From Planctomycetota bacterium (lineage in GTDB: Bacteria > Planctomycetota > UBA11346), in NCBI GenBank assembly GCA_038231435.1, contig JBBRLJ010000030.1, positions 8,087 through 72,086 on the forward strand: a stretch of DNA of 64,000 bases, given 5' to 3'. A model generated the notes under the pieces. That model saw nothing but the letters and a program-made list of their open reading frames with translations, had not been told where the DNA came from and did not search any database. Each line of letters opens with the position of its first letter. Position 1 is the stretch's first letter. The translations under genes and the position numbers were made by a program. Positions 1-64,000 of the stretch are shown one piece after another.

Positions 1-287
1 CCAAGGGTTGGGACAAGGCGCAGGCGAAGGCCGCGCTCGAAGCCGTGCAGCTGGTGGTGAAGAACCATGCCGCGGCTGAGAACGCGGTGTGGGACGTGCC
101 CTCGCTCGAGGCGCTGGTGCGCGCGTTGGCCGAGGAGAAGGAGTGGCAGCCGAAACAGCTGTTCATGACCCTGCGCGTGGCGCTCACGGGCAAGCGCGAG
201 TCGCCGCCGTTATTCGACACCATGGCCGCGCTCGGGCATACCAAGTGCATCGACCGGTTGGGGCTGGCGCAGCAGAAACTCCGCTAA
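1..287 (+). CDS. gltX: Glutamate--tRNA ligase, C-terminal anticodon-binding part (5' truncated by window edge)
   Basis: LFMTLRVALTGKRESPPLFDTMAALG matches the typical GluRS C-terminus; stop TAA at 285-287. Confidence 0.85.
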   Translation, partial: KGWDKAQAKAALEAVQLVVKNHAAAENAVWDVPSLEALVRALAEEKEWQPKQLFMTLRVALTGKRESPPLFDTMAALGHTKCIDRLGLAQQKLR

Positions 288-379
288 TCCTCGCCGGTGG
301 GGTGCATCGGCGACCCGCCTGGCGCACTCCTCTGCACCGAGTGGATTGAATCGCCGCCCGGATCGGCGATGGTTGGGAG

Positions 380-1432
380 ATGATCCCTGACGGCCTGAAT
401 CCGCGTTCGTGGGCCCTGGGCATCGTCGTCGCCGTCGGCCTCATGGGTTTCTGCCAGCAGAGCTGCCTGCTGACCTACGCGTTGTGGTCCGGCTCCGATA
501 GCAGCACCCGCACCACGCGCACGGTACTCGCCCATGGCGATGGCGCGGCGAGCGGCGTGTGGGCTGACGAGGACCGCACGCTCGGCGTGGTGTTCGCTCC
601 GACCGACGCCCCAGATCACCCCCGACAGATCAGCGTGGGCTGGGACGCATTCCCCGCCGGCGAGCTGCGCCAGGCGCTCGGCTCAGAGATGGTGGATTCG
701 GTCGAACGCATCGACATCGCCGACACGGCGGCGGACCACACCGACGAGTGCACCTTCTCGATCACCGTCCGTCTCCGACCGCTCGAAGGCCTGGCCATCG
801 TCGAGCCGTGGGTCGACGATGGCGGTGACTGGCTGACGCTGGGGAGTGACCACCAGCAACCAGACGGATTCGCCGCGCTCGAAAGCGCCTTCGCGCCGTA
901 CAGCGCGCCGCTGCGGCTCATGCTCAAGGAGCGCGAGATCACGCCCGACCGCGCCGCGGCCACCTGGCGTATTCGCGACGCCTTGGGACATCCGTGGAGT
1001 GGATTCGATCCTGCCGCGTCGACCGCCGCGCCCGTCCCCGGCAGCGTGGCAGTACGCATCGCGCCGATCGCTGGCCGGCCGCCGTTCGATCCGTTCGTGG
1101 TCACCGTGCCGTGCGACCTCGCCGCCACCGCGCGGCTGTTTTCGCTCAATGGCGGCGGCGGCTTCTTCGCCGGCACATGCCATCTCTCCTGGCGCGGCCA
1201 GCTCGACCACCACCTCGGGACCAGCGAGGCCGAGGTCGCTGAAGTGCGCAGCCTGATCACGTTCGCCAAACCTGCCGAATTCCATTGGACGCTCACCGAG
1301 AACAAGACCACCACCAATGTCGGCGCCGCCTTCGCCAACGGCGCCCGCATCATCTTCACTCCCGTGACGGTGGCGATCGACATCGTGCTGCTACCAGTGT
1401 ATTTCATCGTCCTGCTCGCCGTGTTCCATTGA
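380..1432 (+). CDS. Hypothetical membrane-anchored protein
   Basis: 350-aa ORF, GC-rich codon bias, hydrophobic N- and C-terminal segments. Confidence 0.65.
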   Translation: MIPDGLNPRSWALGIVVAVGLMGFCQQSCLLTYALWSGSDSSTRTTRTVLAHGDGAASGVWADEDRTLGVVFAPTDAPDHPRQISVGWDAFPAGELRQALGSEMVDSVERIDIADTAADHTDECTFSITVRLRPLEGLAIVEPWVDDGGDWLTLGSDHQQPDGFAALESAFAPYSAPLRLMLKEREITPDRAAATWRIRDALGHPWSGFDPAASTAAPVPGSVAVRIAPIAGRPPFDPFVVTVPCDLAATARLFSLNGGGGFFAGTCHLSWRGQLDHHLGTSEAEVAEVRSLITFAKPAEFHWTLTENKTTTNVGAAFANGARIIFTPVTVAIDIVLLPVYFIVLLAVFH

Positions 1433-1499
1433 CCGGCCCGGATCAACGGACCACTCGCCCATGGTGAGCGACAGCTCTCCACTCCTCCCTGCTCCCCGA

Positions 1500-1594
1500 T
1501 TCCGGGGGGGCAGCGCGGAGCGCGTTGTGGGGGGAGCCGCGCTGCGGCTTCGGATGCCCTTCGGGGCATCCGCCGGCCGAAGGCCGTAGCCCCC
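1500..1594 (+). repeat. Degenerate copy of a small GC-rich palindromic (REP-like) element
   Basis: TTCCGGGGGGGCAGC ... GGCCGTAGCCCCC resembles the copies at 21368 and 23530; internal hairpin CGGATGCCC-TTCG-GGGCATCCG. Confidence 0.5.
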
Positions 1595-2479
1595 ATGCAG
1601 AAAGCCAGGGACTTCCTCACCTACTGCCGCCTCGAACTCGGCCTCTCCGCCAATACCCTGAAGGCGTACGAGAACGATCTCGCCAAGGCCAACGAGGGCT
1701 TCGCCGCGCTGGGGATCGCATTCGCCGACGCTGGTCCGGACGAGGTCGCGCGCCTGCTGGGCTGGCTGCGCGACGAGCGCGCGCAGGCGCCGGCCTCGCT
1801 GGTCCGGCTGCTGGTCGCGCTGCGCATGTACGCGCGCTACCTGGTGATGGAGAAAGTACTGCCGCGCGATCGCATCCAGCTCGCGCGCATGCCGCACCTG
1901 TGGAACAACCTGCCTGGGGTGCTCAGCGTCGACGAGGTCGAGCGCCTGCTGCAGGGTCCGCCCGAGGGCCCGATGCGCCTGCGCGACCGTCTCGCCTTGG
2001 AACTGCTCTACGCCTGTGGTGGACGCGCCAGCGAGGTGGTGGGGATCGGCCTCGCGGATCTGCGCGAGCACGCGTCGCTGGTGAAGCTCCATGGCAAGGG
2101 CAACAAGGAGCGCATGGTGCCGCTGGGGGACAAATCCCGGGCGGCACTGCGCCGGTATCTCGACGGGCTCAGACCCAGCCTCGACCCGGAGCGCAAGCAG
2201 GAGTGCCTGCTGCTATCGGCCAAGGGCCAGCCGATGTCCCGTCAGGCGCTGTGGCGAGTGGTGCGCGACGCAGGGGTCTCCGCTGGCCTTGGCAAGCCGG
2301 TCTACACCCACCTGCTCAGGCACAGCTTCGCCACCCACCTGCTCGAGAACGGCGCTGACCTGCGCGCGGTGCAGGATCTGCTCGGGCATGCCAACCTGAC
2401 CACCACCCAGCGTTACACCCACGTCGACGCGAAACGATTGATCGATCTGCACCGTAAATTCCATCCGCGCTCAAAGTAA
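1595..2479 (+). CDS. xerD: Site-specific tyrosine recombinase XerD-like
   Basis: GLSANTLKAY N-terminus, GGRASE, GKGNKER, HLLRHSFATHLL, GHANLTTTQRYTH catalytic motifs. Confidence 0.88.
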   Translation: MQKARDFLTYCRLELGLSANTLKAYENDLAKANEGFAALGIAFADAGPDEVARLLGWLRDERAQAPASLVRLLVALRMYARYLVMEKVLPRDRIQLARMPHLWNNLPGVLSVDEVERLLQGPPEGPMRLRDRLALELLYACGGRASEVVGIGLADLREHASLVKLHGKGNKERMVPLGDKSRAALRRYLDGLRPSLDPERKQECLLLSAKGQPMSRQALWRVVRDAGVSAGLGKPVYTHLLRHSFATHLLENGADLRAVQDLLGHANLTTTQRYTHVDAKRLIDLHRKFHPRSK

Positions 2480-2611
2480 CATTATCCTCATGTCCGAGCG
2501 ACTGGCACCGCGATCGTCCTGCCTAGGCTTGGGGTAACGGGATTGCGGGACCTCGACTTCGTGGGGTACACTCCTTGACGCCATGCCATCGCCAGATGGG
2601 AAGGGTTCGCA

Positions 2612-3460
2612 GTGCCTGATCAGACCGCCGATACATTGGCCCTGGAAGTCCTCCAGGCGAATGTCCAACTCCTCGCCGAACGCGAGCAGCTGGAAACGGA
2701 GCGGCGTCGCCTGCTTGAGATCGATCGCCTCAAGACCGAATTCCTGGCGCGCGTCAGCCACGATCTGCGCACGCCCCTGAACAGCATCATCGGCTTCTCG
2801 GAGCTGATCATCAACGGCGTCGGCGGGAAGATGAACCGCAAGCACGCCGAGTTCATCGCCGCGATCAACCGCAACGGCCATGCGCTGCTCGGCCTGATCA
2901 ACGATCTGCTCGACCTGTCGACCATCGATTCGCGGCAGATGACGCTGAAAGCGGCGACGGTGCCGCTGCAGACCATCCTCGACGACCTCCGCGCCGCCAC
3001 CGAGCCGGTGCTCGCGACGGCGAACCTGACACCGCTCTGGCCCGAGCCGGCCGATCTGCTGGGCAAGAACGCCTGGGTCGATCGCCGCCGCGTCGCCCAG
3101 GTGCTGGTCAACCTGGTCGACAACGCGCGCAAGTTCACGCCGGCCGGTGGCCGAGTGCACGTGGCCATGGACGCCGATGAGCAGAGCGCAATCTTCACCG
3201 TGAAGGACACCGGCCCCGGCATCCCGATGGAGGAGCGCGAACGCATCTTCAGGCCGTATTATCAGCGCGCGCAGAACTCGTACGGCCGTGGCGACGGAGT
3301 GGGCCTGGGCCTGGTGATCGTCAAGGCGATCGTCGATCTGCACAAAGGCCGCATCTCCATCGACAGCGATTCCGGCAGGGGCTGCATGTTCCAGGTCGTG
3401 GTCCCGCAGAAGGACGTGGATCTGGCCGCGATGCCGATGCATCAAGGCTCCGCTCCGTGA
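2612..3460 (+). CDS. Soluble histidine kinase (HisKA + HATPase) with no obvious sensor domain
   Basis: VSHDLRTPLNSI H-box, NLVDNARKFT N-box, DTGPGI, GVGLGL. Confidence 0.9.
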   Translation: MPDQTADTLALEVLQANVQLLAEREQLETERRRLLEIDRLKTEFLARVSHDLRTPLNSIIGFSELIINGVGGKMNRKHAEFIAAINRNGHALLGLINDLLDLSTIDSRQMTLKAATVPLQTILDDLRAATEPVLATANLTPLWPEPADLLGKNAWVDRRRVAQVLVNLVDNARKFTPAGGRVHVAMDADEQSAIFTVKDTGPGIPMEERERIFRPYYQRAQNSYGRGDGVGLGLVIVKAIVDLHKGRISIDSDSGRGCMFQVVVPQKDVDLAAMPMHQGSAP

Positions 3461-4359
3461 CGCCTCAGGTGCGCCAGCGCATCCTCGTGATCGAGGATAT
3501 GGCAACGCTGCGCGCACACATCGTCGAGACGCTCGCTGATCTCGGATCCGATCTCATCATCCACACCGCAGGCGACGGGCGCGAGGCGATCGAGCTGGTC
3601 GATGCCGCCGAGACGCCGTACCATCTCATCGTCTGCGACATCATCATGCCGCGCATGGATGGCGAGGGCGTGCTCGAGGAGCTGCGTCGCCGTTCATACC
3701 CCGCCGCGGTGATCATGCTCACCGCGCTCGGCCAGGATGACATGATCGTCCGCTGCCTGCGTCTCGGCGCCTGCGACTACCTGATCAAACCGGTTGGCAT
3801 CGACGAACTGCTGGTCGCGGCTGGAAACGCCCTCCACCACATGCCGCTGCTGAGCCGCCATGTCGAGGTCGAGTACGACCCGCACGGCTGGTTCGAGATC
3901 ACCGGCCAGAGCGACGCCTCGGTGCTGTACAAATACCGCAAGTTCCTCCTCCTGCTCGACAAGTTCAAGCTGCCCGAACCGGCGGCGAGCGAAGTCAGGC
4001 TGGCTCTCGAGGAGCTCGGACGCAACGCCATCGAATGGGGCAACAAGGGCGACCAGGCGAAGAAGGTGAAGTTCGGCGCGCGCATCCTGCCCGGCAAGAT
4101 CATCGTCTACATCGAGGACGAGGGCGAGGGCTTCAAGCCCGACGGCGTGCCCAACCCGAGCCTCGACCCCATGGCCCACATCGAGACGCGCAAGCTCACC
4201 GGCAAGCGCATGGGCGGTTACGGCATCCACCTGATCCGCCATCTGATGGACAAGCTCATCTACAATGCCAAGGGCAATCGCGTGGTGGCCATCAAGTACC
4301 TCGATCGCGATCGCGCCGAGAATCCGACCGCGGGCACCGCCTCGTCCGACTCCGCCTGA
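3457..4359 (+). CDS. Response regulator: receiver fused to an RsbW/SpoIIAB-like ATPase (anti-sigma kinase) domain
   Basis: ILVIED, CDIIMPRMDG, YLIKP receiver; EELGRNAIEWG, DEGEGF, GGYGIHLI in C-terminus; overlaps kinase stop. Confidence 0.85.
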   Translation: MTPQVRQRILVIEDMATLRAHIVETLADLGSDLIIHTAGDGREAIELVDAAETPYHLIVCDIIMPRMDGEGVLEELRRRSYPAAVIMLTALGQDDMIVRCLRLGACDYLIKPVGIDELLVAAGNALHHMPLLSRHVEVEYDPHGWFEITGQSDASVLYKYRKFLLLLDKFKLPEPAASEVRLALEELGRNAIEWGNKGDQAKKVKFGARILPGKIIVYIEDEGEGFKPDGVPNPSLDPMAHIETRKLTGKRMGGYGIHLIRHLMDKLIYNAKGNRVVAIKYLDRDRAENPTAGTASSDSA

Positions 4360-4484
4360 CCGATCGCCGCTGGCGTGCTCCTGCGGATGCCTCTCCGCAG
4401 GAAGAAAATCCATCTTCGCACGAGCCGTCTCGATTCACGGCAGCGCCCCCGTGGTACGATGCAGGCATGCCGACGGAGGGTTCC

Positions 4485-5291
4485 ATGCTGACGCTGCCGA
4501 TCTCGCCTACCAACGCCACGTCCACGGAAGGGTGTCCTGTCGCCCACGGGGTGGACGCCCAGGAGCTGGCGGCGTACCGCGCGAAGGGCTGGCTGCTCAA
4601 GCGCGGGCTCTTCGCACCGGGCTATATCGCGCAGCTCTCCGACGAGATCGACGGCCTGCACGAGAAGATGGCGACCAGCCCGCCCGACTACGTCCACCTG
4701 TCTTGGGAAGAAGGTTTGCCGGCCGATCGGCCGCAGCGCATCCGCCAGCTCATGAACAGCGAGCGGGTGTCCCCGATCCTCGACGCGATGTCGCGCTCGG
4801 ACGAGATCCTCGCGGTGATGCGCGCATTGATCGGCGAGGATCTCTACCTCTTCCACTCCAAGCTGATGATGAAGGCCGCCAAGGACGGCACCTTCACCCC
4901 CTGGCACCAGGATTGGGGCTATTGGCAGTACGGCTGCATCGACCCCAGCCAGGTCAATTGCATGCTCGCCATCGACGCGGCCGACGAGGAGAACGGCGCC
5001 ATCCGCTTCGTCGACGGCACCCATCTCCAGGGCCCCGTGCCCCACGACCGCTTTCAAAGCGCCTCGTTCGGCATCGGCCTGCATGGTGGCTTGGACAAGT
5101 TCCCCGATGCGACCCTGATCGAGATGCAGCCGGGAGACGCGATCTTCTTCGGCCCGCTGGTCATCCACGGGTCCGGACCCAACGCCTCGGCGCGCGACCG
5201 CCGCGCCAACACCTTCGCCTACGACAAGGCGGCCAACCAGAAGGAAGGCGTGCTGCCCGAGCACATGCACCGGGCCGGCCGGCGGGGCTGA
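4485..5291 (+). CDS. Phytanoyl-CoA dioxygenase (PhyH) family Fe(II)/2-oxoglutarate dioxygenase
   Basis: TPWHQD, MQPGDAIFF..HGSGPN..RR motifs; GGAGG RBS before ATG 4485. Confidence 0.88.
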   Translation: MLTLPISPTNATSTEGCPVAHGVDAQELAAYRAKGWLLKRGLFAPGYIAQLSDEIDGLHEKMATSPPDYVHLSWEEGLPADRPQRIRQLMNSERVSPILDAMSRSDEILAVMRALIGEDLYLFHSKLMMKAAKDGTFTPWHQDWGYWQYGCIDPSQVNCMLAIDAADEENGAIRFVDGTHLQGPVPHDRFQSASFGIGLHGGLDKFPDATLIEMQPGDAIFFGPLVIHGSGPNASARDRRANTFAYDKAANQKEGVLPEHMHRAGRRG

Positions 5292-5313
5292 ACCCGCCCC
5301 ATCCGAGCTTCGC

Positions 5314-5343
5314 GAGACAGGCCGCTCCCAAGCGGCCTGTCTC
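5314..5343 (+). terminator. 13-bp stem-loop after the PhyH gene, probable terminator
   Basis: GAGACAGGCCGCT-CCCA-AGCGGCCTGTCTC; U-tract weak. Confidence 0.6.
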
Positions 5344-5564
5344 CGTTTCATGGCGCGATCGCGCCGAGACGACGCTCCATGGGTGATCGGGGTCGATCAT
5401 ATCCCGCAGCCGAGTAAGAGGTCATACCTGGCTTCTGGGTAGGCCCACAGGGCGCATCGCCGCCGCGCGTCCTAGGCTCAATCATGCGGTGGGGTTAAGC
5501 GGGATTCGCCATGCGTCTCGCTCACACGCTCGGACTCGCGCCGTGGCGCGCGGGGTTGTTGCCG

Positions 5565-5597
5565 ATGACTATATTGATAAATCGCCTTATTAATACG
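5565..5597 (+). promoter_or_regulatory. AT-rich promoter/operator region upstream of the prepilin cassette
   Basis: ATGACT-N17-TATTAA overlapped by inverted repeat TATTGATAA-N6-TTATTAATA. Confidence 0.45.
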
Positions 5598-5647
5598 TTT
5601 CAATAGTGTCCGGTTGGCCGCCGGAGGCACGTCTGAGCGAGGAGCCC

Positions 5648-6403
5648 ATGCGCATTCCACACCTCATCTTCGCGCCCACTGTCCAAGCGCCGGCCGCCGG
5701 GCGGGCTGCATTCACCGCCATCGAGCTGCTGGTAGTGATCGGGATGATGATGGCGGTGATGGCGATGGCGACGCCGCCGGTGATCGGCGCCATGCGCCGC
5801 GGCGCGGTGCAGTCGGCGGCCAGCGATCTCGAGAGCTGCTGGCGCCAGGCGCGCGCGTTGGCGATGTCTCATCCGCTCCCTGAGGAAGATGAAGCGGACG
5901 CTCCGGCGAAGCACTACGGCATCGTCATGGTGCAGCGGACCTCGGGAACCGCGTACGCCGCGGTGATCTTCGACAACCGGGCGGCCCAGGAGATCTCCGC
6001 CGACCCCGAGCACGCGGTGCTGCGCCGCGACCGCGACGCGGCCAGCGATTCCGATGCGGCGAATCCGCCAGTCGCCAAGATGATATTCAACCGCGGAGTC
6101 CGCCTGGCGAGCGCGAGCAACGGCGAGGCCCCCGATACGGGTGAGCGCGTCCTGGTGGTGTATGCGCAATACCGGTCTGGCGTGCCGATCGATGCGAGCG
6201 ATGTCGCCTCGGGACACGGGTCCACGGCCCCACCCATCGGCCTCGGGCTTCCGGGGCGCGCCGAGCTCGGCATTCCAGGCAGTCCAGTCTCCACCGAGCT
6301 GCGCCTGCAGACGCCGGACTACCAGACAGCGATCCGGCACCGCGGGTATGCCGTCGGCGTGGCCCTCTACCCAGTCGGCTTGGTGGCCGCCCAAGCGCTG
6401 TGA
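5648..6403 (+). CDS. Prepilin-type N-terminal cleavage/methylation protein (FimU/GspH-like)
   Basis: RAA|FTAIELLVVIGMM class III signal; GGAG RBS. Confidence 0.8.
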   Translation: MRIPHLIFAPTVQAPAAGRAAFTAIELLVVIGMMMAVMAMATPPVIGAMRRGAVQSAASDLESCWRQARALAMSHPLPEEDEADAPAKHYGIVMVQRTSGTAYAAVIFDNRAAQEISADPEHAVLRRDRDAASDSDAANPPVAKMIFNRGVRLASASNGEAPDTGERVLVVYAQYRSGVPIDASDVASGHGSTAPPIGLGLPGRAELGIPGSPVSTELRLQTPDYQTAIRHRGYAVGVALYPVGLVAAQAL

Positions 6404-9400
6404 TGACGATGCGGATGCCGACACGGATGTCGACTCCGCGGCCATCGCACGCGACGGGCTCCATCGCCTTCACACTGTTCGAGGTGGTGATCAGCATGTT
6501 GGTGCTGAGCGTCGCAACGTTGGCTACGCTGGCGATGCTGCCGATCGGCATCAGAGCGCAGCAGATGGGGCGCAGCCAGCTGTACGCCAGCTCGACGGCG
6601 CTATCGCTGATGGACAGCTTTCACAATCCGATGATCACTTTCGATGGCCATGGGCGCCTGGTCCCGGAGCTCGAGCACAACGCCAAGGCGTCGACTCCGG
6701 ACCAGCCGCCGGTGCCCGGATGGGCGCACCGCCTGCGCGAGGCGAATCTCTTCGGCGCCACCTATGCCCACGATCTCGAGCGGCATCTGTCGGGTTGGAT
6801 CACCGGTGTGATGCCCGTGCCGCTGGAGATCAGCCGTCGTCTCGATAGCGACAACGACGAGATCCAGAAGTTGCTCGATCAAGGCGCCTTCCTGTATTAC
6901 GTCGATCCCGGATACGTTCGCGGGCTGACGGTGGCTTCGGCACGCGACAAGGCGCCGGTGCTGAATCCGCCGCCGGAAGCCCAGAAGCTGGTATTCGCGG
7001 TCAACGGCTTCGCGCAAGAGAACGCCATGACCAGCCATCCCTACGAGAGTTGGCCATGGTACGAGCTCTATCCGTTCCCGCCGGCGTGGGTGGCGATGCG
7101 CGCGCACGGGCGGGAATACCGCCGTGGTCCAGTGAGCTACGTCAAGAAGGTCGATCCGGTCACTGGCGAGGACATCTTCGATTATGTCGGCACGGATGGC
7201 CTGCGTTATCCGATCATGAATCCCCGCGAGGGACGCAACATGAGTGGCGGGCGGACGCGCTCGGTGAACGACTGGTCGGCACCTCCGGGCTCGGGCGACA
7301 CGCGGCGCATCTACTCGCGCGGCGGCCTGCTTTTCGGCGATGGCGGACACGCGAATTGGGACCCGGTGTGGTTCGATCCCGCGCCGAGCAACTACAAGCA
7401 GCTGGTGGCGCCGAACTCAACCATTGGACCGGCGACGCCAACGGATCAGACCCTGAGCAGGATCGATCCCCGTGATCCAGTCGAAGACCCCGACCCTGCC
7501 AAGACCGGCTCGACCGGCTGGTACCAGGGAAGGAATTGGCGCTACTTCCACGAGAAGTTCCAGAATGGCACGCCGTGGGACACCGGCTGGATCTCGTTCC
7601 AGCGCCTGGCGGGATTCAACTCCGACGTCGGCGCCGATCTCACTCAGGCCCAGTACGCGCGGCTCGATACCAGCAACGAGCACGTCCATTACGAGCGCGC
7701 GGGATGGCTACCCGTGCTCGCGACGCTGCTCAACCGCGAGGATCCGTGGTGGGACGCCTGGTTCTTCAATCCGGTGCGAGATCCGATCACCGGCCGATTC
7801 TCCTATCCCAACGGTGGCGCTCCCGGCAACGAGCACGACGTCGGCACCGGCGTGATCCCGCCCCGGCCTCCGTGGTGGGGCAATGCGTACTACCTCACCG
7901 ACACCGAGCAGCCGTGGGCCGGAATCGATCAGGGGATCGTCGGAGCTCCCGCGAGCATGCCGCCACCTCCGACGTACGAGATGCGCGCCAGCTATCGCGA
8001 CCGCGCCATCGCGCTGTGGAACGACGTCACCGCCAGTCTGCCCTTCGACCATTGCCAGCGCCGTCCGTGTGCCGGATACACACCGGACGTTTGGGACACC
8101 CAGCACGATTGCGACGTCTACGAGTACGGACCGCAGGAGCTGGATCGCTTCCCCATGGTCGATCCCGCCGACCTTCCGGGCACGCCACATCCGGCCCAGG
8201 TGTTGGCGCTGAGCTACCTGGCGCACGCATCGATGATGATGACCGGATGGGATGTGCCGTTCGTGAGTTGGTCCGTCGCTGGACGGCTGGATTGGGATAT
8301 CCTGACTTGGCGATACCGCGAGGGCGGTTCGAGTCCTACGCGCGACCCCGGCAGCAACCAGCTGGTGTGGGGGGACGTCACCGGCGCTACGACGGCGAGC
8401 AAAGACGCGAAGATCGTGGCGCCGGGCACACTGGCGAGCGCCGGGTCCAGCTCCGTGCAGGTGAGGAACGACACCTCGCGCGACATGATCTTCTTCGCCG
8501 GCGACATCATCTGCTTCGAGTCCGACTATCGCGACTGGTACCGCCGCTCCGAGCCGAATCCCGATGCGCAGACCGCGCGCCACGGTCATACCATCGACCA
8601 TTCCGGTTTCATGGGCGCGCCCGGCGACCGCATGCTCGCCAGCTGCCGGCGCTATCGCGTGAGAGACGATGTGCATGTCGGCCCCGATGCGACCGGTACC
8701 CTGAACGTGGACCCGCCGTTGGTCACCGACATCGCCGATACCGTGAAGAGCTGGCCCGACTCGTGGGCGAATCCCAAGGCCAATCCACCGATCCCCATCG
8801 ACACGCCGCATCCCCAGCAGCTGATCAGGGTATGCAACGAGCACGATCGCGCGTTCGCGCGCAAGGTGCACGAGATGTGCATGCGCTGGGCGGCGCGTTA
8901 CTGCGCCGACAATCCCTACGACTGGGGCGCTCCGCGCATGATGAACCACCAGGTGATGAACGACAAGCCGCTCGCGCTCCTGGACCTGTTCGAGGACGCG
9001 GCGAGGGGGGCGGTGTCGGACGGGGTTGCGCAGCGCGTGCCCCAGAATCTGCCGACCAGCCTGGGCACCTCCTCTGCCGAGTCATTCTACCGCTGGCTCA
9101 CTCCTCCCAACCAGGCCGCCCGCTCGTGGTTCCTCGACCACCACATCTCCCCCGGCGGACCTGCCTGCGATATCAGCCATCACGGACCGGCGAAGGCTCC
9201 TGAAGCGGCGTGGAGCAGCCTGGTCTACAATCCACAGCTCGCGCCGCCGTCGACTCCCGGCGCATCGTCCACCGGGGAGTGGAATTTCACCAGCGACGCG
9301 AAGCGCTATTGGCTGAACCGTCGCTTCGAACCATTCCATCGCGGGCGCGAGCTGGTGTTCTGGTCGGTGGACTGGAAATCATACGAGGATGCCGAATCCG

Positions 9401-9822
9401 CGCCGAGCGCTCCTCTGGATTTCGCCAAGCACGCGCGCTCGATCGGCCTGAAGCCAGACCTGGTCACTCCGGCGTCGTTGCTGCCGATGCGCCAGCCGCC
9501 CTCGCCGTTCATGGCGCCGTGGGACTACGTGCTGCAGCGCAATGACAGTCAATACGCCGGCAATCCCGAGAGCGGAATGGTGTGGCTCGATGGCGAACGG
9601 CATCAGCGCTTCATCGACAACACCGTGAACAGCTGGTACAAGTTCTACTGGTCGTACGCGGTCGCCGGATCGGACATCGTGCTCGGCCATTGGGGCGCCG
9701 ACCGCAACGGCAACCGCAACTTCGATGTCGGCCCGGTTCCGGCGTCGACGCGCATGCGCGCGCTGGTGGTCGCGCGTTTCAACATCTACGACCCGGTGCT
9801 GAGGCTCAATGTCAACAATTGA
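6400..9822 (+). CDS. Very large prepilin-type protein (PilV/GspI position), 1140 aa
   Basis: IA|FTLFEVVISMLVL signal; long Trp/Pro-rich C-terminal region of unknown fold. Confidence 0.75.
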   Translation: MMTMRMPTRMSTPRPSHATGSIAFTLFEVVISMLVLSVATLATLAMLPIGIRAQQMGRSQLYASSTALSLMDSFHNPMITFDGHGRLVPELEHNAKASTPDQPPVPGWAHRLREANLFGATYAHDLERHLSGWITGVMPVPLEISRRLDSDNDEIQKLLDQGAFLYYVDPGYVRGLTVASARDKAPVLNPPPEAQKLVFAVNGFAQENAMTSHPYESWPWYELYPFPPAWVAMRAHGREYRRGPVSYVKKVDPVTGEDIFDYVGTDGLRYPIMNPREGRNMSGGRTRSVNDWSAPPGSGDTRRIYSRGGLLFGDGGHANWDPVWFDPAPSNYKQLVAPNSTIGPATPTDQTLSRIDPRDPVEDPDPAKTGSTGWYQGRNWRYFHEKFQNGTPWDTGWISFQRLAGFNSDVGADLTQAQYARLDTSNEHVHYERAGWLPVLATLLNREDPWWDAWFFNPVRDPITGRFSYPNGGAPGNEHDVGTGVIPPRPPWWGNAYYLTDTEQPWAGIDQGIVGAPASMPPPPTYEMRASYRDRAIALWNDVTASLPFDHCQRRPCAGYTPDVWDTQHDCDVYEYGPQELDRFPMVDPADLPGTPHPAQVLALSYLAHASMMMTGWDVPFVSWSVAGRLDWDILTWRYREGGSSPTRDPGSNQLVWGDVTGATTASKDAKIVAPGTLASAGSSSVQVRNDTSRDMIFFAGDIICFESDYRDWYRRSEPNPDAQTARHGHTIDHSGFMGAPGDRMLASCRRYRVRDDVHVGPDATGTLNVDPPLVTDIADTVKSWPDSWANPKANPPIPIDTPHPQQLIRVCNEHDRAFARKVHEMCMRWAARYCADNPYDWGAPRMMNHQVMNDKPLALLDLFEDAARGAVSDGVAQRVPQNLPTSLGTSSAESFYRWLTPPNQAARSWFLDHHISPGGPACDISHHGPAKAPEAAWSSLVYNPQLAPPSTPGASSTGEWNFTSDAKRYWLNRRFEPFHRGRELVFWSVDWKSYEDAESAPSAPLDFAKHARSIGLKPDLVTPASLLPMRQPPSPFMAPWDYVLQRNDSQYAGNPESGMVWLDGERHQRFIDNTVNSWYKFYWSYAVAGSDIVLGHWGADRNGNRNFDVGPVPASTRMRALVVARFNIYDPVLRLNVNN

Positions 9823-11557
9823 GCCCACCGCGAATCGGCGGCCCGTGTCGCTTTCTCCGACCTTGATCGGAATCTGCGCGCGGGTCCGTGGGCCTGCGTG
9901 GTGCGGGTGGCACGGAGCTCGACGGAACGGTTTCACCATGATCGAGGTGATGGTCGCCGTCGCGATCTCCACCGTTCTGATCCTCACCGCGGTGGCGGCC
10001 TTCCGCGTGGCCACCGGAGCCATCGCCACCGCGACCAGCCTGAGCATCGAGAACTCGTTGCTGCGCACCGGTTGGCAGGCTTCGCTCGAGGACGTGGATT
10101 TCTATCATTCGCTCGCCGACGACAAGCCGCCGTACAACAAGGGATTCATGCGCGCACGCACGCTGCGCGTGGACGATCCGGCGACACCGAACATCAGCGA
10201 ACCGTTCATCCGTCGGGCCTTCCAGCCGATCATGTTCCAGCCGAGCACCGATCCTGACGTCCTGCCCTTCGACCATCCCGACCCAGCCAATGCGGCGCAT
10301 TATCGTGCTGACGCCAAGGTCCTGAATCCGAACACCCTGCAGGCACATGATCCCCGCTCGATCGACCGCTCCTTCCTGTATTTCAATTACACGCCCAGCG
10401 GGGCGCGTTACCGCTACATCAGCCCGGTATGGGTTCATGGCGACTACCGCCTGGTGTGCGCCACCGACATGCGCTCGCGTCCCGACGAGATCGATCCGAA
10501 GTTCCCGACCGGCATCGCCAGCGGTGGCACGGCGACGGTGCTCACCGATCTCGACAAGAAGAACATCGATGCGGATCCCAATCCACCCTGGGACAGCTAC
10601 AGGCCGCAGCCTGACAGCGAGTATCCGGAGCAGGTCCGCAATCTGGCCTTGCGCACCAGCGTGAACCAGGTGGTGCCGATGCTCTATTGGCAGATGTTCA
10701 GCCGCCTCTCGCTGCTCGGCGCGACCGAATATACCTCGATGGGCTACAACCTCTTCCTCCAGGACCAGAATGGCAATCCGCCCGGAGACAACAGCGGGTG
10801 GATGCCCGGTGACTGGATCGGCACCAGTCCACACAACTTCCCGTCCGATGGCGGACCGCAGTGCGAACTGGCGCAGAGCTGCTGGGGGGTGGGCGGCCTG
10901 TGGTGGCGGTCGGATGTCACGGGCTCGCGCGATTTCACGAACTGGATCGGTCGCGATTTTCGCGAAAGCCGCACCTGGGCCATCGGCCTGCGCGCGCTGC
11001 TCGCCGATTCGGCCGATCGCGGCAACGGCGGCGGCATCGACAATCAGAACGGCATGTCCCAGCTGCTCGAGACCGGCAACGTCGCCGGCGGAGGCAACCA
11101 GAGCTGGTACTACGGCTACGCCCAGGACGGGAACACCGGAGACGTCGCTCGCAACGACCGCCGCTTCACGTCGAAGACGGTGCGCTTGCCGTACAACATG
11201 ACCGACGGCGAATTCGCGCGCATCGATCCCGCCGGTTGGCATCAGGCCGGCGCCCAGCGTGTCGCCACCTACGTGCCCACCGCGCTCGATTACGATTCCA
11301 AGCCGCGCGACTATCCAGCGCTCGAGACCACCATCCTGCGCTATTACCGCGCTGGAGGGCAGGGTACCCTCACCGTCGTCACTTCGACGATCACGGATGC
11401 GATCAGCGGCAAGCGCGTGGAGCTGGTGTCCAGCCCCTACGGCACTTCGTATCGCGGAGCGCGTCAGCACTGGCGCCTCTACAGCCCCGGCTACGCCGAC
11501 GGCAATGCCATCGGCGACTTCTACGACCCCATGCCCGGACCGCTCCATGCTCCGTGA
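9809..11557 (+). CDS. Prepilin-type protein (PilW/GspJ-like)
   Basis: RRNG|FTMIEVMVAVAI signal; overlaps previous stop. Confidence 0.78.
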   Translation: MSTIEPTANRRPVSLSPTLIGICARVRGPAWCGWHGARRNGFTMIEVMVAVAISTVLILTAVAAFRVATGAIATATSLSIENSLLRTGWQASLEDVDFYHSLADDKPPYNKGFMRARTLRVDDPATPNISEPFIRRAFQPIMFQPSTDPDVLPFDHPDPANAAHYRADAKVLNPNTLQAHDPRSIDRSFLYFNYTPSGARYRYISPVWVHGDYRLVCATDMRSRPDEIDPKFPTGIASGGTATVLTDLDKKNIDADPNPPWDSYRPQPDSEYPEQVRNLALRTSVNQVVPMLYWQMFSRLSLLGATEYTSMGYNLFLQDQNGNPPGDNSGWMPGDWIGTSPHNFPSDGGPQCELAQSCWGVGGLWWRSDVTGSRDFTNWIGRDFRESRTWAIGLRALLADSADRGNGGGIDNQNGMSQLLETGNVAGGGNQSWYYGYAQDGNTGDVARNDRRFTSKTVRLPYNMTDGEFARIDPAGWHQAGAQRVATYVPTALDYDSKPRDYPALETTILRYYRAGGQGTLTVVTSTITDAISGKRVELVSSPYGTSYRGARQHWRLYSPGYADGNAIGDFYDPMPGPLHAP

Positions 11558-13010
11558 TCCACTCCCGCGTGACAGCCATCACCGTGACGGCGCGGTGCTG
11601 ATCATCGTCGCCGGATTGGCGTCGATCCTGCTCGTGCTGTCGGTGACCTTCCTGGCACGCATGCGTTCGGATAGCCGCGAGATGCGCGCGGTCGTCGATC
11701 AGGCCCAGGCACGGTTGATGATGCATGCGGCGGTGATGTACATCCAGGAATGCTCGCGCATCGGTTGGGGAGATCGGACCGGCGAATGCTGCGGCTGGAC
11801 CGACGTCCGCGATGGATCGCTCGGTCCACGCGGGCCGCGGCCGGCGGCCGGAGCCGGCGCGGCCACCGGGATCCCCGCCCCCGAATGGTGGTCGATGCAC
11901 GCTGATTGGCCGCCCTACAAGGCGTATCCGGACGAGGTCGCTGACTTCCCGGCACTGGGCCAGCGCAAGGGCGGCTGGCCCCTGCCCGGCACCGCGACGC
12001 GCTGCCCGATGGCGGTTGCGGTGCGCCCGCCGTTCGCGGTGCAGTTGACGGTGAACTACAACCCGGTGCCGACACCCGTCGCCTACCGCGACCCGGCGTG
12101 GAATACGCCCTGGAATCCGCGCAGCGGCGATCCGAGCTACGATTGGGGATCCTGGCCGGCGATCGTGCAATGGCCGGTAGGTTGGATCGATCGCATATTC
12201 GATCCCAGCCACGGCGCGAAGGGCATGCTCGATCCTCAGCCCGTCGCCGAGACCTGGACTGACTTCTGCGCCGGAGCCCAGGAGCCCGCTGGCGGAGGCG
12301 ATTGGAAGCGCGAGGCCATCGATGCCGATGGAGTGCCCCGGCGTGGACAGGTGGCACTCGCGGTGCAGCCGGGATCGGAGAACCGTTCGTGGTTCCGAGT
12401 CTACCGCGAGCTGCAGGCCGACCACGACGACATCGACCAGCCCGACGATCATCTCTGGTGGGACAAGGTCGCGCTCTACGACCCGGCGGACCCCAGCCAG
12501 GCGAAATACAATTGGAGCGTCTTCATCATCAGCTGCGGAGCTGGCGGCACGCGCGGCTACCGCTTCTGGAACGACGCCGAGATCGCGGCCTGGGAGGCCA
12601 GGCATCGTTTCCTGCCCGGGGTCGGACGCTGCCTCGAGCCGGTGACGGCCGAGGAATCCGGATTGTTTCCCGATCAGCGTACCTTCCGCGATCTGCTCGA
12701 ATCCAGTCAGATCCTGTGGTTCCGCTGCGAGTGGTCGGCGCTGCAATCAGGCGCTCGCGACAACACCGTCTACAACGATCCGGTGTTCCGCGTGGGCATC
12801 GTGCCGATGGGCGTGGCGGTGGTGCGCGAGCGTGATCAGAACTGGTGGGTTCCCTCGGTCGACTACGATTACAACGCCCAGTACGCCAGCACCTCGGTCG
12901 TGCAGACCGGAACCTCGGCGTGGAGCGACACGCGCAGTTCGTCGCCCAAGACCTATGGCGGAAACCTGCGCTGGATCCAGCGGCTGGACCGTGATCCGGT
13001 GAAGTGGTGA
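11547..13010 (+). CDS. PilX/GspK-like minor pilin
   Basis: HRDG|AVLIIVAGLASILLVL lacking Glu5, followed by QAQARLMMHAA helix typical of PilX N-termini. Confidence 0.72.
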   Translation: MLRDPLPRDSHHRDGAVLIIVAGLASILLVLSVTFLARMRSDSREMRAVVDQAQARLMMHAAVMYIQECSRIGWGDRTGECCGWTDVRDGSLGPRGPRPAAGAGAATGIPAPEWWSMHADWPPYKAYPDEVADFPALGQRKGGWPLPGTATRCPMAVAVRPPFAVQLTVNYNPVPTPVAYRDPAWNTPWNPRSGDPSYDWGSWPAIVQWPVGWIDRIFDPSHGAKGMLDPQPVAETWTDFCAGAQEPAGGGDWKREAIDADGVPRRGQVALAVQPGSENRSWFRVYRELQADHDDIDQPDDHLWWDKVALYDPADPSQAKYNWSVFIISCGAGGTRGYRFWNDAEIAAWEARHRFLPGVGRCLEPVTAEESGLFPDQRTFRDLLESSQILWFRCEWSALQSGARDNTVYNDPVFRVGIVPMGVAVVRERDQNWWVPSVDYDYNAQYASTSVVQTGTSAWSDTRSSSPKTYGGNLRWIQRLDRDPVKW

Positions 13011-14359
13011 GCGTGCCCTTCGCGTGCCGATCGCGCGGGTTCACCCTCGTCGAGCTGCTCGTGGTCGTGGCGATCATCGCGATCCTCGCGGGCATGCTGC
13101 TCGCAGTCGTGTCGATGGCGCGCATGCGGGTGCGGTCCCTCGATACCGTCCAGAGGATGCAGCACGTGCTCGACGCCCTCGCCGCGTATGGGCAGGAGCG
13201 CGTGAGCAGGGCCGCCGCCCTGCAGCGGGCATGCGGACTCGGTGGCGTCGAGAGATTCGCTACCATCGACATCATCGAGAACGTCGTCGCTGCGCCCAGC
13301 GTGGGTGGAGCGAGGCCGGTCGAGCTGTACCGCCCGGACTCGTCGGGGCAGCTCTGGGATCGCAATGATTGGTATCAGCAGTTCCAAAATCAGCCTTACT
13401 GGAATCGGCTCGTCGACGCGCTGCCGCCGTCGAGCGGCGCGGTTCCCGACGGTTGGTATGAACGAGCCTGGCCATTCCATTGGCCGGACAGCGACTGGGA
13501 CCAGGCGGCTCCGGGAGCGGATCCGCCGGTACTGCGCTTTCCCTGGGGAAAACCAGGGCTGCGGCTCGACGGCACGATCTGCGATCCGGCACTGCCGCCG
13601 ACCGCCGTCGCATGCACGCTCATCGAGTGGAAGGACCTGTGGGTATTCCAGAACAACAGCCTCAACGACCCCAGCCGGTTCGTGCGCGTTCCGGTGCCGA
13701 ATCGCTGGGCGGTGACCGGCTCGAGCGCGCCGGACTCGGCTGTCGGTTACAGCGTGCCGTCCCTAGACCAGACCGAGGCCGTGGACACCGCAGTGACCGG
13801 CACCCGCTCGAACGGCGGCGCCGTCGCAACGGAAGCGAGCCAGCCGTTGCCCTTCGATCTCGGCCTGTTCTCGCCGCTAGCGACGATACCGCTACTCCAG
13901 GCCGCCGACGTCCTGCCGATCGGTCCCGAGGGTGATCAGGCGTACCGCCGCGATCGCTCGGCGAAGCGGCCATGGAACGACGCCTGGGGCCGGCCGCTGG
14001 TGGTGGTGTACGCGCTGTTCCAGCCCGAACGTGCCCGCCGCCATTTCGACGGCCAGAACCGCCGCGACATCATGCTCAAAGGTGCCGCGACCGCGTACGG
14101 CTACGACCGTTCGTTGTACCTGGCGATCGGTGCCTGCGGCCCCGAGGCCGATGCGACGACTCTCGCAGAGCTGTCCGAATCCACCTCGCCCACCACGGAC
14201 CATCCGCCGCTGCGTCTTCTATGGCGTGGGATCCGCTCGGTCTGCCACGCCGAGCAGTGGACCGAGCGCTCGCAGCTGGCTCCGCCGTGGGCTGGCGTGA
14301 GGGAGGGGAAGCAGGGCGGACAGCGGTGTTTGCTGACCACACCATTGGAATTTCATTAG
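13004..14359 (+). CDS. Prepilin-type protein (PilE/GspG-like, extended)
   Basis: SRG|FTLVELLVVVAIIAILAGML; DAWGRPL motif near C-terminus. Confidence 0.82.
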   Translation: MVSVPFACRSRGFTLVELLVVVAIIAILAGMLLAVVSMARMRVRSLDTVQRMQHVLDALAAYGQERVSRAAALQRACGLGGVERFATIDIIENVVAAPSVGGARPVELYRPDSSGQLWDRNDWYQQFQNQPYWNRLVDALPPSSGAVPDGWYERAWPFHWPDSDWDQAAPGADPPVLRFPWGKPGLRLDGTICDPALPPTAVACTLIEWKDLWVFQNNSLNDPSRFVRVPVPNRWAVTGSSAPDSAVGYSVPSLDQTEAVDTAVTGTRSNGGAVATEASQPLPFDLGLFSPLATIPLLQAADVLPIGPEGDQAYRRDRSAKRPWNDAWGRPLVVVYALFQPERARRHFDGQNRRDIMLKGAATAYGYDRSLYLAIGACGPEADATTLAELSESTSPTTDHPPLRLLWRGIRSVCHAEQWTERSQLAPPWAGVREGKQGGQRCLLTTPLEFH

Positions 14360-14425
14360 CGGAGGAATCCGGGAACCGTCGCTCGTCTCGCTTCCCTCTT
14401 CCGCGTCTGGGCTGCTTCCCGAGGC

Positions 14426-15976
14426 CTACTTCAACAACCCCGAAACCGACGTGATGTTGCGCAGATCGTTGTCCTGCAGTTCGAGTCTCGCTCCGGCCCA
14501 TGCTCCAGGCGCGTCGATGCAATCATCGACGCCGCCGACCATGTAGATGTTCGACCACACGCGCAGCGAGGCCGTCGAGCGCAGCAGAACGGTCCCGTGC
14601 TCGTAGCGCCGGTCGTCGAGATCACGGTTGTTCTGCTTCTGGCGCGCCATGACCCGAACCGCCAGGCGATCGCTCCACAGCGGCACCTCGGCGTAACAAC
14701 CGATGCGGGTCTCGATCAGGCCACCCGCGATGGTGAGCCAGTAGGTGCCCTTGGTGGCGGTCTCGCCGAAGCGCCAACCGAGCAGCAGGTTGAAGTCCAC
14801 CGGGATGCTGTCGGGGCTCTCTGCCTTGAGCGGCGAGCGATCGCGCGGCGCCGAACGATACGAGACTCCGCCCTGGTAGAACTTCCAGGCGTGCGGTTCG
14901 AGGCGCAGGTAGACGCCGGCGGTGAAGCTGCCGCTGCGCGTGTCGTAACCGCCATCGACGCCGCCGAACAGCTTCAATTCGCTCAGTCCACCGGTCAGCG
15001 GTTTGATCTCGTTCAAGCGCTCGGTGAGATTGTCGACCGCGGCGACCAGCTTGTCGTGGGCGGTATCCTCCATGATCAGCTTGCCGGCGGTGCCCTTGCC
15101 CTGCGCGATCTGGTGGGTGACCACGCGCAGGTCGCCGGCCATGTCGTCGAGCTTCGGCGCCATCTCGGCGAATTTTCCTGCGACCAGCTTGAGATCGGCG
15201 CGGTTCTCGGCGATCAGGTCGGTCGCCTGGTGCCCGGCATCCGCGATCGACTTGCCGCCGTTGCCGAGGTCCGAGATCGCCTGCGGTAGGCGCTCGGTGG
15301 TCTCTTTGATGCTGCTGCGGTTCTCTTCGACCAGTTCCGACACCTGCTTGCCCATGGCCTCGAGCCTGGTGAGCACCTGGTTGACCAGCTGCTGGTTGTC
15401 GGCGACCAGCTTGTCGAGGCTCTCGGACATGCGCCGCACGTTGCTGATCGCGAGCTTCACCTCGACGCGGTTCTCAGCGATCAGGTCGCGGATCTCGCCT
15501 GCCGCTTGACCGATGCTCTCGACGCTGTGGCGCGCGAGTTCTACCAGGTCCTCGCCCTTGCGAGCGGTGATCGCCTTGTGGTCGCGCAGCTGCACCGTCG
15601 ATTGGCCAGGCCAGATCTCGACGAAGGTGTCTCCGAGCAGGCCTGCGACCGGGGTGTGGATGATCGCGTAGCAGTCGTCGCGCAGGCGGGAGCGGTAGCG
15701 CTCGCGCACGGTCAGGGTGGCGTGCGTCTCTGACGAGCTCTCGAGGTGCGCCTCGACCACCTCGCCGGCGGTCTCGCCGAGGATCTTCACCGGCAGGCCG
15801 GCACGCAGCAGGCCGATGTCCTGGGCCGAGAACACCACCTCGATGGGGAATTGCGGCTCCAACCAGTGCCTGGCCTTGCCAACCAGCACGATGCCCGCGA
15901 GCAGCACCAGGCAGGCGGCGAGCACGAAGCCGCCGACGATGCGGTTGAGATGGCGGAATTTGAAGGGGGCGATCAT
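14426..15976 (-). CDS. mlaD: MlaD/MCE family protein with long helical region and C-terminal beta-rich domain
   Basis: N-terminal TM, GLLRAGLPVKILG..GEV and GLLGDTFVEI MCE motifs, heptad helical repeats, GKGTAGKLI. Confidence 0.82.
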   Translation of the reverse strand: MIAPFKFRHLNRIVGGFVLAACLVLLAGIVLVGKARHWLEPQFPIEVVFSAQDIGLLRAGLPVKILGETAGEVVEAHLESSSETHATLTVRERYRSRLRDDCYAIIHTPVAGLLGDTFVEIWPGQSTVQLRDHKAITARKGEDLVELARHSVESIGQAAGEIRDLIAENRVEVKLAISNVRRMSESLDKLVADNQQLVNQVLTRLEAMGKQVSELVEENRSSIKETTERLPQAISDLGNGGKSIADAGHQATDLIAENRADLKLVAGKFAEMAPKLDDMAGDLRVVTHQIAQGKGTAGKLIMEDTAHDKLVAAVDNLTERLNEIKPLTGGLSELKLFGGVDGGYDTRSGSFTAGVYLRLEPHAWKFYQGGVSYRSAPRDRSPLKAESPDSIPVDFNLLLGWRFGETATKGTYWLTIAGGLIETRIGCYAEVPLWSDRLAVRVMARQKQNNRDLDDRRYEHGTVLLRSTASLRVWSNIYMVGGVDDCIDAPGAWAGARLELQDNDLRNITSVSGLLK

Positions 15977-16004
15977 GCGGCAGCTCGACGACGGAGGTTC
16001 CCCA

Positions 16005-16901
16005 TCACAGCCTGCCCATGAAGGTGCCGGTGACGCTGGCGATCGAGGCGCGCGCGGCATGCCGCGAGGGCAGCGACAGCACCTGCCCGCCAAGCAGGTA
16101 GGCGGTCTCGGCGTCGCTGGTGCAGGCGAGCACGGTGAGCTGGCGCGCCGCCTGGATGCGCGCGATCAGGTGCCAGATCTCGTGCTTGGCCATGCCGGCG
16201 AGATCGCGCGCCGGCTCGTCGACCACCAGCAGCTTGGGCTCGAGGATCAGCGCGCGCGCGAGCGCCGCCAGCCGGCGCAGGCGCAGCGAGGCGAGCGCCG
16301 AGGCGATGGTCGGGATCTCATCGATGCCGAGCAGCTCCTGCATGCGTTCGAGCGCGTCCTTGACCTCGGCGTCGCCGGCCGATCGGTGGTAGCGCAGCGG
16401 CAGCGAGATGTTGTCGGCGAGCGAGAGGTTGCTCAGCAGCCCGCCGTGCTGGGGCACGTAGCCGATGCGCGCGCGCATTGCGTCGAGCTGGTCGCTCGGC
16501 AGCAGCCGCGGCCTGAGCCCGAGCACGCGCAGCTCGCCGTTGGTGGGACGTGTCCCGCCCATCACCAGGGCGATGGCCGCGCTCTTGCCGTTGCCGGCCG
16601 GGCCGGTGAGCACCAGCGAGTGTCCCTGATGCAGCTCGAAGTTGAGATTCTCGAGCAGCGGGGTGGTGTAGGCGCCCGGCGACTGGTACGAGACGCGGTT
16701 GAACGACACCAGCGGTTCGGGAGTGAAGATCTGCGCGTCGGTCTGGCGATGCTGCTGCGCGTCGGGCTCGATGGTCTGCTGGGTGAAGTCGGAGGCGTCG
16801 TCCTGCGCGGCGGGGCGCGGCGACTCGCTTTCGCCATCGCGGCTCTCGCGCGACGTTCCGCTCGTCTCCCCGTCCGCCTGGTCGCCGGATCGCCCGCTCA
16901 T
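16005..16901 (-). CDS. mlaF: ABC ATP-binding protein, MlaF-like, with degenerate motifs
   Basis: GPAGNGKS Walker A, YVPQHGGLLSNL Q-loop, LLVVDEP Walker B; lies between mlaE and mlaD. Confidence 0.75.
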   Translation of the reverse strand: MSGRSGDQADGETSGTSRESRDGESESPRPAAQDDASDFTQQTIEPDAQQHRQTDAQIFTPEPLVSFNRVSYQSPGAYTTPLLENLNFELHQGHSLVLTGPAGNGKSAAIALVMGGTRPTNGELRVLGLRPRLLPSDQLDAMRARIGYVPQHGGLLSNLSLADNISLPLRYHRSAGDAEVKDALERMQELLGIDEIPTIASALASLRLRRLAALARALILEPKLLVVDEPARDLAGMAKHEIWHLIARIQAARQLTVLACTSDAETAYLLGGQVLSLPSRHAARASIASVTGTFMGRL

Positions 16902-17698
16902 ATGAAGGCCAGCGCGGTGATCAGGGCGTCCCACACGAAGACCGCGGTGATGGCGCGCACCACGCCGCGGGTCGTGGCGCGCGGGACCTCGGTGATGATG
17001 CCAGGGCCGCCGAGGCCCTCCTTGCAGGCGATGGCGGTGATCAAGAGGCCCGGGACGACGGTCTTGGCGAGCAGGATGACCGCGTCGAATGGCGTGAGGT
17101 GCTGGGCCAGGAGCGCGGTGAAGCGGTCGAGATCCGGCGCGCCCGGCACCAGCAGCAGGCTGAGCACGAATCCGCCAGCGAGCGAGAAGGCGATGAACAG
17201 CAGCACCAGGCAGACCAGCGAGATGCAGACCCCGCCGAGACGTGGCACCACCAGGTAGCGGAAGGGATCGATGCCCGACCACTCGAGCGCCTGGATCTCG
17301 CCGGCCACGCGCATGTTCGCGACCTCGGCCGCGATCGCGCTGCCGCTGCGCGCGATCACCACCATCGAGATCAGCAGCGGGCCGAGCTCGCGCACCAGCA
17401 CCACCACCAGCAGCTTGCCGAAGAGGTCGGACTGGCCGAGCCCGCCGAGCTGCACCTGACCCTGCACCACCAGGCTCAGCGCGGTGAGCAGCGCGAGCAG
17501 GGCGACGAACGGCACCGCCTCGACGCCGGTGAAGAGCACCTGGCGCAGCAGCACCTGGCGGGTCACCGGCTGGACGCGCCGCCAGCGCGCGATGCGCAGC
17601 AATCCGTAGCCCACCAGCGTGGCGATGTCGAGCACGTAGCTGGCGAGCGCGACGGTATTCGCCCCCACCGCGTCGATCACTCCCAACGCTTTGCGCAT
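16898..17698 (-). CDS. mlaE: MlaE family ABC permease
   Basis: VRELGPLL, ARSGSAIAAEVANMRVAGEIQALEWSGIDPFRYLVVPR, VPRATTRGVV. Confidence 0.92.
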   Translation of the reverse strand: MRKALGVIDAVGANTVALASYVLDIATLVGYGLLRIARWRRVQPVTRQVLLRQVLFTGVEAVPFVALLALLTALSLVVQGQVQLGGLGQSDLFGKLLVVVLVRELGPLLISMVVIARSGSAIAAEVANMRVAGEIQALEWSGIDPFRYLVVPRLGGVCISLVCLVLLFIAFSLAGGFVLSLLLVPGAPDLDRFTALLAQHLTPFDAVILLAKTVVPGLLITAIACKEGLGGPGIITEVPRATTRGVVRAITAVFVWDALITALAFI

Positions 17699-17829
17699 GG
17701 GAGGGTTATGCATGAGGATATGGGGTAATGCAATTGGTGGGGAGGGGTTCGGTCAGCGTTTCGGGGCACGGAGGTCCGAGTCTCGCATCGTTTGATCCGG
17801 TATTGAGAGGATGGGAGGGCGCGGTTGGA

Positions 17830-18024
17830 GAGGGTTCGAAGGTAGGAAGGCTGGAAAGCGAGAAGGCGGGAGGACAGTCGCCGGCACGTGGGATTCGAGC
17901 CTTCCGGCCCTCTGGCGTTCGTACGTTCTCAGCTTCGGGTCTTCGGGTCTTCGCGTCATGTTGGGATTCGAATCGAAAAGGGTTGAAGGTACGAAAGCTG
18001 GAAGGCTGGAGGGCTGGAAGACGG
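17830..18024. repeat. Three blocks of degenerate 8-nt tandem repeats (GAAGNNNN) in forward/reverse/forward orientation
   Basis: 17830-17877: 6 units; 17893-17956: 8 inverted units; 17985-18024: 5 units; palindrome GATTCGAATC at 17965-17974. Confidence 0.8.
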
Positions 18025-18174
18025 CCCGAAGGCACGTGTGTCGTGGCATTCTCCCCTGAGCTCGATTGTCGCGATCGGCATCGGCGTCAAGGCCAGGCCG
18101 CGGGGGCCGCGGTGGGCGGGGCGCCCAGCCTTGACCCCGATGCCGATCGCGGAGTGGGCGCAAGGAGAACGGAC

Positions 18175-18522
18175 ATGCAGAGATTCGAGGACTTGAGCGT
18201 GTGGCAGCGAGCGGCGGGATTGGCGGAGATGATTCGGGAAGAGAGGGGACTGCAGCGCAGCGGCGATGGATTGCGCGGTCAGATCCGCAGGGCCGCGGCA
18301 TCGATCGCGTACAACATCGCTGAGGGTCACGGCCGTGCGTGCGATGGCGACTTCCATCGCTTCCTGTCGATCGCGGGTGGTTCATGCGCCGAAGTGCAGG
18401 CGCAGTTGCGCATGGCGTATCGCGGTGGATTTGTTCCCCGCGATCGCTTCGTCGCCATGCTCGACGAAGCGATCGCCAGCAGATTCATGATCCGCAATCT
18501 GCGGCGCAGGCTGAGCGGATGA
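18175..18522 (+). CDS. Four helix bundle protein (23S rRNA intervening-sequence protein family)
   Basis: MQRFEDLSVWQRA..QIRRAAASIAYNIAEGHGR..FHRFLSIAGGSCAEV; AAGGAG RBS. Confidence 0.9.
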   Translation: MQRFEDLSVWQRAAGLAEMIREERGLQRSGDGLRGQIRRAAASIAYNIAEGHGRACDGDFHRFLSIAGGSCAEVQAQLRMAYRGGFVPRDRFVAMLDEAIASRFMIRNLRRRLSG

Positions 18523-18546
18523 GCGGAATCCGCTTCCGCTATCCTC

Positions 18547-21276
18547 CTATTCCAATCCGGCCAACGTCTCCTTGAGATTCGCCAGCTCGACCTGCTCCTT
18601 CGCCAGCAGTCCCCTGGTATCGGCGACTTGTTCCGGCGGCGCTGCCCTGATGTAGTCCGCGTTCGCCAGGCGGCCCTGCTTGCCGGAGATGCTCTTCTCC
18701 TTGCCGGCGATCTGCTTGACCATGTTGGCCTTCAGCTTCTCGAGATCGATCACCCCCGACAACGCGACGTGCAGCTTCAGATCCCCGATGACCTCGGTGA
18801 CGCTGGTCGCCGGCTTCGCCAGGCCGGCGCCGATCTCGATGCCGAGCAGATTGCCGCGATCGATGAGGAAGTCGCGGTGCGACGACAGCCCCTGCGCGCG
18901 CGTGGCGTCCGGTGCCGCGACGACGACCGTGAGCTTGGTGCCGTCGGGCAGGTTCTGCTGGTTCCGGATGTTCCGCACGGCGGTGACGATGCGCTGCAGC
19001 TCGTCCATGCGCGGCGCGATCATGGCGTCGGCGAACCGCGATTCGGGTTCGGGAAACTCAGAGACCATCAGGAACGACGTCCACGCGGCGCCGCCGGCGG
19101 TGGTCTGCAGCTGCTGCCACAGGTATTCGGTAATGAACGGCATGCCGGGGTGAAGCAGGCGCAGGACCTTGTCGACGGCGTACCACAGGACCGTGCCGGC
19201 GGCGGTGGCCGCCGGGCCGCCGGCCTTGAACTGGCGTTTCGCCCATTCGACGTACCAGTCGCAGAGGTCGTCGCGGAAGAAGCGGTAGCCGGCGTTGGCG
19301 TAGTCGTTGAAGCGGAACGCCTCGAGCGCGGACGAGCAGTCGGCGATGGCGGTCTGCAGACGGTCGAGCAGCCAGCGTTCCTCGAAGCCCAGCTGCAGGG
19401 CAGCGACGTCGGATGCCGTCGGCGGTTTCGCGAGCGGGCGCTCGGAGAGGTTCATCAGCAGGAAGCGTCCGGCGTTCCACACCTTGTTGGCGAAATTTCG
19501 CCCGGTCTCGAACTTGGTCGGATTCAGCTTCAGGTCCTGACCTTCGGTGGTCATGTCCAGGAGCGTGTAGCGCAGCGCGTCGGCGCCGTAGCCAGAGCAT
19601 TGGTAATCCTTGCCCAGATAGCGCTGCGTGCCGCCCTCGATCATCACCAGCGGATCGATGCCGTTGCCGAGCGACTTCGACATCTTGACCCCGCGCTCGT
19701 CGAGCACGGTGCCGTGGATGTACACGTCCGAGAACGGCTTCTTGTCGAGCGCGAACAGGCTCGCCATGACCATGCGCGCGACCCAGAAGTAGATGATGCC
19801 GCGATCGGTGACCAGGGTCGAGGTCGGGAAGTAGCGCGCGAGCTCGGGCGTGGCCTCGGGCCAGCCGAGGGTGCTGAAGGGCCACAGCGCCGACGAGAAC
19901 CAGGTGTCGAGCACGTCTGGATCCTGCGCCAGGTCGCGCGCGCCGCAGTGCGCGCACGTCGATGGAGCGTCGATGCCGACGGTGATCTGCTTGCAGGTGC
20001 CGCAATACCAGGCGGGGATGCGGTGCCCCCACCAGATCTGGCGCGAGATGCACCAGTCACGGACGTTCTCGAGCCAGTTGCAGTAGACCTTCGTCCAGCG
20101 CTCGGGGTGGAAGGCGACGGCTCCGCTGATCGTCTCGGGCAGAGCGCGCGCCGCGAGGGGGCCCATCTTCACGAACCACTGCTCGGTCACCATCGGCTCG
20201 ATGGGCTCCTTCGAGCGCTCGCTGTGGCCCACTGCATGGGTGATGTCGGTGACGCCGAGCAGATCGCCCGATGCCTCGAGCTCCTTGAGCAGGGCCTTGC
20301 GGCAGGCGAAGCGGTCCATCCCGGCGAAGTGCTTGGCCTCGGCGGTCATGCGGCCATCGAAGCCGATGACCTGCAGCAGCCCGAGTTGGTGGCGCTTGCC
20401 GACCTCGTAGTCGTTCGGGTCGTGCGACGGAGTGATCTTCACCGCGCCGGTGCCCTTTTCGGGATCGGCGTGGTCGTCGGCGACGATGGGGATGTCGCGG
20501 CCGACGATCGGCAGGCGAACGCGCTTGCCGATCAGCGCGCGGTAGCGCTCGTCCTTCGCGTTCACCGCGACCGCGAGGTCGCCGAAGAAGGTCTCAGGCC
20601 GGGTGGTCTCGACCTGGATCTCGTCGACTCCGGCGATCGGGCCGCCGACCAGGCGGTAGCGCAGCTTCCACATGTGGCCCTGGACCTCCTGGACGATGAC
20701 CTCGTCGTCGGAGAGCGCGGTCTTCAGCACCGTCGACCAGTTCACCATGCGCGTGCCGCGGTAGATCAGGCCAGCGTCGTAGAGGTTTTTGAACTGCGTG
20801 CGCACCGCGCGCGACAGTCCCTCGTCCATGGTGAAGCGTTCACGGCTCCAGTCGCACGACGAGCCGAGCTTGCGCAGCTGGGTGGTGATGATGCCGCCGG
20901 ACTGCTCCTTCCACGCCCACACGCGTTCGATGAACCGGTCGCGGCCGAGCGCCTCGCGCGTGGTCGATTCCTCCTGCAGCTGCTTCGCGACCACGGCCTC
21001 GGTGGCGATGCCGGCGTGGTCGGTGCCGGGCTGCCACAGCGTGTCGAAACCCTGCATGCGCCGCCAGCGGATCAGCGTGTCCTGCAAGGCGTTGTTGAGC
21101 GCGTGGCCCATGTGCAGGACGCCGGTGACGTTCGGCGGCGGGATCGCGATCGCGTAGTGCGGCTTGCCCGGCCGCTTGCCGGCGCCCGCCTTGAAGCAAC
21201 CGCCCTCTTCCCAGCGCCGGTAGACGTCGGACTCGATGGCTTTGGCGTCGTAGGATTTCGGCAGTTCGAGGGCCAT
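18547..21276 (-). CDS. valS: Valine--tRNA ligase
   Basis: PPPNVTGVLHMGHA, TTRPET, GTGAVKITPSHD, DWCISRQIWWGHRIP, KMSKSLGN, C-terminal coiled coil. Confidence 0.98.
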   Translation of the reverse strand: MALELPKSYDAKAIESDVYRRWEEGGCFKAGAGKRPGKPHYAIAIPPPNVTGVLHMGHALNNALQDTLIRWRRMQGFDTLWQPGTDHAGIATEAVVAKQLQEESTTREALGRDRFIERVWAWKEQSGGIITTQLRKLGSSCDWSRERFTMDEGLSRAVRTQFKNLYDAGLIYRGTRMVNWSTVLKTALSDDEVIVQEVQGHMWKLRYRLVGGPIAGVDEIQVETTRPETFFGDLAVAVNAKDERYRALIGKRVRLPIVGRDIPIVADDHADPEKGTGAVKITPSHDPNDYEVGKRHQLGLLQVIGFDGRMTAEAKHFAGMDRFACRKALLKELEASGDLLGVTDITHAVGHSERSKEPIEPMVTEQWFVKMGPLAARALPETISGAVAFHPERWTKVYCNWLENVRDWCISRQIWWGHRIPAWYCGTCKQITVGIDAPSTCAHCGARDLAQDPDVLDTWFSSALWPFSTLGWPEATPELARYFPTSTLVTDRGIIYFWVARMVMASLFALDKKPFSDVYIHGTVLDERGVKMSKSLGNGIDPLVMIEGGTQRYLGKDYQCSGYGADALRYTLLDMTTEGQDLKLNPTKFETGRNFANKVWNAGRFLLMNLSERPLAKPPTASDVAALQLGFEERWLLDRLQTAIADCSSALEAFRFNDYANAGYRFFRDDLCDWYVEWAKRQFKAGGPAATAAGTVLWYAVDKVLRLLHPGMPFITEYLWQQLQTTAGGAAWTSFLMVSEFPEPESRFADAMIAPRMDELQRIVTAVRNIRNQQNLPDGTKLTVVVAAPDATRAQGLSSHRDFLIDRGNLLGIEIGAGLAKPATSVTEVIGDLKLHVALSGVIDLEKLKANMVKQIAGKEKSISGKQGRLANADYIRAAPPEQVADTRGLLAKEQVELANLKETLAGLE

Positions 21277-21367
21277 GGGATTCCAATTCGAGGAGGCGGG
21301 AAAATCGTACGGACAAATACGCGAGCAAAGAGCCGAATCGGAACATCTCCAGCCATCTCGGTTCCCC

Positions 21368-21420
21368 GCTTCCTGGGGGGCAGGCCGGAGGCCGATGTTG
21401 GGGGGCCGTAGTCCCCCAAC
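21368..21420 (+). repeat. Small GC-rich palindromic (REP-like) element
   Basis: GCTTCCTGGGGGGCAG ... CGATGTTGGGGGGCCGTAGTCCCCCAAC; inverted near-identical copy at 23530-23607. Confidence 0.75.
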
Positions 21421-21444
21421 AAAAAAACGGCCCGGAAAGGCCGC
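21421..21444 (-). terminator. Intrinsic terminator of the valS leader (attenuator 3:4 hairpin)
   Basis: Minus strand GCGGCCT-TTCC-GGGCCGT followed by TTTTTT. Confidence 0.8.
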
Positions 21445-21473
21445 CTCGCGCGTTGAGCGAAGACGCCTCCCGG

Positions 21474-21515
21474 TCAGGTGGTGACGACTACCGATACCGA
21501 GGTTGGCGCGCGCAT
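21474..21515 (-). CDS. Putative valS attenuator leader peptide MRAPTSVSVVVTT
   Basis: ATG CGC GCG CCA ACC TCG GTA TCG GTA GTC GTC ACC ACC TGA; 4 Val in 5 codons just upstream of the terminator and valS. Confidence 0.72.
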   Translation of the reverse strand: MRAPTSVSVVVTT

Positions 21516-21568
21516 GACCGGGACGCTATCGCCCTCGTGCGACGCGACAAGCCCGCGGGACCGCTCCC

Positions 21569-21970
21569 TCAATTGCCCCAGCCCTTCATCGGCCGCCCAT
21601 GGCTGTTGGCGTCGCGCTTGACCCAATCTGCTGGCGCCACGACCACGCGATCGCCGGCGCGCGGCGGCTTCTTGCCGACGTTCCATTCGTCATAGGGCAG
21701 CGTCATGGTCTCACCCTGGTGGGGGCCGCTCAAGACCTCGACCTCGATCAGATGGCTGACGTTCTCGTCGCGGTCGACGTCCATGCCCTCGGCGACCTGG
21801 TCCCAGACCTTGACGACGCGCATCTCGCGCGGCTCGGTGTCCTGGATGGCCTTGGCGCGCGGCGTCGGGGCCACGCGCGGGCTGTTGCAGCCGACGAGGC
21901 CGCCGGAAACGCATGCGGCGATGGCCACGAGCAGGAAGGCGTGGGAGATGAGGATCAGGATCCGCCGCAT
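21569..21970 (-). CDS. Hypothetical lipoprotein with small beta-rich domain
   Basis: MRRILILI..GGLVGC lipobox-like signal. Confidence 0.65.
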   Translation of the reverse strand: MRRILILISHAFLLVAIAACVSGGLVGCNSPRVAPTPRAKAIQDTEPREMRVVKVWDQVAEGMDVDRDENVSHLIEVEVLSGPHQGETMTLPYDEWNVGKKPPRAGDRVVVAPADWVKRDANSHGRPMKGWGN

Positions 21971-22088
21971 GTGTTCAGTCTTTTCTTGAGTTCGCCCGCT
22001 GCCAACCGATAAGTGCCCCCCGCCCTCGTCCCGAGGAGGGTACCCGACCCTCCGCCGACCCGCACGGTCCATCTGCATCAGGAAGTCC

Positions 22089-23513
22089 ATGTCCCACGAT
22101 CCGCTTTCCCAGTCCAGCTCCAAGGCCAATGCCGGTTCCCATGCAGGAAGCGCGATCGGCTCGGCCCATGGCGCTGGCGCCATGAACGGCGTCGCCCAAT
22201 CGCTCAACCCGATCGCCGAGCAGGCCAACGCCGCCTTGGCCAAGGACTGCCCCGTGGTGCTGTCGCTGCTGAGCCAGCTGGGCAGGCGCATGTACTTCCC
22301 GACCAAGGGCATCCTCGCCCAGGGAGCCGAGGCCAAGGCCAAGGCCAAGCGCTACAACGCCACCATCGGCATCGCCACCGAGGGCGGCGGCCCCATGCAC
22401 CTGGCGAGCGTGCACGAGTGCTTCGCACCGTCGATGAAGCCGGCTGACCTCTACAGCTACGCGCCGTCGGACGGCAAGCCCGAGCTGCGCAAGGCCTGGG
22501 CCGAGAAGCAGCGCGCCGAGACCCCGTCGCTCGCCGGCCACCCGACCAGCCTGCCGGTGGTCACCAACGCGCTGACCCATGGGCTGTCGTTGCTCGGCGA
22601 CCTGTTCCTCGACGCCGGCGACGAGGTGCTGGTCACCGACCTGATGTGGGAGAACTATCCGCTCTGCTGGGAGACCCGCCAGGGCGCGCGCATCGTCACC
22701 TTTCCACTCTTCGACAAGCGTCTTTCCGGATTCAATCAGGACGGTTTCATGCAGGCGCTCGCCGCGCGGCGCGGCAAGAAGCTGGTGGTGGTGCTGAACT
22801 TCCCGAACAACCCCTCGGGTTACAGCCCCACCCGCGGCGAGGCGGGCGCGATCGTCAACGCGCTGATCGCCGCGGCCGAGGCCGGCACGCGGCTGGTGGT
22901 GGCATGCGACGACGCATACTACGGCATGTTCTTCGACGAGCAGGTCGAGAAGGAGAGCCTGTTCGGCCGTCTCGCGCGCGCCCACGACAACCTGCTCGCG
23001 GTCAAGATCGATGGCGCCACCAAGGAGGAGTTCGTCTGGGGCCTGCGCGTCGGGTTCCTCACCTATGCGGTGAAGAACGGCACGCCCGCGGTCTACACCG
23101 CGCTTGAGCAGAAGACCGGCGGCCTGATCCGCGCCACCATCTCGAACGTCAGCCACGCCAGCCAATCGATCGTGCTGCGCGCCCTGACCCATCCGGATTT
23201 CCGCAAGCAGCAGGCCGAGAAGGTCGAGATCCTGCGCCGCCGCGCCGCGGTGTGCGCGATCGAGAGCCGCAAGCCCGAATACGCCGACTGCTGGGACGTC
23301 TATCCGTTCAACGCCGGCTACTTCATGTGCGTGCGCGTGAAGGGCGTGAAGGCCGACGCGGTGCGCCTGCGCCTGCTCGACGAGCACGGACTCGGGACCA
23401 TTGCGCTGGGCGAGACCGAGCTGCGCGTGGCGTTCTCGTGCCTCACCGAGGAGCAGATTCCGGACGTCTTCGCGCGCATCGCTCAGGGCGTGCGCTCGAC
23501 TCGCGGCTCTTAG
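22089..23513 (+). CDS. PLP-dependent aminotransferase class I/II
   Basis: NATIG, LNFPNNPSGY, CDDAY, KIDGATKEEFVWGLRVGF; start could be about 30 codons later. Confidence 0.9.
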   Translation: MSHDPLSQSSSKANAGSHAGSAIGSAHGAGAMNGVAQSLNPIAEQANAALAKDCPVVLSLLSQLGRRMYFPTKGILAQGAEAKAKAKRYNATIGIATEGGGPMHLASVHECFAPSMKPADLYSYAPSDGKPELRKAWAEKQRAETPSLAGHPTSLPVVTNALTHGLSLLGDLFLDAGDEVLVTDLMWENYPLCWETRQGARIVTFPLFDKRLSGFNQDGFMQALAARRGKKLVVVLNFPNNPSGYSPTRGEAGAIVNALIAAAEAGTRLVVACDDAYYGMFFDEQVEKESLFGRLARAHDNLLAVKIDGATKEEFVWGLRVGFLTYAVKNGTPAVYTALEQKTGGLIRATISNVSHASQSIVLRALTHPDFRKQQAEKVEILRRRAAVCAIESRKPEYADCWDVYPFNAGYFMCVRVKGVKADAVRLRLLDEHGLGTIALGETELRVAFSCLTEEQIPDVFARIAQGVRSTRGS

Positions 23514-23529
23514 TTGGGGGCTGCTTTCA

Positions 23530-23607
23530 GTTGGGGGGCTACGGCCCCCCAACATCGCGCTGCCCCTACCGACCGGGGCCTTACGCCGCCGCTGCCCCCC
23601 AGGAAGC
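23530..23607 (-). repeat. Small GC-rich palindromic (REP-like) element, inverted copy
   Basis: GTTGGGGGGCTACGGCCCCCCAACATCG ... CTGCCCCCCAGGAAGC is the reverse complement of the 21368-21420 ends. Confidence 0.75.
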
Positions 23608-23709
23608 CGGAAATCTGAAGGTTTGGCGGCTTGGTGCCGCGAAGAGCGAAGAACGCATGCGACCGCGGGCTTCGGTTGTCCCGCTCAGGGCGACGAGGTA
23701 GAGTCGGGC

Positions 23710-24348
23710 ATGGCCGAGGTGCAGGGTTCGCGCATCGGGCGGGTGGGGTCGCTGGTCGCGTCGGTGTTCGCGGTGGTGGTGGGATTCGCGGTGGTGTGGC
23801 GGTGGCCATCGGCGGAGGCGGCGCGACCGTCGTTGCCGGAATCGTGTCAGGCGGCGCTGCGGGACATCGCCACCACCAGGGTGGTGATGAAGATGGTCGC
23901 GCTCGGCGGTTACGAGGAGGAGGGGGTCATCCGCTGGACCTCGGCCAAGGACGAGGTGGTGTGCTCGAGTCGGGTCGATGTCGATTTCGGCGTACCCATC
24001 GCCCGGTTGAGCCCCGACCGCTTCGTGCGCGACGGCGCCAAGCTGCTCATCCGCCTGCCGACGCCGACCGTGCTCGAGCCGGGCTTCCGTGTTTCGGATT
24101 CCCGCATCCTGGATCAGCGTACAAACCGCTGGCTCAGCGAACCAAAATACGTCTCGGCGCTGCTCGCCGCCCAGCGCCAGGCGCTCGCCGACGCGCCGGG
24201 CCGGGTTAAGGCGCTCGGCGTCGATCTGGAAGTGCGCGATTGCACGCGACGGTTGCTCGAACACCTGGTGCCCGAGATCCTCGGCGAGCCTTCCCTGCGC
24301 GTCGAGGTTCGCTTCGACGACGAGCCGCCGCCGAAGGGCACCACGTGA
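23710..24348 (+). CDS. DUF4230-like membrane-anchored protein
   Basis: N-terminal TM; VDVDFGV..LLIRLPTPTVL pattern. Confidence 0.6.
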   Translation: MAEVQGSRIGRVGSLVASVFAVVVGFAVVWRWPSAEAARPSLPESCQAALRDIATTRVVMKMVALGGYEEEGVIRWTSAKDEVVCSSRVDVDFGVPIARLSPDRFVRDGAKLLIRLPTPTVLEPGFRVSDSRILDQRTNRWLSEPKYVSALLAAQRQALADAPGRVKALGVDLEVRDCTRRLLEHLVPEILGEPSLRVEVRFDDEPPPKGTT

Positions 24349-24350
24349 GC

Positions 24351-24914
24351 ATGCGCCATCTGGCGGTGATGCTGACGCTCGGACTCGCGGCGGGCCTCGG
24401 CGCGCGCGCCCTGGCTGCGCACCACCCGCCGCGTTCGACGGGCGCCACCCTGTCGGCGAGCCTGGAGCGCATCACCGGCTTGGCCGAACTCAGGCTGCTG
24501 CGCACCGAGCTGAGCTCGTTCCAGTGCGCAACTAGCCCGAGCGGGTTCGGCGGCGTGAAGGCGGTGGTGCCGGTGACCGTGGTGCTCGGCATCGATCTGA
24601 GGCTGGTCAAGGTGATCCCGGCGGGGGACGACGTGGTGGTGGTGGTGCCGATGGCGCGCGTGCTCGATCACAGCACCGATCATGGCCGTTGGCTCATTTG
24701 GGAGGAACTCGGCGGCAATCTGGAGGGGGCTGAACTCGAACGGTTGCTGACGGCCCAGGCGATCCATTCCGCGCAAGAGGATATCCAACGTCTCGGCCTG
24801 ATGGCCATCGCCCAGCGTGAAGCCGAGTCGGCGGTGAAGGAATTGGCGGTCGCGATCGGATTCGCCGGAGGCCACGTGCGCGTGGTGTCGAGATCCGCGG
24901 CTCCGACGTTGTAA
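24351..24914 (+). CDS. DUF4230-like protein, second paralog
   Basis: ITGLAEL..VVLGIDL..VVVVVPMARVL..AQREAE pattern; adjacent to the first copy. Confidence 0.6.
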   Translation: MRHLAVMLTLGLAAGLGARALAAHHPPRSTGATLSASLERITGLAELRLLRTELSSFQCATSPSGFGGVKAVVPVTVVLGIDLRLVKVIPAGDDVVVVVPMARVLDHSTDHGRWLIWEELGGNLEGAELERLLTAQAIHSAQEDIQRLGLMAIAQREAESAVKELAVAIGFAGGHVRVVSRSAAPTL

Positions 24915-24951
24915 GACGCTCATCAGGCGCCGATCGATCATCGGCTCGCCT

Positions 24952-25010
24952 TGCGAGAGTGATGCGAGAGAGTGATGCGAGAATGATGAAAAAGAGTCAT
25001 GCGGGAGTAC
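24952..25010. repeat. Degenerate 11-13-nt tandem repeat (TGCGAGAGTGA-like, about 5 units)
   Basis: TGCGAGAGTGA TGCGAGAGAGTGA TGCGAGAATGA TGAAAAAGAGTCA TGCGGGAGTA. Confidence 0.5.
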
Positions 25011-25026
25011 GGAGACATGTGACAAC

Positions 25027-25058
25027 AAAAGACCCGGCGCTGGTGAGCGCCGGGTCTT
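25027..25058 (-). terminator. Intrinsic terminator of the RNA-binding protein gene
   Basis: AAGACCCGGCGCT-GGTG-AGCGCCGGGTCTT 13-bp stem with T-run on the minus strand. Confidence 0.75.
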
Positions 25059-25080
25059 CATCGGTCGAGGTATTCGACGT

Positions 25081-25434
25081 TCAGCGATCGCGGCTGTAGC
25101 CGCCGCCGCCGCCGCCGCCTTCGCGACGACCCCCGCCGCCGCCGCCGCCGCCCATGCCACCCCCGCCGCCGCCGCCGCCGCCGCCGCCAGCCTGGCGTGG
25201 TTCGGCTTCGCGGACGCGCAGCGCGCGACCATCGCAATCGGCGCCGTTGAGCGCGTTGATCGCGGCCGTGCCTTCATTGGCATTGGTCATGGTGACGAAT
25301 CCGAAACCGCGGCTGCGGCCGGTATCGCGGTCCATGACGACCTTCGCGCGCTCGACCTTGCCGTGCGCACCGAAGAGCTGCGTGAGCCCTTCATCGTTGA
25401 TGGACCAGGGGAGATTGCCGACGTAGAGTTCCAC
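25081..25434 (-). CDS. RRM RNA-binding protein with Gly-rich tail
   Basis: LYVGNL (RNP2), RGFGFV (RNP1), poly-Gly C-terminus; GTG start after GAGGA. Confidence 0.92.
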   Translation of the reverse strand: MELYVGNLPWSINDEGLTQLFGAHGKVERAKVVMDRDTGRSRGFGFVTMTNANEGTAAINALNGADCDGRALRVREAEPRQAGGGGGGGGGGGMGGGGGGGGRREGGGGGGGYSRDR

Positions 25435-25638
25435 AGATATCCTCGGATAGGCGCGGCGCGCCACAGGTGAACGGGGTGCGATCGCTCCCCGATGAGACCT
25501 GCGCGCGCGGATGCGCACGCAGGACAGTCCGCGCGAAATTGCGCAGACGGTGACTCGGGAGTATGTCGGATCAGCGCCCATTCCAAGGGAAATGTAGCCA
25601 TCACTTGTGCTGCAGACGACGGAGACAGACGCGCCTGT

Positions 25639-27453
25639 TCAGGTCGCGAGCTGCTGCAGTCGCACCAGGCGCGCGTACTCGCCGTCGCTGCCGACCAGGC
25701 CCAGATGCGAGCCCTGTTCGAGAACCGTGCCCCTGCGGGGATCATCTTTTCCGGCAAGGACATAGATCAGGTCGGCGTGCTGGATGGTGGCCAGCCGGTG
25801 GGCCACCACGATCGTCGTGCGACCGCGCATCAGCTCCTGCAGCGCCTCCTGCACGTGACGTTCGCTATCCGCGTCTAGCGCGCTGGTCGGCTCATCGAGC
25901 AGCAGGATTGGCGCATCGCGCAGCAGCGCCCGGGCGATCGCGACGCGCTGGCGCTGGCCGCCAGAGAGCCGTCCACCGCGATCGCCGACCGGGGTCTCGT
26001 ACCCCAACCCGCCCTCGAGGCCGAGGATCGCGTCGTGCACGTGGGCGCGCCTGGCCGCTTCCTCGACCTGCTCACGGCTCGCGCCGGGGCGGCCGTAGGC
26101 GATGTTCGCGTAGACGGTGTCGTTGAAGAGGAAGCTGTCCTGCTGGACGATCGCGACGTTGTGCACCAGGCTTTCGACCTGGTAGTCGCGGATGTCCACG
26201 CCATCGATGGCGATGCGTCCGCCGGTGACGTCATGGAAGCGCGGGATGAGATCGAGCAGCGTCGATTTCCCAGAACCGGATTCGCCGACCAGCGCCACCG
26301 TCTTGCCGACCGGGATCTCGAGATCGAGGCCGCGCAGTACGTCGTCCGAGTCGGGGGCGTAGCGGAAGCGCACGCCTTCGATGGTGATGGCCTTGCGCGG
26401 CGGGGGGCAGGGAATCGCTCCGTTGCGATCGGTGATCCGGCTCGGCCGATCGAGCACCGCGTAGACGCGTTCGACCGCGGGCAGGCGCTCCTGCGCATCG
26501 CCCCAACCGCGCTGGACTTCGCGCATCACCGTGATCAGGCGGGCCAGCACGCCGAGGAACATGATCAGCTTCATCGGCTCGATGCCGCCGTAGCTGTACA
26601 GCACCGCCCCGGTGACGATGCCAGCGCCGACCAGGGCGAAGATCGCGCCCTGGGTCAATGCGTCGGATTGCGCGCGCGCGCGGGCGACGCGCATGTTGTC
26701 GTCGAACAGCGCGCGGTTGTTGCCGGCGTAATGCGCGATCTCGCGCTCCGAGCTGCCCATCGCCTTGATCACGCGGATGCCAGCGGTCACCTGCTCGAGG
26801 GCGCTGAAATTTCGCGCCAGCGTCTGCCGCGCCTTGTGCGAGCGGTCGCGGGTGCGGCGCAGCACCGGCGCGATCGCCGCCGTGGCGACCGCCAGCACTG
26901 CTAGCACCCCGAGTCCCATGCGCCAGTCGAAGAACAGCAGCGCCGCGACCCAGCCGAGGCCTTCGAGGGGCCGCTGCAGCAGGCGGCCGTACAGCACCTG
27001 CTGCAAGCCGAGCATGTTCTCGAGATCGGCGGTCAGGCGGGTCAGCAGATCGCCGCGGCTGAGCTCGCCGTGGAAGGCGAGGTCGAGCCGCGTCAGGTGC
27101 GCCACCATCTGATCGCGCAGGTCCATCATGCAGCGATTGGCGACCCACTGACCCGACCACCACGAGCAGTAGCCGCAGATCGCGGCGATCGGCGCCATCA
27201 GCAGCACCTTGGCGCCCAGCGCCTCGATGCTGCCGATCGAGCCGCCCTGCTTGATCAGTTCGGGGATCTTGGTCACGATCTGCCACAGCAGCGTGCCCAT
27301 CAACCCGCCCATCGCCGCGGTACTGGCGATGGTCAGGGCGATCATCCACTTGTAGCGCCACCCCTGGATGAGGATGCGGCGGATCACGGCCAGGTCCCTA
27401 GCTGCGGAAATCTCGGCCAAAAGGTCGCTCCAGGCCGTTCGGGCCAGAGGCAT
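25639..27453 (-). CDS. ABC exporter, fused permease/ATPase (MsbA-like)
   Basis: TM domain + GESGSGKS, LSGGQRQR, LLLDEPTSALD, AHRL. Confidence 0.92.
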   Translation of the reverse strand: MPLARTAWSDLLAEISAARDLAVIRRILIQGWRYKWMIALTIASTAAMGGLMGTLLWQIVTKIPELIKQGGSIGSIEALGAKVLLMAPIAAICGYCSWWSGQWVANRCMMDLRDQMVAHLTRLDLAFHGELSRGDLLTRLTADLENMLGLQQVLYGRLLQRPLEGLGWVAALLFFDWRMGLGVLAVLAVATAAIAPVLRRTRDRSHKARQTLARNFSALEQVTAGIRVIKAMGSSEREIAHYAGNNRALFDDNMRVARARAQSDALTQGAIFALVGAGIVTGAVLYSYGGIEPMKLIMFLGVLARLITVMREVQRGWGDAQERLPAVERVYAVLDRPSRITDRNGAIPCPPPRKAITIEGVRFRYAPDSDDVLRGLDLEIPVGKTVALVGESGSGKSTLLDLIPRFHDVTGGRIAIDGVDIRDYQVESLVHNVAIVQQDSFLFNDTVYANIAYGRPGASREQVEEAARRAHVHDAILGLEGGLGYETPVGDRGGRLSGGQRQRVAIARALLRDAPILLLDEPTSALDADSERHVQEALQELMRGRTTIVVAHRLATIQHADLIYVLAGKDDPRRGTVLEQGSHLGLVGSDGEYARLVRLQQLAT

Positions 27454-27544
27454 GGTAGTCCGGCAGCGCTGCGTTTCCATGAGGGACGCTTGCCCGGTGG
27501 GCCACGGCTCCACACTCCGATCCCTCTGTCGTGAAAGGATCTCG

Positions 27545-28678
27545 GTGCCCGACACCAAGGAACGTCTGCGTGAACTCGAGCGCAAGCTCGGCGAATTCTC
27601 GGGCCTGCTCTCGATCGACGCGAAGCTGGCCGAGATCGCCAAGCTCGAGGCGCGCATGTCCGAGCCCGATTTCTGGAACGACCAGGCACGGGCGAAGGGA
27701 CTGGTCGCGACCTCCAAGGGTCTGAAGGCTATCGCGGATCCGCACCAGGAGCTGACCCGCGGGGTCAAGGATGCGCTCGAGCTCCTGCAGATGGCCAAGG
27801 ACGAGGGCGACGCGCGCACCCTCGCCGACGTCGATGCCGAGATCGGCCGGCTCGAGCAGGCCTACAGCGCGCTCGAGCTCAAGCTGGCGCTGTCGGGCAA
27901 ATACGATCGCAGCGACGTGTTCATGACCATCCATCCCGGCGCGGGCGGCACCGAGAGCTGCGACTGGGCCGAGATGCTCTTCCGCATGTACTCCAATTAC
28001 TGCACCAAGGTCGGCTGGCGCTGCGAGGTATTGGAGATGCTCCCCGGCGACGGCGCTGGCCTCAAGAGCTGCACGCTGGCGATCAGCGGCGAGAACGTCT
28101 ATGGCTACCTGAAGAGCGAGATGGGCACCCATCGCCTGGTGCGCATCTCGCCCTTCGATTCCAACGCTCGCCGCCACACCAGCTTCACCGCGGTCGAGGT
28201 GACGCCCGAAGTCGACGAGGTCGGCGACGTGACTTTGGACGAGAAGGACCTACGCATCGACACCTACCGCGCCAGCGGCGCCGGCGGACAGCACGTCAAC
28301 AAGACCGACTCCGCGGTGCGCATCACCCATGTCCCGAGCGGATTGTTCGTTGCCTGCCAGGCTGAGAGAAGCCAGGTGCAGAACCGCATGACCGCGATGC
28401 GCATGCTCACCGCCAAGATGCAGCAGGTGAAGGAATCCGAGCGCCTCGAGGAGCTCGCCGACCTCAAGGGCCAGCGCGGCACCATCGGCTGGGGCCACCA
28501 GATCCGCTCCTACGTGATGATGCCCTACCAGATGGTGAAGGACCTGCGCACGCGCCACGAGACCAGCCAGATCCAGAACGTGCTCGACGGCGACATCCAA
28601 CCGTTCATCGATGAATACCTGCGCTGGCGCCTCGGTGGCAGCAAGGACATGCGCGGTTCTGGCGACGACGAGGAGTGA
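27545..28678 (+). CDS. prfB: Peptide chain release factor 2, uninterrupted reading frame
   Basis: GAGGTESCDWA, HRLVRISPFD (SPF), GAGGQHVNKTDSAVR, WGHQIRSY. Confidence 0.96.
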   Translation: MPDTKERLRELERKLGEFSGLLSIDAKLAEIAKLEARMSEPDFWNDQARAKGLVATSKGLKAIADPHQELTRGVKDALELLQMAKDEGDARTLADVDAEIGRLEQAYSALELKLALSGKYDRSDVFMTIHPGAGGTESCDWAEMLFRMYSNYCTKVGWRCEVLEMLPGDGAGLKSCTLAISGENVYGYLKSEMGTHRLVRISPFDSNARRHTSFTAVEVTPEVDEVGDVTLDEKDLRIDTYRASGAGGQHVNKTDSAVRITHVPSGLFVACQAERSQVQNRMTAMRMLTAKMQQVKESERLEELADLKGQRGTIGWGHQIRSYVMMPYQMVKDLRTRHETSQIQNVLDGDIQPFIDEYLRWRLGGSKDMRGSGDDEE

Positions 28679-28998
28679 CGGCGGCGGGCGCCGCCGCGTC
28701 CTCGCTGATCGATGCGGCGGCGCGCTGACGCCACGGTGCTTGGCCGTGGCGAGGATGGGTGCGCTCCTTCCCAGTGCAGGTCAGCACCGGCGGACCCACG
28801 CACTCGGCAAGGCCGTTGAACCGGCACGTATCGGAAGGCCTAGGCGCTGCCGAAGCGTGGCCGAGGTGTTGGGACGAGCGCCATGGATGAGTTGGCCGCC
28901 AGACACGCCCACCTCGCCGGCCGCAGTGTCGGCGTAACCACATCGCGATTCGTAGGGGTAATCCTTGGTAGCAGTTCCTCGAACACCTATCGTTCCGC

Positions 28999-30279
28999 AT
29001 GCTCGCAATGCTACGCGCCTCATTCCTATCCATCGCGGTGATGCTCCTGATCGGGTGCGCTTCGCCGCACGCTCATGCAGCATCGTGGAGCAACGGTCCG
29101 GATCTCCCTGATCCGATCGGAAGCGGACCGCAAGCGCTCTTGATGGGCAATGGCCGGGTGCTCGCCGTCGCGAGCGACGGGATGGGAGGGTATTTTTCTG
29201 CGGAGCTTCATACCGGAGCTTCTGGGCTGGCTTGGACGCGGATCCCGATCGCGCCAGGCACGGAACCGTCTCCCACCCAGACGTCTCCGGCGCTGGTCCT
29301 GCTCGCGGATGGACGGGTGCTCATGGCCGGGGGAGTGAACACGGCCGTTGCCGCCACGGCGCAGGTCATGGTCTATGATCCGGCCGGTCGTGCATGGGAT
29401 TCGGCCAACAGTATGTCGACTCCGAGGGCGAACCATGCGCTGGTCCGCTTGGCGGATGGTCGGGTATTGGTGATAGGCGGAGATGTCTCGACGTTGAATG
29501 GCCCTCGGACGCTCACGGCGGGGTGCGAGATCTACGATCCGTCACTCGACACCTGGTCAGCGACAGGTGCGTTGACTGTTCCGCGCGCGAATCATGCGGC
29601 CATCCTGCTTCCAGACGGCCACGTGCTGGTTTCGGGCGGCGTCACCGGGAGCGGCGTACTCATCAGCACGGTATCCGGATGTGAACGATTCGATCCAGCT
29701 TCCGGAACGTGGAGCTCCGTCGGGGCGATGGCACTCGATCGTTCGGGACACACGCTGACGCTGCTTCCCGATGGCGGAGCGCTAGCCGTTGGCGGGTATT
29801 CCCAGCCGAACTTGGGCAGCAATCCGGTGTCGACGGCGGAATGCGAACGCTTCTCCGCACTTTCCGGGACATGGACCGTCACCGCCTCCATGTCTATCGA
29901 CCGATCCTATCACGGCGCCATGGTGCTTGGCGATGGGCGCATCCTGGTGGCCGGGGGATATTCATCGACCTTGTCTGGCCCCTTGTCGGCGTGCGAGATA
30001 TTCGATCCCATCTCCTCGACGTGGACCGTTGGTCCGTCGATGTCTGATCCACGAACCGGACCCGCACTGGTGCGGATCGGAGACGGCCGCGCGATGGCTA
30101 TCGGTGGAAGCGGTACGGTCTCGCGTCAACCATCGACGGAGGTATTCACGCAGGTGTCATCGGGACGGGGGAAGAACTACTTCTGCGGCGTCGGCGGAGG
30201 CAGCTCGAGCATCCTCATCGGCCTTCCACTTTGGCTCATCCGCCGACGCGGCAGATTCCTCGCGGCCTCCGGACGCTGA
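28999..30279 (+). CDS. Secreted Kelch-repeat beta-propeller protein with C-terminal membrane anchor
   Basis: Repeated L.DGRVL..GG / E.YDP...W units; signal peptide; C-terminal CGVGGG + hydrophobic + RRRGR. Confidence 0.85.
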   Translation: MLAMLRASFLSIAVMLLIGCASPHAHAASWSNGPDLPDPIGSGPQALLMGNGRVLAVASDGMGGYFSAELHTGASGLAWTRIPIAPGTEPSPTQTSPALVLLADGRVLMAGGVNTAVAATAQVMVYDPAGRAWDSANSMSTPRANHALVRLADGRVLVIGGDVSTLNGPRTLTAGCEIYDPSLDTWSATGALTVPRANHAAILLPDGHVLVSGGVTGSGVLISTVSGCERFDPASGTWSSVGAMALDRSGHTLTLLPDGGALAVGGYSQPNLGSNPVSTAECERFSALSGTWTVTASMSIDRSYHGAMVLGDGRILVAGGYSSTLSGPLSACEIFDPISSTWTVGPSMSDPRTGPALVRIGDGRAMAIGGSGTVSRQPSTEVFTQVSSGRGKNYFCGVGGGSSSILIGLPLWLIRRRGRFLAASGR

Positions 30280-30291
30280 TGCGGATCGTAC

Positions 30292-31173
30292 TCAGAAGTT
30301 CCAGGTCACCGCGATCGACTTCTCATCTGGCCCGAAGACCGGGCTGATGGTGAGGTCGTGCTTCGAACGGTGCAGGTATTCGACGGCGGTGGCCGAGAAA
30401 TAGCCCAGCACCGCGCCGGTGAACGCGTCGGAGGCCCAGTGTGCGTCGTCGTTCATGCGCGATAACCCAACGCCGGTGGCCAGGGTGTAGGCGAGCAGCG
30501 GGATCCCCGGAACCGCCTTCCATTCATCCGCGACGATGGTCGCGAACGCGAAAGCGGCGGTGGTGTGTCCCGAGGGGAACGAGTGATTGCCGTGGCCCTT
30601 GGGCCCGCCCCACGCATCGCGTCCGGCGCCGGTGTCGGGACGAGGACGGCTGGTGAGCAGCTGCAGGCCTTCGTAGCCGAGGCCGGCGAAGATCATGCTC
30701 TCGCCGCCGAGCAGCGCGGTGCGCTTCACGCGTTCGTCATCGACGAAGGGCGAGGCGATCGCGAAGCCGACCAGGCCGATGGCCACGTACTCGCGGCCGA
30801 ACGGCTTCACCAGCTTGGCGACGCGGTTGGTCGTCTGGCTGCGCCGGCGCTGCATCCAGCCTTGGATGCGCTCGTCCTCGGCGTACAGGGCGATGCCGAC
30901 ACCCGCGACCGCCGCGGCCTCGCCCCATTCGCTCGCCGACCAGCGCGCGGGCGCAGTGACGATGCGGCCGGCGTCGCCGGGGATGCTGCTGAAGAAGTGC
31001 GCGTTCCAACCCACGTCGTCGCTGGAGTCGGAGGGATCGGATCCATGCATCCGCGGAGTCTCGTCCAGCGACCGTCGTGCGCTGGCACTTTCCGCGTCGA
31101 CGGCGAAAACGGTGGTGGGAGCGATGGCAACAGCCAGCAGCGCACAAGCGGCGCAGGCGCGGATCTGGGACAT
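30292..31173 (-). CDS. PAP2 family phosphatase
   Basis: RPRP, SFPSGHT, SRMNDDAHWASD. Confidence 0.88.
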   Translation of the reverse strand: MSQIRACAACALLAVAIAPTTVFAVDAESASARRSLDETPRMHGSDPSDSSDDVGWNAHFFSSIPGDAGRIVTAPARWSASEWGEAAAVAGVGIALYAEDERIQGWMQRRRSQTTNRVAKLVKPFGREYVAIGLVGFAIASPFVDDERVKRTALLGGESMIFAGLGYEGLQLLTSRPRPDTGAGRDAWGGPKGHGNHSFPSGHTTAAFAFATIVADEWKAVPGIPLLAYTLATGVGLSRMNDDAHWASDAFTGAVLGYFSATAVEYLHRSKHDLTISPVFGPDEKSIAVTWNF

Positions 31174-31410
31174 GGTCACCCGGGAACGAGGTACGAGGAA
31201 TTCGAGGGGGAAGCGGGGCGGCAGCATCGGCTCACCGTGATGCGGTGGAAGGGGCAGGTGGCACCGAGCGTCGCGCCATCGGCGGGGTCGTGTGTTACTC
31301 GCGGCGACAGGTGCCTGGATTGACCAGCGGTTCTCATCATCGTCTCATGCGGGCCTGGTAGAAGACTGTCATACCACGGGTCATCGCACCCGCATCCAAA
31401 CGGAGGTTTC

Positions 31411-31782
31411 ATGTCGTTCAGTTCATTCCCCGTCCGCACCCTCGCCACCGCGCTGCTGTGTGGAGGTCTCCTCGCCTCGAGCGCCTTCGCCGAGGAAAAG
31501 GACGAGAAGCTCACCGAGGCCCAGCTCCCCGCCGCTGTGAAGGCGACGCTCGTCAAGGAAGCCAAAGGCGCCGTGCTCAGCGAGTTCGAGAAGGAGACCA
31601 AGAAGGGCAAGTCCGTCTACACCGCCGAGATCCCCGGCACCGATGCCGGCACCGTCATCGAGCTCACCGTCGCCGAGGACGGCACCTTCATCGGCAAGGA
31701 GACCGAGAAGCAGGACGCCGACGAGAAGGATGAAAAGGGTGAGAAAAAGGGCGAGAAGAAGGACGAGAAGGGCGAGCACTGA
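31411..31782 (+). CDS. Small secreted PepSY/BLIP-like protein
   Basis: Signal peptide; QLPAAVKATL..YTAEI..ELTVAEDG; acidic/basic tail; precedes a two-component pair. Confidence 0.7.
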   Translation: MSFSSFPVRTLATALLCGGLLASSAFAEEKDEKLTEAQLPAAVKATLVKEAKGAVLSEFEKETKKGKSVYTAEIPGTDAGTVIELTVAEDGTFIGKETEKQDADEKDEKGEKKGEKKDEKGEH

Positions 31783-31858
31783 GATCAGACGGCAGCCCGG
31801 CACGCACCGCGAGGTCGTGCCGGGCCGCCATCCTCTTGTTCAACGTCGGACCATAGTC

Positions 31859-32533
31859 ATGCGCGCCCTCATAGTCGAAGATTACGCGCCGCAGCGTGCG
31901 GCGCTGACGCTGGGCCTCAAGGACGCCGGTTGGGCCGTCGATGCCAGCGGAGACGGAAACGAAGGGCTGTGGTTCGCCCGCTCGCATCCCTACGACCTCA
32001 TCGTCCTCGATCTGATGCTTCCCGGCCTGGATGGATTCTCGATCCTCGAAACCTTGCGCGCTGAAGGGCGGACCACGCCGGTCCTGATCCTCACCGCGAA
32101 GGACGCGGTCGCCGATCGCGTCCGCGGGCTCGATCTCGGCGCCGACGACTACCTGGTCAAACCCTTCGCCTTCGATGAATTCCTCGCTCGCGTGCGCGCA
32201 CTCTCGCGGCGCGGTTCCCAGGACACCAGCGCGATCGTGCAGGTCGAGGACCTGCGCATCGACACCGCTTCGCGCAAGGTCAGGCGCGGCGACGACGATA
32301 TCGACCTGTCGGCGCGAGAATACGCGCTGCTGCTGTACCTCGCCCGGCGCGCCGGGCAGCTGGTCACGCGCCAAGACATCTGGGAGCACACCTACGACTT
32401 CGCCTCGGACACCAACAGCAACGTCGTCGACGTCTACATCGGCTACCTGCGTCGCAAGATCGAGCGCGACGGAGCGAAGCGGCTGATCCACACCAAGCGT
32501 GGCCATGGCTACCTGCTCGGCGGCGACGGATGA
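31859..32533 (+). CDS. OmpR-family response regulator
   Basis: DLMLPGLDG, GADDYLVKPF, SNVVDVYIGYLRRK, TKRGHGY. Confidence 0.93.
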   Translation: MRALIVEDYAPQRAALTLGLKDAGWAVDASGDGNEGLWFARSHPYDLIVLDLMLPGLDGFSILETLRAEGRTTPVLILTAKDAVADRVRGLDLGADDYLVKPFAFDEFLARVRALSRRGSQDTSAIVQVEDLRIDTASRKVRRGDDDIDLSAREYALLLYLARRAGQLVTRQDIWEHTYDFASDTNSNVVDVYIGYLRRKIERDGAKRLIHTKRGHGYLLGGDG

Positions 32534-33924
32534 TGACCATCCGCCGCCGCGTGCTGGTCGCCAGTACCGCCACCGCGATCGCTTCGCTCGCCATCGCGAG
32601 CATCGCCATCTATCTGCTGGTCCGCGCCTCGATGGTGGCCGAGTTCGATGCCGGACTCGCCGCCAGGGCGCAGGTGCTGGCGGCGCTGGTCGAGTTCGAC
32701 GACGAGAGCGGCGAGTACGAATTCCATGCTCCCGATGCGAGTGCCGACGACGTCGCCTACCAGATCCGTTCCCAGCAGGGCCGGGTGATCGCGAGTCAGG
32801 GCGACGCGCCGTTGCTCGCCGCCTTGGCCGTGGCGATACCCCAGTCGCCGCACGCCCAGGCGCGGCAGATGGCGAACGGCAGGCGGATCCGCGTCCTGGC
32901 GATGGCCGGACACGTGAAGTTGGAGGGGGAGCATCATGCGGCGGCGGATCATCAGGATCTGGTCGTCGAGGTGGTCCATGACACCCGTCTGCTCGACCGT
33001 GATCTGTGGCGCCTAGCGCTGGTGCTGATCGGGGTGGCGAGTGGCATCAGCATCGCTTCCGGCCTTGCGCTCTCGGTCGCCTTGAAGGCCGCCCTGCGCC
33101 CACTCGCGCGGCTCGCCACGGATATCGCCGCGCTCGATGGCAAGTCGCTCGATCGGCGTATCGATGGATCGATGGCGCCCGGCGAACTGCTGCCGATCGT
33201 CGGCCGTCTGAACGATCTCCTCGCGCGCATCGAGAACGACGTGCGGAAGGAGAAATCGTTCAACGCGGCGATAGCCCATGAGCTGCGCACTCCGCTCGGC
33301 GGGCTGAGATCCACGCTCGAGGTCAACCTCGGGCGCGAGGGGAATGCCGTCGACTACCGTCAGGCGCTCCTCACCTGCCACGGCATCTGCCTGGACATGA
33401 ACGTCATGGTCGAACGCCTGCTCATGCTGTCTAAGGCGGAGGCAGGCCAGATCCTGGCGGCCTTGGCCGACACCGATCTCGCCGCCATCGCGCGCGATTG
33501 CTGGAACGAAGCGAGGGAGAAGGCGCGGCTGCGCGCGGCGCGGATCGAGGGCTCGTGGAGCGAGCCGGTGGTGGCGCACAGCGATCCGGCCCTGGTGCGC
33601 ATCGTGCTGTCGAACCTGGTGGACAACGCCCTGAGCCACGGTGCCGAGGGCGGCGTCATCAAGATCGAGGTCGCCGCGCGAGGAGACAGCGCGATCGTGC
33701 GCATGGGCAACGCGGCGCCCGGTCTGACCGCGGAGCAGGCGACGCATGCCTTCGACCGGTTCTGGCGGGCAGATCAGGCGCGCACCCAGACCGGCGAGCA
33801 CTACGGACTCGGCATGGCGCTCTGCCGCGATCTGATCGCGATCCTCGGCGGCACGATCACCGCCGGCTGCGAAGCGGGATGGTTCCAGGTCGAGATGGTG
33901 CTGCCGCGGCGATCTTCGACCTGA
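32530..33924 (+). CDS. Membrane sensor histidine kinase (HAMP)
   Basis: Two TMs, AHELRTPL, NLVDNA, FDRFWRAD, GLGMAL. Confidence 0.92.
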   Translation: MMTIRRRVLVASTATAIASLAIASIAIYLLVRASMVAEFDAGLAARAQVLAALVEFDDESGEYEFHAPDASADDVAYQIRSQQGRVIASQGDAPLLAALAVAIPQSPHAQARQMANGRRIRVLAMAGHVKLEGEHHAAADHQDLVVEVVHDTRLLDRDLWRLALVLIGVASGISIASGLALSVALKAALRPLARLATDIAALDGKSLDRRIDGSMAPGELLPIVGRLNDLLARIENDVRKEKSFNAAIAHELRTPLGGLRSTLEVNLGREGNAVDYRQALLTCHGICLDMNVMVERLLMLSKAEAGQILAALADTDLAAIARDCWNEAREKARLRAARIEGSWSEPVVAHSDPALVRIVLSNLVDNALSHGAEGGVIKIEVAARGDSAIVRMGNAAPGLTAEQATHAFDRFWRADQARTQTGEHYGLGMALCRDLIAILGGTITAGCEAGWFQVEMVLPRRSST

Positions 33925-33968
33925 GCACGCCGCCGCGCGAGCCGCGTCCGTGGCCGTTACGACGCACG

Positions 33969-34811
33969 CTATCGCGCGAGCCACTCCGCGATCGCGGCGA
34001 CCTGGGTGAACCCATCGGCGACGAAGAGCACCGGCTGTCGGCTCGTAGGATCGTACGCCAAGCGAGTCATGGCATCGAGATCAAACCGCCTGAGCTCGGG
34101 ACCGTCGGCGAAGCCGGCGAGCTCGTCCGCGCCAGAGAGCAATCCCGCGCCGTACGCCTTGAGCGCTCCACCTTCGCGCACCAGGCCGAATTCGAGCGTG
34201 TACCAGTAGACCCGCTCGAGTTCGACCATGCGCGCGTCGTCGGCGCGCACCGCGGCCAGCCCGAACGCACGGTTGAGGGCGGCGTAGACCGGATCGACGA
34301 AGGTCGCGGCATGGCCGATCAGCTCGTGCACCACGTCCGGCTCGGGGGTGTACAGCGGGCGGCTGTGGTGGCGGATGTACTGGGTGGACAGGAACACGTC
34401 CATGCCGAGGTATTCGAGGAAGCGTCTGGCCGAGACCAGGCCCGCAATCGGGGCCATGCGGAATCCGCTCACCGGCTGGATGCGCTGGTTGATCTCGCGC
34501 AGTTGCGGAATGCGCTCGTGGTCGATCCGCAGCGCGGCTGCGCAAGCGAGGTACTCGGCACAGGCGAACCGCTCGTGCAGGGGCGACAGATGCCGCCAGA
34601 TCGCGCTCCACACTCCATGCTCCTCCTCCGTATAGGGCGCGTCGAGAACCTCGCCCTGGGCCCGATGTCCGAGCGCCAGCGCGGCGATGAGGTTGCGGCG
34701 TTGACGGTATTCCCGATCACGGAAGCCCGGGTGGTCTGGGTCGAGCACCACCAGGTCTCCGAGTCCGCCTGCGTGCGGCAAGTCCGTGCGACCAGTTCGC
34801 GGTGCGCTCAT
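33969..34811 (-). CDS. phhA: Phenylalanine 4-monooxygenase (aromatic amino acid hydroxylase)
   Basis: DHPGFRD..YRQRR, STQYIRH, YTPEPDVVHELIGH, YWYTLEFGL, AYGAGLLS. Confidence 0.9.
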   Translation of the reverse strand: MSAPRTGRTDLPHAGGLGDLVVLDPDHPGFRDREYRQRRNLIAALALGHRAQGEVLDAPYTEEEHGVWSAIWRHLSPLHERFACAEYLACAAALRIDHERIPQLREINQRIQPVSGFRMAPIAGLVSARRFLEYLGMDVFLSTQYIRHHSRPLYTPEPDVVHELIGHAATFVDPVYAALNRAFGLAAVRADDARMVELERVYWYTLEFGLVREGGALKAYGAGLLSGADELAGFADGPELRRFDLDAMTRLAYDPTSRQPVLFVADGFTQVAAIAEWLAR

Positions 34812-34869
34812 GCCGCCCTCATCGATGCTCGACGTGTCCAGGCGGGATGAGCCCATGCTGAATCAGATT

Positions 34870-34885
34870 AGCAACCGGCGTGCCA
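34870..34885 (-). promoter_or_regulatory. Sigma-54 (-24/-12) promoter for phhA
   Basis: Minus strand TGGCAC-GCCGG-TTGCT equals the consensus TGGCAC-N5-TTGC(A/T). Confidence 0.7.
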
Positions 34886-35018
34886 GGGCCAGCCAGACAG
34901 CGCATCCACAAGATTATACAAACTTCCACCATGGGGACCGTACGACATTGCGGGGAAAACCTGAGCTTTCAGGATCAGGCCAACTGACCGACTACACCGG
35001 AACGCGAGATCGAGACCG

Positions 35019-36758
35019 ATGCCGAAGTCCAAGGCTCCTGATGTGACCTCTATATTGCCAAAGGCGCCGACCGGCATGAGCGGGTTCGATGACCTTACCG
35101 GAGGGGGCCTGCCGCGCGGCAGGCCCTCGCTGGTGTGCGGCGCCGCTGGCTGCGGTAAGACGCTCTTTGCCATGCAGTTCCTGGTCAACGGGGCGCGTGA
35201 CCAGCGCGAGCCGGGAGTGTATTTCGCCTTCGAGGAGACCGCCGAGGAGTTGGCGATGAACGTCGCCTCGATCGGTTACGACATCGCCGGGCTGGTCGGG
35301 AAGAAGCAACTGATCGTCGATCACGTGCGCATCGAGCGTAGTGAGATCACCGAGACCGGCGAGTTCGACCTCGAGGGTCTGTTCATCCGCCTCGGGCATG
35401 CGATCGACGAGATCGGGGCCAAGCGGGTGGTCCTCGACACCCTCGAGGTGTTGTTCAGTGCGCTGCCCAACGAAGCCATCGTCCGCGCCGAACTGCGCCG
35501 CCTGTTCCGCTGGCTGAAAGACCGGCAAGTGACCGCGGTGATCACCGCCGAACGCGGCAGCGGCACGCTCACGCGCTACGGCATCGAGGAATACGTCTCG
35601 GATTGCGTGGTGATGCTCGACCACCGCGTCACCGAGGAGATCTCGACGCGGCGGTTGCGCATCGTGAAATACCGCGGTTCTGCCCACGCCACCAACGAGT
35701 TTCCGTTCCTGATCGACGCGCACGGCTTCTCGGTGCTGCCGATCACCTCCATTGGCCTCGATCATGGTGCCCCGACCGATCGGGCATCGACGGGGATCCC
35801 GCGGCTCGACACCATGATGGGCGGGAAAGGATATTTTCGAGGCAGCAGCATTCTCATTTCAGGCACCGCGGGCACCGGCAAGAGCAGCCTGGCCTCGTGG
35901 ATCGCCGCCGCGGCTAGCAGGCGCGGCGAGCGCTGCTTGTATTTCGCCTTCGAGGAATCACAGGACCAGATCGTGCGCAACATGCGCTCGATCGGCAACG
36001 ACCTCGCGCCGCTGATCGACGGAGGGAAGCTGCGCATCCACGCCGCGCGTTCCTCGGTGCACGGGCTCGAGATGCATCTGGTGACCATGATCGCCGAGAT
36101 CGAGCGCTTCAAGCCGAGCATGGTGGTGCTCGATCCCATCTCGAATTTCATCGCCGCGGGAACCACCAACGAGGTGAAGGCGATGCTCACCCGGTTGATC
36201 GATCTGCTCAAGGACAGTGACATCACCGGCGTATTCACCAGCCTGACCTTTGGCGGCAGCGCGCTCGAGCAGACCGAGACCACCATCTCGTCGCTGATGG
36301 ACGCCTGGATCCTGGTACGCATGTACGAGACCGACGGCGAGCGCAACCGCGGCTTGGTGATCCTGAAATCCCGTGGCATGCCCCACTCCAACCAGGTGCG
36401 CGAGTTCATCCTCGACGGCACGGGCATCAACCTGATAGACGTCTACCTGGGCGCCGAGGGCGTGCTGATGGGCTCCGCGCGGGTCGCCCGCGAGGCGCGA
36501 GAGTCGGCATCGGTGCTGTCCGCCGAGGAACAGGAGACCCGGAGACGGCGCGTAGTGGAGCGCAAACGCGCCGCCATTGAGGCGCGGATCGAACTGTTGC
36601 ACGCCGAACTCGAGTCCGAACACGACGACGTCCAGCACGGCGATGTCATCGAGCGTTCGCGCACCGCGGCAGCGGGCGAGGCGCGCTCGCGCATGGCGTC
36701 CATGCGCAGTGCCGACGCGGCGGACCCTGGCCTGGCCCCACCCAGGAGGCGTCGGTGA
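35019..36758 (+). CDS. kaiC: KaiC-family double-domain ATPase/kinase
   Basis: Two RecA-like domains: [12 protein letters not shown] and [41 protein letters not shown]. Confidence 0.93.
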
Positions 36759-37087
36759 CTCCCGTGGCCAAGCGGATGCCCGCTGCGCGCAAGAAGCTGC
36801 AAGGCCCCGCAGCCTGGGAGATGCGGCTGTACGTGGCGGGACAGACCGCGAGGTCGGTCACCGCGTTCGCGAACCTCAAGAAGATCTGCGAGGAGCACCT
36901 CGCGGGCGAGTACAGTATCGAGGTCATCGATCTGCTGGTGAATCCGCGCTTGGCGAAGGGTGACCAGATCCTCGCCATCCCCACCCTGGTGAGGCGCCTG
37001 CCGGAGCCTGTGCGCAATATCATAGGCGATCTCTCGAACACCGAGGCCGTGCTCGTCGGTCTCGACATGCGTCCGCGAAAACCGTAG
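36755..37087 (+). CDS. kaiB: KaiB family protein
   Basis: [38 protein letters not shown]. Confidence 0.92.
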
Positions 37088-37119
37088 GTTCACGCCCCAC
37101 GCGGGGGAGGATCGGGGAC

Positions 37120-37470
37120 ATGGCCAAGCCGATCAGGAGCGCGCGCGGGAGGTCCCGTGCCTCGCCTGCGTCTACTTTCGAACAAGGTGTCGCCCAGCGC
37201 GTTCATGTGTTCACGCTCTACGTCGCCGGTCTGGGCGAGGTCTCGCGTCGTGCGGTCGAGAACGTACGGAAGGTATGCGAAGCCCGGCTGCACGGCCGCT
37301 TCACGCTCGATGTGGTCGATGTTTATCAGCATCCAGACATCGCCAAACGCGACGACATCGTGGCGCTGCCGTCCCTGGTGAGATCCTCGCCAGCGCCGCG
37401 GCGCGTGCTCATCGGGGACATGTCAAACCTTCAGCATGTCCTGATTGGGTTACAACTTCCGGAACCGTAA
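37120..37470 (+). CDS. kaiB: Second KaiB family protein
   Basis: FTLYVAG..LDVVDVYQHP..IVALPSLVR..LIGDMS. Confidence 0.85.
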   Translation: MAKPIRSARGRSRASPASTFEQGVAQRVHVFTLYVAGLGEVSRRAVENVRKVCEARLHGRFTLDVVDVYQHPDIAKRDDIVALPSLVRSSPAPRRVLIGDMSNLQHVLIGLQLPEP

Positions 37471-37480
37471 ACCATCCGTC

Positions 37481-39175
37481 ATGACGGCCGGGAACGGAAT
37501 GGGCAGACACCAGGAGCGCCGGGTGGAGGAGGGTCGGGTGGACGACTCCCGGATCGTTGCGTCGATCGCGCCAGGCTTCGAGATGGCGGAGATCGAACGC
37601 CTGAGGACGCGCCTGGCCGAAGCCGAGGATCTGCTCGCCGCCATCCACGGCGGCGGCATCGATGCTCTGGTGGTGCCATCCGAGGATGGCGATCGCGTCT
37701 TCACCCTGACCGGTTCCGACCATGCGTATCGCATCCTCATCGAGGCGATGAGCGAGAGTGCGATCACCATGTCCCCTGATGGGGCGATCCTCTACTGCAA
37801 TCAACGCGCTTCGGAGCTTCTGAAAGTCCCCTGTGAGCGGTTGGTCGGCACGTCTTTCGGTAGCTACGTCTGCACCGCCGACGCCGGGCGCTTCGATGGT
37901 CTCCTCAAGCGCGCCGCCAATGCTGCGGCCGCGAGCAAGGGCGAGGTGGTCCTGCAGGCGATCGATGGCGCAAAGATCCCGGTGTTCGTGTCGATGACCA
38001 GCTTGATGCCGCATCGCATCCCGGGCATCTGCCTGATCGTCACCGACCTCACCGAGCAGAAGCGCAGCCAGGAGCTGTTGGCGGTACGTGAACGGCTCGA
38101 GCTCGCGCAGGCGGCCGGGCGCATCGGCGCATTCGAGTGGAATCTCGTCGATGGCACGATGCATTGGACGGCCGAGCTCGAGGCGCTGCATGGCCTGAAA
38201 CCAGGGGAATTCGCTGGCTCGATCGCGAGCTGGGCCGAGCTCATCCATGCCGATGACCGCGGCGCGGTTGAAAACGCGCTGCGCGCTTCTCGAGAATCCC
38301 GGGCGCCGCTCGACTGCGAATTCAGGGTGGTTTGGCCTGACGGCAGCGTGCACTGGATGGCGGCGAAGGGCCAGGTGCAGTGCGATGCCGCAGGACGGTC
38401 GGTACGGCATCTGGGCGTGAACATCGACATCACCAGGCGCAAGCTGGCCGAAGCTGGACTCGCGGTGAAGGCAGAGGAGCTCGCGCGTTCGAACGCCGAT
38501 CTCCAGCATTTCGCCACCATCGCCTCGCACGATCTGCAGGAACCGCTGCGCATGATCTCGGGCTATCTCAGCCTGCTCGAGCGCCGTCATGCGCCATCTC
38601 TCGACGACAGCGCCAAGGCCTTCATCGGATTCGCGCGCGACGGAGCGACGCGCATGTCGGCGCTGATCCGCGCGCTGCTCGCGTATTCCTCGCTCAATGC
38701 CCAGGCGATCGATCTCGTCGAGATCGATCTCGCGGAACCGCTTGGAGATGCCTTGGCCAATCTTTCCGGTCAGATCGCCAGCCGCCAGGCGGATATCGTG
38801 CATGATCCGCTGCCGCGCGTGCGCGCCGACCGCATGCAGATGGCCCGGCTGTTCCAGAACCTGATCGCCAACGCGATCAAGTTCTGCCGGGATTCCGTCC
38901 CGGCGGTGCGCATCTCGGCGCGCGCCGAAGCGGGGACGTGGATCGTGTCGGTCTCCGACGATGGCATCGGTATCGACGAGTCGCAGAAAGACCGGCTCTT
39001 CCAGATGTTCCAGCGTCTGCATTCGAATGACGAGTTCTCTGGTTCGGGCATCGGCTTGGCGCAGTGCAAACGCATCGCCGAGCGCCACGGAGGGAAGATC
39101 TGGGTGGAGTCGCGCGTTGGCTCGGGCTCGTGCTTCTCCTTCTCGCTGCCCGCGATCGCATCGTCTGGCCAATAG
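37481..39175 (+). CDS. PAS-PAS histidine kinase (phytochrome-type kinase core)
   Basis: Two PAS/PAC domains, ASHDLQEPLR, NLIANAIKF, FQRLH, GSGIGLA; exact start uncertain. Confidence 0.9.
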   Translation: MTAGNGMGRHQERRVEEGRVDDSRIVASIAPGFEMAEIERLRTRLAEAEDLLAAIHGGGIDALVVPSEDGDRVFTLTGSDHAYRILIEAMSESAITMSPDGAILYCNQRASELLKVPCERLVGTSFGSYVCTADAGRFDGLLKRAANAAAASKGEVVLQAIDGAKIPVFVSMTSLMPHRIPGICLIVTDLTEQKRSQELLAVRERLELAQAAGRIGAFEWNLVDGTMHWTAELEALHGLKPGEFAGSIASWAELIHADDRGAVENALRASRESRAPLDCEFRVVWPDGSVHWMAAKGQVQCDAAGRSVRHLGVNIDITRRKLAEAGLAVKAEELARSNADLQHFATIASHDLQEPLRMISGYLSLLERRHAPSLDDSAKAFIGFARDGATRMSALIRALLAYSSLNAQAIDLVEIDLAEPLGDALANLSGQIASRQADIVHDPLPRVRADRMQMARLFQNLIANAIKFCRDSVPAVRISARAEAGTWIVSVSDDGIGIDESQKDRLFQMFQRLHSNDEFSGSGIGLAQCKRIAERHGGKIWVESRVGSGSCFSFSLPAIASSGQ

Positions 39176-39335
39176 AAGCCTCCACATCGTCATTCAGGAT
39201 ATCGATTCGATAGGCGCCGCGGAGGAGATGATTCGTCGGCGCAACGGCTTAGCGCGCCACGCCCAGCGGTATAACGATCTCGCAGGCCGCATTGCACCAT
39301 CAGTAGCCAGCGCATATAAGCATCACGAGCACACC

Positions 39336-39761
39336 ATGAATTCCGCGCCCCACATCCTGTTCATCGACGACAACGCCGGTGACGTGCAGTTGCTCGAGAC
39401 GGCGTTCGAGGACGCGGGCGTGGCCAGCCAGCTGCATGCGGTGGCGAATGCGGTCGAGGCGTTCGAATTCCTTGCCAAGCGCCGCGAGTTTTTCGGCGCT
39501 CCGTCGATCGACCTGATCCTGCTCGACCTGAATCTGCCGATCTTCGACGGCAAGATGATCCTGCGCGAGCTCAAGAAGGATCCCGATTGGAGCCGAATCC
39601 CGGTGGTGATCTTCAGCTCGTCGGAGTCCAAGCACGATCGCAGCGAATGCGAGCGCCTCGGCGCCACGGCCTATCTGGTCAAGCCGCACCATTTCGATCA
39701 GTTCGTCGAGATCGCGCCGCGCATCGTGCGCTACGCCCGCTCGGACATGCTGCCGTCGTAG
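39336..39761 (+). CDS. Single-domain response regulator (Rcp1-like)
   Basis: ILFIDDN, ILLDLNLPIFDG, IPVVIFSSS, AYLVKP. Confidence 0.9.
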   Translation: MNSAPHILFIDDNAGDVQLLETAFEDAGVASQLHAVANAVEAFEFLAKRREFFGAPSIDLILLDLNLPIFDGKMILRELKKDPDWSRIPVVIFSSSESKHDRSECERLGATAYLVKPHHFDQFVEIAPRIVRYARSDMLPS

Positions 39762-39868
39762 CCACTCCGGGGGGTCTACGAGCCGCACCGGGCCTGATAG
39801 CCTTTTTCGCTCGGCTTTGAGGTTTCCCAGTTGGGCTGCGTGGGGTATCCTCCTGCTCAGGAGCCTCC

Positions 39869-40939
39869 ATGCCCAGACCCAGCTTTGGTCCGTCCGATCG
39901 TTTCGCGGTCTGCAGCGCAGCTCTCATCGCCCTGGCGTTCGCCGGATGCGGCGGGAGTTCGCCGGCGACGAATACCGCTGGAAGTGGCAACGGCCAGCCG
40001 CCCACCGTCGTCCAGTCGAATGCCCTCGCAGCCGCCAACGCCCTGCGCGCGGAAGCGCAGGTCCCGGCCATGACGATCGACGGTCGGCTCAACACCGCGG
40101 CGACCCGCCATGCGGGGTACCAGGCGATCGAAGGCGGCAACCTCACCCATGTCGAGCCGAACTCCGCCAATGCGCTGTTCACCGCCGTCCAGTTCGGCGA
40201 TCGCATCCGCGCGCAGAATGGCGGCGTGGACCTGTTCGGGTCCTCCAGCGGACATGTCTATTACGAATGCATCAGCAGCGTCGCTGGCGCGGCCTCCATG
40301 CGCTCGCTGTGGAACACCGTCTACCATCGCATCCCGATCATGCGTCACGAATCGACGCTGTTCGGGTTCGGCGATCTCGACATCGCGCGTGTCCAGTATC
40401 CCACAGCGGGGGTTCCGGCCTTCACAGGCAACGGCTACGCGACGTCGGAATTCGCGGGTCTGGGCCTGTCGAGCTCGGCGGTGACGGCCAGCCGCTGGCC
40501 TGCAGTGGGCGAGACCGGCGTCGAGACCTCGTTCAGCACTGACTCCGAGACGCCCGACCCGGTCGGACTGCAGATGCCAGGAGGGACTCCGAATTCGCTG
40601 CAGAATCCCCAGACCGAACCCACCGACGTCGATGTCGTCGGACCGCCACTGCACGTGATCTTTCCCACCAGCCAGAATTGGACGGCCGTGAGCGTGGCGA
40701 TGAAGCACGGCTCGACATCAGATCCGGTGTACATCCTGCTGGGGTTCGTCCAGCCGGCCGCGTTCCCCACCACTATCGCGGGCGCCAGTTGGGACCAGGA
40801 CTTGAATGCCGGCGAAATCTTCATCCTGCCCAAGGTGCCATTGCTCGCCGGCACGGTCTACGATGTGGCGGTCACCGCGACCACCGCCAGCTCATCCCTG
40901 TCCATCCCGGCCGGCTCCTGGACATTCACCACCCAATGA
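39869..40939 (+). CDS. CAP/SCP-domain lipoprotein
   Basis: AFAGC lipobox; NALRAEA..LNTAATRHA..HR.PIM. Confidence 0.75.
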   Translation: MPRPSFGPSDRFAVCSAALIALAFAGCGGSSPATNTAGSGNGQPPTVVQSNALAAANALRAEAQVPAMTIDGRLNTAATRHAGYQAIEGGNLTHVEPNSANALFTAVQFGDRIRAQNGGVDLFGSSSGHVYYECISSVAGAASMRSLWNTVYHRIPIMRHESTLFGFGDLDIARVQYPTAGVPAFTGNGYATSEFAGLGLSSSAVTASRWPAVGETGVETSFSTDSETPDPVGLQMPGGTPNSLQNPQTEPTDVDVVGPPLHVIFPTSQNWTAVSVAMKHGSTSDPVYILLGFVQPAAFPTTIAGASWDQDLNAGEIFILPKVPLLAGTVYDVAVTATTASSSLSIPAGSWTFTTQ

Positions 40940-41793
40940 TCTCGCGTCGGCGCCTGGCCGCCGTGACCGTCGTCGTGCTCTCGGCCGCGGTCCTGATCGC
41001 GCTGCGTCAGGCAACGCCCGCATCATCGGCCTACGCTCCACCATGTGATGTGGTCGGGGCGCCTGGCCCGGGCATGGAATCGGCGACGGGCGCGGTTCAG
41101 GTCACGGAGCTGCGCCCGCGCGATCGTGCGCTGGCCCGCGCCTACGCCGCCGTCGGCCTCGCCGCCGATGGGTCGCCCTCGCAGCTCGCCAGCCTGGACG
41201 ACGAGGCGAAACAGCGGGTGGACGAAGCGCGCTCGCTCCTGGAGATCACCCCGCGCGCGACGCGGACTCCGGCCGCGGCCGCGAGGGATGCGACCGCGCC
41301 ACACGACATCGATGCACCGTCTGGCGGAGCCCCATCTGCGCCTGCGGTGGTGGCCGAGTCATCGGCGGGTGTCGGCTCCATCGTGGCACCGCCATCGGCG
41401 GGAACCGGGATGCCGCCTGCGCCGGAAGCCAAGCCCCGCGCCGTCTTCGATTTTTCCACTGCCGTAGATCCCGCTCGCGCCTTGCACGACGGCCCCGACG
41501 GCCCGGTGCTGCAATTGCCAGGCTTGTGGGCGAAGGTCGCATTCCTGCCGTGGCACCGCTCGCGCCTGGTGATCGCCGATCGCAGCGGCGGTGGTTACGC
41601 CGTGGCGTTCAATGGCGGCGATTTCTCGACCCTCCGTCTCGATGGCGGCTTGGTGGTGCCGGGCCGATTCTACCAGGTGCGCGGCAACGCCGTGATCACC
41701 GGCGCGACCCCGGCGAGCATCGACATCCGCCCGCTCGACGCGGTGCCGTCGTATCATCCGCGTCCGCTGGTCCTCCCCGACGGGAATGGTTGA
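40936..41793 (+). CDS. Hypothetical secreted protein
   Basis: N-terminal hydrophobic segment, Ala/Pro-rich linker, overlaps previous stop. Confidence 0.55.
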   Translation: MISRRRLAAVTVVVLSAAVLIALRQATPASSAYAPPCDVVGAPGPGMESATGAVQVTELRPRDRALARAYAAVGLAADGSPSQLASLDDEAKQRVDEARSLLEITPRATRTPAAAARDATAPHDIDAPSGGAPSAPAVVAESSAGVGSIVAPPSAGTGMPPAPEAKPRAVFDFSTAVDPARALHDGPDGPVLQLPGLWAKVAFLPWHRSRLVIADRSGGGYAVAFNGGDFSTLRLDGGLVVPGRFYQVRGNAVITGATPASIDIRPLDAVPSYHPRPLVLPDGNG

Positions 41794-41876
41794 GGAGGAA
41801 GTACCCCTCGACTTACTGCGGGCGCTAGAAAATTTCCGCTTTCCCGCTCCTCTTCCTCTCCTCCGTTCTCCGCTCC

Positions 41877-42962
41877 CTATCCGCTCTTCGCGCGCTTGTA
41901 GAACGGCAGCTTCACCACCTCCGCCGCGCAGCGCGTCCCCCTGATATCCACGTCGATGCGCGTTCCCGGCGCGGCCTGCGCCGTTGCCACGTAGCCCATG
42001 CCGATCGCCTGGCCGAGCGTGGGTGAGAGCGTGCCGGAAGTGATCTGGCCGATCGCGGCGCTCCCGGCCGTGTCCATGATCGGGTAGTGGGTGCGCGGGA
42101 CGCGCTTGTCGAGCATGCGCACGCCGACCAGCTGCCTGGCCACGCCATCGCGCAGCTGTGTGAGCACCACGCGATCGCCGATGAAGCCGCCGGCCTTGTC
42201 CACCGCAAAGGCCAGTCCCGCCTCGATCGGCGTGACGCTGCGATCGAGCTCGTTGCCGTATAGCGGCATGCCCGCTTCGAGCCGCAGGGTATCGCGCGCG
42301 CCCAGGCCGCAGGGGGTGACGCCGGCGGCGAGCACAGCCTGCCAGAGCTCGCCGGCGCGTCCGCTCGGCAGGAACAGTTCATAGCCGTCCTCGCCGGTGT
42401 AGCCGGTGCGGCTCAGGCGCACGGTCGCACCGCGCCAGGGGCTGTCGTGGAAGGCGTAGTACTTGAGCCCGGCTGGGACCGTGAGTCCGAGGCCGTCGAG
42501 ATGCCGCCGTGCCTCTGGGCCCTGCACGGCGATCATCGCCTGCTCGTCCGAGATGTCGCTGCAGGCTACGCCGGGTGCGAGCGCCGCCCGCCAGAGCGCC
42601 AGGATCTTGTCCTTGTTCGAGGCGTTGACGACGATGTGCCAGGCGTCCGGCGCGTCGCGGCTGACCAGGACGTCATCCTCGACGGTGCCGTCCTCGGCGA
42701 GCACCATGCCGTAGCGCACCTGGCCGGGCGCCATGTCGGAGGTGCGGCGGCAGACCTGGCGGGCGAGGAATGCCGTCGAGCCGGCGCCGGTGAGTCGTAG
42801 CCGGCCCATGTGGCAGAGGTCGAACGCGCCGGCTGCGGAACGCACCGCCTGGTGCTCGCTGGCGATGGACGAGAACTGCACGGGCATGTCCCAGCCGTGG
42901 AAGTCGATGATCTTGGCTCCCGCTTCCTTCTGGAGGTCGTGGAGCACGGTGCGCGCGGCCAT
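41877..42962 (-). CDS. gcvT: Glycine cleavage system aminomethyltransferase T
   Basis: DFHGWDMPVQF, FDLCHMG, SRTGYTGEDGYE, GLGARDTLRLEAGMPLYGNE. Confidence 0.96.
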   Translation of the reverse strand: MAARTVLHDLQKEAGAKIIDFHGWDMPVQFSSIASEHQAVRSAAGAFDLCHMGRLRLTGAGSTAFLARQVCRRTSDMAPGQVRYGMVLAEDGTVEDDVLVSRDAPDAWHIVVNASNKDKILALWRAALAPGVACSDISDEQAMIAVQGPEARRHLDGLGLTVPAGLKYYAFHDSPWRGATVRLSRTGYTGEDGYELFLPSGRAGELWQAVLAAGVTPCGLGARDTLRLEAGMPLYGNELDRSVTPIEAGLAFAVDKAGGFIGDRVVLTQLRDGVARQLVGVRMLDKRVPRTHYPIMDTAGSAAIGQITSGTLSPTLGQAIGMGYVATAQAAPGTRIDVDIRGTRCAAEVVKLPFYKRAKSG

Positions 42963-43267
42963 CGGATTCCTTCCATCGCTGGGCCGGTGGCCCGGGGATC
43001 GATCAGGCCCAGGGTGGGCCGGGTCGGGCACCATGTCATGAAACCACCATCGCTCCAAGCGAGGAATCGCGGGTGGCGGGCGGGGGTGGACGAGCATCGA
43101 TCGATGTCGCGGTGGGATTCCGGGGTCGAGCCGCAAGCTCATCCCGGGCAGGGCGATGCAACGCTTGGAAGGGGTCGTGGAAGCAAAATAGCTGGCAACA
43201 ATACGGTTGAATGGAAGTAGCATCTCCGTTCACTCTGCGATTCCGCACGCATCCACCTGGAGCCGGC

Positions 43268-45700
43268 ATGTCGCCTTTCTTCCGCCCGTGTCAGCACCAG
43301 CATCTGCCTCGGCGTTTGGCCCTGGTCCTGTCCCTCGGACTCGCCTTGGGGATCGCCGCGGAACGGCCCATGGCCGCCGCCGACGCCGACAAGCCGTTGC
43401 CCCCACCCACGCCGAGCGCCGCCTCGCCGTCCGCCGCGGTGAAGGGAGCGAACGACCTGATCGCCGCCAAGCGCCTCGACGAGGCCATCATCCTGCTCGA
43501 GCCGTGGGTCGTCCTGCATCCCGAGGACAAGTTGGCGACCGAGACCCTGCTCTCGGTGCGCGTAACCCTGAAGGAGCAAGAGATCCGCAAGCTCCTGGGC
43601 GAGCAGGCGATGATCAAAGAGATGATCGTCGGCGATCCTGATTACGAGATGGCCAAGGCGCGCGCCAAGAAGGCCGTCCAGCAGAGACTCGACATCGTCG
43701 AGTATTACGTGGCGCAGAAGCAGTACGGCGACGCCGCCGCGCTCTGCAACGCGATCCTCAACGAGTATCCGCACGACGAAGCCGTGCTGTGCCTGAAATT
43801 CCGCATCCTCAGCACGCTGGTGGCGCGCGAGCGCGACGAGCTCCTGAAGGACCAGCAGTACCGGCATGGCGAAGGCATCAACGATGTCATCCGCGACGGC
43901 ACCTTCTGGCGCGATCCGCCCAAGATCCCGCGCACCATGTGGATCTTCGACGAGGACATCGCGGCGATCGATCGCGCGCGTGTTGAAGAGAAGCTCAAGG
44001 AGCGCGTCACCCTCATCTACGACGGCACCAACGGTACGCAGAGCGCCCAGGTGCGCGAGGTGCTCGGGCCGCTGTTCGCTTACATCGGCATCAACTACGT
44101 GATCCTGGATGACGCGCTCGGTACCGAGAAGCTCACCATCCACCTGGTCGACGAGACCGTCGGCACCGCGCTCGAGACCATCGCCAAGCTGGTGAAGGTG
44201 CGCTTCAACTACAACGCCGGCACCGTCTACGTCACCAATTCCGACAGCGAGGTCATGACCACCGAGATCATCCGTCTCGAATCGGGCCTGACCGATGTCG
44301 AGAACGAGGCCTCGCTGGCCAACGCCGGCGGTGCTGCCGGCCAGACCGGGAATCTCACGGGCGGGGGTGGCCTCAATCCGAGCGACCCCAACTACCAACA
44401 GCAGATGGCCCAGGCGCTCCAGCAGCAGGCCCAGCAACAACAGCAGCAGCAGAACGGGCAGAACGGTCAGCAGCAGAAGTCGAAATCGGATCTCGAGAAG
44501 TTCCTCGACAAGATCCCCGACATCGTCGTCGGCTGGCCGACCGATGGCCGCATCTATCTCGACCGCAAGTCGAACACCGTCTACGTGCGTTCGACGCCAT
44601 CGACCATCGTCGAGCTCAAGCGCCTGCTGCATGCGCTGGACTACAACAACGTCCAGGTGCTCATCGAAGCGCGCTTCATCGAGGTTTCCGAGGACGCCGC
44701 GCGTGAGCTCGGCCTCGACTGGTCGGGCGGCGGCAACAAGGGCGCCATCTCGGTCGGCGGTGCGGATCTCGTCGGCCCCGGCGGCACGGCCAATCCCGCG
44801 GCCTCGGGCGCCTCGATCGGCACCACCCAATCGGCCCTCGCCGGCGGCACCACGCCGCCGAACAACGGGCTGTTCGCACAAGTGCTGCTGAACCGCGGCA
44901 TCAACATCGCGGCCAAGGTCAGCGCGCTCGAGCAGGAGGGCAAGGCCGACACGTTGTCGGAGCCGAAGATCCTCGCGCTCAACAACTCGCTGGGCATCCT
45001 GAAAGTGAGCCAGCAGGTCGCCTACGTGTCCGACTACCAGGCGCGCACCACCAACCAGAACTCGACGGTCAACACCGGCACGGTGGTGTCGTCCTCGACC
45101 ACGGCCCTGGTGCCCACGTACACGACCGACGAGACCCACATCCTGCTCAAGATCCGCCCGTCGATCGCGCGCAACAGCGACATCATCACCCTGACCATCG
45201 CGCCCAACGTCCGCGAACTGGTCGACAAGCTGACCTCGCCCTTCCAGTATCCGTCGCAACCTGGTCAGGCTCCGCTGAACGGCACCATCGAGCACCCTGA
45301 GTTCGCCGAGCGCGACCTGTCGGCGACCCTGCACGTGCAGAACGGCCAGACCATCGCCCTGGGCGGGCTGACCCGCGAACGCGATGTGAAGAAGATGGCG
45401 GGCGTGCCGTTCATGTCGCGCATTCCGCTGCTCGGCCAGCTCTTCCGCCGCGACACCAAGAGCAGCGACCGCCGCAACCTGGTGATCCTGGTGACCGCGC
45501 ACATCGTGGACCCGAACGGTTCGAAGCTCAGCGACGAGATCCAGCGCCTACGCGATACCGCGCGGGTGGTGCTGCCGCCCGAGACCCTCGCCGAGGTCGA
45601 GGCCCAAGCCGCGCAGCAGGCGCCTGGCGCGAACAACCCAGCGACCGTGCCCGCGGCTCCGCGCCAGTCGATGGATTCGCCCTGGCAGAAGGGCCGCTGA
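43268..45700 (+). CDS. Type II/IV secretin (GspD/PilQ family) with TPR-like N-terminus
   Basis: QVLIEARFIEV..ELGLDW, LSEPKI, NGQTIALGGL, GVPFMSRIPLLGQLFR, RNLVILVTAHIV. Confidence 0.9.
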   Translation: MSPFFRPCQHQHLPRRLALVLSLGLALGIAAERPMAAADADKPLPPPTPSAASPSAAVKGANDLIAAKRLDEAIILLEPWVVLHPEDKLATETLLSVRVTLKEQEIRKLLGEQAMIKEMIVGDPDYEMAKARAKKAVQQRLDIVEYYVAQKQYGDAAALCNAILNEYPHDEAVLCLKFRILSTLVARERDELLKDQQYRHGEGINDVIRDGTFWRDPPKIPRTMWIFDEDIAAIDRARVEEKLKERVTLIYDGTNGTQSAQVREVLGPLFAYIGINYVILDDALGTEKLTIHLVDETVGTALETIAKLVKVRFNYNAGTVYVTNSDSEVMTTEIIRLESGLTDVENEASLANAGGAAGQTGNLTGGGGLNPSDPNYQQQMAQALQQQAQQQQQQQNGQNGQQQKSKSDLEKFLDKIPDIVVGWPTDGRIYLDRKSNTVYVRSTPSTIVELKRLLHALDYNNVQVLIEARFIEVSEDAARELGLDWSGGGNKGAISVGGADLVGPGGTANPAASGASIGTTQSALAGGTTPPNNGLFAQVLLNRGINIAAKVSALEQEGKADTLSEPKILALNNSLGILKVSQQVAYVSDYQARTTNQNSTVNTGTVVSSSTTALVPTYTTDETHILLKIRPSIARNSDIITLTIAPNVRELVDKLTSPFQYPSQPGQAPLNGTIEHPEFAERDLSATLHVQNGQTIALGGLTRERDVKKMAGVPFMSRIPLLGQLFRRDTKSSDRRNLVILVTAHIVDPNGSKLSDEIQRLRDTARVVLPPETLAEVEAQAAQQAPGANNPATVPAAPRQSMDSPWQKGR

Positions 45701-45703
45701 GCG

Positions 45704-47842
45704 ATGGCGATGGCGGTCACCGGCCTTGACGTCGGCCATCGCACGGTGCGCGCATGCGTCATCGAGCGATCGGGGAAGACGCTGCGCCTGCGCGCCTGCG
45801 GCGAGGTCTCGCGCCTCGACGCGATGGGCGAGCCCAAGCCGTTGTCCTCGGTGGTGGCCGAGCTCGACGCCATCGTCTCGTTCTCTGGCCCGGTGGTCTG
45901 CGCGGTCAGCGACATCAGCGCGCTGGTGCGCTTCGTGGCCACGCTGCCGTTGCCGCCAGACCGCCTCGCCCGCCTGCTGCGGCTCGAGCTGAGCCAGCAT
46001 GTCGATGGCGGTGGCGATCTCGCGGCCGACACCCTGGTGGTGCCGATCCCGTCAGACGAGCTGATGCACTGCTGCTTCCTCGCCCAGCCGGCGCAGGTGT
46101 ACGGCGCGCTCGTCGACCTGCGTGAGGCCGGCGTGCGTTCGCCGCAAGTGCACTTCGGGCCAGCCGCCGCGTACAATGCCACGTTGCCCCTGCCGCCGGT
46201 GCGCGATTCGGCCCTCGCCCTGCTCGTCGATATCGGTTCGGCGACCACCGGCATCACGCTCTTCGGCGAGGATCGCATGCTCGCCTGCCGCCAGGTGCCG
46301 GTCGGAGGCGACGCCTTCACCGATGCGCTGGTCGCGGCCGGCCGCGACCGCGCCGGTGCCGAGAAGTCGAAGCGCGTCGCCGGCGCCGCGATGGCGCCCA
46401 CCATCAATTCCGACGATCCGTTCGCGAAGATGCTCGACGCCGGGCTGACCAGGGATCCGACGCCCGCGACGCCGCAGGCAGCGTTGGCTGATCCTTCCGT
46501 CTCATCGCCGGACTCGGGTATCTCCTCCTCGTTCTCTTCCGTCTCGTCGTCTGCTTCCTCGTCGTCGGCGAGTTTCGACAGCGGTGATCACGACGAGATC
46601 GTGATCACCGATCTGCCACACGGCGATGAGCCCGCCGCGCCCGCGGTATCCGCGACCCAGGCGACCGGACTGCCGACACCGATATCAGCAGCGGTAACGC
46701 GTCCGGTCGAGCCCACGGCGCCAGTGTCCTTGCAGGTGACCGCGCTCGATCCGGATCTGACCCGCGCCGCCGAAGCCCTGTTTGGACAGATCGTCAGCTC
46801 GCTGACCTGGTTCAAGGCTCAGCTCAAGCTCAAGGGCATCGATCTCAAGATGGTCTGCCTGGCTGGCGGCGGCGCGGCCCTGCCCGGCCTCGCGGCGTAC
46901 CTGTCGCGCCGGCTCTCGATGCCGGTGCAGGCCTTCGATCCATTCGCCGGCATCGAGGCCGCGGCGAAGCCCGAGCACGCGCACGAATACACCACTGCCA
47001 CCGGGCTCGCCCTGTCGCACCCGGGCTTCCGCTTCCGGCACGCGGTCAGCCTCGACCTGCGCCCAGACACGCTGGTGCGCCGCGAATTGTGGCGCTCGCG
47101 GCTGGCATGGCCGTTCGTTGCCGCCGCCTGCCTGGCCTTCGCCGCGGTGTTCGCCTGCCTGACCTTGTATGGCCAGCACGAGGCCGAGCGCGCGAGCCTC
47201 GCGAACTACGCCGCGTACCAGAGTTCGTACGACGCACTGAAGAAGAAGCTCGACGAGCGCGAAGCCGAGAAGGCCGCGCTCGACGACGACCTGCGCGCGA
47301 TCGCGAGCCGCATCTACGCCGGCCGCGACCTGCTCTACACCATCCGCGCGCTCAAGGAGCGCACCAAGGATTCGTCCGAGCTGTGGGTCACCGAGCTCGA
47401 GACCCAGAGCGTCGGCAAGGACGCCGATCTCGCCTCCGAGGCCAAGCGCATGGGCGACGTGGTGCGCGTCGAGACCAACCGCGATACCGCGATCGATCGC
47501 GGGGCGGTCAAGATCTCGGGCCGCGTGAAGTTCGCCTCGGCCTCGGACGACCGCCTGCGCCTCGAATTCCTCAACAAGTGGCGCCAATGGATCGAGGAGT
47601 GGACGCTGCCGACCGCGTCCGCCACCGGCGAGGGCGGCTCGCGGTTGTTCACCCGCTCCAAGGAATTCGTCATCGATCCGACGCACAAGGATGAGGCGGC
47701 GCTGAAGGCCAACACCTCGAGCGGCGAGTTCCCGTGGGTGGTGACCTTCTACTTCGCGCCCACCGATCTGCGGCAGGTGACCAGCGTGCGCACGGTTCCA
47801 CCCGCTCCCGCGCTCGGCAGCGCCCCGCCGGTGGGGAGGTAG
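45704..47842 (+). CDS. pilM: PilM (actin-like) fused to a PilN-like TM/coiled-coil region
   Basis: GLDVG, VDIGSATT, VGGDAFT, LAGGGAALPGL, ATGLAL; then TM + coiled coil. Confidence 0.82.
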   Translation: MAMAVTGLDVGHRTVRACVIERSGKTLRLRACGEVSRLDAMGEPKPLSSVVAELDAIVSFSGPVVCAVSDISALVRFVATLPLPPDRLARLLRLELSQHVDGGGDLAADTLVVPIPSDELMHCCFLAQPAQVYGALVDLREAGVRSPQVHFGPAAAYNATLPLPPVRDSALALLVDIGSATTGITLFGEDRMLACRQVPVGGDAFTDALVAAGRDRAGAEKSKRVAGAAMAPTINSDDPFAKMLDAGLTRDPTPATPQAALADPSVSSPDSGISSSFSSVSSSASSSSASFDSGDHDEIVITDLPHGDEPAAPAVSATQATGLPTPISAAVTRPVEPTAPVSLQVTALDPDLTRAAEALFGQIVSSLTWFKAQLKLKGIDLKMVCLAGGGAALPGLAAYLSRRLSMPVQAFDPFAGIEAAAKPEHAHEYTTATGLALSHPGFRFRHAVSLDLRPDTLVRRELWRSRLAWPFVAAACLAFAAVFACLTLYGQHEAERASLANYAAYQSSYDALKKKLDEREAEKAALDDDLRAIASRIYAGRDLLYTIRALKERTKDSSELWVTELETQSVGKDADLASEAKRMGDVVRVETNRDTAIDRGAVKISGRVKFASASDDRLRLEFLNKWRQWIEEWTLPTASATGEGGSRLFTRSKEFVIDPTHKDEAALKANTSSGEFPWVVTFYFAPTDLRQVTSVRTVPPAPALGSAPPVGR

Positions 47843-47844
47843 CC

Positions 47845-48807
47845 GTGCAGCCCGACGTGAAGCAGGAAGTCCGCGCGGGCTGGGCCGTGCTCGCCGCCAC
47901 CCTGGTGATCGGCGGTGGCATCCTGTGGTGGTTCACCTCGGACGACGGTCTCGAGGCCCAGGTCGAGAACGCACGCGTCCAGCACGCCAAGCTGGTGGGT
48001 CGCGAGCCGCTCGCGGCGCGGGTCGAGAAGCAGGCCCAGGCCAACCAGGAGATGAGCGCCACCGTCGAGGACCTCAAGAAGAACACCCGCTTCACCGTCT
48101 CGCGCCGCTTCACCATCCTGCCCGAGGACACCGTGCGCGACGATCCGGGCGGTATCTTCCAGCACCGCTTCATCGAGGTCCGTCAGGAGATCATGGATCT
48201 GCGCAACAAGCGCAGCGTCACCCAGAACGAGGACATCGATCTCGGCTTCCCGAAGGGCGGCAAGCCGCCGCCCGACAACCAGGCCCAGCTGATGATGACC
48301 ATGCTGCAGCTGACGCGGCGCGCGACCAGGATCGCGCTCGAGACGCCCACGCCGATCTTCCGCTTCAAGATCAGCAACGGCGTCACCGGCAGCCGCACCA
48401 CCAGCGAGTCCTCGCTGCTCACCGGCCCGAGCAATCGTCCGCCGCTCCTGCGCGAGTATCCGCTGACCCTCGACGTGACCGCGACCCTGAGCGATATCCT
48501 ATGGATCCTCCACGCCTTCAGCCAGACCCCTGAGGAGATCAAGGACGCGGACGATCCGGGCGAATACCCGCTGGTATTGCAGGGCCTGACCATCAACAGC
48601 AGCGTCACCAGCGAGGATCAGGCGCTCAAGGGCGACGCGATCCAGCTCCTGCACGCGGTCTTCCACATCGCCGGCATGCAGTTCGTACCCCAGGATCAGC
48701 GTGCCGGTGGCGGCGCGGTGGCGACGGCGACACCCGCGGGCGGGCGCCTCGGCACACGAGCGACCCAGACCGGACCAGCCACCTCGTCGGCGATGGCGCG
48801 CCCATGA
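47845..48807 (+). CDS. PilO-like alignment protein
   Basis: N-terminal TM, coiled coil, EYPLTLDVTA and LVLQGLTI strands; position after pilMN. Confidence 0.6.
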   Translation: MQPDVKQEVRAGWAVLAATLVIGGGILWWFTSDDGLEAQVENARVQHAKLVGREPLAARVEKQAQANQEMSATVEDLKKNTRFTVSRRFTILPEDTVRDDPGGIFQHRFIEVRQEIMDLRNKRSVTQNEDIDLGFPKGGKPPPDNQAQLMMTMLQLTRRATRIALETPTPIFRFKISNGVTGSRTTSESSLLTGPSNRPPLLREYPLTLDVTATLSDILWILHAFSQTPEEIKDADDPGEYPLVLQGLTINSSVTSEDQALKGDAIQLLHAVFHIAGMQFVPQDQRAGGGAVATATPAGGRLGTRATQTGPATSSAMARP

Positions 48808-48840
48808 GCGGCTCGGTCACAGCGATGAGGAGGCGCTGAC

Positions 48841-49659
48841 ATGGCGACACGTGCCAATGTCCAGGCAATGACCGCAGGAGCCGCACTGCTGCTCATGGCC
48901 GGCGCGGTGACGTGGTGGCTGCTCGACGAGCAGGTCGTGGTCCCGCTCGGCATCCCGACCTACAGCGGCGATCCCGTCGAGGTGAAGACCGCGGTGGTGC
49001 CGGCGATCGGCGATTTCGAGAGCGAATTCAACGTCAATGCTTTCAACCCATTCATTCCGAAGCAGCAGCGCGACATCGAAGCCGTGGAGATCAAGAACAA
49101 GAAGAATGGGAAAAAGCCCGTCGACCCGATCTCTCCCAAGCTACCGAAGATCGAGGAAGTCCCGATCCCGAAACTGAATTTTCCCGCGCTCGCTCCGCGG
49201 CGCAAGAACGCTCCCGAATGCATCGGCATCATCTCCTCCGAGCACGGCGACATGCTGATCGCGCATATGCCAGGTGCGGTCGAGACTACGCCGATCGAGG
49301 TCGGCAAGTCGCTCTCCGAGACCGGTGATTCGACGCGGCAATGGACGCTGATCGCGCTCGAGCAGGGCAACGTCGCGCGCTTCCGTGATCCCGCTGGCGT
49401 CGAGCAGTTGTTCGCCATCGGCGCGACCACGCCCGGTGTCGGTTCAAAGGAGCCGGTGAAGTCGCCGTCGGTTCCCGCGCCTGGGCCAAAGCCGCCGGGA
49501 GCGAAGCCGCAGGGCGGGCCGCGACCGCAGCGCCCGGGCCACGATGCGCAAGGCCTGCCGCAGGGCGGAACCACCGACCATCCGCAAGGGTGGTCGCCGC
49601 GTCCACCCGAGCCGCCCACTCCGTCTGGCGCTCCGCCCGGGATTCCGCGCGGCAAATGA
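48841..49659 (+). CDS. Hypothetical membrane-anchored Pro-rich protein (PilP/GspC position)
   Basis: TM, FNPF motif, small beta domain, Pro-rich tail. Confidence 0.55.
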   Translation: MATRANVQAMTAGAALLLMAGAVTWWLLDEQVVVPLGIPTYSGDPVEVKTAVVPAIGDFESEFNVNAFNPFIPKQQRDIEAVEIKNKKNGKKPVDPISPKLPKIEEVPIPKLNFPALAPRRKNAPECIGIISSEHGDMLIAHMPGAVETTPIEVGKSLSETGDSTRQWTLIALEQGNVARFRDPAGVEQLFAIGATTPGVGSKEPVKSPSVPAPGPKPPGAKPQGGPRPQRPGHDAQGLPQGGTTDHPQGWSPRPPEPPTPSGAPPGIPRGK

Positions 49660-49776
49660 CCTCGCCAGGCCGCCTTGTGGCAGCCGGCACTGTCGTCAGG
49701 TTCGAACTCAGGCTTCAGTGACGCTACGAGTCCGTCCGGACGAGATACGTCGGATCTGTCAGGCTGGTCCGACCGC

Positions 49777-51207
49777 TCAGGTCGCGGCGAGGGCCTCGAG
49801 GCCAGCCGCGGCCTGCATCAGCTTCGCGTCCGCCCATTGCGCACCCTGCAACTGCAACCCGACCGGCAGGGCACCATCGCTGCCGTAGGGGACCGACAAG
49901 GCGGGGATGCCGGCGAGATTGGTCGCGATGGTGAAGATGTCGGACAGGTACATCTGCAGCGGGTCGGAGAGCTTCTCGCCGGTCTTGAAGGCGGTGGTGG
50001 GGCTGACCGGCCCGAGCAGCACATCGCATGCGGCGAAGGCCTTGGCGAAATCGTCACACACCAGGCGCCGCACCTGCTGCGCCTTCTTGTAGTACGCGTC
50101 GTAGTAGCCGGTCGAGAGCACGTACGTGCCGAGCATGATGCGGCGGCGGACCTCGGCGCCGAAGCCCTCGGCCCGGCTGCGCGCGTAGAGATCGTGAAGC
50201 GATGCGGGATCCGCCGCGCGATGGCCGTAGCGCACGCCGTCGAAACGCGCCAGATTCGACGACGCCTCGCCGGTGGCGAGCACGTAATAGACCGCGACCG
50301 CGTACTTCTCGTGCGGCAGCTCTACCGGCACCAGCTTGGCGCCGGCGGCCTGCAGTTTGCCCTTGGCGTGCTCGAGCCGAGCGCGCACGCCCTCTTGCAG
50401 GCCGGGAGCGTGGGCTGGGACGTAGCCGACGCGCAAGCCCTTGAGCGAGGCGAGCGGATCCGCGCCGAGCTCCATCAGATGGCGCGGCCGAGCCGCGCAG
50501 GTGCTGTCGTTGATGTCGGCGCCGGCCATCGCCTCGAGGCAGGCGGCGGCGTCGGAGACGTTGCGCGCGAACGGGCCGATCTGGTCGAGGCTCGAACCGA
50601 AGGCGATCAGGCCGTAACGGCTGACCATGCCGTAGGTCGGCTTCATGCCGACGCAACCGCACAACCCCGCGGGCTGGCGGATAGAGCCGCCGGTGTCCGA
50701 GCCCAGCGCGAGGGGGACGATCCCGGCTGCCACCGCTGCCGCGCTACCGCCCGAGCTGCCGCCGGGGATGCGGGTGGGATCGTGCGGATTGCGCACTGGT
50801 CCGAAGGCGCTGGTCTCGTTCGACGAGCCCATCGCGAACTCGTCCATGTTGGTGGTCGCGACCACTACCGCGCCGGCCGCCTCGAGCCGCGCCACCGCGG
50901 TCGCGGTGTACGGGGCGACGAAGCCCTTCAGGATCTTCGAGCAGGCGTTCACCTCGGCGCCGGTGACCAGCAGGTTGTCCTTCACCGCCAGCGGCACGCC
51001 AGCGAGCGGCAGCTTCTCGCCGGCCTTGATGCGCGCGTCGACGCGATCGGCGGCCGCGAGCGCGCGGGCCTCGTGGATGCGGATGATGGCGTTGAGGGTG
51101 TCGGCCTTGGCCTTGGCCAAGGATTCCAGCACGGCGACGCGCGCCGATGCTCCGGCGCCGACGGCGGCGGCGATTCCGTGAGCGGTGCTCTCTCTCGTGG
51201 TGCTCAT
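49777..51207 (-). CDS. gatA: Asp/Glu-tRNA amidotransferase subunit A
   Basis: [48 protein letters not shown]. Confidence 0.96.
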
Positions 51208-51494
51208 CGCTCGACCACCTTCGGGACCAGGATGGCGACGTCGTTGCGCTGAGGCGCATTGCCGAGCACGTCCTTCTGGCTGAGCATCGGGCCGGGAGCA
51301 TCTGGCCGGGTGACATTGGCCAGGCCGGCGACGTTCGCGATCGGCTCGATCCCGGCGGTGTCGACCTCCTGGAGCTGGGCCACGTAGCCGACGATCGCCT
51401 CGAGCTCGCTGGCCATGCGCTTCACGTCGCTCTCGGACATCGCCAGGTTCGCGAGTTTGGCGAGATGCCGCACCTCGGCTTCGGTGATGGCCAT
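51204..51494 (-). CDS. gatC: Asp/Glu-tRNA amidotransferase subunit C
   Basis: [28 protein letters not shown]; coupled to gatA. Confidence 0.93.
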
Positions 51495-51667
51495 GGCTCC
51501 TCCGGGGCGAGGAGGTTATGGCTGGAGCGCATGCGACAAGGCGGAATTGGATGCGGGTCCTGGTGGGCTGCTGTGTGCGGCGAGGAGAGCGGGCCACGCG
51601 CGTGTTCCATCGCTCGGCGTCGATGGGATGGACGTCGCGGGTTCGCCGCATGCCGCACGTCCGAAGG

Positions 51668-52333
51668 TCAGCGCCCCAACAACGCCTCGACCAGTTTCAT
51701 GTCATCCGGTGTGGTGATCTTGAGATTGCGCGCGTCACCTGGGACGATCGCCACGCGGATGCCGGCGCGTTCGAGGACCTGCGCGTCGTCGCTGCACGTC
51801 CAACCCTCTGCGCGCGCGCGCGCGAAGGCCGCGCGGCCAGCCTCGCGGCGGAAGCCCTGCGGCGTCTGCGCCAGCCACAGCTCCTCGCGAGCCACCGTCT
51901 CGACCACCGCGCCGGCGCGCGCGCGTTTCACCGTCGATGCGCACGGCACCGCGACCACCGCGGCGGTATCGCTGGCGAGCGCGGCGATGCAGGCTTCGAT
52001 GCACGCTCTCGGTACCAGTGGGCGCACCGCGTCGTGCACCAGGACCAGGTCCCCGCGCACGCGCTCGAGCGCCGCCATCACCGAATCCATGCGCGTGGCG
52101 CCGCCTGGTACGAGCTCTACCGGGTAGGGCAGCCGTGCCTGCGCGACCGTCGCGGCCACTCCGTCGTGGACATCGTCGCTCACCGCGATCACCGCGTCGT
52201 CGACCAAGCCGGCGAACGCGGCGAGGCTCCAGCCGAGCACGGTGCGGCCGTGCACGACCTGGAGTTGTTTCGGCAGCGCGGAGCCGAAGCGGCTGCCACT
52301 CCCGGCGGCGGGGATGATCAGCGTCGTGGACAT
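51668..52333 (-). CDS. ispD: 2-C-methyl-D-erythritol 4-phosphate cytidylyltransferase
   Basis: [44 protein letters not shown]. Confidence 0.95.
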
Positions 52334-52338
52334 GCCGG

Positions 52339-54435
52339 TCAGCGGCGGGGGCGGGGCGTCTTGCGTTCGAGCGGCTGATCCTCGCCGAGCTCGTTGGTCG
52401 GCTTCATCGATCCGAGCTCGCGCGTCCAGCCGCCGGTCTTGGGTTTGGTAGCTTTTGCGGCCGGCCTCGGAACGGCCACTGGCGCCATCTCCTCGGTTTC
52501 GTTCGAACCGCCGGACTTCTGGGCAGGCTTCTCGACGCCCCGGCCATGGCTGGGTGCACCGCCGGACGCATGTCCGAGCGGCCTGACCGAGATCTCGGTC
52601 TCATTCTTTGGCGGACGCTTCGAGGGCGGAAGCTGGGCCCTCCCCGCGGCGGCCGGGGCAGATGAGCGGCCGGAGCGGCGCGGTTCGGGCGCTGCGTCGC
52701 GTTCAGGTTCTGGCTGGCGGCTGGCGTCGGACGACTTCGAGCGCGAGCCCTCGGACGGCCGGCCACGCCGCAGCTTGGCGGCGAGGAACAGGATCAGGGG
52801 TAGGCCCGAGAGGATTCCCCACCCCACGACGTGCGTGGGGTGTCGAGCCCAGGCGCCCTTGAAGCCGGTACCTCCGGTGAGCCAGCTGCCGTAGTTGCCG
52901 AGCACCACCGACCAGCCCGATGGCGAGGCGTAGCTCTTCCAGGCGAGGTACCGCCAGCCAGCGGCGAAGGCGTGCTCGGGGCTGCGCGGCGATTCGCTGG
53001 CGAGGAAGAAATCCTTCGACTTGTAGTCCTTCACCGCGGCGCCCTTGGCATAGGCCTCAGCGGCGGCATCGAGCAGCTGATCGCGTTCGGCGATGGCCGC
53101 CGTGCGCGCCTGATCAGCCAGACTGGCGACGGCCTTGTCCTTGAGCTCGGCCTGCTGGCGCAAGGCGTGGCCGAGGAAGCGGTATACCGAGCCTTGGCGC
53201 TCGGCGTCATCGGCCACCTGGGGCGCGACGTGATCGAGGAGCTTGGCGGCGAGCTGGTAATCGTGTTCGTGGTAGGCGTTGATGCCGACGGTGATCTGTT
53301 CGCTCGGCGTCACTGCCTCGGTATGGCTGAGGATCTCCTTCGCGGCGTCCTTCTGACCGGTCTTCTCGAGCGCGAGCGCCAGATTGAACAGCGAGGTCCG
53401 GTCGCTCTTGCCCAGCTCCTGCGCGCGCCGCAGGTGGACGATCGCCTCCTGGTACTCCTCGAGCTGGACCAACGCGTTGCCGGCGACGTAGTGCGCCTCG
53501 GCGAAATCGGGCTGCTTCTCGATCGCCTGCACGAACATGCCAACCGCCTCGCGCATGCGCGCATGCGCCGCGTCGTCGTCGTGCGACAGCAACATCACCT
53601 TGGCCTGCTCATAGCGCGCGTAGCCGACGCCGTAGAGCGAGTTCGGATCCGCGGGGCGGCCCTTGAGCGCACGCGAGAAGTGGTTCTCGGCGTTGTCGAG
53701 CAGCTGCTTGGCACGATCCGGAAATTTCGCCGCCTGGCCGAGCTCGGCGCGACCGAGCTCGTACCAGGCGTCGTAGAAGGTGTCCTTGGCCGCGGTGGCC
53801 TTGCCCAGCGCGACGATGGCGCCGTCGCTGTCGCCGCGCGCCTCATCGAGACGCGCTTCCATGAACAGGAACTCGGGCGGAGCCGAGTTGACGGCCTTGC
53901 CCTTGGCGTCCTTGAGCATGCGATCGGCCTTCTCCAGATCCTTGGCGTCGATCGCCGCCTTGGCTCCGTAATAGTGCAGCCAGCCGCCCTTGTCCTTGCC
54001 GGTGAAGGCGTCGAGCGCGGCATAGGCCTCGGCCGGTTTGCCCGCCGCCGAGAGCGCCTGCACCTGCACGCAGGCGGCCTCGGAATCGCTCGGGTCGAGC
54101 TTCAGCGCCTGCACGGCGCTGGCGAGCGCCGCGCCGGTCTCGCCGTGGTTCAGCTGCTGTTTGGCGAGTTCGCGGTGGCCTGATGGCCAATTCGGGAAAT
54201 GCGCGACCAGCGCGAGGAGCTGGTCCTGCGCCCCGGGATCGTTCGCGTCGATCGCGGCCTTGACCGGATTCCATTCGTCGTTGGTCGGAATGTCGGAGCC
54301 GGCGGCGGTAAGGGAGAGCGTCAGCAGCGCCGCGATCGTGAGGATCACGCGCCTTGCAAGACGGCCGCGGTGGCCGTCGTGAGCGGCGGCATGGATCGGG
54401 TCCGGGTGGCAATCAGCGGGCATCCGAGACCTCAT
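52339..54435 (-). CDS. TPR-repeat membrane protein
   Basis: Signal-like N-terminus, many TPR helices, TM near aa 545, disordered tail. Confidence 0.8.
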   Translation of the reverse strand: MRSRMPADCHPDPIHAAAHDGHRGRLARRVILTIAALLTLSLTAAGSDIPTNDEWNPVKAAIDANDPGAQDQLLALVAHFPNWPSGHRELAKQQLNHGETGAALASAVQALKLDPSDSEAACVQVQALSAAGKPAEAYAALDAFTGKDKGGWLHYYGAKAAIDAKDLEKADRMLKDAKGKAVNSAPPEFLFMEARLDEARGDSDGAIVALGKATAAKDTFYDAWYELGRAELGQAAKFPDRAKQLLDNAENHFSRALKGRPADPNSLYGVGYARYEQAKVMLLSHDDDAAHARMREAVGMFVQAIEKQPDFAEAHYVAGNALVQLEEYQEAIVHLRRAQELGKSDRTSLFNLALALEKTGQKDAAKEILSHTEAVTPSEQITVGINAYHEHDYQLAAKLLDHVAPQVADDAERQGSVYRFLGHALRQQAELKDKAVASLADQARTAAIAERDQLLDAAAEAYAKGAAVKDYKSKDFFLASESPRSPEHAFAAGWRYLAWKSYASPSGWSVVLGNYGSWLTGGTGFKGAWARHPTHVVGWGILSGLPLILFLAAKLRRGRPSEGSRSKSSDASRQPEPERDAAPEPRRSGRSSAPAAAGRAQLPPSKRPPKNETEISVRPLGHASGGAPSHGRGVEKPAQKSGGSNETEEMAPVAVPRPAAKATKPKTGGWTRELGSMKPTNELGEDQPLERKTPRPRR

Positions 54436-54853
54436 GGGCGAATCCGTGTTTGCTGGCTTCTTGGAACAGCGAGTCGTCGTCGCGTGCCGGAACGGGGACG
54501 TAGGTCACCTGGCGTTCCGCCCGAGCCTCGAAGGTCATGGGCAGGAAATCGGTGACCAGGTCGACGGGGAAGCGTTGCCACCAGGGCAGCGGTGTCGTGA
54601 CCCGCCCTTCGCATCGTGCCAGCACGCCGGCTTCGCGCTCCCATGCGCTGAAGGGCAGGTCGATCGGCAGCGGCTGGCGAATGGTCTGGCCGACGGCGGG
54701 ATCGACGCTGGTGGACCCGGCGATCAAACCCGCTCCCTCGAGCGAATGCTCCGCTGGCTGGATGCGCGCGATGTGCGCTATGCAGCCGGGCTGCGCCATC
54801 ACGGCGAGAATCGCCAGGGCAGGGACAGCGGCGTGGACCGGATTGCGAGGCAT
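54413..54853 (-). CDS. Hypothetical lipoprotein
   Basis: AQPGC lipobox-like; PWWQRFPVD motif; in operon. Confidence 0.55.
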   Translation of the reverse strand: MPRNPVHAAVPALAILAVMAQPGCIAHIARIQPAEHSLEGAGLIAGSTSVDPAVGQTIRQPLPIDLPFSAWEREAGVLARCEGRVTTPLPWWQRFPVDLVTDFLPMTFEARAERQVTYVPVPARDDDSLFQEASKHGFAHEVSDAR

Positions 54854-54861
54854 GCTCGACC

Positions 54862-55410
54862 CTACCGTTCCTTCCCAGGGGAGGAAGCCCGCCCAGGGGA
54901 GGAAGCCCGCGCGAGCGCCACGGCGGCGGATACCGCCAGTACCAGGACGAACAGGGTCTCGGCGCCCATCGAGCCCTGCGACTCGCGGTGCAGCAGGTGG
55001 AAGCGCGTCCATTCCGAGCCCTCGGCCGCGCCGCTGAGCAGTGCGGCGAGCAGCTGGTTGGCGTTGGCGATGATCGTCGCGCTCCACACGTGGCAGGCGG
55101 CTGCGATGAGCGTGGCGATCAGCAGTAGGTAGGCGGGAAGCTTCCTGCCGCTCTTCATGGCGGCGACGGCTGCGGCCACCGCCGCGAATGCCAGGACCGG
55201 CAGCAGCGCCGCGGTGACGATGGTGCTCCACACCGATAGCAGGTCGCCGAACACCGCGCCGGCGGCGTAGTGCGAGCTGAAATCGCGCCCACCGCCGCCG
55301 TGCTCGCCCGGGGCGTGCGCGAACAGCGGTTTGGCCATGGCCACCAGCAGCACATTGCCCGACACCCATGCGACCGCTGAGACGAGCAGGGCCACCCAAG
55401 CGGTTCTCAT
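54862..55410 (-). CDS. Multi-TM hypothetical protein (DUF4149-like)
   Basis: Four hydrophobic segments, FHLLHRES motif. Confidence 0.6.
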   Translation of the reverse strand: MRTAWVALLVSAVAWVSGNVLLVAMAKPLFAHAPGEHGGGGRDFSSHYAAGAVFGDLLSVWSTIVTAALLPVLAFAAVAAAVAAMKSGRKLPAYLLLIATLIAAACHVWSATIIANANQLLAALLSGAAEGSEWTRFHLLHRESQGSMGAETLFVLVLAVSAAVALARASSPGRASSPGKER

Positions 55411-55682
55411 GGCGAAACGTCCGCGATGCGGCTGATCGCCACCAGGCGTGCGAGCGGCACGGCGACATGGGCGCGGTTCACGCGCACGCCGATCTTCCGC
55501 GTCTCGAGCACGTAGACCTCCTTGGTGCTGTTGGCTTCGCGGTGATCGTGCAGATCGGCCGCGGTGAATTCGACGTGGTGCTCGCTCGCGGCGCTGAGGG
55601 TGCCGATGACGACGTAGAATTCATCGAGATCGCACACCACGATCGAGCCGATGAAGGGCTCGAGCCACGCCGATCCGTTCAT
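55407..55682 (-). CDS. Small hypothetical protein, possibly Sm/LSm-like fold
   Basis: IGSIVVCD..VIGTL..ADLHD..VAVPLARLVAISR; coupled on both sides. Confidence 0.65.
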   Translation of the reverse strand: MNGSAWLEPFIGSIVVCDLDEFYVVIGTLSAASEHHVEFTAADLHDHREANSTKEVYVLETRKIGVRVNRAHVAVPLARLVAISRIADVSP

Positions 55683-57061
55683 GAAGCGAGCTCGAATTCG
55701 TCGGGATCGGTGGGGCGGCGCGCCTGCAAGTGGCCCTTGAGGATGCGGATGAAGCGGTTGCGGCGCGACGGGCTCATGCGCCGGAACAGGTTGTTCACCA
55801 GCAGTTCGATCGAGTCGGAGACGCTCGCGCCGTCGAGCGGCACTTCAGCGCGGCCCATGGTGCGGTGGCCGCCGGCCGAGCCGATCTTCGCGAACGCCAG
55901 GGTCGCACGTTTGCCAACGTCTTGGCGATGTCCATCGCCGCGGAAGACCGCGATCAGGCGGCCTTCGTGCACGCCGGCGCACACCACCCAGGTGATGCCG
56001 CAGGTCAGCAGCACCAGGTCGGCCATCTGCACGCAGATGTCGACAGTGGGGACCTTGCCGAAATGGATGAGCACCATTTCGCGGTAGACCACGCGATGGC
56101 TGATGCCCCAGGCGATGTAGTCGAGCATCGACATCGGCACCTGGCTCTTCTCGAGTCGGGCGATGAAATTGCGGTCGGCCCGGGTATGCAGCAGGTCGAA
56201 GGCGCGGATGTCGGCGCTCGAGGCGTTGCGCTTGAGGTCGTCGGTGTCGGTGACGATGCCGTACAGCAGCGCGGTGGCGAGCTGGCGATTGACCGGCAGG
56301 TCGGCGTCGGACAGGTACTCGGTGAGGATGGTTGAGGTCGCGCCGTAATCCTCGCGCAGGTCGAGGTATGGCGCGGTGGTGTCGTCGCGGCGCGGATGGT
56401 GGTCGATGACCACGTGCGCGCGCGGGGGGTTCTCGCGCCAGAATCCCGGCTGCGCGTCCACCACCGCGATCAGGTCTGCGTCCTCCTGCTCGGATGCGCG
56501 CAGCTGCTCGATCGGGTGCTTGAGCCAGGACATCAGGAGCTTGTTCTGGTAGCGCTGGACCTCGCCGGTGTAGCGGATCAGCGGGGTGGTATCGGCGGCC
56601 TTCCAGATCGCGGCCAGGCCGAGCGCGGCGCCGACGGCATCGGGATCGGGATCGCCGTACATGAGGATCAGTGGCTGGCGCTTGCCGCGGGCCAGGTCCA
56701 TGAGGGTGTCGACGCGGCGCAGCGCGCTCAGGCGCCTCAGCACCTGCTGGCGGTTGTCCGCCTGCGGCGGCAGCAGGGACAAGAAGCCCCGCGGACGTGT
56801 CTGGCGACGGTGCTCGCGCCGCACCAGGAACTGCGCCATGGTCGGAGGCAGCCAGCCGCGGATCCGCTCCGCCAGCGCGATGTCCTCGACGCCGATGAAG
56901 TACGGAGGCTCGGGCAGGTCGCGCGGGCGGTCCTCGTAGGAGGCGGATACCAGGGTGGCATGCACCCCGGGATAAGGTGCGAGTTGGTCGACCAGCGCGC
57001 TGTTGGCAGTGTAGACCTGGACAGGGATGCCGCCGGCGACGAAGAAGCCCACCGTCGGCAT
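55679..57061 (-). CDS. DHH/DHHA1 family phosphoesterase with N-terminal extension
   Basis: DPDPDAVG, VVD, VIDHHP, GATST, GIVTDT, AGGH. Confidence 0.88.
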   Translation of the reverse strand: MPTVGFFVAGGIPVQVYTANSALVDQLAPYPGVHATLVSASYEDRPRDLPEPPYFIGVEDIALAERIRGWLPPTMAQFLVRREHRRQTRPRGFLSLLPPQADNRQQVLRRLSALRRVDTLMDLARGKRQPLILMYGDPDPDAVGAALGLAAIWKAADTTPLIRYTGEVQRYQNKLLMSWLKHPIEQLRASEQEDADLIAVVDAQPGFWRENPPRAHVVIDHHPRRDDTTAPYLDLREDYGATSTILTEYLSDADLPVNRQLATALLYGIVTDTDDLKRNASSADIRAFDLLHTRADRNFIARLEKSQVPMSMLDYIAWGISHRVVYREMVLIHFGKVPTVDICVQMADLVLLTCGITWVVCAGVHEGRLIAVFRGDGHRQDVGKRATLAFAKIGSAGGHRTMGRAEVPLDGASVSDSIELLVNNLFRRMSPSRRNRFIRILKGHLQARRPTDPDEFELAS

Positions 57062-57234
57062 GATTTGACTGTTGTGGCCGATGATCGTAACTTGCCGCGG
57101 AGCGCTGATGGCCGGTTCTGGTGGGCCCTGGGGGCGTGGGACCATAGACCCACACGGTACCCGGGTCCGCACTCATGCAAATGAGCATGCACAATGCATG
57201 CAAACCCCGTGGCTAGACCGCGTAGGAGCTTCAC

Positions 57235-57510
57235 ATGAGCACGGACGACCAGCTACCGATCGATCAAGACCTCTTCGACCTGCTCGTCTGCCCGCAAGCG
57301 CGCGTTCCACTCACCTACGTGCAGGGCAAGCTGGTATCGACTGATGGAGCGACCCGACGGGCCTACCGCATCGACCAGGGCATCCCGGTGATGCTGATCG
57401 AGGAATCGGAGGTCTTGAGCGAGGCCGATTGGCGTCGGCTAATCGCCGAGAAAGGCCCGACCGGCGGCGGAGTCGCGGCCGTGCACGCACGGCATGCTGC
57501 GCCGCGCTAG
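57235..57510 (+). CDS. Trm112 family protein
   Basis: LLVCP..PL..YRIDQGIPVML; AGGAG RBS. Confidence 0.85.
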   Translation: MSTDDQLPIDQDLFDLLVCPQARVPLTYVQGKLVSTDGATRRAYRIDQGIPVMLIEESEVLSEADWRRLIAEKGPTGGGVAAVHARHAAPR

Positions 57511-57834
57511 CATCCTGGCCCATCGTGGCCATGGATCGCCTCATTTCGACCTGATTATTTCGAACGGTGCCACCTGCACTGCCATTCAGCTCGCCAAGCA
57601 TAGGGGCGCGTGGAGCGCTCGCTGGCTTACGCTACATCGGCATCGGTATCTGTCGTATTCGGGTCCCATCGGAGGTGGGAGGGGAAACGTACGCACTATT
57701 TGGACGGGTTATCTGCAGATACGGCGATTGGACTACAAGTCGTTTGACCTATCTGCAACGTTCGTGAGTGGTGGATTCATGACTGTACGGGGTGAAAGGG
57801 TTGTCCTCACCGGCTGGCCCCCAAGAATGCGGCG

Positions 57835-58908
57835 ATGACCGAGCGGGAGGCCATGGATCACGATACGACGACGGCCCAGCCCGGCACCAGCGACTCCCTC
57901 AGGCGTCGGCACGTCCACCAGGCGGCTTTCGAGGCGACGCTGAAAGAGGTGTTCCTGGCCCAGCAGATCCAACTGGTCGAGCCGCTGGCCAAGGCCAGTA
58001 AGGAAACCTTGGTCTACGGCGGGCTGTACCACGGCGAGGAGGTCGCGGTCAAGATCTTCGTGCCCACGGTTGACGATGTCGGCGACGCGATCGCCGCCTT
58101 CGGCGCCTTCAAGGTCGAGTGCGAGAAGACCATGATCCTCTCGCGCCGCAGCAAGGCCATTCTGCAGGTGATCGAATACGGCGATGCCGACCTGCCGGTG
58201 GACCTCGCCGAGGAGCTGTCCGAGTTCTTCCCGATCAAGCTGTTGCCATTCATGATCACTGAGCGCGCGCGTTTCGGCAGCCTCGACCGGGTGCTCAAGC
58301 ACCGGCGTACGCTGCCAGGCTTCGACCGCGTCAGCCTGCTCGAGGCCCTGGCCTCGGCGACCGAGGGCATCAAGGAAGCGCACGACCACTTCGTCACCCA
58401 TCGCGACATCAAGCCGCAGAACATCCTGATCTTCGCGCCGGGTCAGGGCAAGATCGCCGACTTCGGCATCGCGCGCTGGCGCAGCCGGCGATCGAGCAAG
58501 GAGACGGTGCTGCTCACGCCCAAGTACGCGAGCCCAGAGCAGGCGTTCTGGGCGCTCACCGGCGAGAAGGAAAGCCTGGTCGATCCGCGCGGAGACGTCT
58601 ACAGCTGGGCGATCATGGTCTACGAGGTGGTCACCGGCAGCCATCCGTTCTCGTGGGCGATCAAGGGCATCAAGGATCCGCTGGTCAGCCAGCGTACGCT
58701 GCTGAAGGCGATCGCGGCCAACGATCGGCGCGGCTTCATCACCACCGGCGACATCACCTTCGACAGCCTGATCTACAATTGCACCTGCGATCTGAAGCAT
58801 CGCGTGTCGGATATCTCGCTGTCGAACCGCGTGCTGCGCCAATATATCCAGCGCCTGCGCATGCAGAGCCAGGAGAGCGACTCCCTGCCGGTGGCGACCT
58901 CGCGTTAG
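57835..58908 (+). CDS. Hanks-type Ser/Thr protein kinase, soluble
   Basis: VAVK, HRDIKPQN, DFG, TPKYASPE, DVYSW. Confidence 0.9.
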   Translation: MTEREAMDHDTTTAQPGTSDSLRRRHVHQAAFEATLKEVFLAQQIQLVEPLAKASKETLVYGGLYHGEEVAVKIFVPTVDDVGDAIAAFGAFKVECEKTMILSRRSKAILQVIEYGDADLPVDLAEELSEFFPIKLLPFMITERARFGSLDRVLKHRRTLPGFDRVSLLEALASATEGIKEAHDHFVTHRDIKPQNILIFAPGQGKIADFGIARWRSRRSSKETVLLTPKYASPEQAFWALTGEKESLVDPRGDVYSWAIMVYEVVTGSHPFSWAIKGIKDPLVSQRTLLKAIAANDRRGFITTGDITFDSLIYNCTCDLKHRVSDISLSNRVLRQYIQRLRMQSQESDSLPVATSR

Positions 58909-59063
58909 CTGCGGCCATTCTCATGGGGGATGCCAGCGTTGGCTCACCGCTCGCGGTTGCGCGGTAGGAAGACGACTACCGCTTCGGGATCGCCGCCTTG
59001 GCGTCACCCGTGATCCGGCGATAATGGTCCTCGCGGATTCTAGTGGTAAGAATTCGAGGAATA

Positions 59064-60017
59064 CTAGGCGATATCCCAGGGGAAAGCCATGGTTTCAGCG
59101 ACCGTGGCCAAGCCGAGGGCGAGCATGACGACGCGGTCGAAGCCGACGGCGACTCCAGAGCAGGCGGGAAGGCCAGCGGACATCGCGGCGTCGAAACGGG
59201 GGTCGCGGGCGAGCGATGCGTCAGCGCGTTGGGCGAGCTGCGCGTCGAGGCGGTGCCCGAGTTCGGCGGCATCGGTGAGTTCCCAGTAGCCGTTCGCGAG
59301 TTCCACGCCGTCACGGTAGATCTCGAAGCGCGCGGCGCAGTCGCGGCCATCGGCGCCGCGGCGCACGCGCGCCTGCGCGGCGCGTTCGGCCGGGTAGTCG
59401 TTGATCACGGTGAGGGTGCCGCGGCCGAGATGAGGCTCGACACGCGTGGCGAGCAGGAGATCGAGGAGCTCGCCGCGATCATGCGCGGCGGTGGCGGCCT
59501 CGCCGATGGCGCTGCGCAGTGCGGCGTCGTCTGCGGTGATCGGATCGAGCCGCGCGTGCTTCACGAATGCGTCGCGCCAGCTCAGGATCTCGTGCGCGGT
59601 GCCCCACGCTGCGATGGCGTCGAACAGCTCCAGCACCTCGCCGAGCAGCTGCGCGTCGCCCCAGCCTGGACGGTACCATTCGAGCATGCGGAACTCGGGC
59701 TGGTGGCGCGCTCCGCGCTCGTCGCGGCGGAACGCAGGAGCGAGCGTCCACAACGGCCCACGACCGGCCGCCACCAGGCGCTTGAGCGGATGCTCGGGAC
59801 TGGTGGGAAGGAAGCGCGCGGTGCGATCGACCTGGAGCGTGAACGGGGTGACTCCCGGATCGAGATTCGCGCCACCCTGCAGCACCGGCGTATCGACCTC
59901 GAGCACGCCGCGCGCGGCGAAGAAACGCCGCGTCGCGTCGACCATCGCCGCACGGCGGCGCAGCGTCTCGAAGGTCGCCCGTGGCCGCCACTCCGACGAT
60001 GCGCCGTGCGTGCTCAT
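59064..60017 (-). CDS. epmA: EF-P lysine aminoacylase EpmA (GenX/PoxA)
   Basis: LPTSPEHPLKRL, FRRDERG..HQPEFRMLEWY, ELANGY, GVAVGFDR; no anticodon domain. Confidence 0.93.
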   Translation of the reverse strand: MSTHGASSEWRPRATFETLRRRAAMVDATRRFFAARGVLEVDTPVLQGGANLDPGVTPFTLQVDRTARFLPTSPEHPLKRLVAAGRGPLWTLAPAFRRDERGARHQPEFRMLEWYRPGWGDAQLLGEVLELFDAIAAWGTAHEILSWRDAFVKHARLDPITADDAALRSAIGEAATAAHDRGELLDLLLATRVEPHLGRGTLTVINDYPAERAAQARVRRGADGRDCAARFEIYRDGVELANGYWELTDAAELGHRLDAQLAQRADASLARDPRFDAAMSAGLPACSGVAVGFDRVVMLALGLATVAETMAFPWDIA

Positions 60018-60279
60018 GCGTAATCGATCCGATATGGCGCGAGCCGAGAACCCGGTGGATGCTTCCGCCGTCTTCGAGCGATGCAGGGCAGAGCACGATG
60101 TCCGGAGGATCGCGAAGCGATTTCGGAAGCCTCCTTGGGCACCCGTCGGCGAGTCGTGGCCCACCGACTAGAAGCCGTGAACCAAAGGAAGCGATCGCCG
60201 TCCAAGCGGGATGGTCGCCGTAAAACGGATCCCATGGGAAGCACGGGCGCCGACCGAGGCTCGCGCCTGGTTCCCGTCC

Positions 60280-60846
60280 CTACTTCGCGCGTCCAGCGTA
60301 CTCGCGGGTCTGGGTGTTGATCATGATCATGTCGCCGGTGGCGACGAAGATCGGCACCGGGATCTCGGCGCCGGTCTGCAGCTTGGCCGGCTTCATCACC
60401 CGGCTCTGGGTGTCGCCCTTCACGGCGGGCTCGGTGTACTTCACTTCCATGGTGACGGTATTCGGCAGGCGCAGGGCGATCGGTTCGCCGTTCCACAGGG
60501 TCACCGAGACGTCCATGTTCTCGAGCAGGAAGTCCTTGTCCGCGCCCACCGCCTTGGCTTGCACGGTGATCTGCTCGAAGGACTGCTTGTCCATGAAGAC
60601 GTAACCGTTCGCATCCGAGTAGAGGAACTGCATCTCGGAGTCACTGACGTCGGCGCCTTCCACCTTCTCGCCGCCGCGCAGGGTCTTCTCGAGCGTGTTG
60701 CCGGTGAGGAGATTGAGTACGCGGATCTTGTAGAAGGCGTTACCCTTCCCAGGCTTCACGAAGTTGACCTCGAGCACCAGCCATGGAGCGTTCTCGAAGA
60801 TGAGCTTGGTGCCCTTGCTGACGTCGCCGATGTTCATGGTGCCCAT
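60280..60846 (-). CDS. efp: Elongation factor P
   Basis: VKPGKG loop, TEPAVKGDT, KPAKLQTG..VPIF. Confidence 0.96.
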   Translation of the reverse strand: MGTMNIGDVSKGTKLIFENAPWLVLEVNFVKPGKGNAFYKIRVLNLLTGNTLEKTLRGGEKVEGADVSDSEMQFLYSDANGYVFMDKQSFEQITVQAKAVGADKDFLLENMDVSVTLWNGEPIALRLPNTVTMEVKYTEPAVKGDTQSRVMKPAKLQTGAEIPVPIFVATGDMIMINTQTREYAGRAK

Positions 60847-60882
60847 GGAGTCCCCTCGGATGCCGGCGACGGGATCAGGCCG

Positions 60883-61935
60883 ATGATCGGCCGTCCCGGC
60901 GCGAATGAGGGCGACACGGTAGCGGGCTCTGCCGTGGGCGCCAGCGCTCGCGGGGAGCCGCGGTGGCAGGCGCTCCTCGCCCAGGCCATCCGCGATCCGG
61001 CGGAGCTCTGGCGCCTACTCGCCTTGCCCATGGACGCGCTCCCGGCCGCGCTGGCCTCGGCCCGTCTGTTTCCACTGCTGGTTCCGCGTGGCTTCGCGGC
61101 GTTGATGCGCTCCGGGGATCTATCCGACCCGCTGCTGCGACAGATCGTTCCGCTCGCTGAGGAGGCTTCGCCAGCCCACGGCTATTCGACGGATCCGCTG
61201 TTCGAATCCGGCTGCAGTCCAGTACCCGGACTCCTGCGCAAATACCGTGGGCGGGCCCTGTTGGTGACCACAGGCGCGTGCGCCGTCCATTGCCGCTACT
61301 GCTTCCGCAGGCATTTCCCCTACACCGATCTGCCCCGCGGCCGCCGCTGGTGGGACGCGGCACTGGAGGAGATCGCGCGCGATCCCAGCATCGACGAACT
61401 CATCCTCTCGGGCGGCGATCCCCTGATGCTGCCCGACGAGCAGCTGGCCGCCATCGCGCGGGATGCAGCGAACATCCCGCATCTGACGCGATTGCGCGTG
61501 CATTCGCGCTTGCCGGTGGTGCTGCCCGAGCGCGTCGACGCGGATTGCATCGACTGGCTGGGCGCCACGCGCCTGCATCCGGTGGTGGTCATCCATGCCA
61601 ATCACCCGCGCGAACTCGCGCCGGGCGTGGTGGGAGCGTGCTCCCGCCTGCGCGCCGCGGGAGTGCTGGTGCTCAACCAGTCCGTGCTGCTGGCGGGCGT
61701 CAACGACGCCGCGGCCATCATCGTCGAGCTGTCCGAGCGGCTGTTCGGTGCCGGCGTGATGCCCTACTACCTGCATGTGCTCGATCGTGTCCAAGGCGCG
61801 GCGCATTTCCTGGTCGAGGACGAGCGCGCCATGGGGATCATGCGCGACGTCGCGGCCGAACTGCCTGGATACCTGGTGCCCAGGCTCGTCCGCGAGCGGC
61901 CAGGCATGCCCGGCAAGGAACCGTTACATTGGTAG
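60883..61935 (+). CDS. epmB: EF-P beta-lysylation protein EpmB (radical SAM lysine 2,3-aminomutase)
   Basis: CAVHCRYCFRRHFPY, LSGGDPL, NQSVLL.GVND, PYYLH.LD.V.GAAHF, GYLVPRL. Confidence 0.94.
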   Translation: MIGRPGANEGDTVAGSAVGASARGEPRWQALLAQAIRDPAELWRLLALPMDALPAALASARLFPLLVPRGFAALMRSGDLSDPLLRQIVPLAEEASPAHGYSTDPLFESGCSPVPGLLRKYRGRALLVTTGACAVHCRYCFRRHFPYTDLPRGRRWWDAALEEIARDPSIDELILSGGDPLMLPDEQLAAIARDAANIPHLTRLRVHSRLPVVLPERVDADCIDWLGATRLHPVVVIHANHPRELAPGVVGACSRLRAAGVLVLNQSVLLAGVNDAAAIIVELSERLFGAGVMPYYLHVLDRVQGAAHFLVEDERAMGIMRDVAAELPGYLVPRLVRERPGMPGKEPLHW

Positions 61936-62055
61936 GGCTAGCCGCTTATACCCTGGTCCGTGCGCCTTTCCGGCGGGCTGTACACTCCACCTGATCGCTT
62001 CCTTCCAGATAGATCTCGCCAGCACCGGTCTCTTACGCTCGTACCTGGATATCCC

Positions 62056-63633
62056 ATGCACCCCACGCGCATTTTCCTCGCCATGCTGGTCGGCCTCGCG
62101 GCCCTGGGCGCCCAGGACGATCCGCAGTGGGTCATGCGTTCGCGCGTGTTCTGCGACGCGAAGGCGGGCGTGTCCTTCAGCTATCCGTACGCCATGTTTC
62201 CGATCGATCAGTACAAAGGCGACCTGAGGCGCGAGCGCACGCTCGAGACCTCGTACGAGAAGATCGAGGCTACCGACGACAAGGGCGTCAAGCACATCCT
62301 CCTGGTGCCCAAGGCGAGCAAGGACAAGGACGATGCTCCCGACATCCACGAATTCAGTTTCGGCCCCACGGAGCTGACGGAGTTCGGGAACGATCCGAAA
62401 CTGTCCGCGATCGGCGACCGCGAAGCCAAGGCCGAGCTGGGCTGGAAGGACTTCGAATACTACGGCGCTTCTCCGACGCGCCCGTTCGCCGATCCCAAGT
62501 GGGCCGATGATGGATTCGTCGCGATCATCGGCGAGGCGGATGCCAGGTGCGCCCTGGTGATCAAGCACGGAGAGCGCATCTCTGGCCTAGTGCTCAAGGG
62601 CAAGCTCGACAGCGACAATCGCAAGATCCTCGAATCGTTCGAGATCCTCTCTACCGGCAAAAAGCTGAAAAAAGGCGATAAACCAGAGAAAAAAGCGCGC
62701 CTGATCGATTGGCGAGAGTTCCACTGCCGTACCGGGAAGGTCGTCGATCCGTCGGGCAAGCTGTCCGCTCCCGGATTGAAGAATGAACCGGTCGCATGGA
62801 AGAACTCGTGGGAGATCGAGACCGAACACTACCACGTCACCACCGACTTCAGCCCGCAGCGGCTGCTGCAGCATGGACAATACGTCGAAGCCCTGTTCCG
62901 TGCCTACAGCAAGGTCTACGAGCCCGACGCCTTGCCGCCGTACAAGTTCGAGGTGCACATCTTCAATACCTATCGCGAATTCCAGACCGCGTCGGCGGCC
63001 CACGACAACGCGATCCCCAGCGGCCCGAACTCGATCGTCGGCGGCTTCTTCGTTCCGTCGCTGCTGTCGCTGTGGGTGTACGAGGAGAGCGGTGCGATCG
63101 GCGGGCCCGAGTTCAGCGTCGAGCACGTCATGGCTCACGAATGTTCGCACCAATTCCTGCACGTCACCTGCAACGGCAGCGATCACATCCCCACCTGGAT
63201 CAACGAAGGCCTCGCGGTGTACTTCGAATCCGGCGTCTTCCAGGGCGGCGAATTCCAGATCCGCTCGCCGACCGGGCGCATCAACGAGCTCAAGCGTGAT
63301 TATGAGCAGCTGAAATCGACGCTCAGCCCGCTCGACCAGTACCTCGACCACCACGGCTTCATCTCTGCCGCGGCCTATGGCGAAGTGTTCGCAATGACCA
63401 GCTTCTGGGTCTTCGGCACCTGCTCGCCGGACCCGACTATGTGCAAGCACAAGAGCTGCGGCCTGAAGCGTTTCCGCGAGTATTTCACCGCCCTGCGGCA
63501 CGGTGAGGATGGCGCCAAGGCCTTCGAGCGCATCTTCATGGACGACATGATCAAGGCCCAGGGGACGCGTGAGAAGGCCGTCGATCTGTGGCAGAAGGCG
63601 CTCATGGAGTACGTGGCCAACAAGCTCAAGTGA
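62056..63633 (+). CDS. Secreted zincin-like metallopeptidase (DUF1570-like)
   Basis: Signal peptide; ETEHY; HECSHQF..PTWINEGLA.YFE. Confidence 0.72.
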   Translation: MHPTRIFLAMLVGLAALGAQDDPQWVMRSRVFCDAKAGVSFSYPYAMFPIDQYKGDLRRERTLETSYEKIEATDDKGVKHILLVPKASKDKDDAPDIHEFSFGPTELTEFGNDPKLSAIGDREAKAELGWKDFEYYGASPTRPFADPKWADDGFVAIIGEADARCALVIKHGERISGLVLKGKLDSDNRKILESFEILSTGKKLKKGDKPEKKARLIDWREFHCRTGKVVDPSGKLSAPGLKNEPVAWKNSWEIETEHYHVTTDFSPQRLLQHGQYVEALFRAYSKVYEPDALPPYKFEVHIFNTYREFQTASAAHDNAIPSGPNSIVGGFFVPSLLSLWVYEESGAIGGPEFSVEHVMAHECSHQFLHVTCNGSDHIPTWINEGLAVYFESGVFQGGEFQIRSPTGRINELKRDYEQLKSTLSPLDQYLDHHGFISAAAYGEVFAMTSFWVFGTCSPDPTMCKHKSCGLKRFREYFTALRHGEDGAKAFERIFMDDMIKAQGTREKAVDLWQKALMEYVANKLK

Positions 63634-63738
63634 GGCGCCAGCATGGAGATCCAGGACAAGGCCCTGGAGACCGAGCACCCTTGGCCTCCTCGCAGGCGTG
63701 GCGTCGATAAGGCCTCGACACGACGGCAGTTGGTGGCC

Positions 63739-63767
63739 TTGACATGGCTTCGAGCCCTACATACTGT
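63739..63767 (+). promoter_or_regulatory. Sigma-70-type promoter
   Basis: TTGACA-N17-TACTGT; a second TTGACA at about 63866. Confidence 0.65.
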
Positions 63768-63774
63768 GCGACCC

Positions 63775-63986
63775 CCCTGATGGCATGGGACGCAGAATTC
63801 AAGAGCCCGAAAGGGCCCTAGGATTCGATGTCCCATAAATCGGGAGCCCGAATCATTCGGGCGCATTGACAAATCAATAGCTGTAGCAAGAGATGCATCC
63901 AATCGGCCGCTTCGGCGGCCGATGACGGAATCGATCCGCAAGGGTTGAGGAAGTCACCACCCCATGTCCTTCGGGACATGGGAGTG
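63775..63986 (+). ncRNA. Structured non-coding transcript or leader, identity unknown
   Basis: Consecutive stable hairpins with GAAA, TTCG, GCAA and TTCG tetraloops downstream of a consensus promoter. Confidence 0.45.
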
Positions 63987-64000
63987 AGCAATTAATAAAA

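Follow-up and report, generated by a model that had tools for sequence, protein, structure and literature searches.

A candidate leaderless leader-peptide attenuator upstream of valS in a class of Planctomycetota

In the window, i.e. the whole stretch of 64,000 nt analysed here, valS is preceded by a short Val-rich ORF and by overlapping alternative helices, and both are conserved with their spacing in related genomes. This element probably acts as a ribosome-operated, leaderless leader-peptide transcription attenuator, which would raise valS when charged Val-tRNA is scarce. An earlier note on this DNA had already read the region as a Val-sensing attenuator. The conserved Val ORFs and the computed 2:3 and 3:4 folds support that reading, in which the response to valine is a prediction. 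The features are collected in Table 1.

In the proposed mechanism, a TTG/TAnnnT promoter would direct transcription from the leader ATG or a position adjoining it, and a ribosome would initiate on this ATG without a Shine-Dalgarno site. When Val-tRNA is ample, the ribosome would reach the stop codon and cover segment 2, whereupon the 3:4 hairpin would form and the U-run near 21421 would halt RNA polymerase. Under a shortage of Val-tRNA, the ribosome would be held up at Val codons, in this genome the two rare GTA codons; segment 2 would then pair with segment 3, the terminator would be blocked and valS would be transcribed. An untranslated leader, for example in read-through RNA from the upstream gene, would fold into 1:2 plus 3:4 and be terminated.

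Table 1. Features of the valS leader region (window coordinates)
Feature	Position	Strand	Basis or remark
Leader ORF MRAPTSVSVVVTT	21474..21515	minus	Sequence; 13 codons, translation predicted
valS, valine--tRNA ligase, 909 aa, gene under proposed control	18547..21276	minus	NCBIfam PRK05729 and TIGR00422 above cut-off
Small gene 5' of leader, lipoprotein-like N-terminus	21569..21973	minus	By-eye reading; neighbour, outside the switch
Palindromic intergenic repeat copy, genome-wide type	21347..21420	minus	161 BLAST segments in this genome; outside the switch
Predicted -35 box TTGTCG	21545..21550	minus	TTG at same distance in 14/14 leaders with -10 box at 7 nt
Predicted -10 box TAGCGT	21523..21528	minus	7 nt 5' of leader ATG; 17.2 bits, leave-one-out
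Weaker -10-like hexamer TACGAT, possible basal valS promoter here	21304..21309	minus	5.4 bits, past terminator
Segment 1, inside ORF	21496..21509	minus	Computed ribosome-free fold; pairs with 21474-21463
Segment 2, antiterminator 5' strand	21457..21473	minus	Ribosome-footprint folds; cognate-versus-cross pairing test
Segment 3, antiterminator 3' strand plus terminator 5' arm and loop	21432..21449	minus	Core GGCGGCC invariant in 18/18
3:4 terminator hairpin plus T7 run	21421..21447	minus	Terminator-like site by prediction

The valine-rich leader ORF and its occurrence in the class

The leader ORF begins with an ATG at 21515 and ends with a TGA stop at 21474, as the earlier note had it, and four of its 13 codons are Val codons (GTA-x-GTA-GTC-GTC). 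The gene downstream had also been named correctly: its product scored 1116 bits against NCBIfam PRK05729 (cut-off 704), and the next PF00133 matches in this genome were other synthetases. Among the matches listed, the nearest named valS was that of a Planctomycetota MAG, with 67% identity. The distance between leader stop and valS start, given before as about 200 nt, is 197 nt, and the whole leader, including the translated-looking ORF, takes up about 95 nt. In most relatives the gap between leader and valS is 74-109 nt, and over the 18 aligned leaders it is 74-197 nt. It is wide in this genome because the genome-wide palindromic repeat was inserted after the T-run; this repeat was absent from the relatives' leaders. 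A second copy of it lies in the window near 23529-23556 (plus strand). Ribosome re-initiation by a close leader was rejected, as the gap it requires is about 10 nt (PMC4833913) and the gaps found are far from this value. GTA is rare in the long ORFs of this genome, where it makes up 3.2% of Val codons, and it is used for none of the 58 Val codons of valS. It accounts for two of the four Val codons in this leader, at Val7 and Val9, and for 13 of 78 across all aligned leaders.

The family sampled comprises 48 genomes, which is the whole class. The ValS N-terminus was matched in 43 of them and one locus cut at its start was left out, giving 42 upstream regions, 4 of which were shorter than 300 nt. 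A fixed rule (an ORF 6-25 codons long that starts with ATG or GTG and has three or more Val among the final 9, followed by a hairpin of -12 kcal/mol or lower), which was written after the first leaders had been inspected, was passed by 18 of the 42 regions, in 7 of 17 genera, and failed by 24. Val-rich mini-ORFs of conserved geometry in orthologous leaders, the main check suggested in the earlier note, were hence recovered in these 18 regions. When the same rule was applied to the leaders of 2657 long ORFs in this genome, with valS among the ORFs counted, 9 passed; 49 passed without the hairpin condition. The leader element is therefore conserved beyond chance. Among 84 valS regions from other lineages, from which a planctomycete locus that may be a family member (L031) had been left out, a Val uORF was present in 2 and was followed by a hairpin in 1. 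No Val uORF was found before tyrS in 29 family regions (30 of the 44 family loci were taken, one of them cut). Elsewhere in the phylum, 102 of the 125 valS matches were covered and none had this leader arrangement; under a looser rule, a Val uORF was seen in 5 of these 102 regions, in 1 of them with a hairpin.

The aligned set of 18 consists of 17 clear leaders and that of genome G018 with its single Val. Of the 202 non-start residues in this set, 78 are Val. A covariance model of the alignment gave 19 strong matches in the family, with E values of 3.8e-11 or better (next, 1.1e-4). These were the 18 training leaders and the leader of genome G050, which was found by the model built without it (E 5.5e-12) despite a repeat insertion; it has a GTG start and four Val/Ile codons in a row. 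Across 151 phylum genomes, with 26 candidates scored per genome and thus limited sensitivity, the best match outside the family had an E value of 2.5e-6, and none of the 22 outside-family matches inspected precedes valS. The model did not match any of the 84 valS loci of other lineages. Furthermore, a metagenome scan for the pattern (Val run, stop, spacing, hairpin with a 4-nt loop) returned 19 matches, none of them with valS in the available downstream DNA. They were rejected as new family members and read as gene ends or chance; the hairpin motif on its own is generic.

Decayed leaders were seen in genomes G008, G048 and G018. In G008 and G048 the promoter motif is kept and the Val run is gone, and by reading, the leader frame of G008 runs on through the hairpin. 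In a FastTree phylogeny of about 480 ValS residues, the leader is present on both sides of the family's first split, from which we infer an ancestral element with several later losses.

Alternative helices and the predicted terminator

The antiterminator (2:3) and terminator (3:4) helices drawn in the earlier note agreed with the folds computed for the ON and OFF states. With the Val codons covered, the pairing of 21473-21457 with 21449-21432 is the lowest-energy fold; in the fold without a ribosome, segment 2 is taken up by the segment inside the ORF, and the terminator is present. Folding with and without a ribosome footprint, which had been suggested as a check, gave the expected contrast. 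For this genome, in an equilibrium model with a footprint reaching 10 nt past the A-site codon, the terminator probability was 1.0 in naked RNA, 0.035 with Val7 and 0.022 with Val9 in the A site, 0.46 at Val11, and 1.0 again at Thr13 and at the stop. An energy gap between the stalled and the stop position appeared in 18 of 18 leaders at footprints of 9-15 nt and in 11 of 18 at 6 nt, and part of this gap is built in, since pairs are always lost when more bases are covered. Compared with spacer shuffles, the stalled-state antiterminator stood out at 5% in just 4 of 18 leaders, and the value for this genome was 0.06. Taken alone, the window did not go beyond chance either in folding (z = -1.28) or in its terminator-like sites (1 versus 0.6 +/- 0.8 in shuffles).

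Comparison between genomes revealed that the distance from the stop codon to the invariant GGCGGCC of segment 3 is 25-31 nt in all 18 leaders. The terminator hairpin is likewise kept in 18 of 18; its consensus has 11 pairs, of which 4 are invariant and 4 carry two-sided changes. In 200 draws of one genome from each of 8 genera, the cognate pairing of segment 2 with segment 3 and the loop was better than the pairing across genera (permutation test, median p 0.002, highest p 0.01), and by eye segment 2 and the variable terminator loop change together.

The third helix of the earlier note, 1:2, stood only in part: it can form in a computed fold, but its pairing was found in 1 of 18 leaders. Its first segment uses 8 nt before the ATG; these come after the predicted -10 box and before the point where transcription likely starts, at the leader ATG, so that most of the segment would lie outside the transcript. 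Only RNA that reads through from the upstream gene could contain such a helix. In the computed untranslated fold, its job is done by the alternative 1:2 helix inside the ORF, the register of which is not conserved between genomes.

On the minus strand, the GC-rich hairpin at 21447-21424 is followed by seven T at 21427-21421. Those parts of the classical attenuator anatomy that could be computed were all present, namely the cognate-codon ORF, an intrinsic terminator (in this genome and its congener), an antiterminator that excludes it, and the spacing. A clean U-run after the hairpin was found only in this genus; in the remaining 16 leaders the tail is interrupted, and the 12 nt that follow the core contain 3-8 T. 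One alternative is that Val-tRNA is sensed but that the hairpin, at any rate where the U-tract is weak, works as a pause or as a factor-assisted stop (NusA/NusG or Rho). The lack of an unbroken U-run in 16 of the 18 leaders would fit this, as would the presence of an encoded Rho in this genome and the published actinobacterial leaders, which in the texts of PMC1262725 and, for trpL2, PMC8079986 often lack terminator parts. However, a textbook hairpin plus T7 occurs in this genome and its congener, and the 3' ends of ordinary genes carry similar hairpins with similar broken tails. We consider such an output unlikely. The hairpin also leaves the ribosome-binding site uncovered, as tens of bases separate its end from the valS start.

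No Rfam family matched the window at gathering score, and 21250-21600 gave only four chance-level matches to other families. The element therefore belongs to no known RNA family, and its identity as a T-box riboswitch was rejected.

Promoter, transcript start and the upstream gene

In 14 of 18 leaders, TAnnnW stands at a distance of exactly 7 nt on the 5' side of the ATG, and the score of the leader -10 box in this genome was the best in the region. Across the genome, TAnnnT has a peak at 5-8 nt on the 5' side of long-ORF ATGs, with 200 cases at a distance of 6 nt, 119 at a distance of 7 nt and about 55-70 elsewhere, and leaderless genes accordingly look common in this genome. No Shine-Dalgarno site was seen before the leader ORF. 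Given the promoter motif 7 nt before the ATG and the genome-wide TAnnnT peak, the valS leader transcript likely starts at the leader ATG, i.e. it is likely leaderless.

The earlier note had considered the case of a valS transcription start downstream of 21421. Two sites bear on it: the leader promoter, at 17.2 bits, argues against such a start, and the weaker 5.4-bit site past the terminator leaves part of the objection standing. The latter hexamer has a family-like spacer and lacks a TTG at a suitable distance; a promoter score of 5 bits is attained at about 4 of every 10,000 positions of the genome. It is peculiar to this genome, since none of the other 17 leaders exceeds 1.8 bits downstream of the terminator. 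With valS transcribed from 21309-21304, the hairpin would merely end the transcript of the upstream gene here and the leader would be an inherited remnant. In line with this, there is no other terminator-like site within 21000-22200, the repeat was inserted after the U-run, and decayed leaders exist in the family. However, the leader promoter scores far higher, and the ORF, its Val codons, the spacing and the antiterminator are all intact. The upstream gene, which had no family match in NCBIfam or Pfam, precedes valS in 9 of 19 leader-bearing genomes and also, without this leader, in 9 of the 23 other family genomes; it was not detected before 10 of the 19 leaders, 2 of these 10 being at contig ends. 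We regard this explanation as very improbable. Least credible of all, to the point that we give it hardly any weight, is a general ribosome-speed gauge or nascent-peptide arrest signal in which the Val run acts as peptide and not as codons: leaders ending in Ser-Ser-Ala with the same hairpin and spacing do stand before unrelated small genes in six genomes, and several valS leaders end in Pro-X-stop, but apart from Val there is no conservation in the peptides, which are 9-15 long and draw on all four Val codons, and the residue in which they are enriched is that of the downstream enzyme.

Known attenuators and other leader-like elements

The attenuation mechanism is a textbook one, and the new points are valS as the target and the planctomycete lineage. 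In E. coli, the synthetase operon pheM-pheST is attenuated via the ribosome by its own charged tRNA. That system is gamma-proteobacterial and reads Phe, not Val, and the pheM leader has a 5' UTR, unlike the predicted leaderless valS leader. In Firmicutes, valS is among the synthetase genes with T-box leaders, which follow the same logic as would the valS leader, as uncharged tRNA raises synthetase expression by antitermination. However, a T-box binds the tRNA directly, whereas the valS leader has no Rfam match, is about 95 nt long and contains a translated-looking ORF. A list by Lopatovskaya et al. from 2010 reportedly includes hisS, pheST, trpS, thrS and leuS, but not valS. The main text of PMC1262725 names pheM-pheST as a precedent, describes the T-box regulation of Firmicutes synthetase genes and predicts attenuators for actinobacterial leuS and trpS; His leaders on hisS paralogues are described in PMC2965389. 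The words 'valS' and 'valyl' do not occur in the main texts of PMC1262725, PMC8079986, PMC4046766 and PMC2965389, and the text portions of PMC4046766 and PMC4974804 add no valS leader. In the literature searched, largely the main texts of freely accessible papers, we found no leader-peptide attenuator of valS.

Short leaders rich in the cognate amino acid likewise stand before synthetase genes in Streptomyces lividans, namely leuL2-leuS, trpL2-trpS, thrL-thrS and alaL-alaS (PMC8079986, text portions). The leaders before leuS and trpS are leaderless there, with further leaders before thrS and alaS, and leuL2 is followed by a hairpin and a U stretch (PMC8079986). They share the TAnnnT promoter type with the valS leader and differ from it in amino acid, gene and phylum; furthermore, the starts were mapped there and are predicted here (PMC8079986). 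In Corynebacterium glutamicum, the Val-containing leader of ilvL-ilvBNC begins one base from the transcription start, and here too an anti-antiterminator, an antiterminator and a terminator are formed, with GGC/GCC triplets swapping partners (PMC11857589, PMC10272879, text portions). That leader serves biosynthesis genes, reads Leu/Val/Ile and was tested by mutation (PMC11857589, PMC10272879), whereas the run in the valS leader is almost purely Val. The genome studied here has ilvB, so the organism can probably make valine; unlike ilvBNC of C. glutamicum, its ilvB has no comparable leader upstream, and neither has its ileS. Look-alike attenuator anatomy can mislead, since mutating look-alike regulatory codons upstream of ilvB in Streptomyces coelicolor had no effect (PMC1262725, main text).

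If the proposed mechanism holds, valS joins the synthetase genes under leader-peptide attenuation, the feedback of Val-tRNA on valS has been solved in a second way beside the T-box, and Planctomycetota gain a well-aligned attenuator example. The series of leaders with strong tails, weak tails, decay and loss would be a ready test of the need for a U-tract in a high-GC bacterium, and likewise of attenuation on leaderless RNA.

The Ser-Ser-Ala leaders share the hairpin and the spacing, and the hairpin scaffold is therefore also used without a Val run. This element (in this genome G000:C39:5821-5920, minus strand, L165/L396; also L382 in G008, L383 in G042, L386 in G046, L387 in G047 and L388 in G050) was found in 6 of 48 genomes with 14 identical bases. 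It has a promoter motif before a leader of 16-18 codons that ends in Ser-Ser-Ala-stop, and a segment 2 complementary to the loop of a valS-type hairpin. An ORF of 34-45 codons ending in His/Arg follows, overlapping a gene for a protein of 112-140 aa. A similar element occurs in G015 (L189). The Ser-Ser-Ala element may be the more novel of the two. It is conceivable, though we would stop short of calling it probable, that the class runs the first known leader-peptide attenuator of valS, that this attenuator goes back to the common ancestor of the class, and that it belongs to a set of leaderless switches which are built on one hairpin scaffold and terminate with broken U-tracts, the Ser-Ser-Ala-ending element being a second such switch that gates a two-gene operon.

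Several further upstream regions attracted attention. In this genome, a leaderless ORF with 3 Tyr, MPTVAAIAYYRPYRFD, lies 142-91 nt before tyrS (G000:C40, L230) and is followed by a hairpin and a T-run; it has the look of a Tyr attenuator. The idea that tyrS carries a Tyr leader throughout the family, in parallel to valS, was rejected, as such a leader was seen in 1 of 29 regions, that of this genome only. Before leuS (G000:C22) there is a short uORF with 3 Leu and a leaderless motif, and before a cimA-like gene (G000:C34) a short uORF with 2 Ile plus a hairpin. In G023 (C271:15046-15139, L190), a 9-codon ORF and a terminator-like hairpin lie 18 nt before a gene of the elongation factor G family, a possible ribosome-sensing leader. 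In G178, from another family of the phylum, a leaderless-looking 20-codon ORF with 3 Val near its end lies 205-142 nt before valS (L325); it had no hairpin by the fixed rule and is a possible independent Val leader. In genus g3, a conserved structured stretch upstream of valS (L008, L121, L123, L113) resembles by eye an opposite-strand cobalamin riboswitch, which would belong to a divergent gene. In several family ValS proteins (L016-L023, L028), split matches show an insertion of some 25 residues around position 105 relative to the ValS protein in the window.
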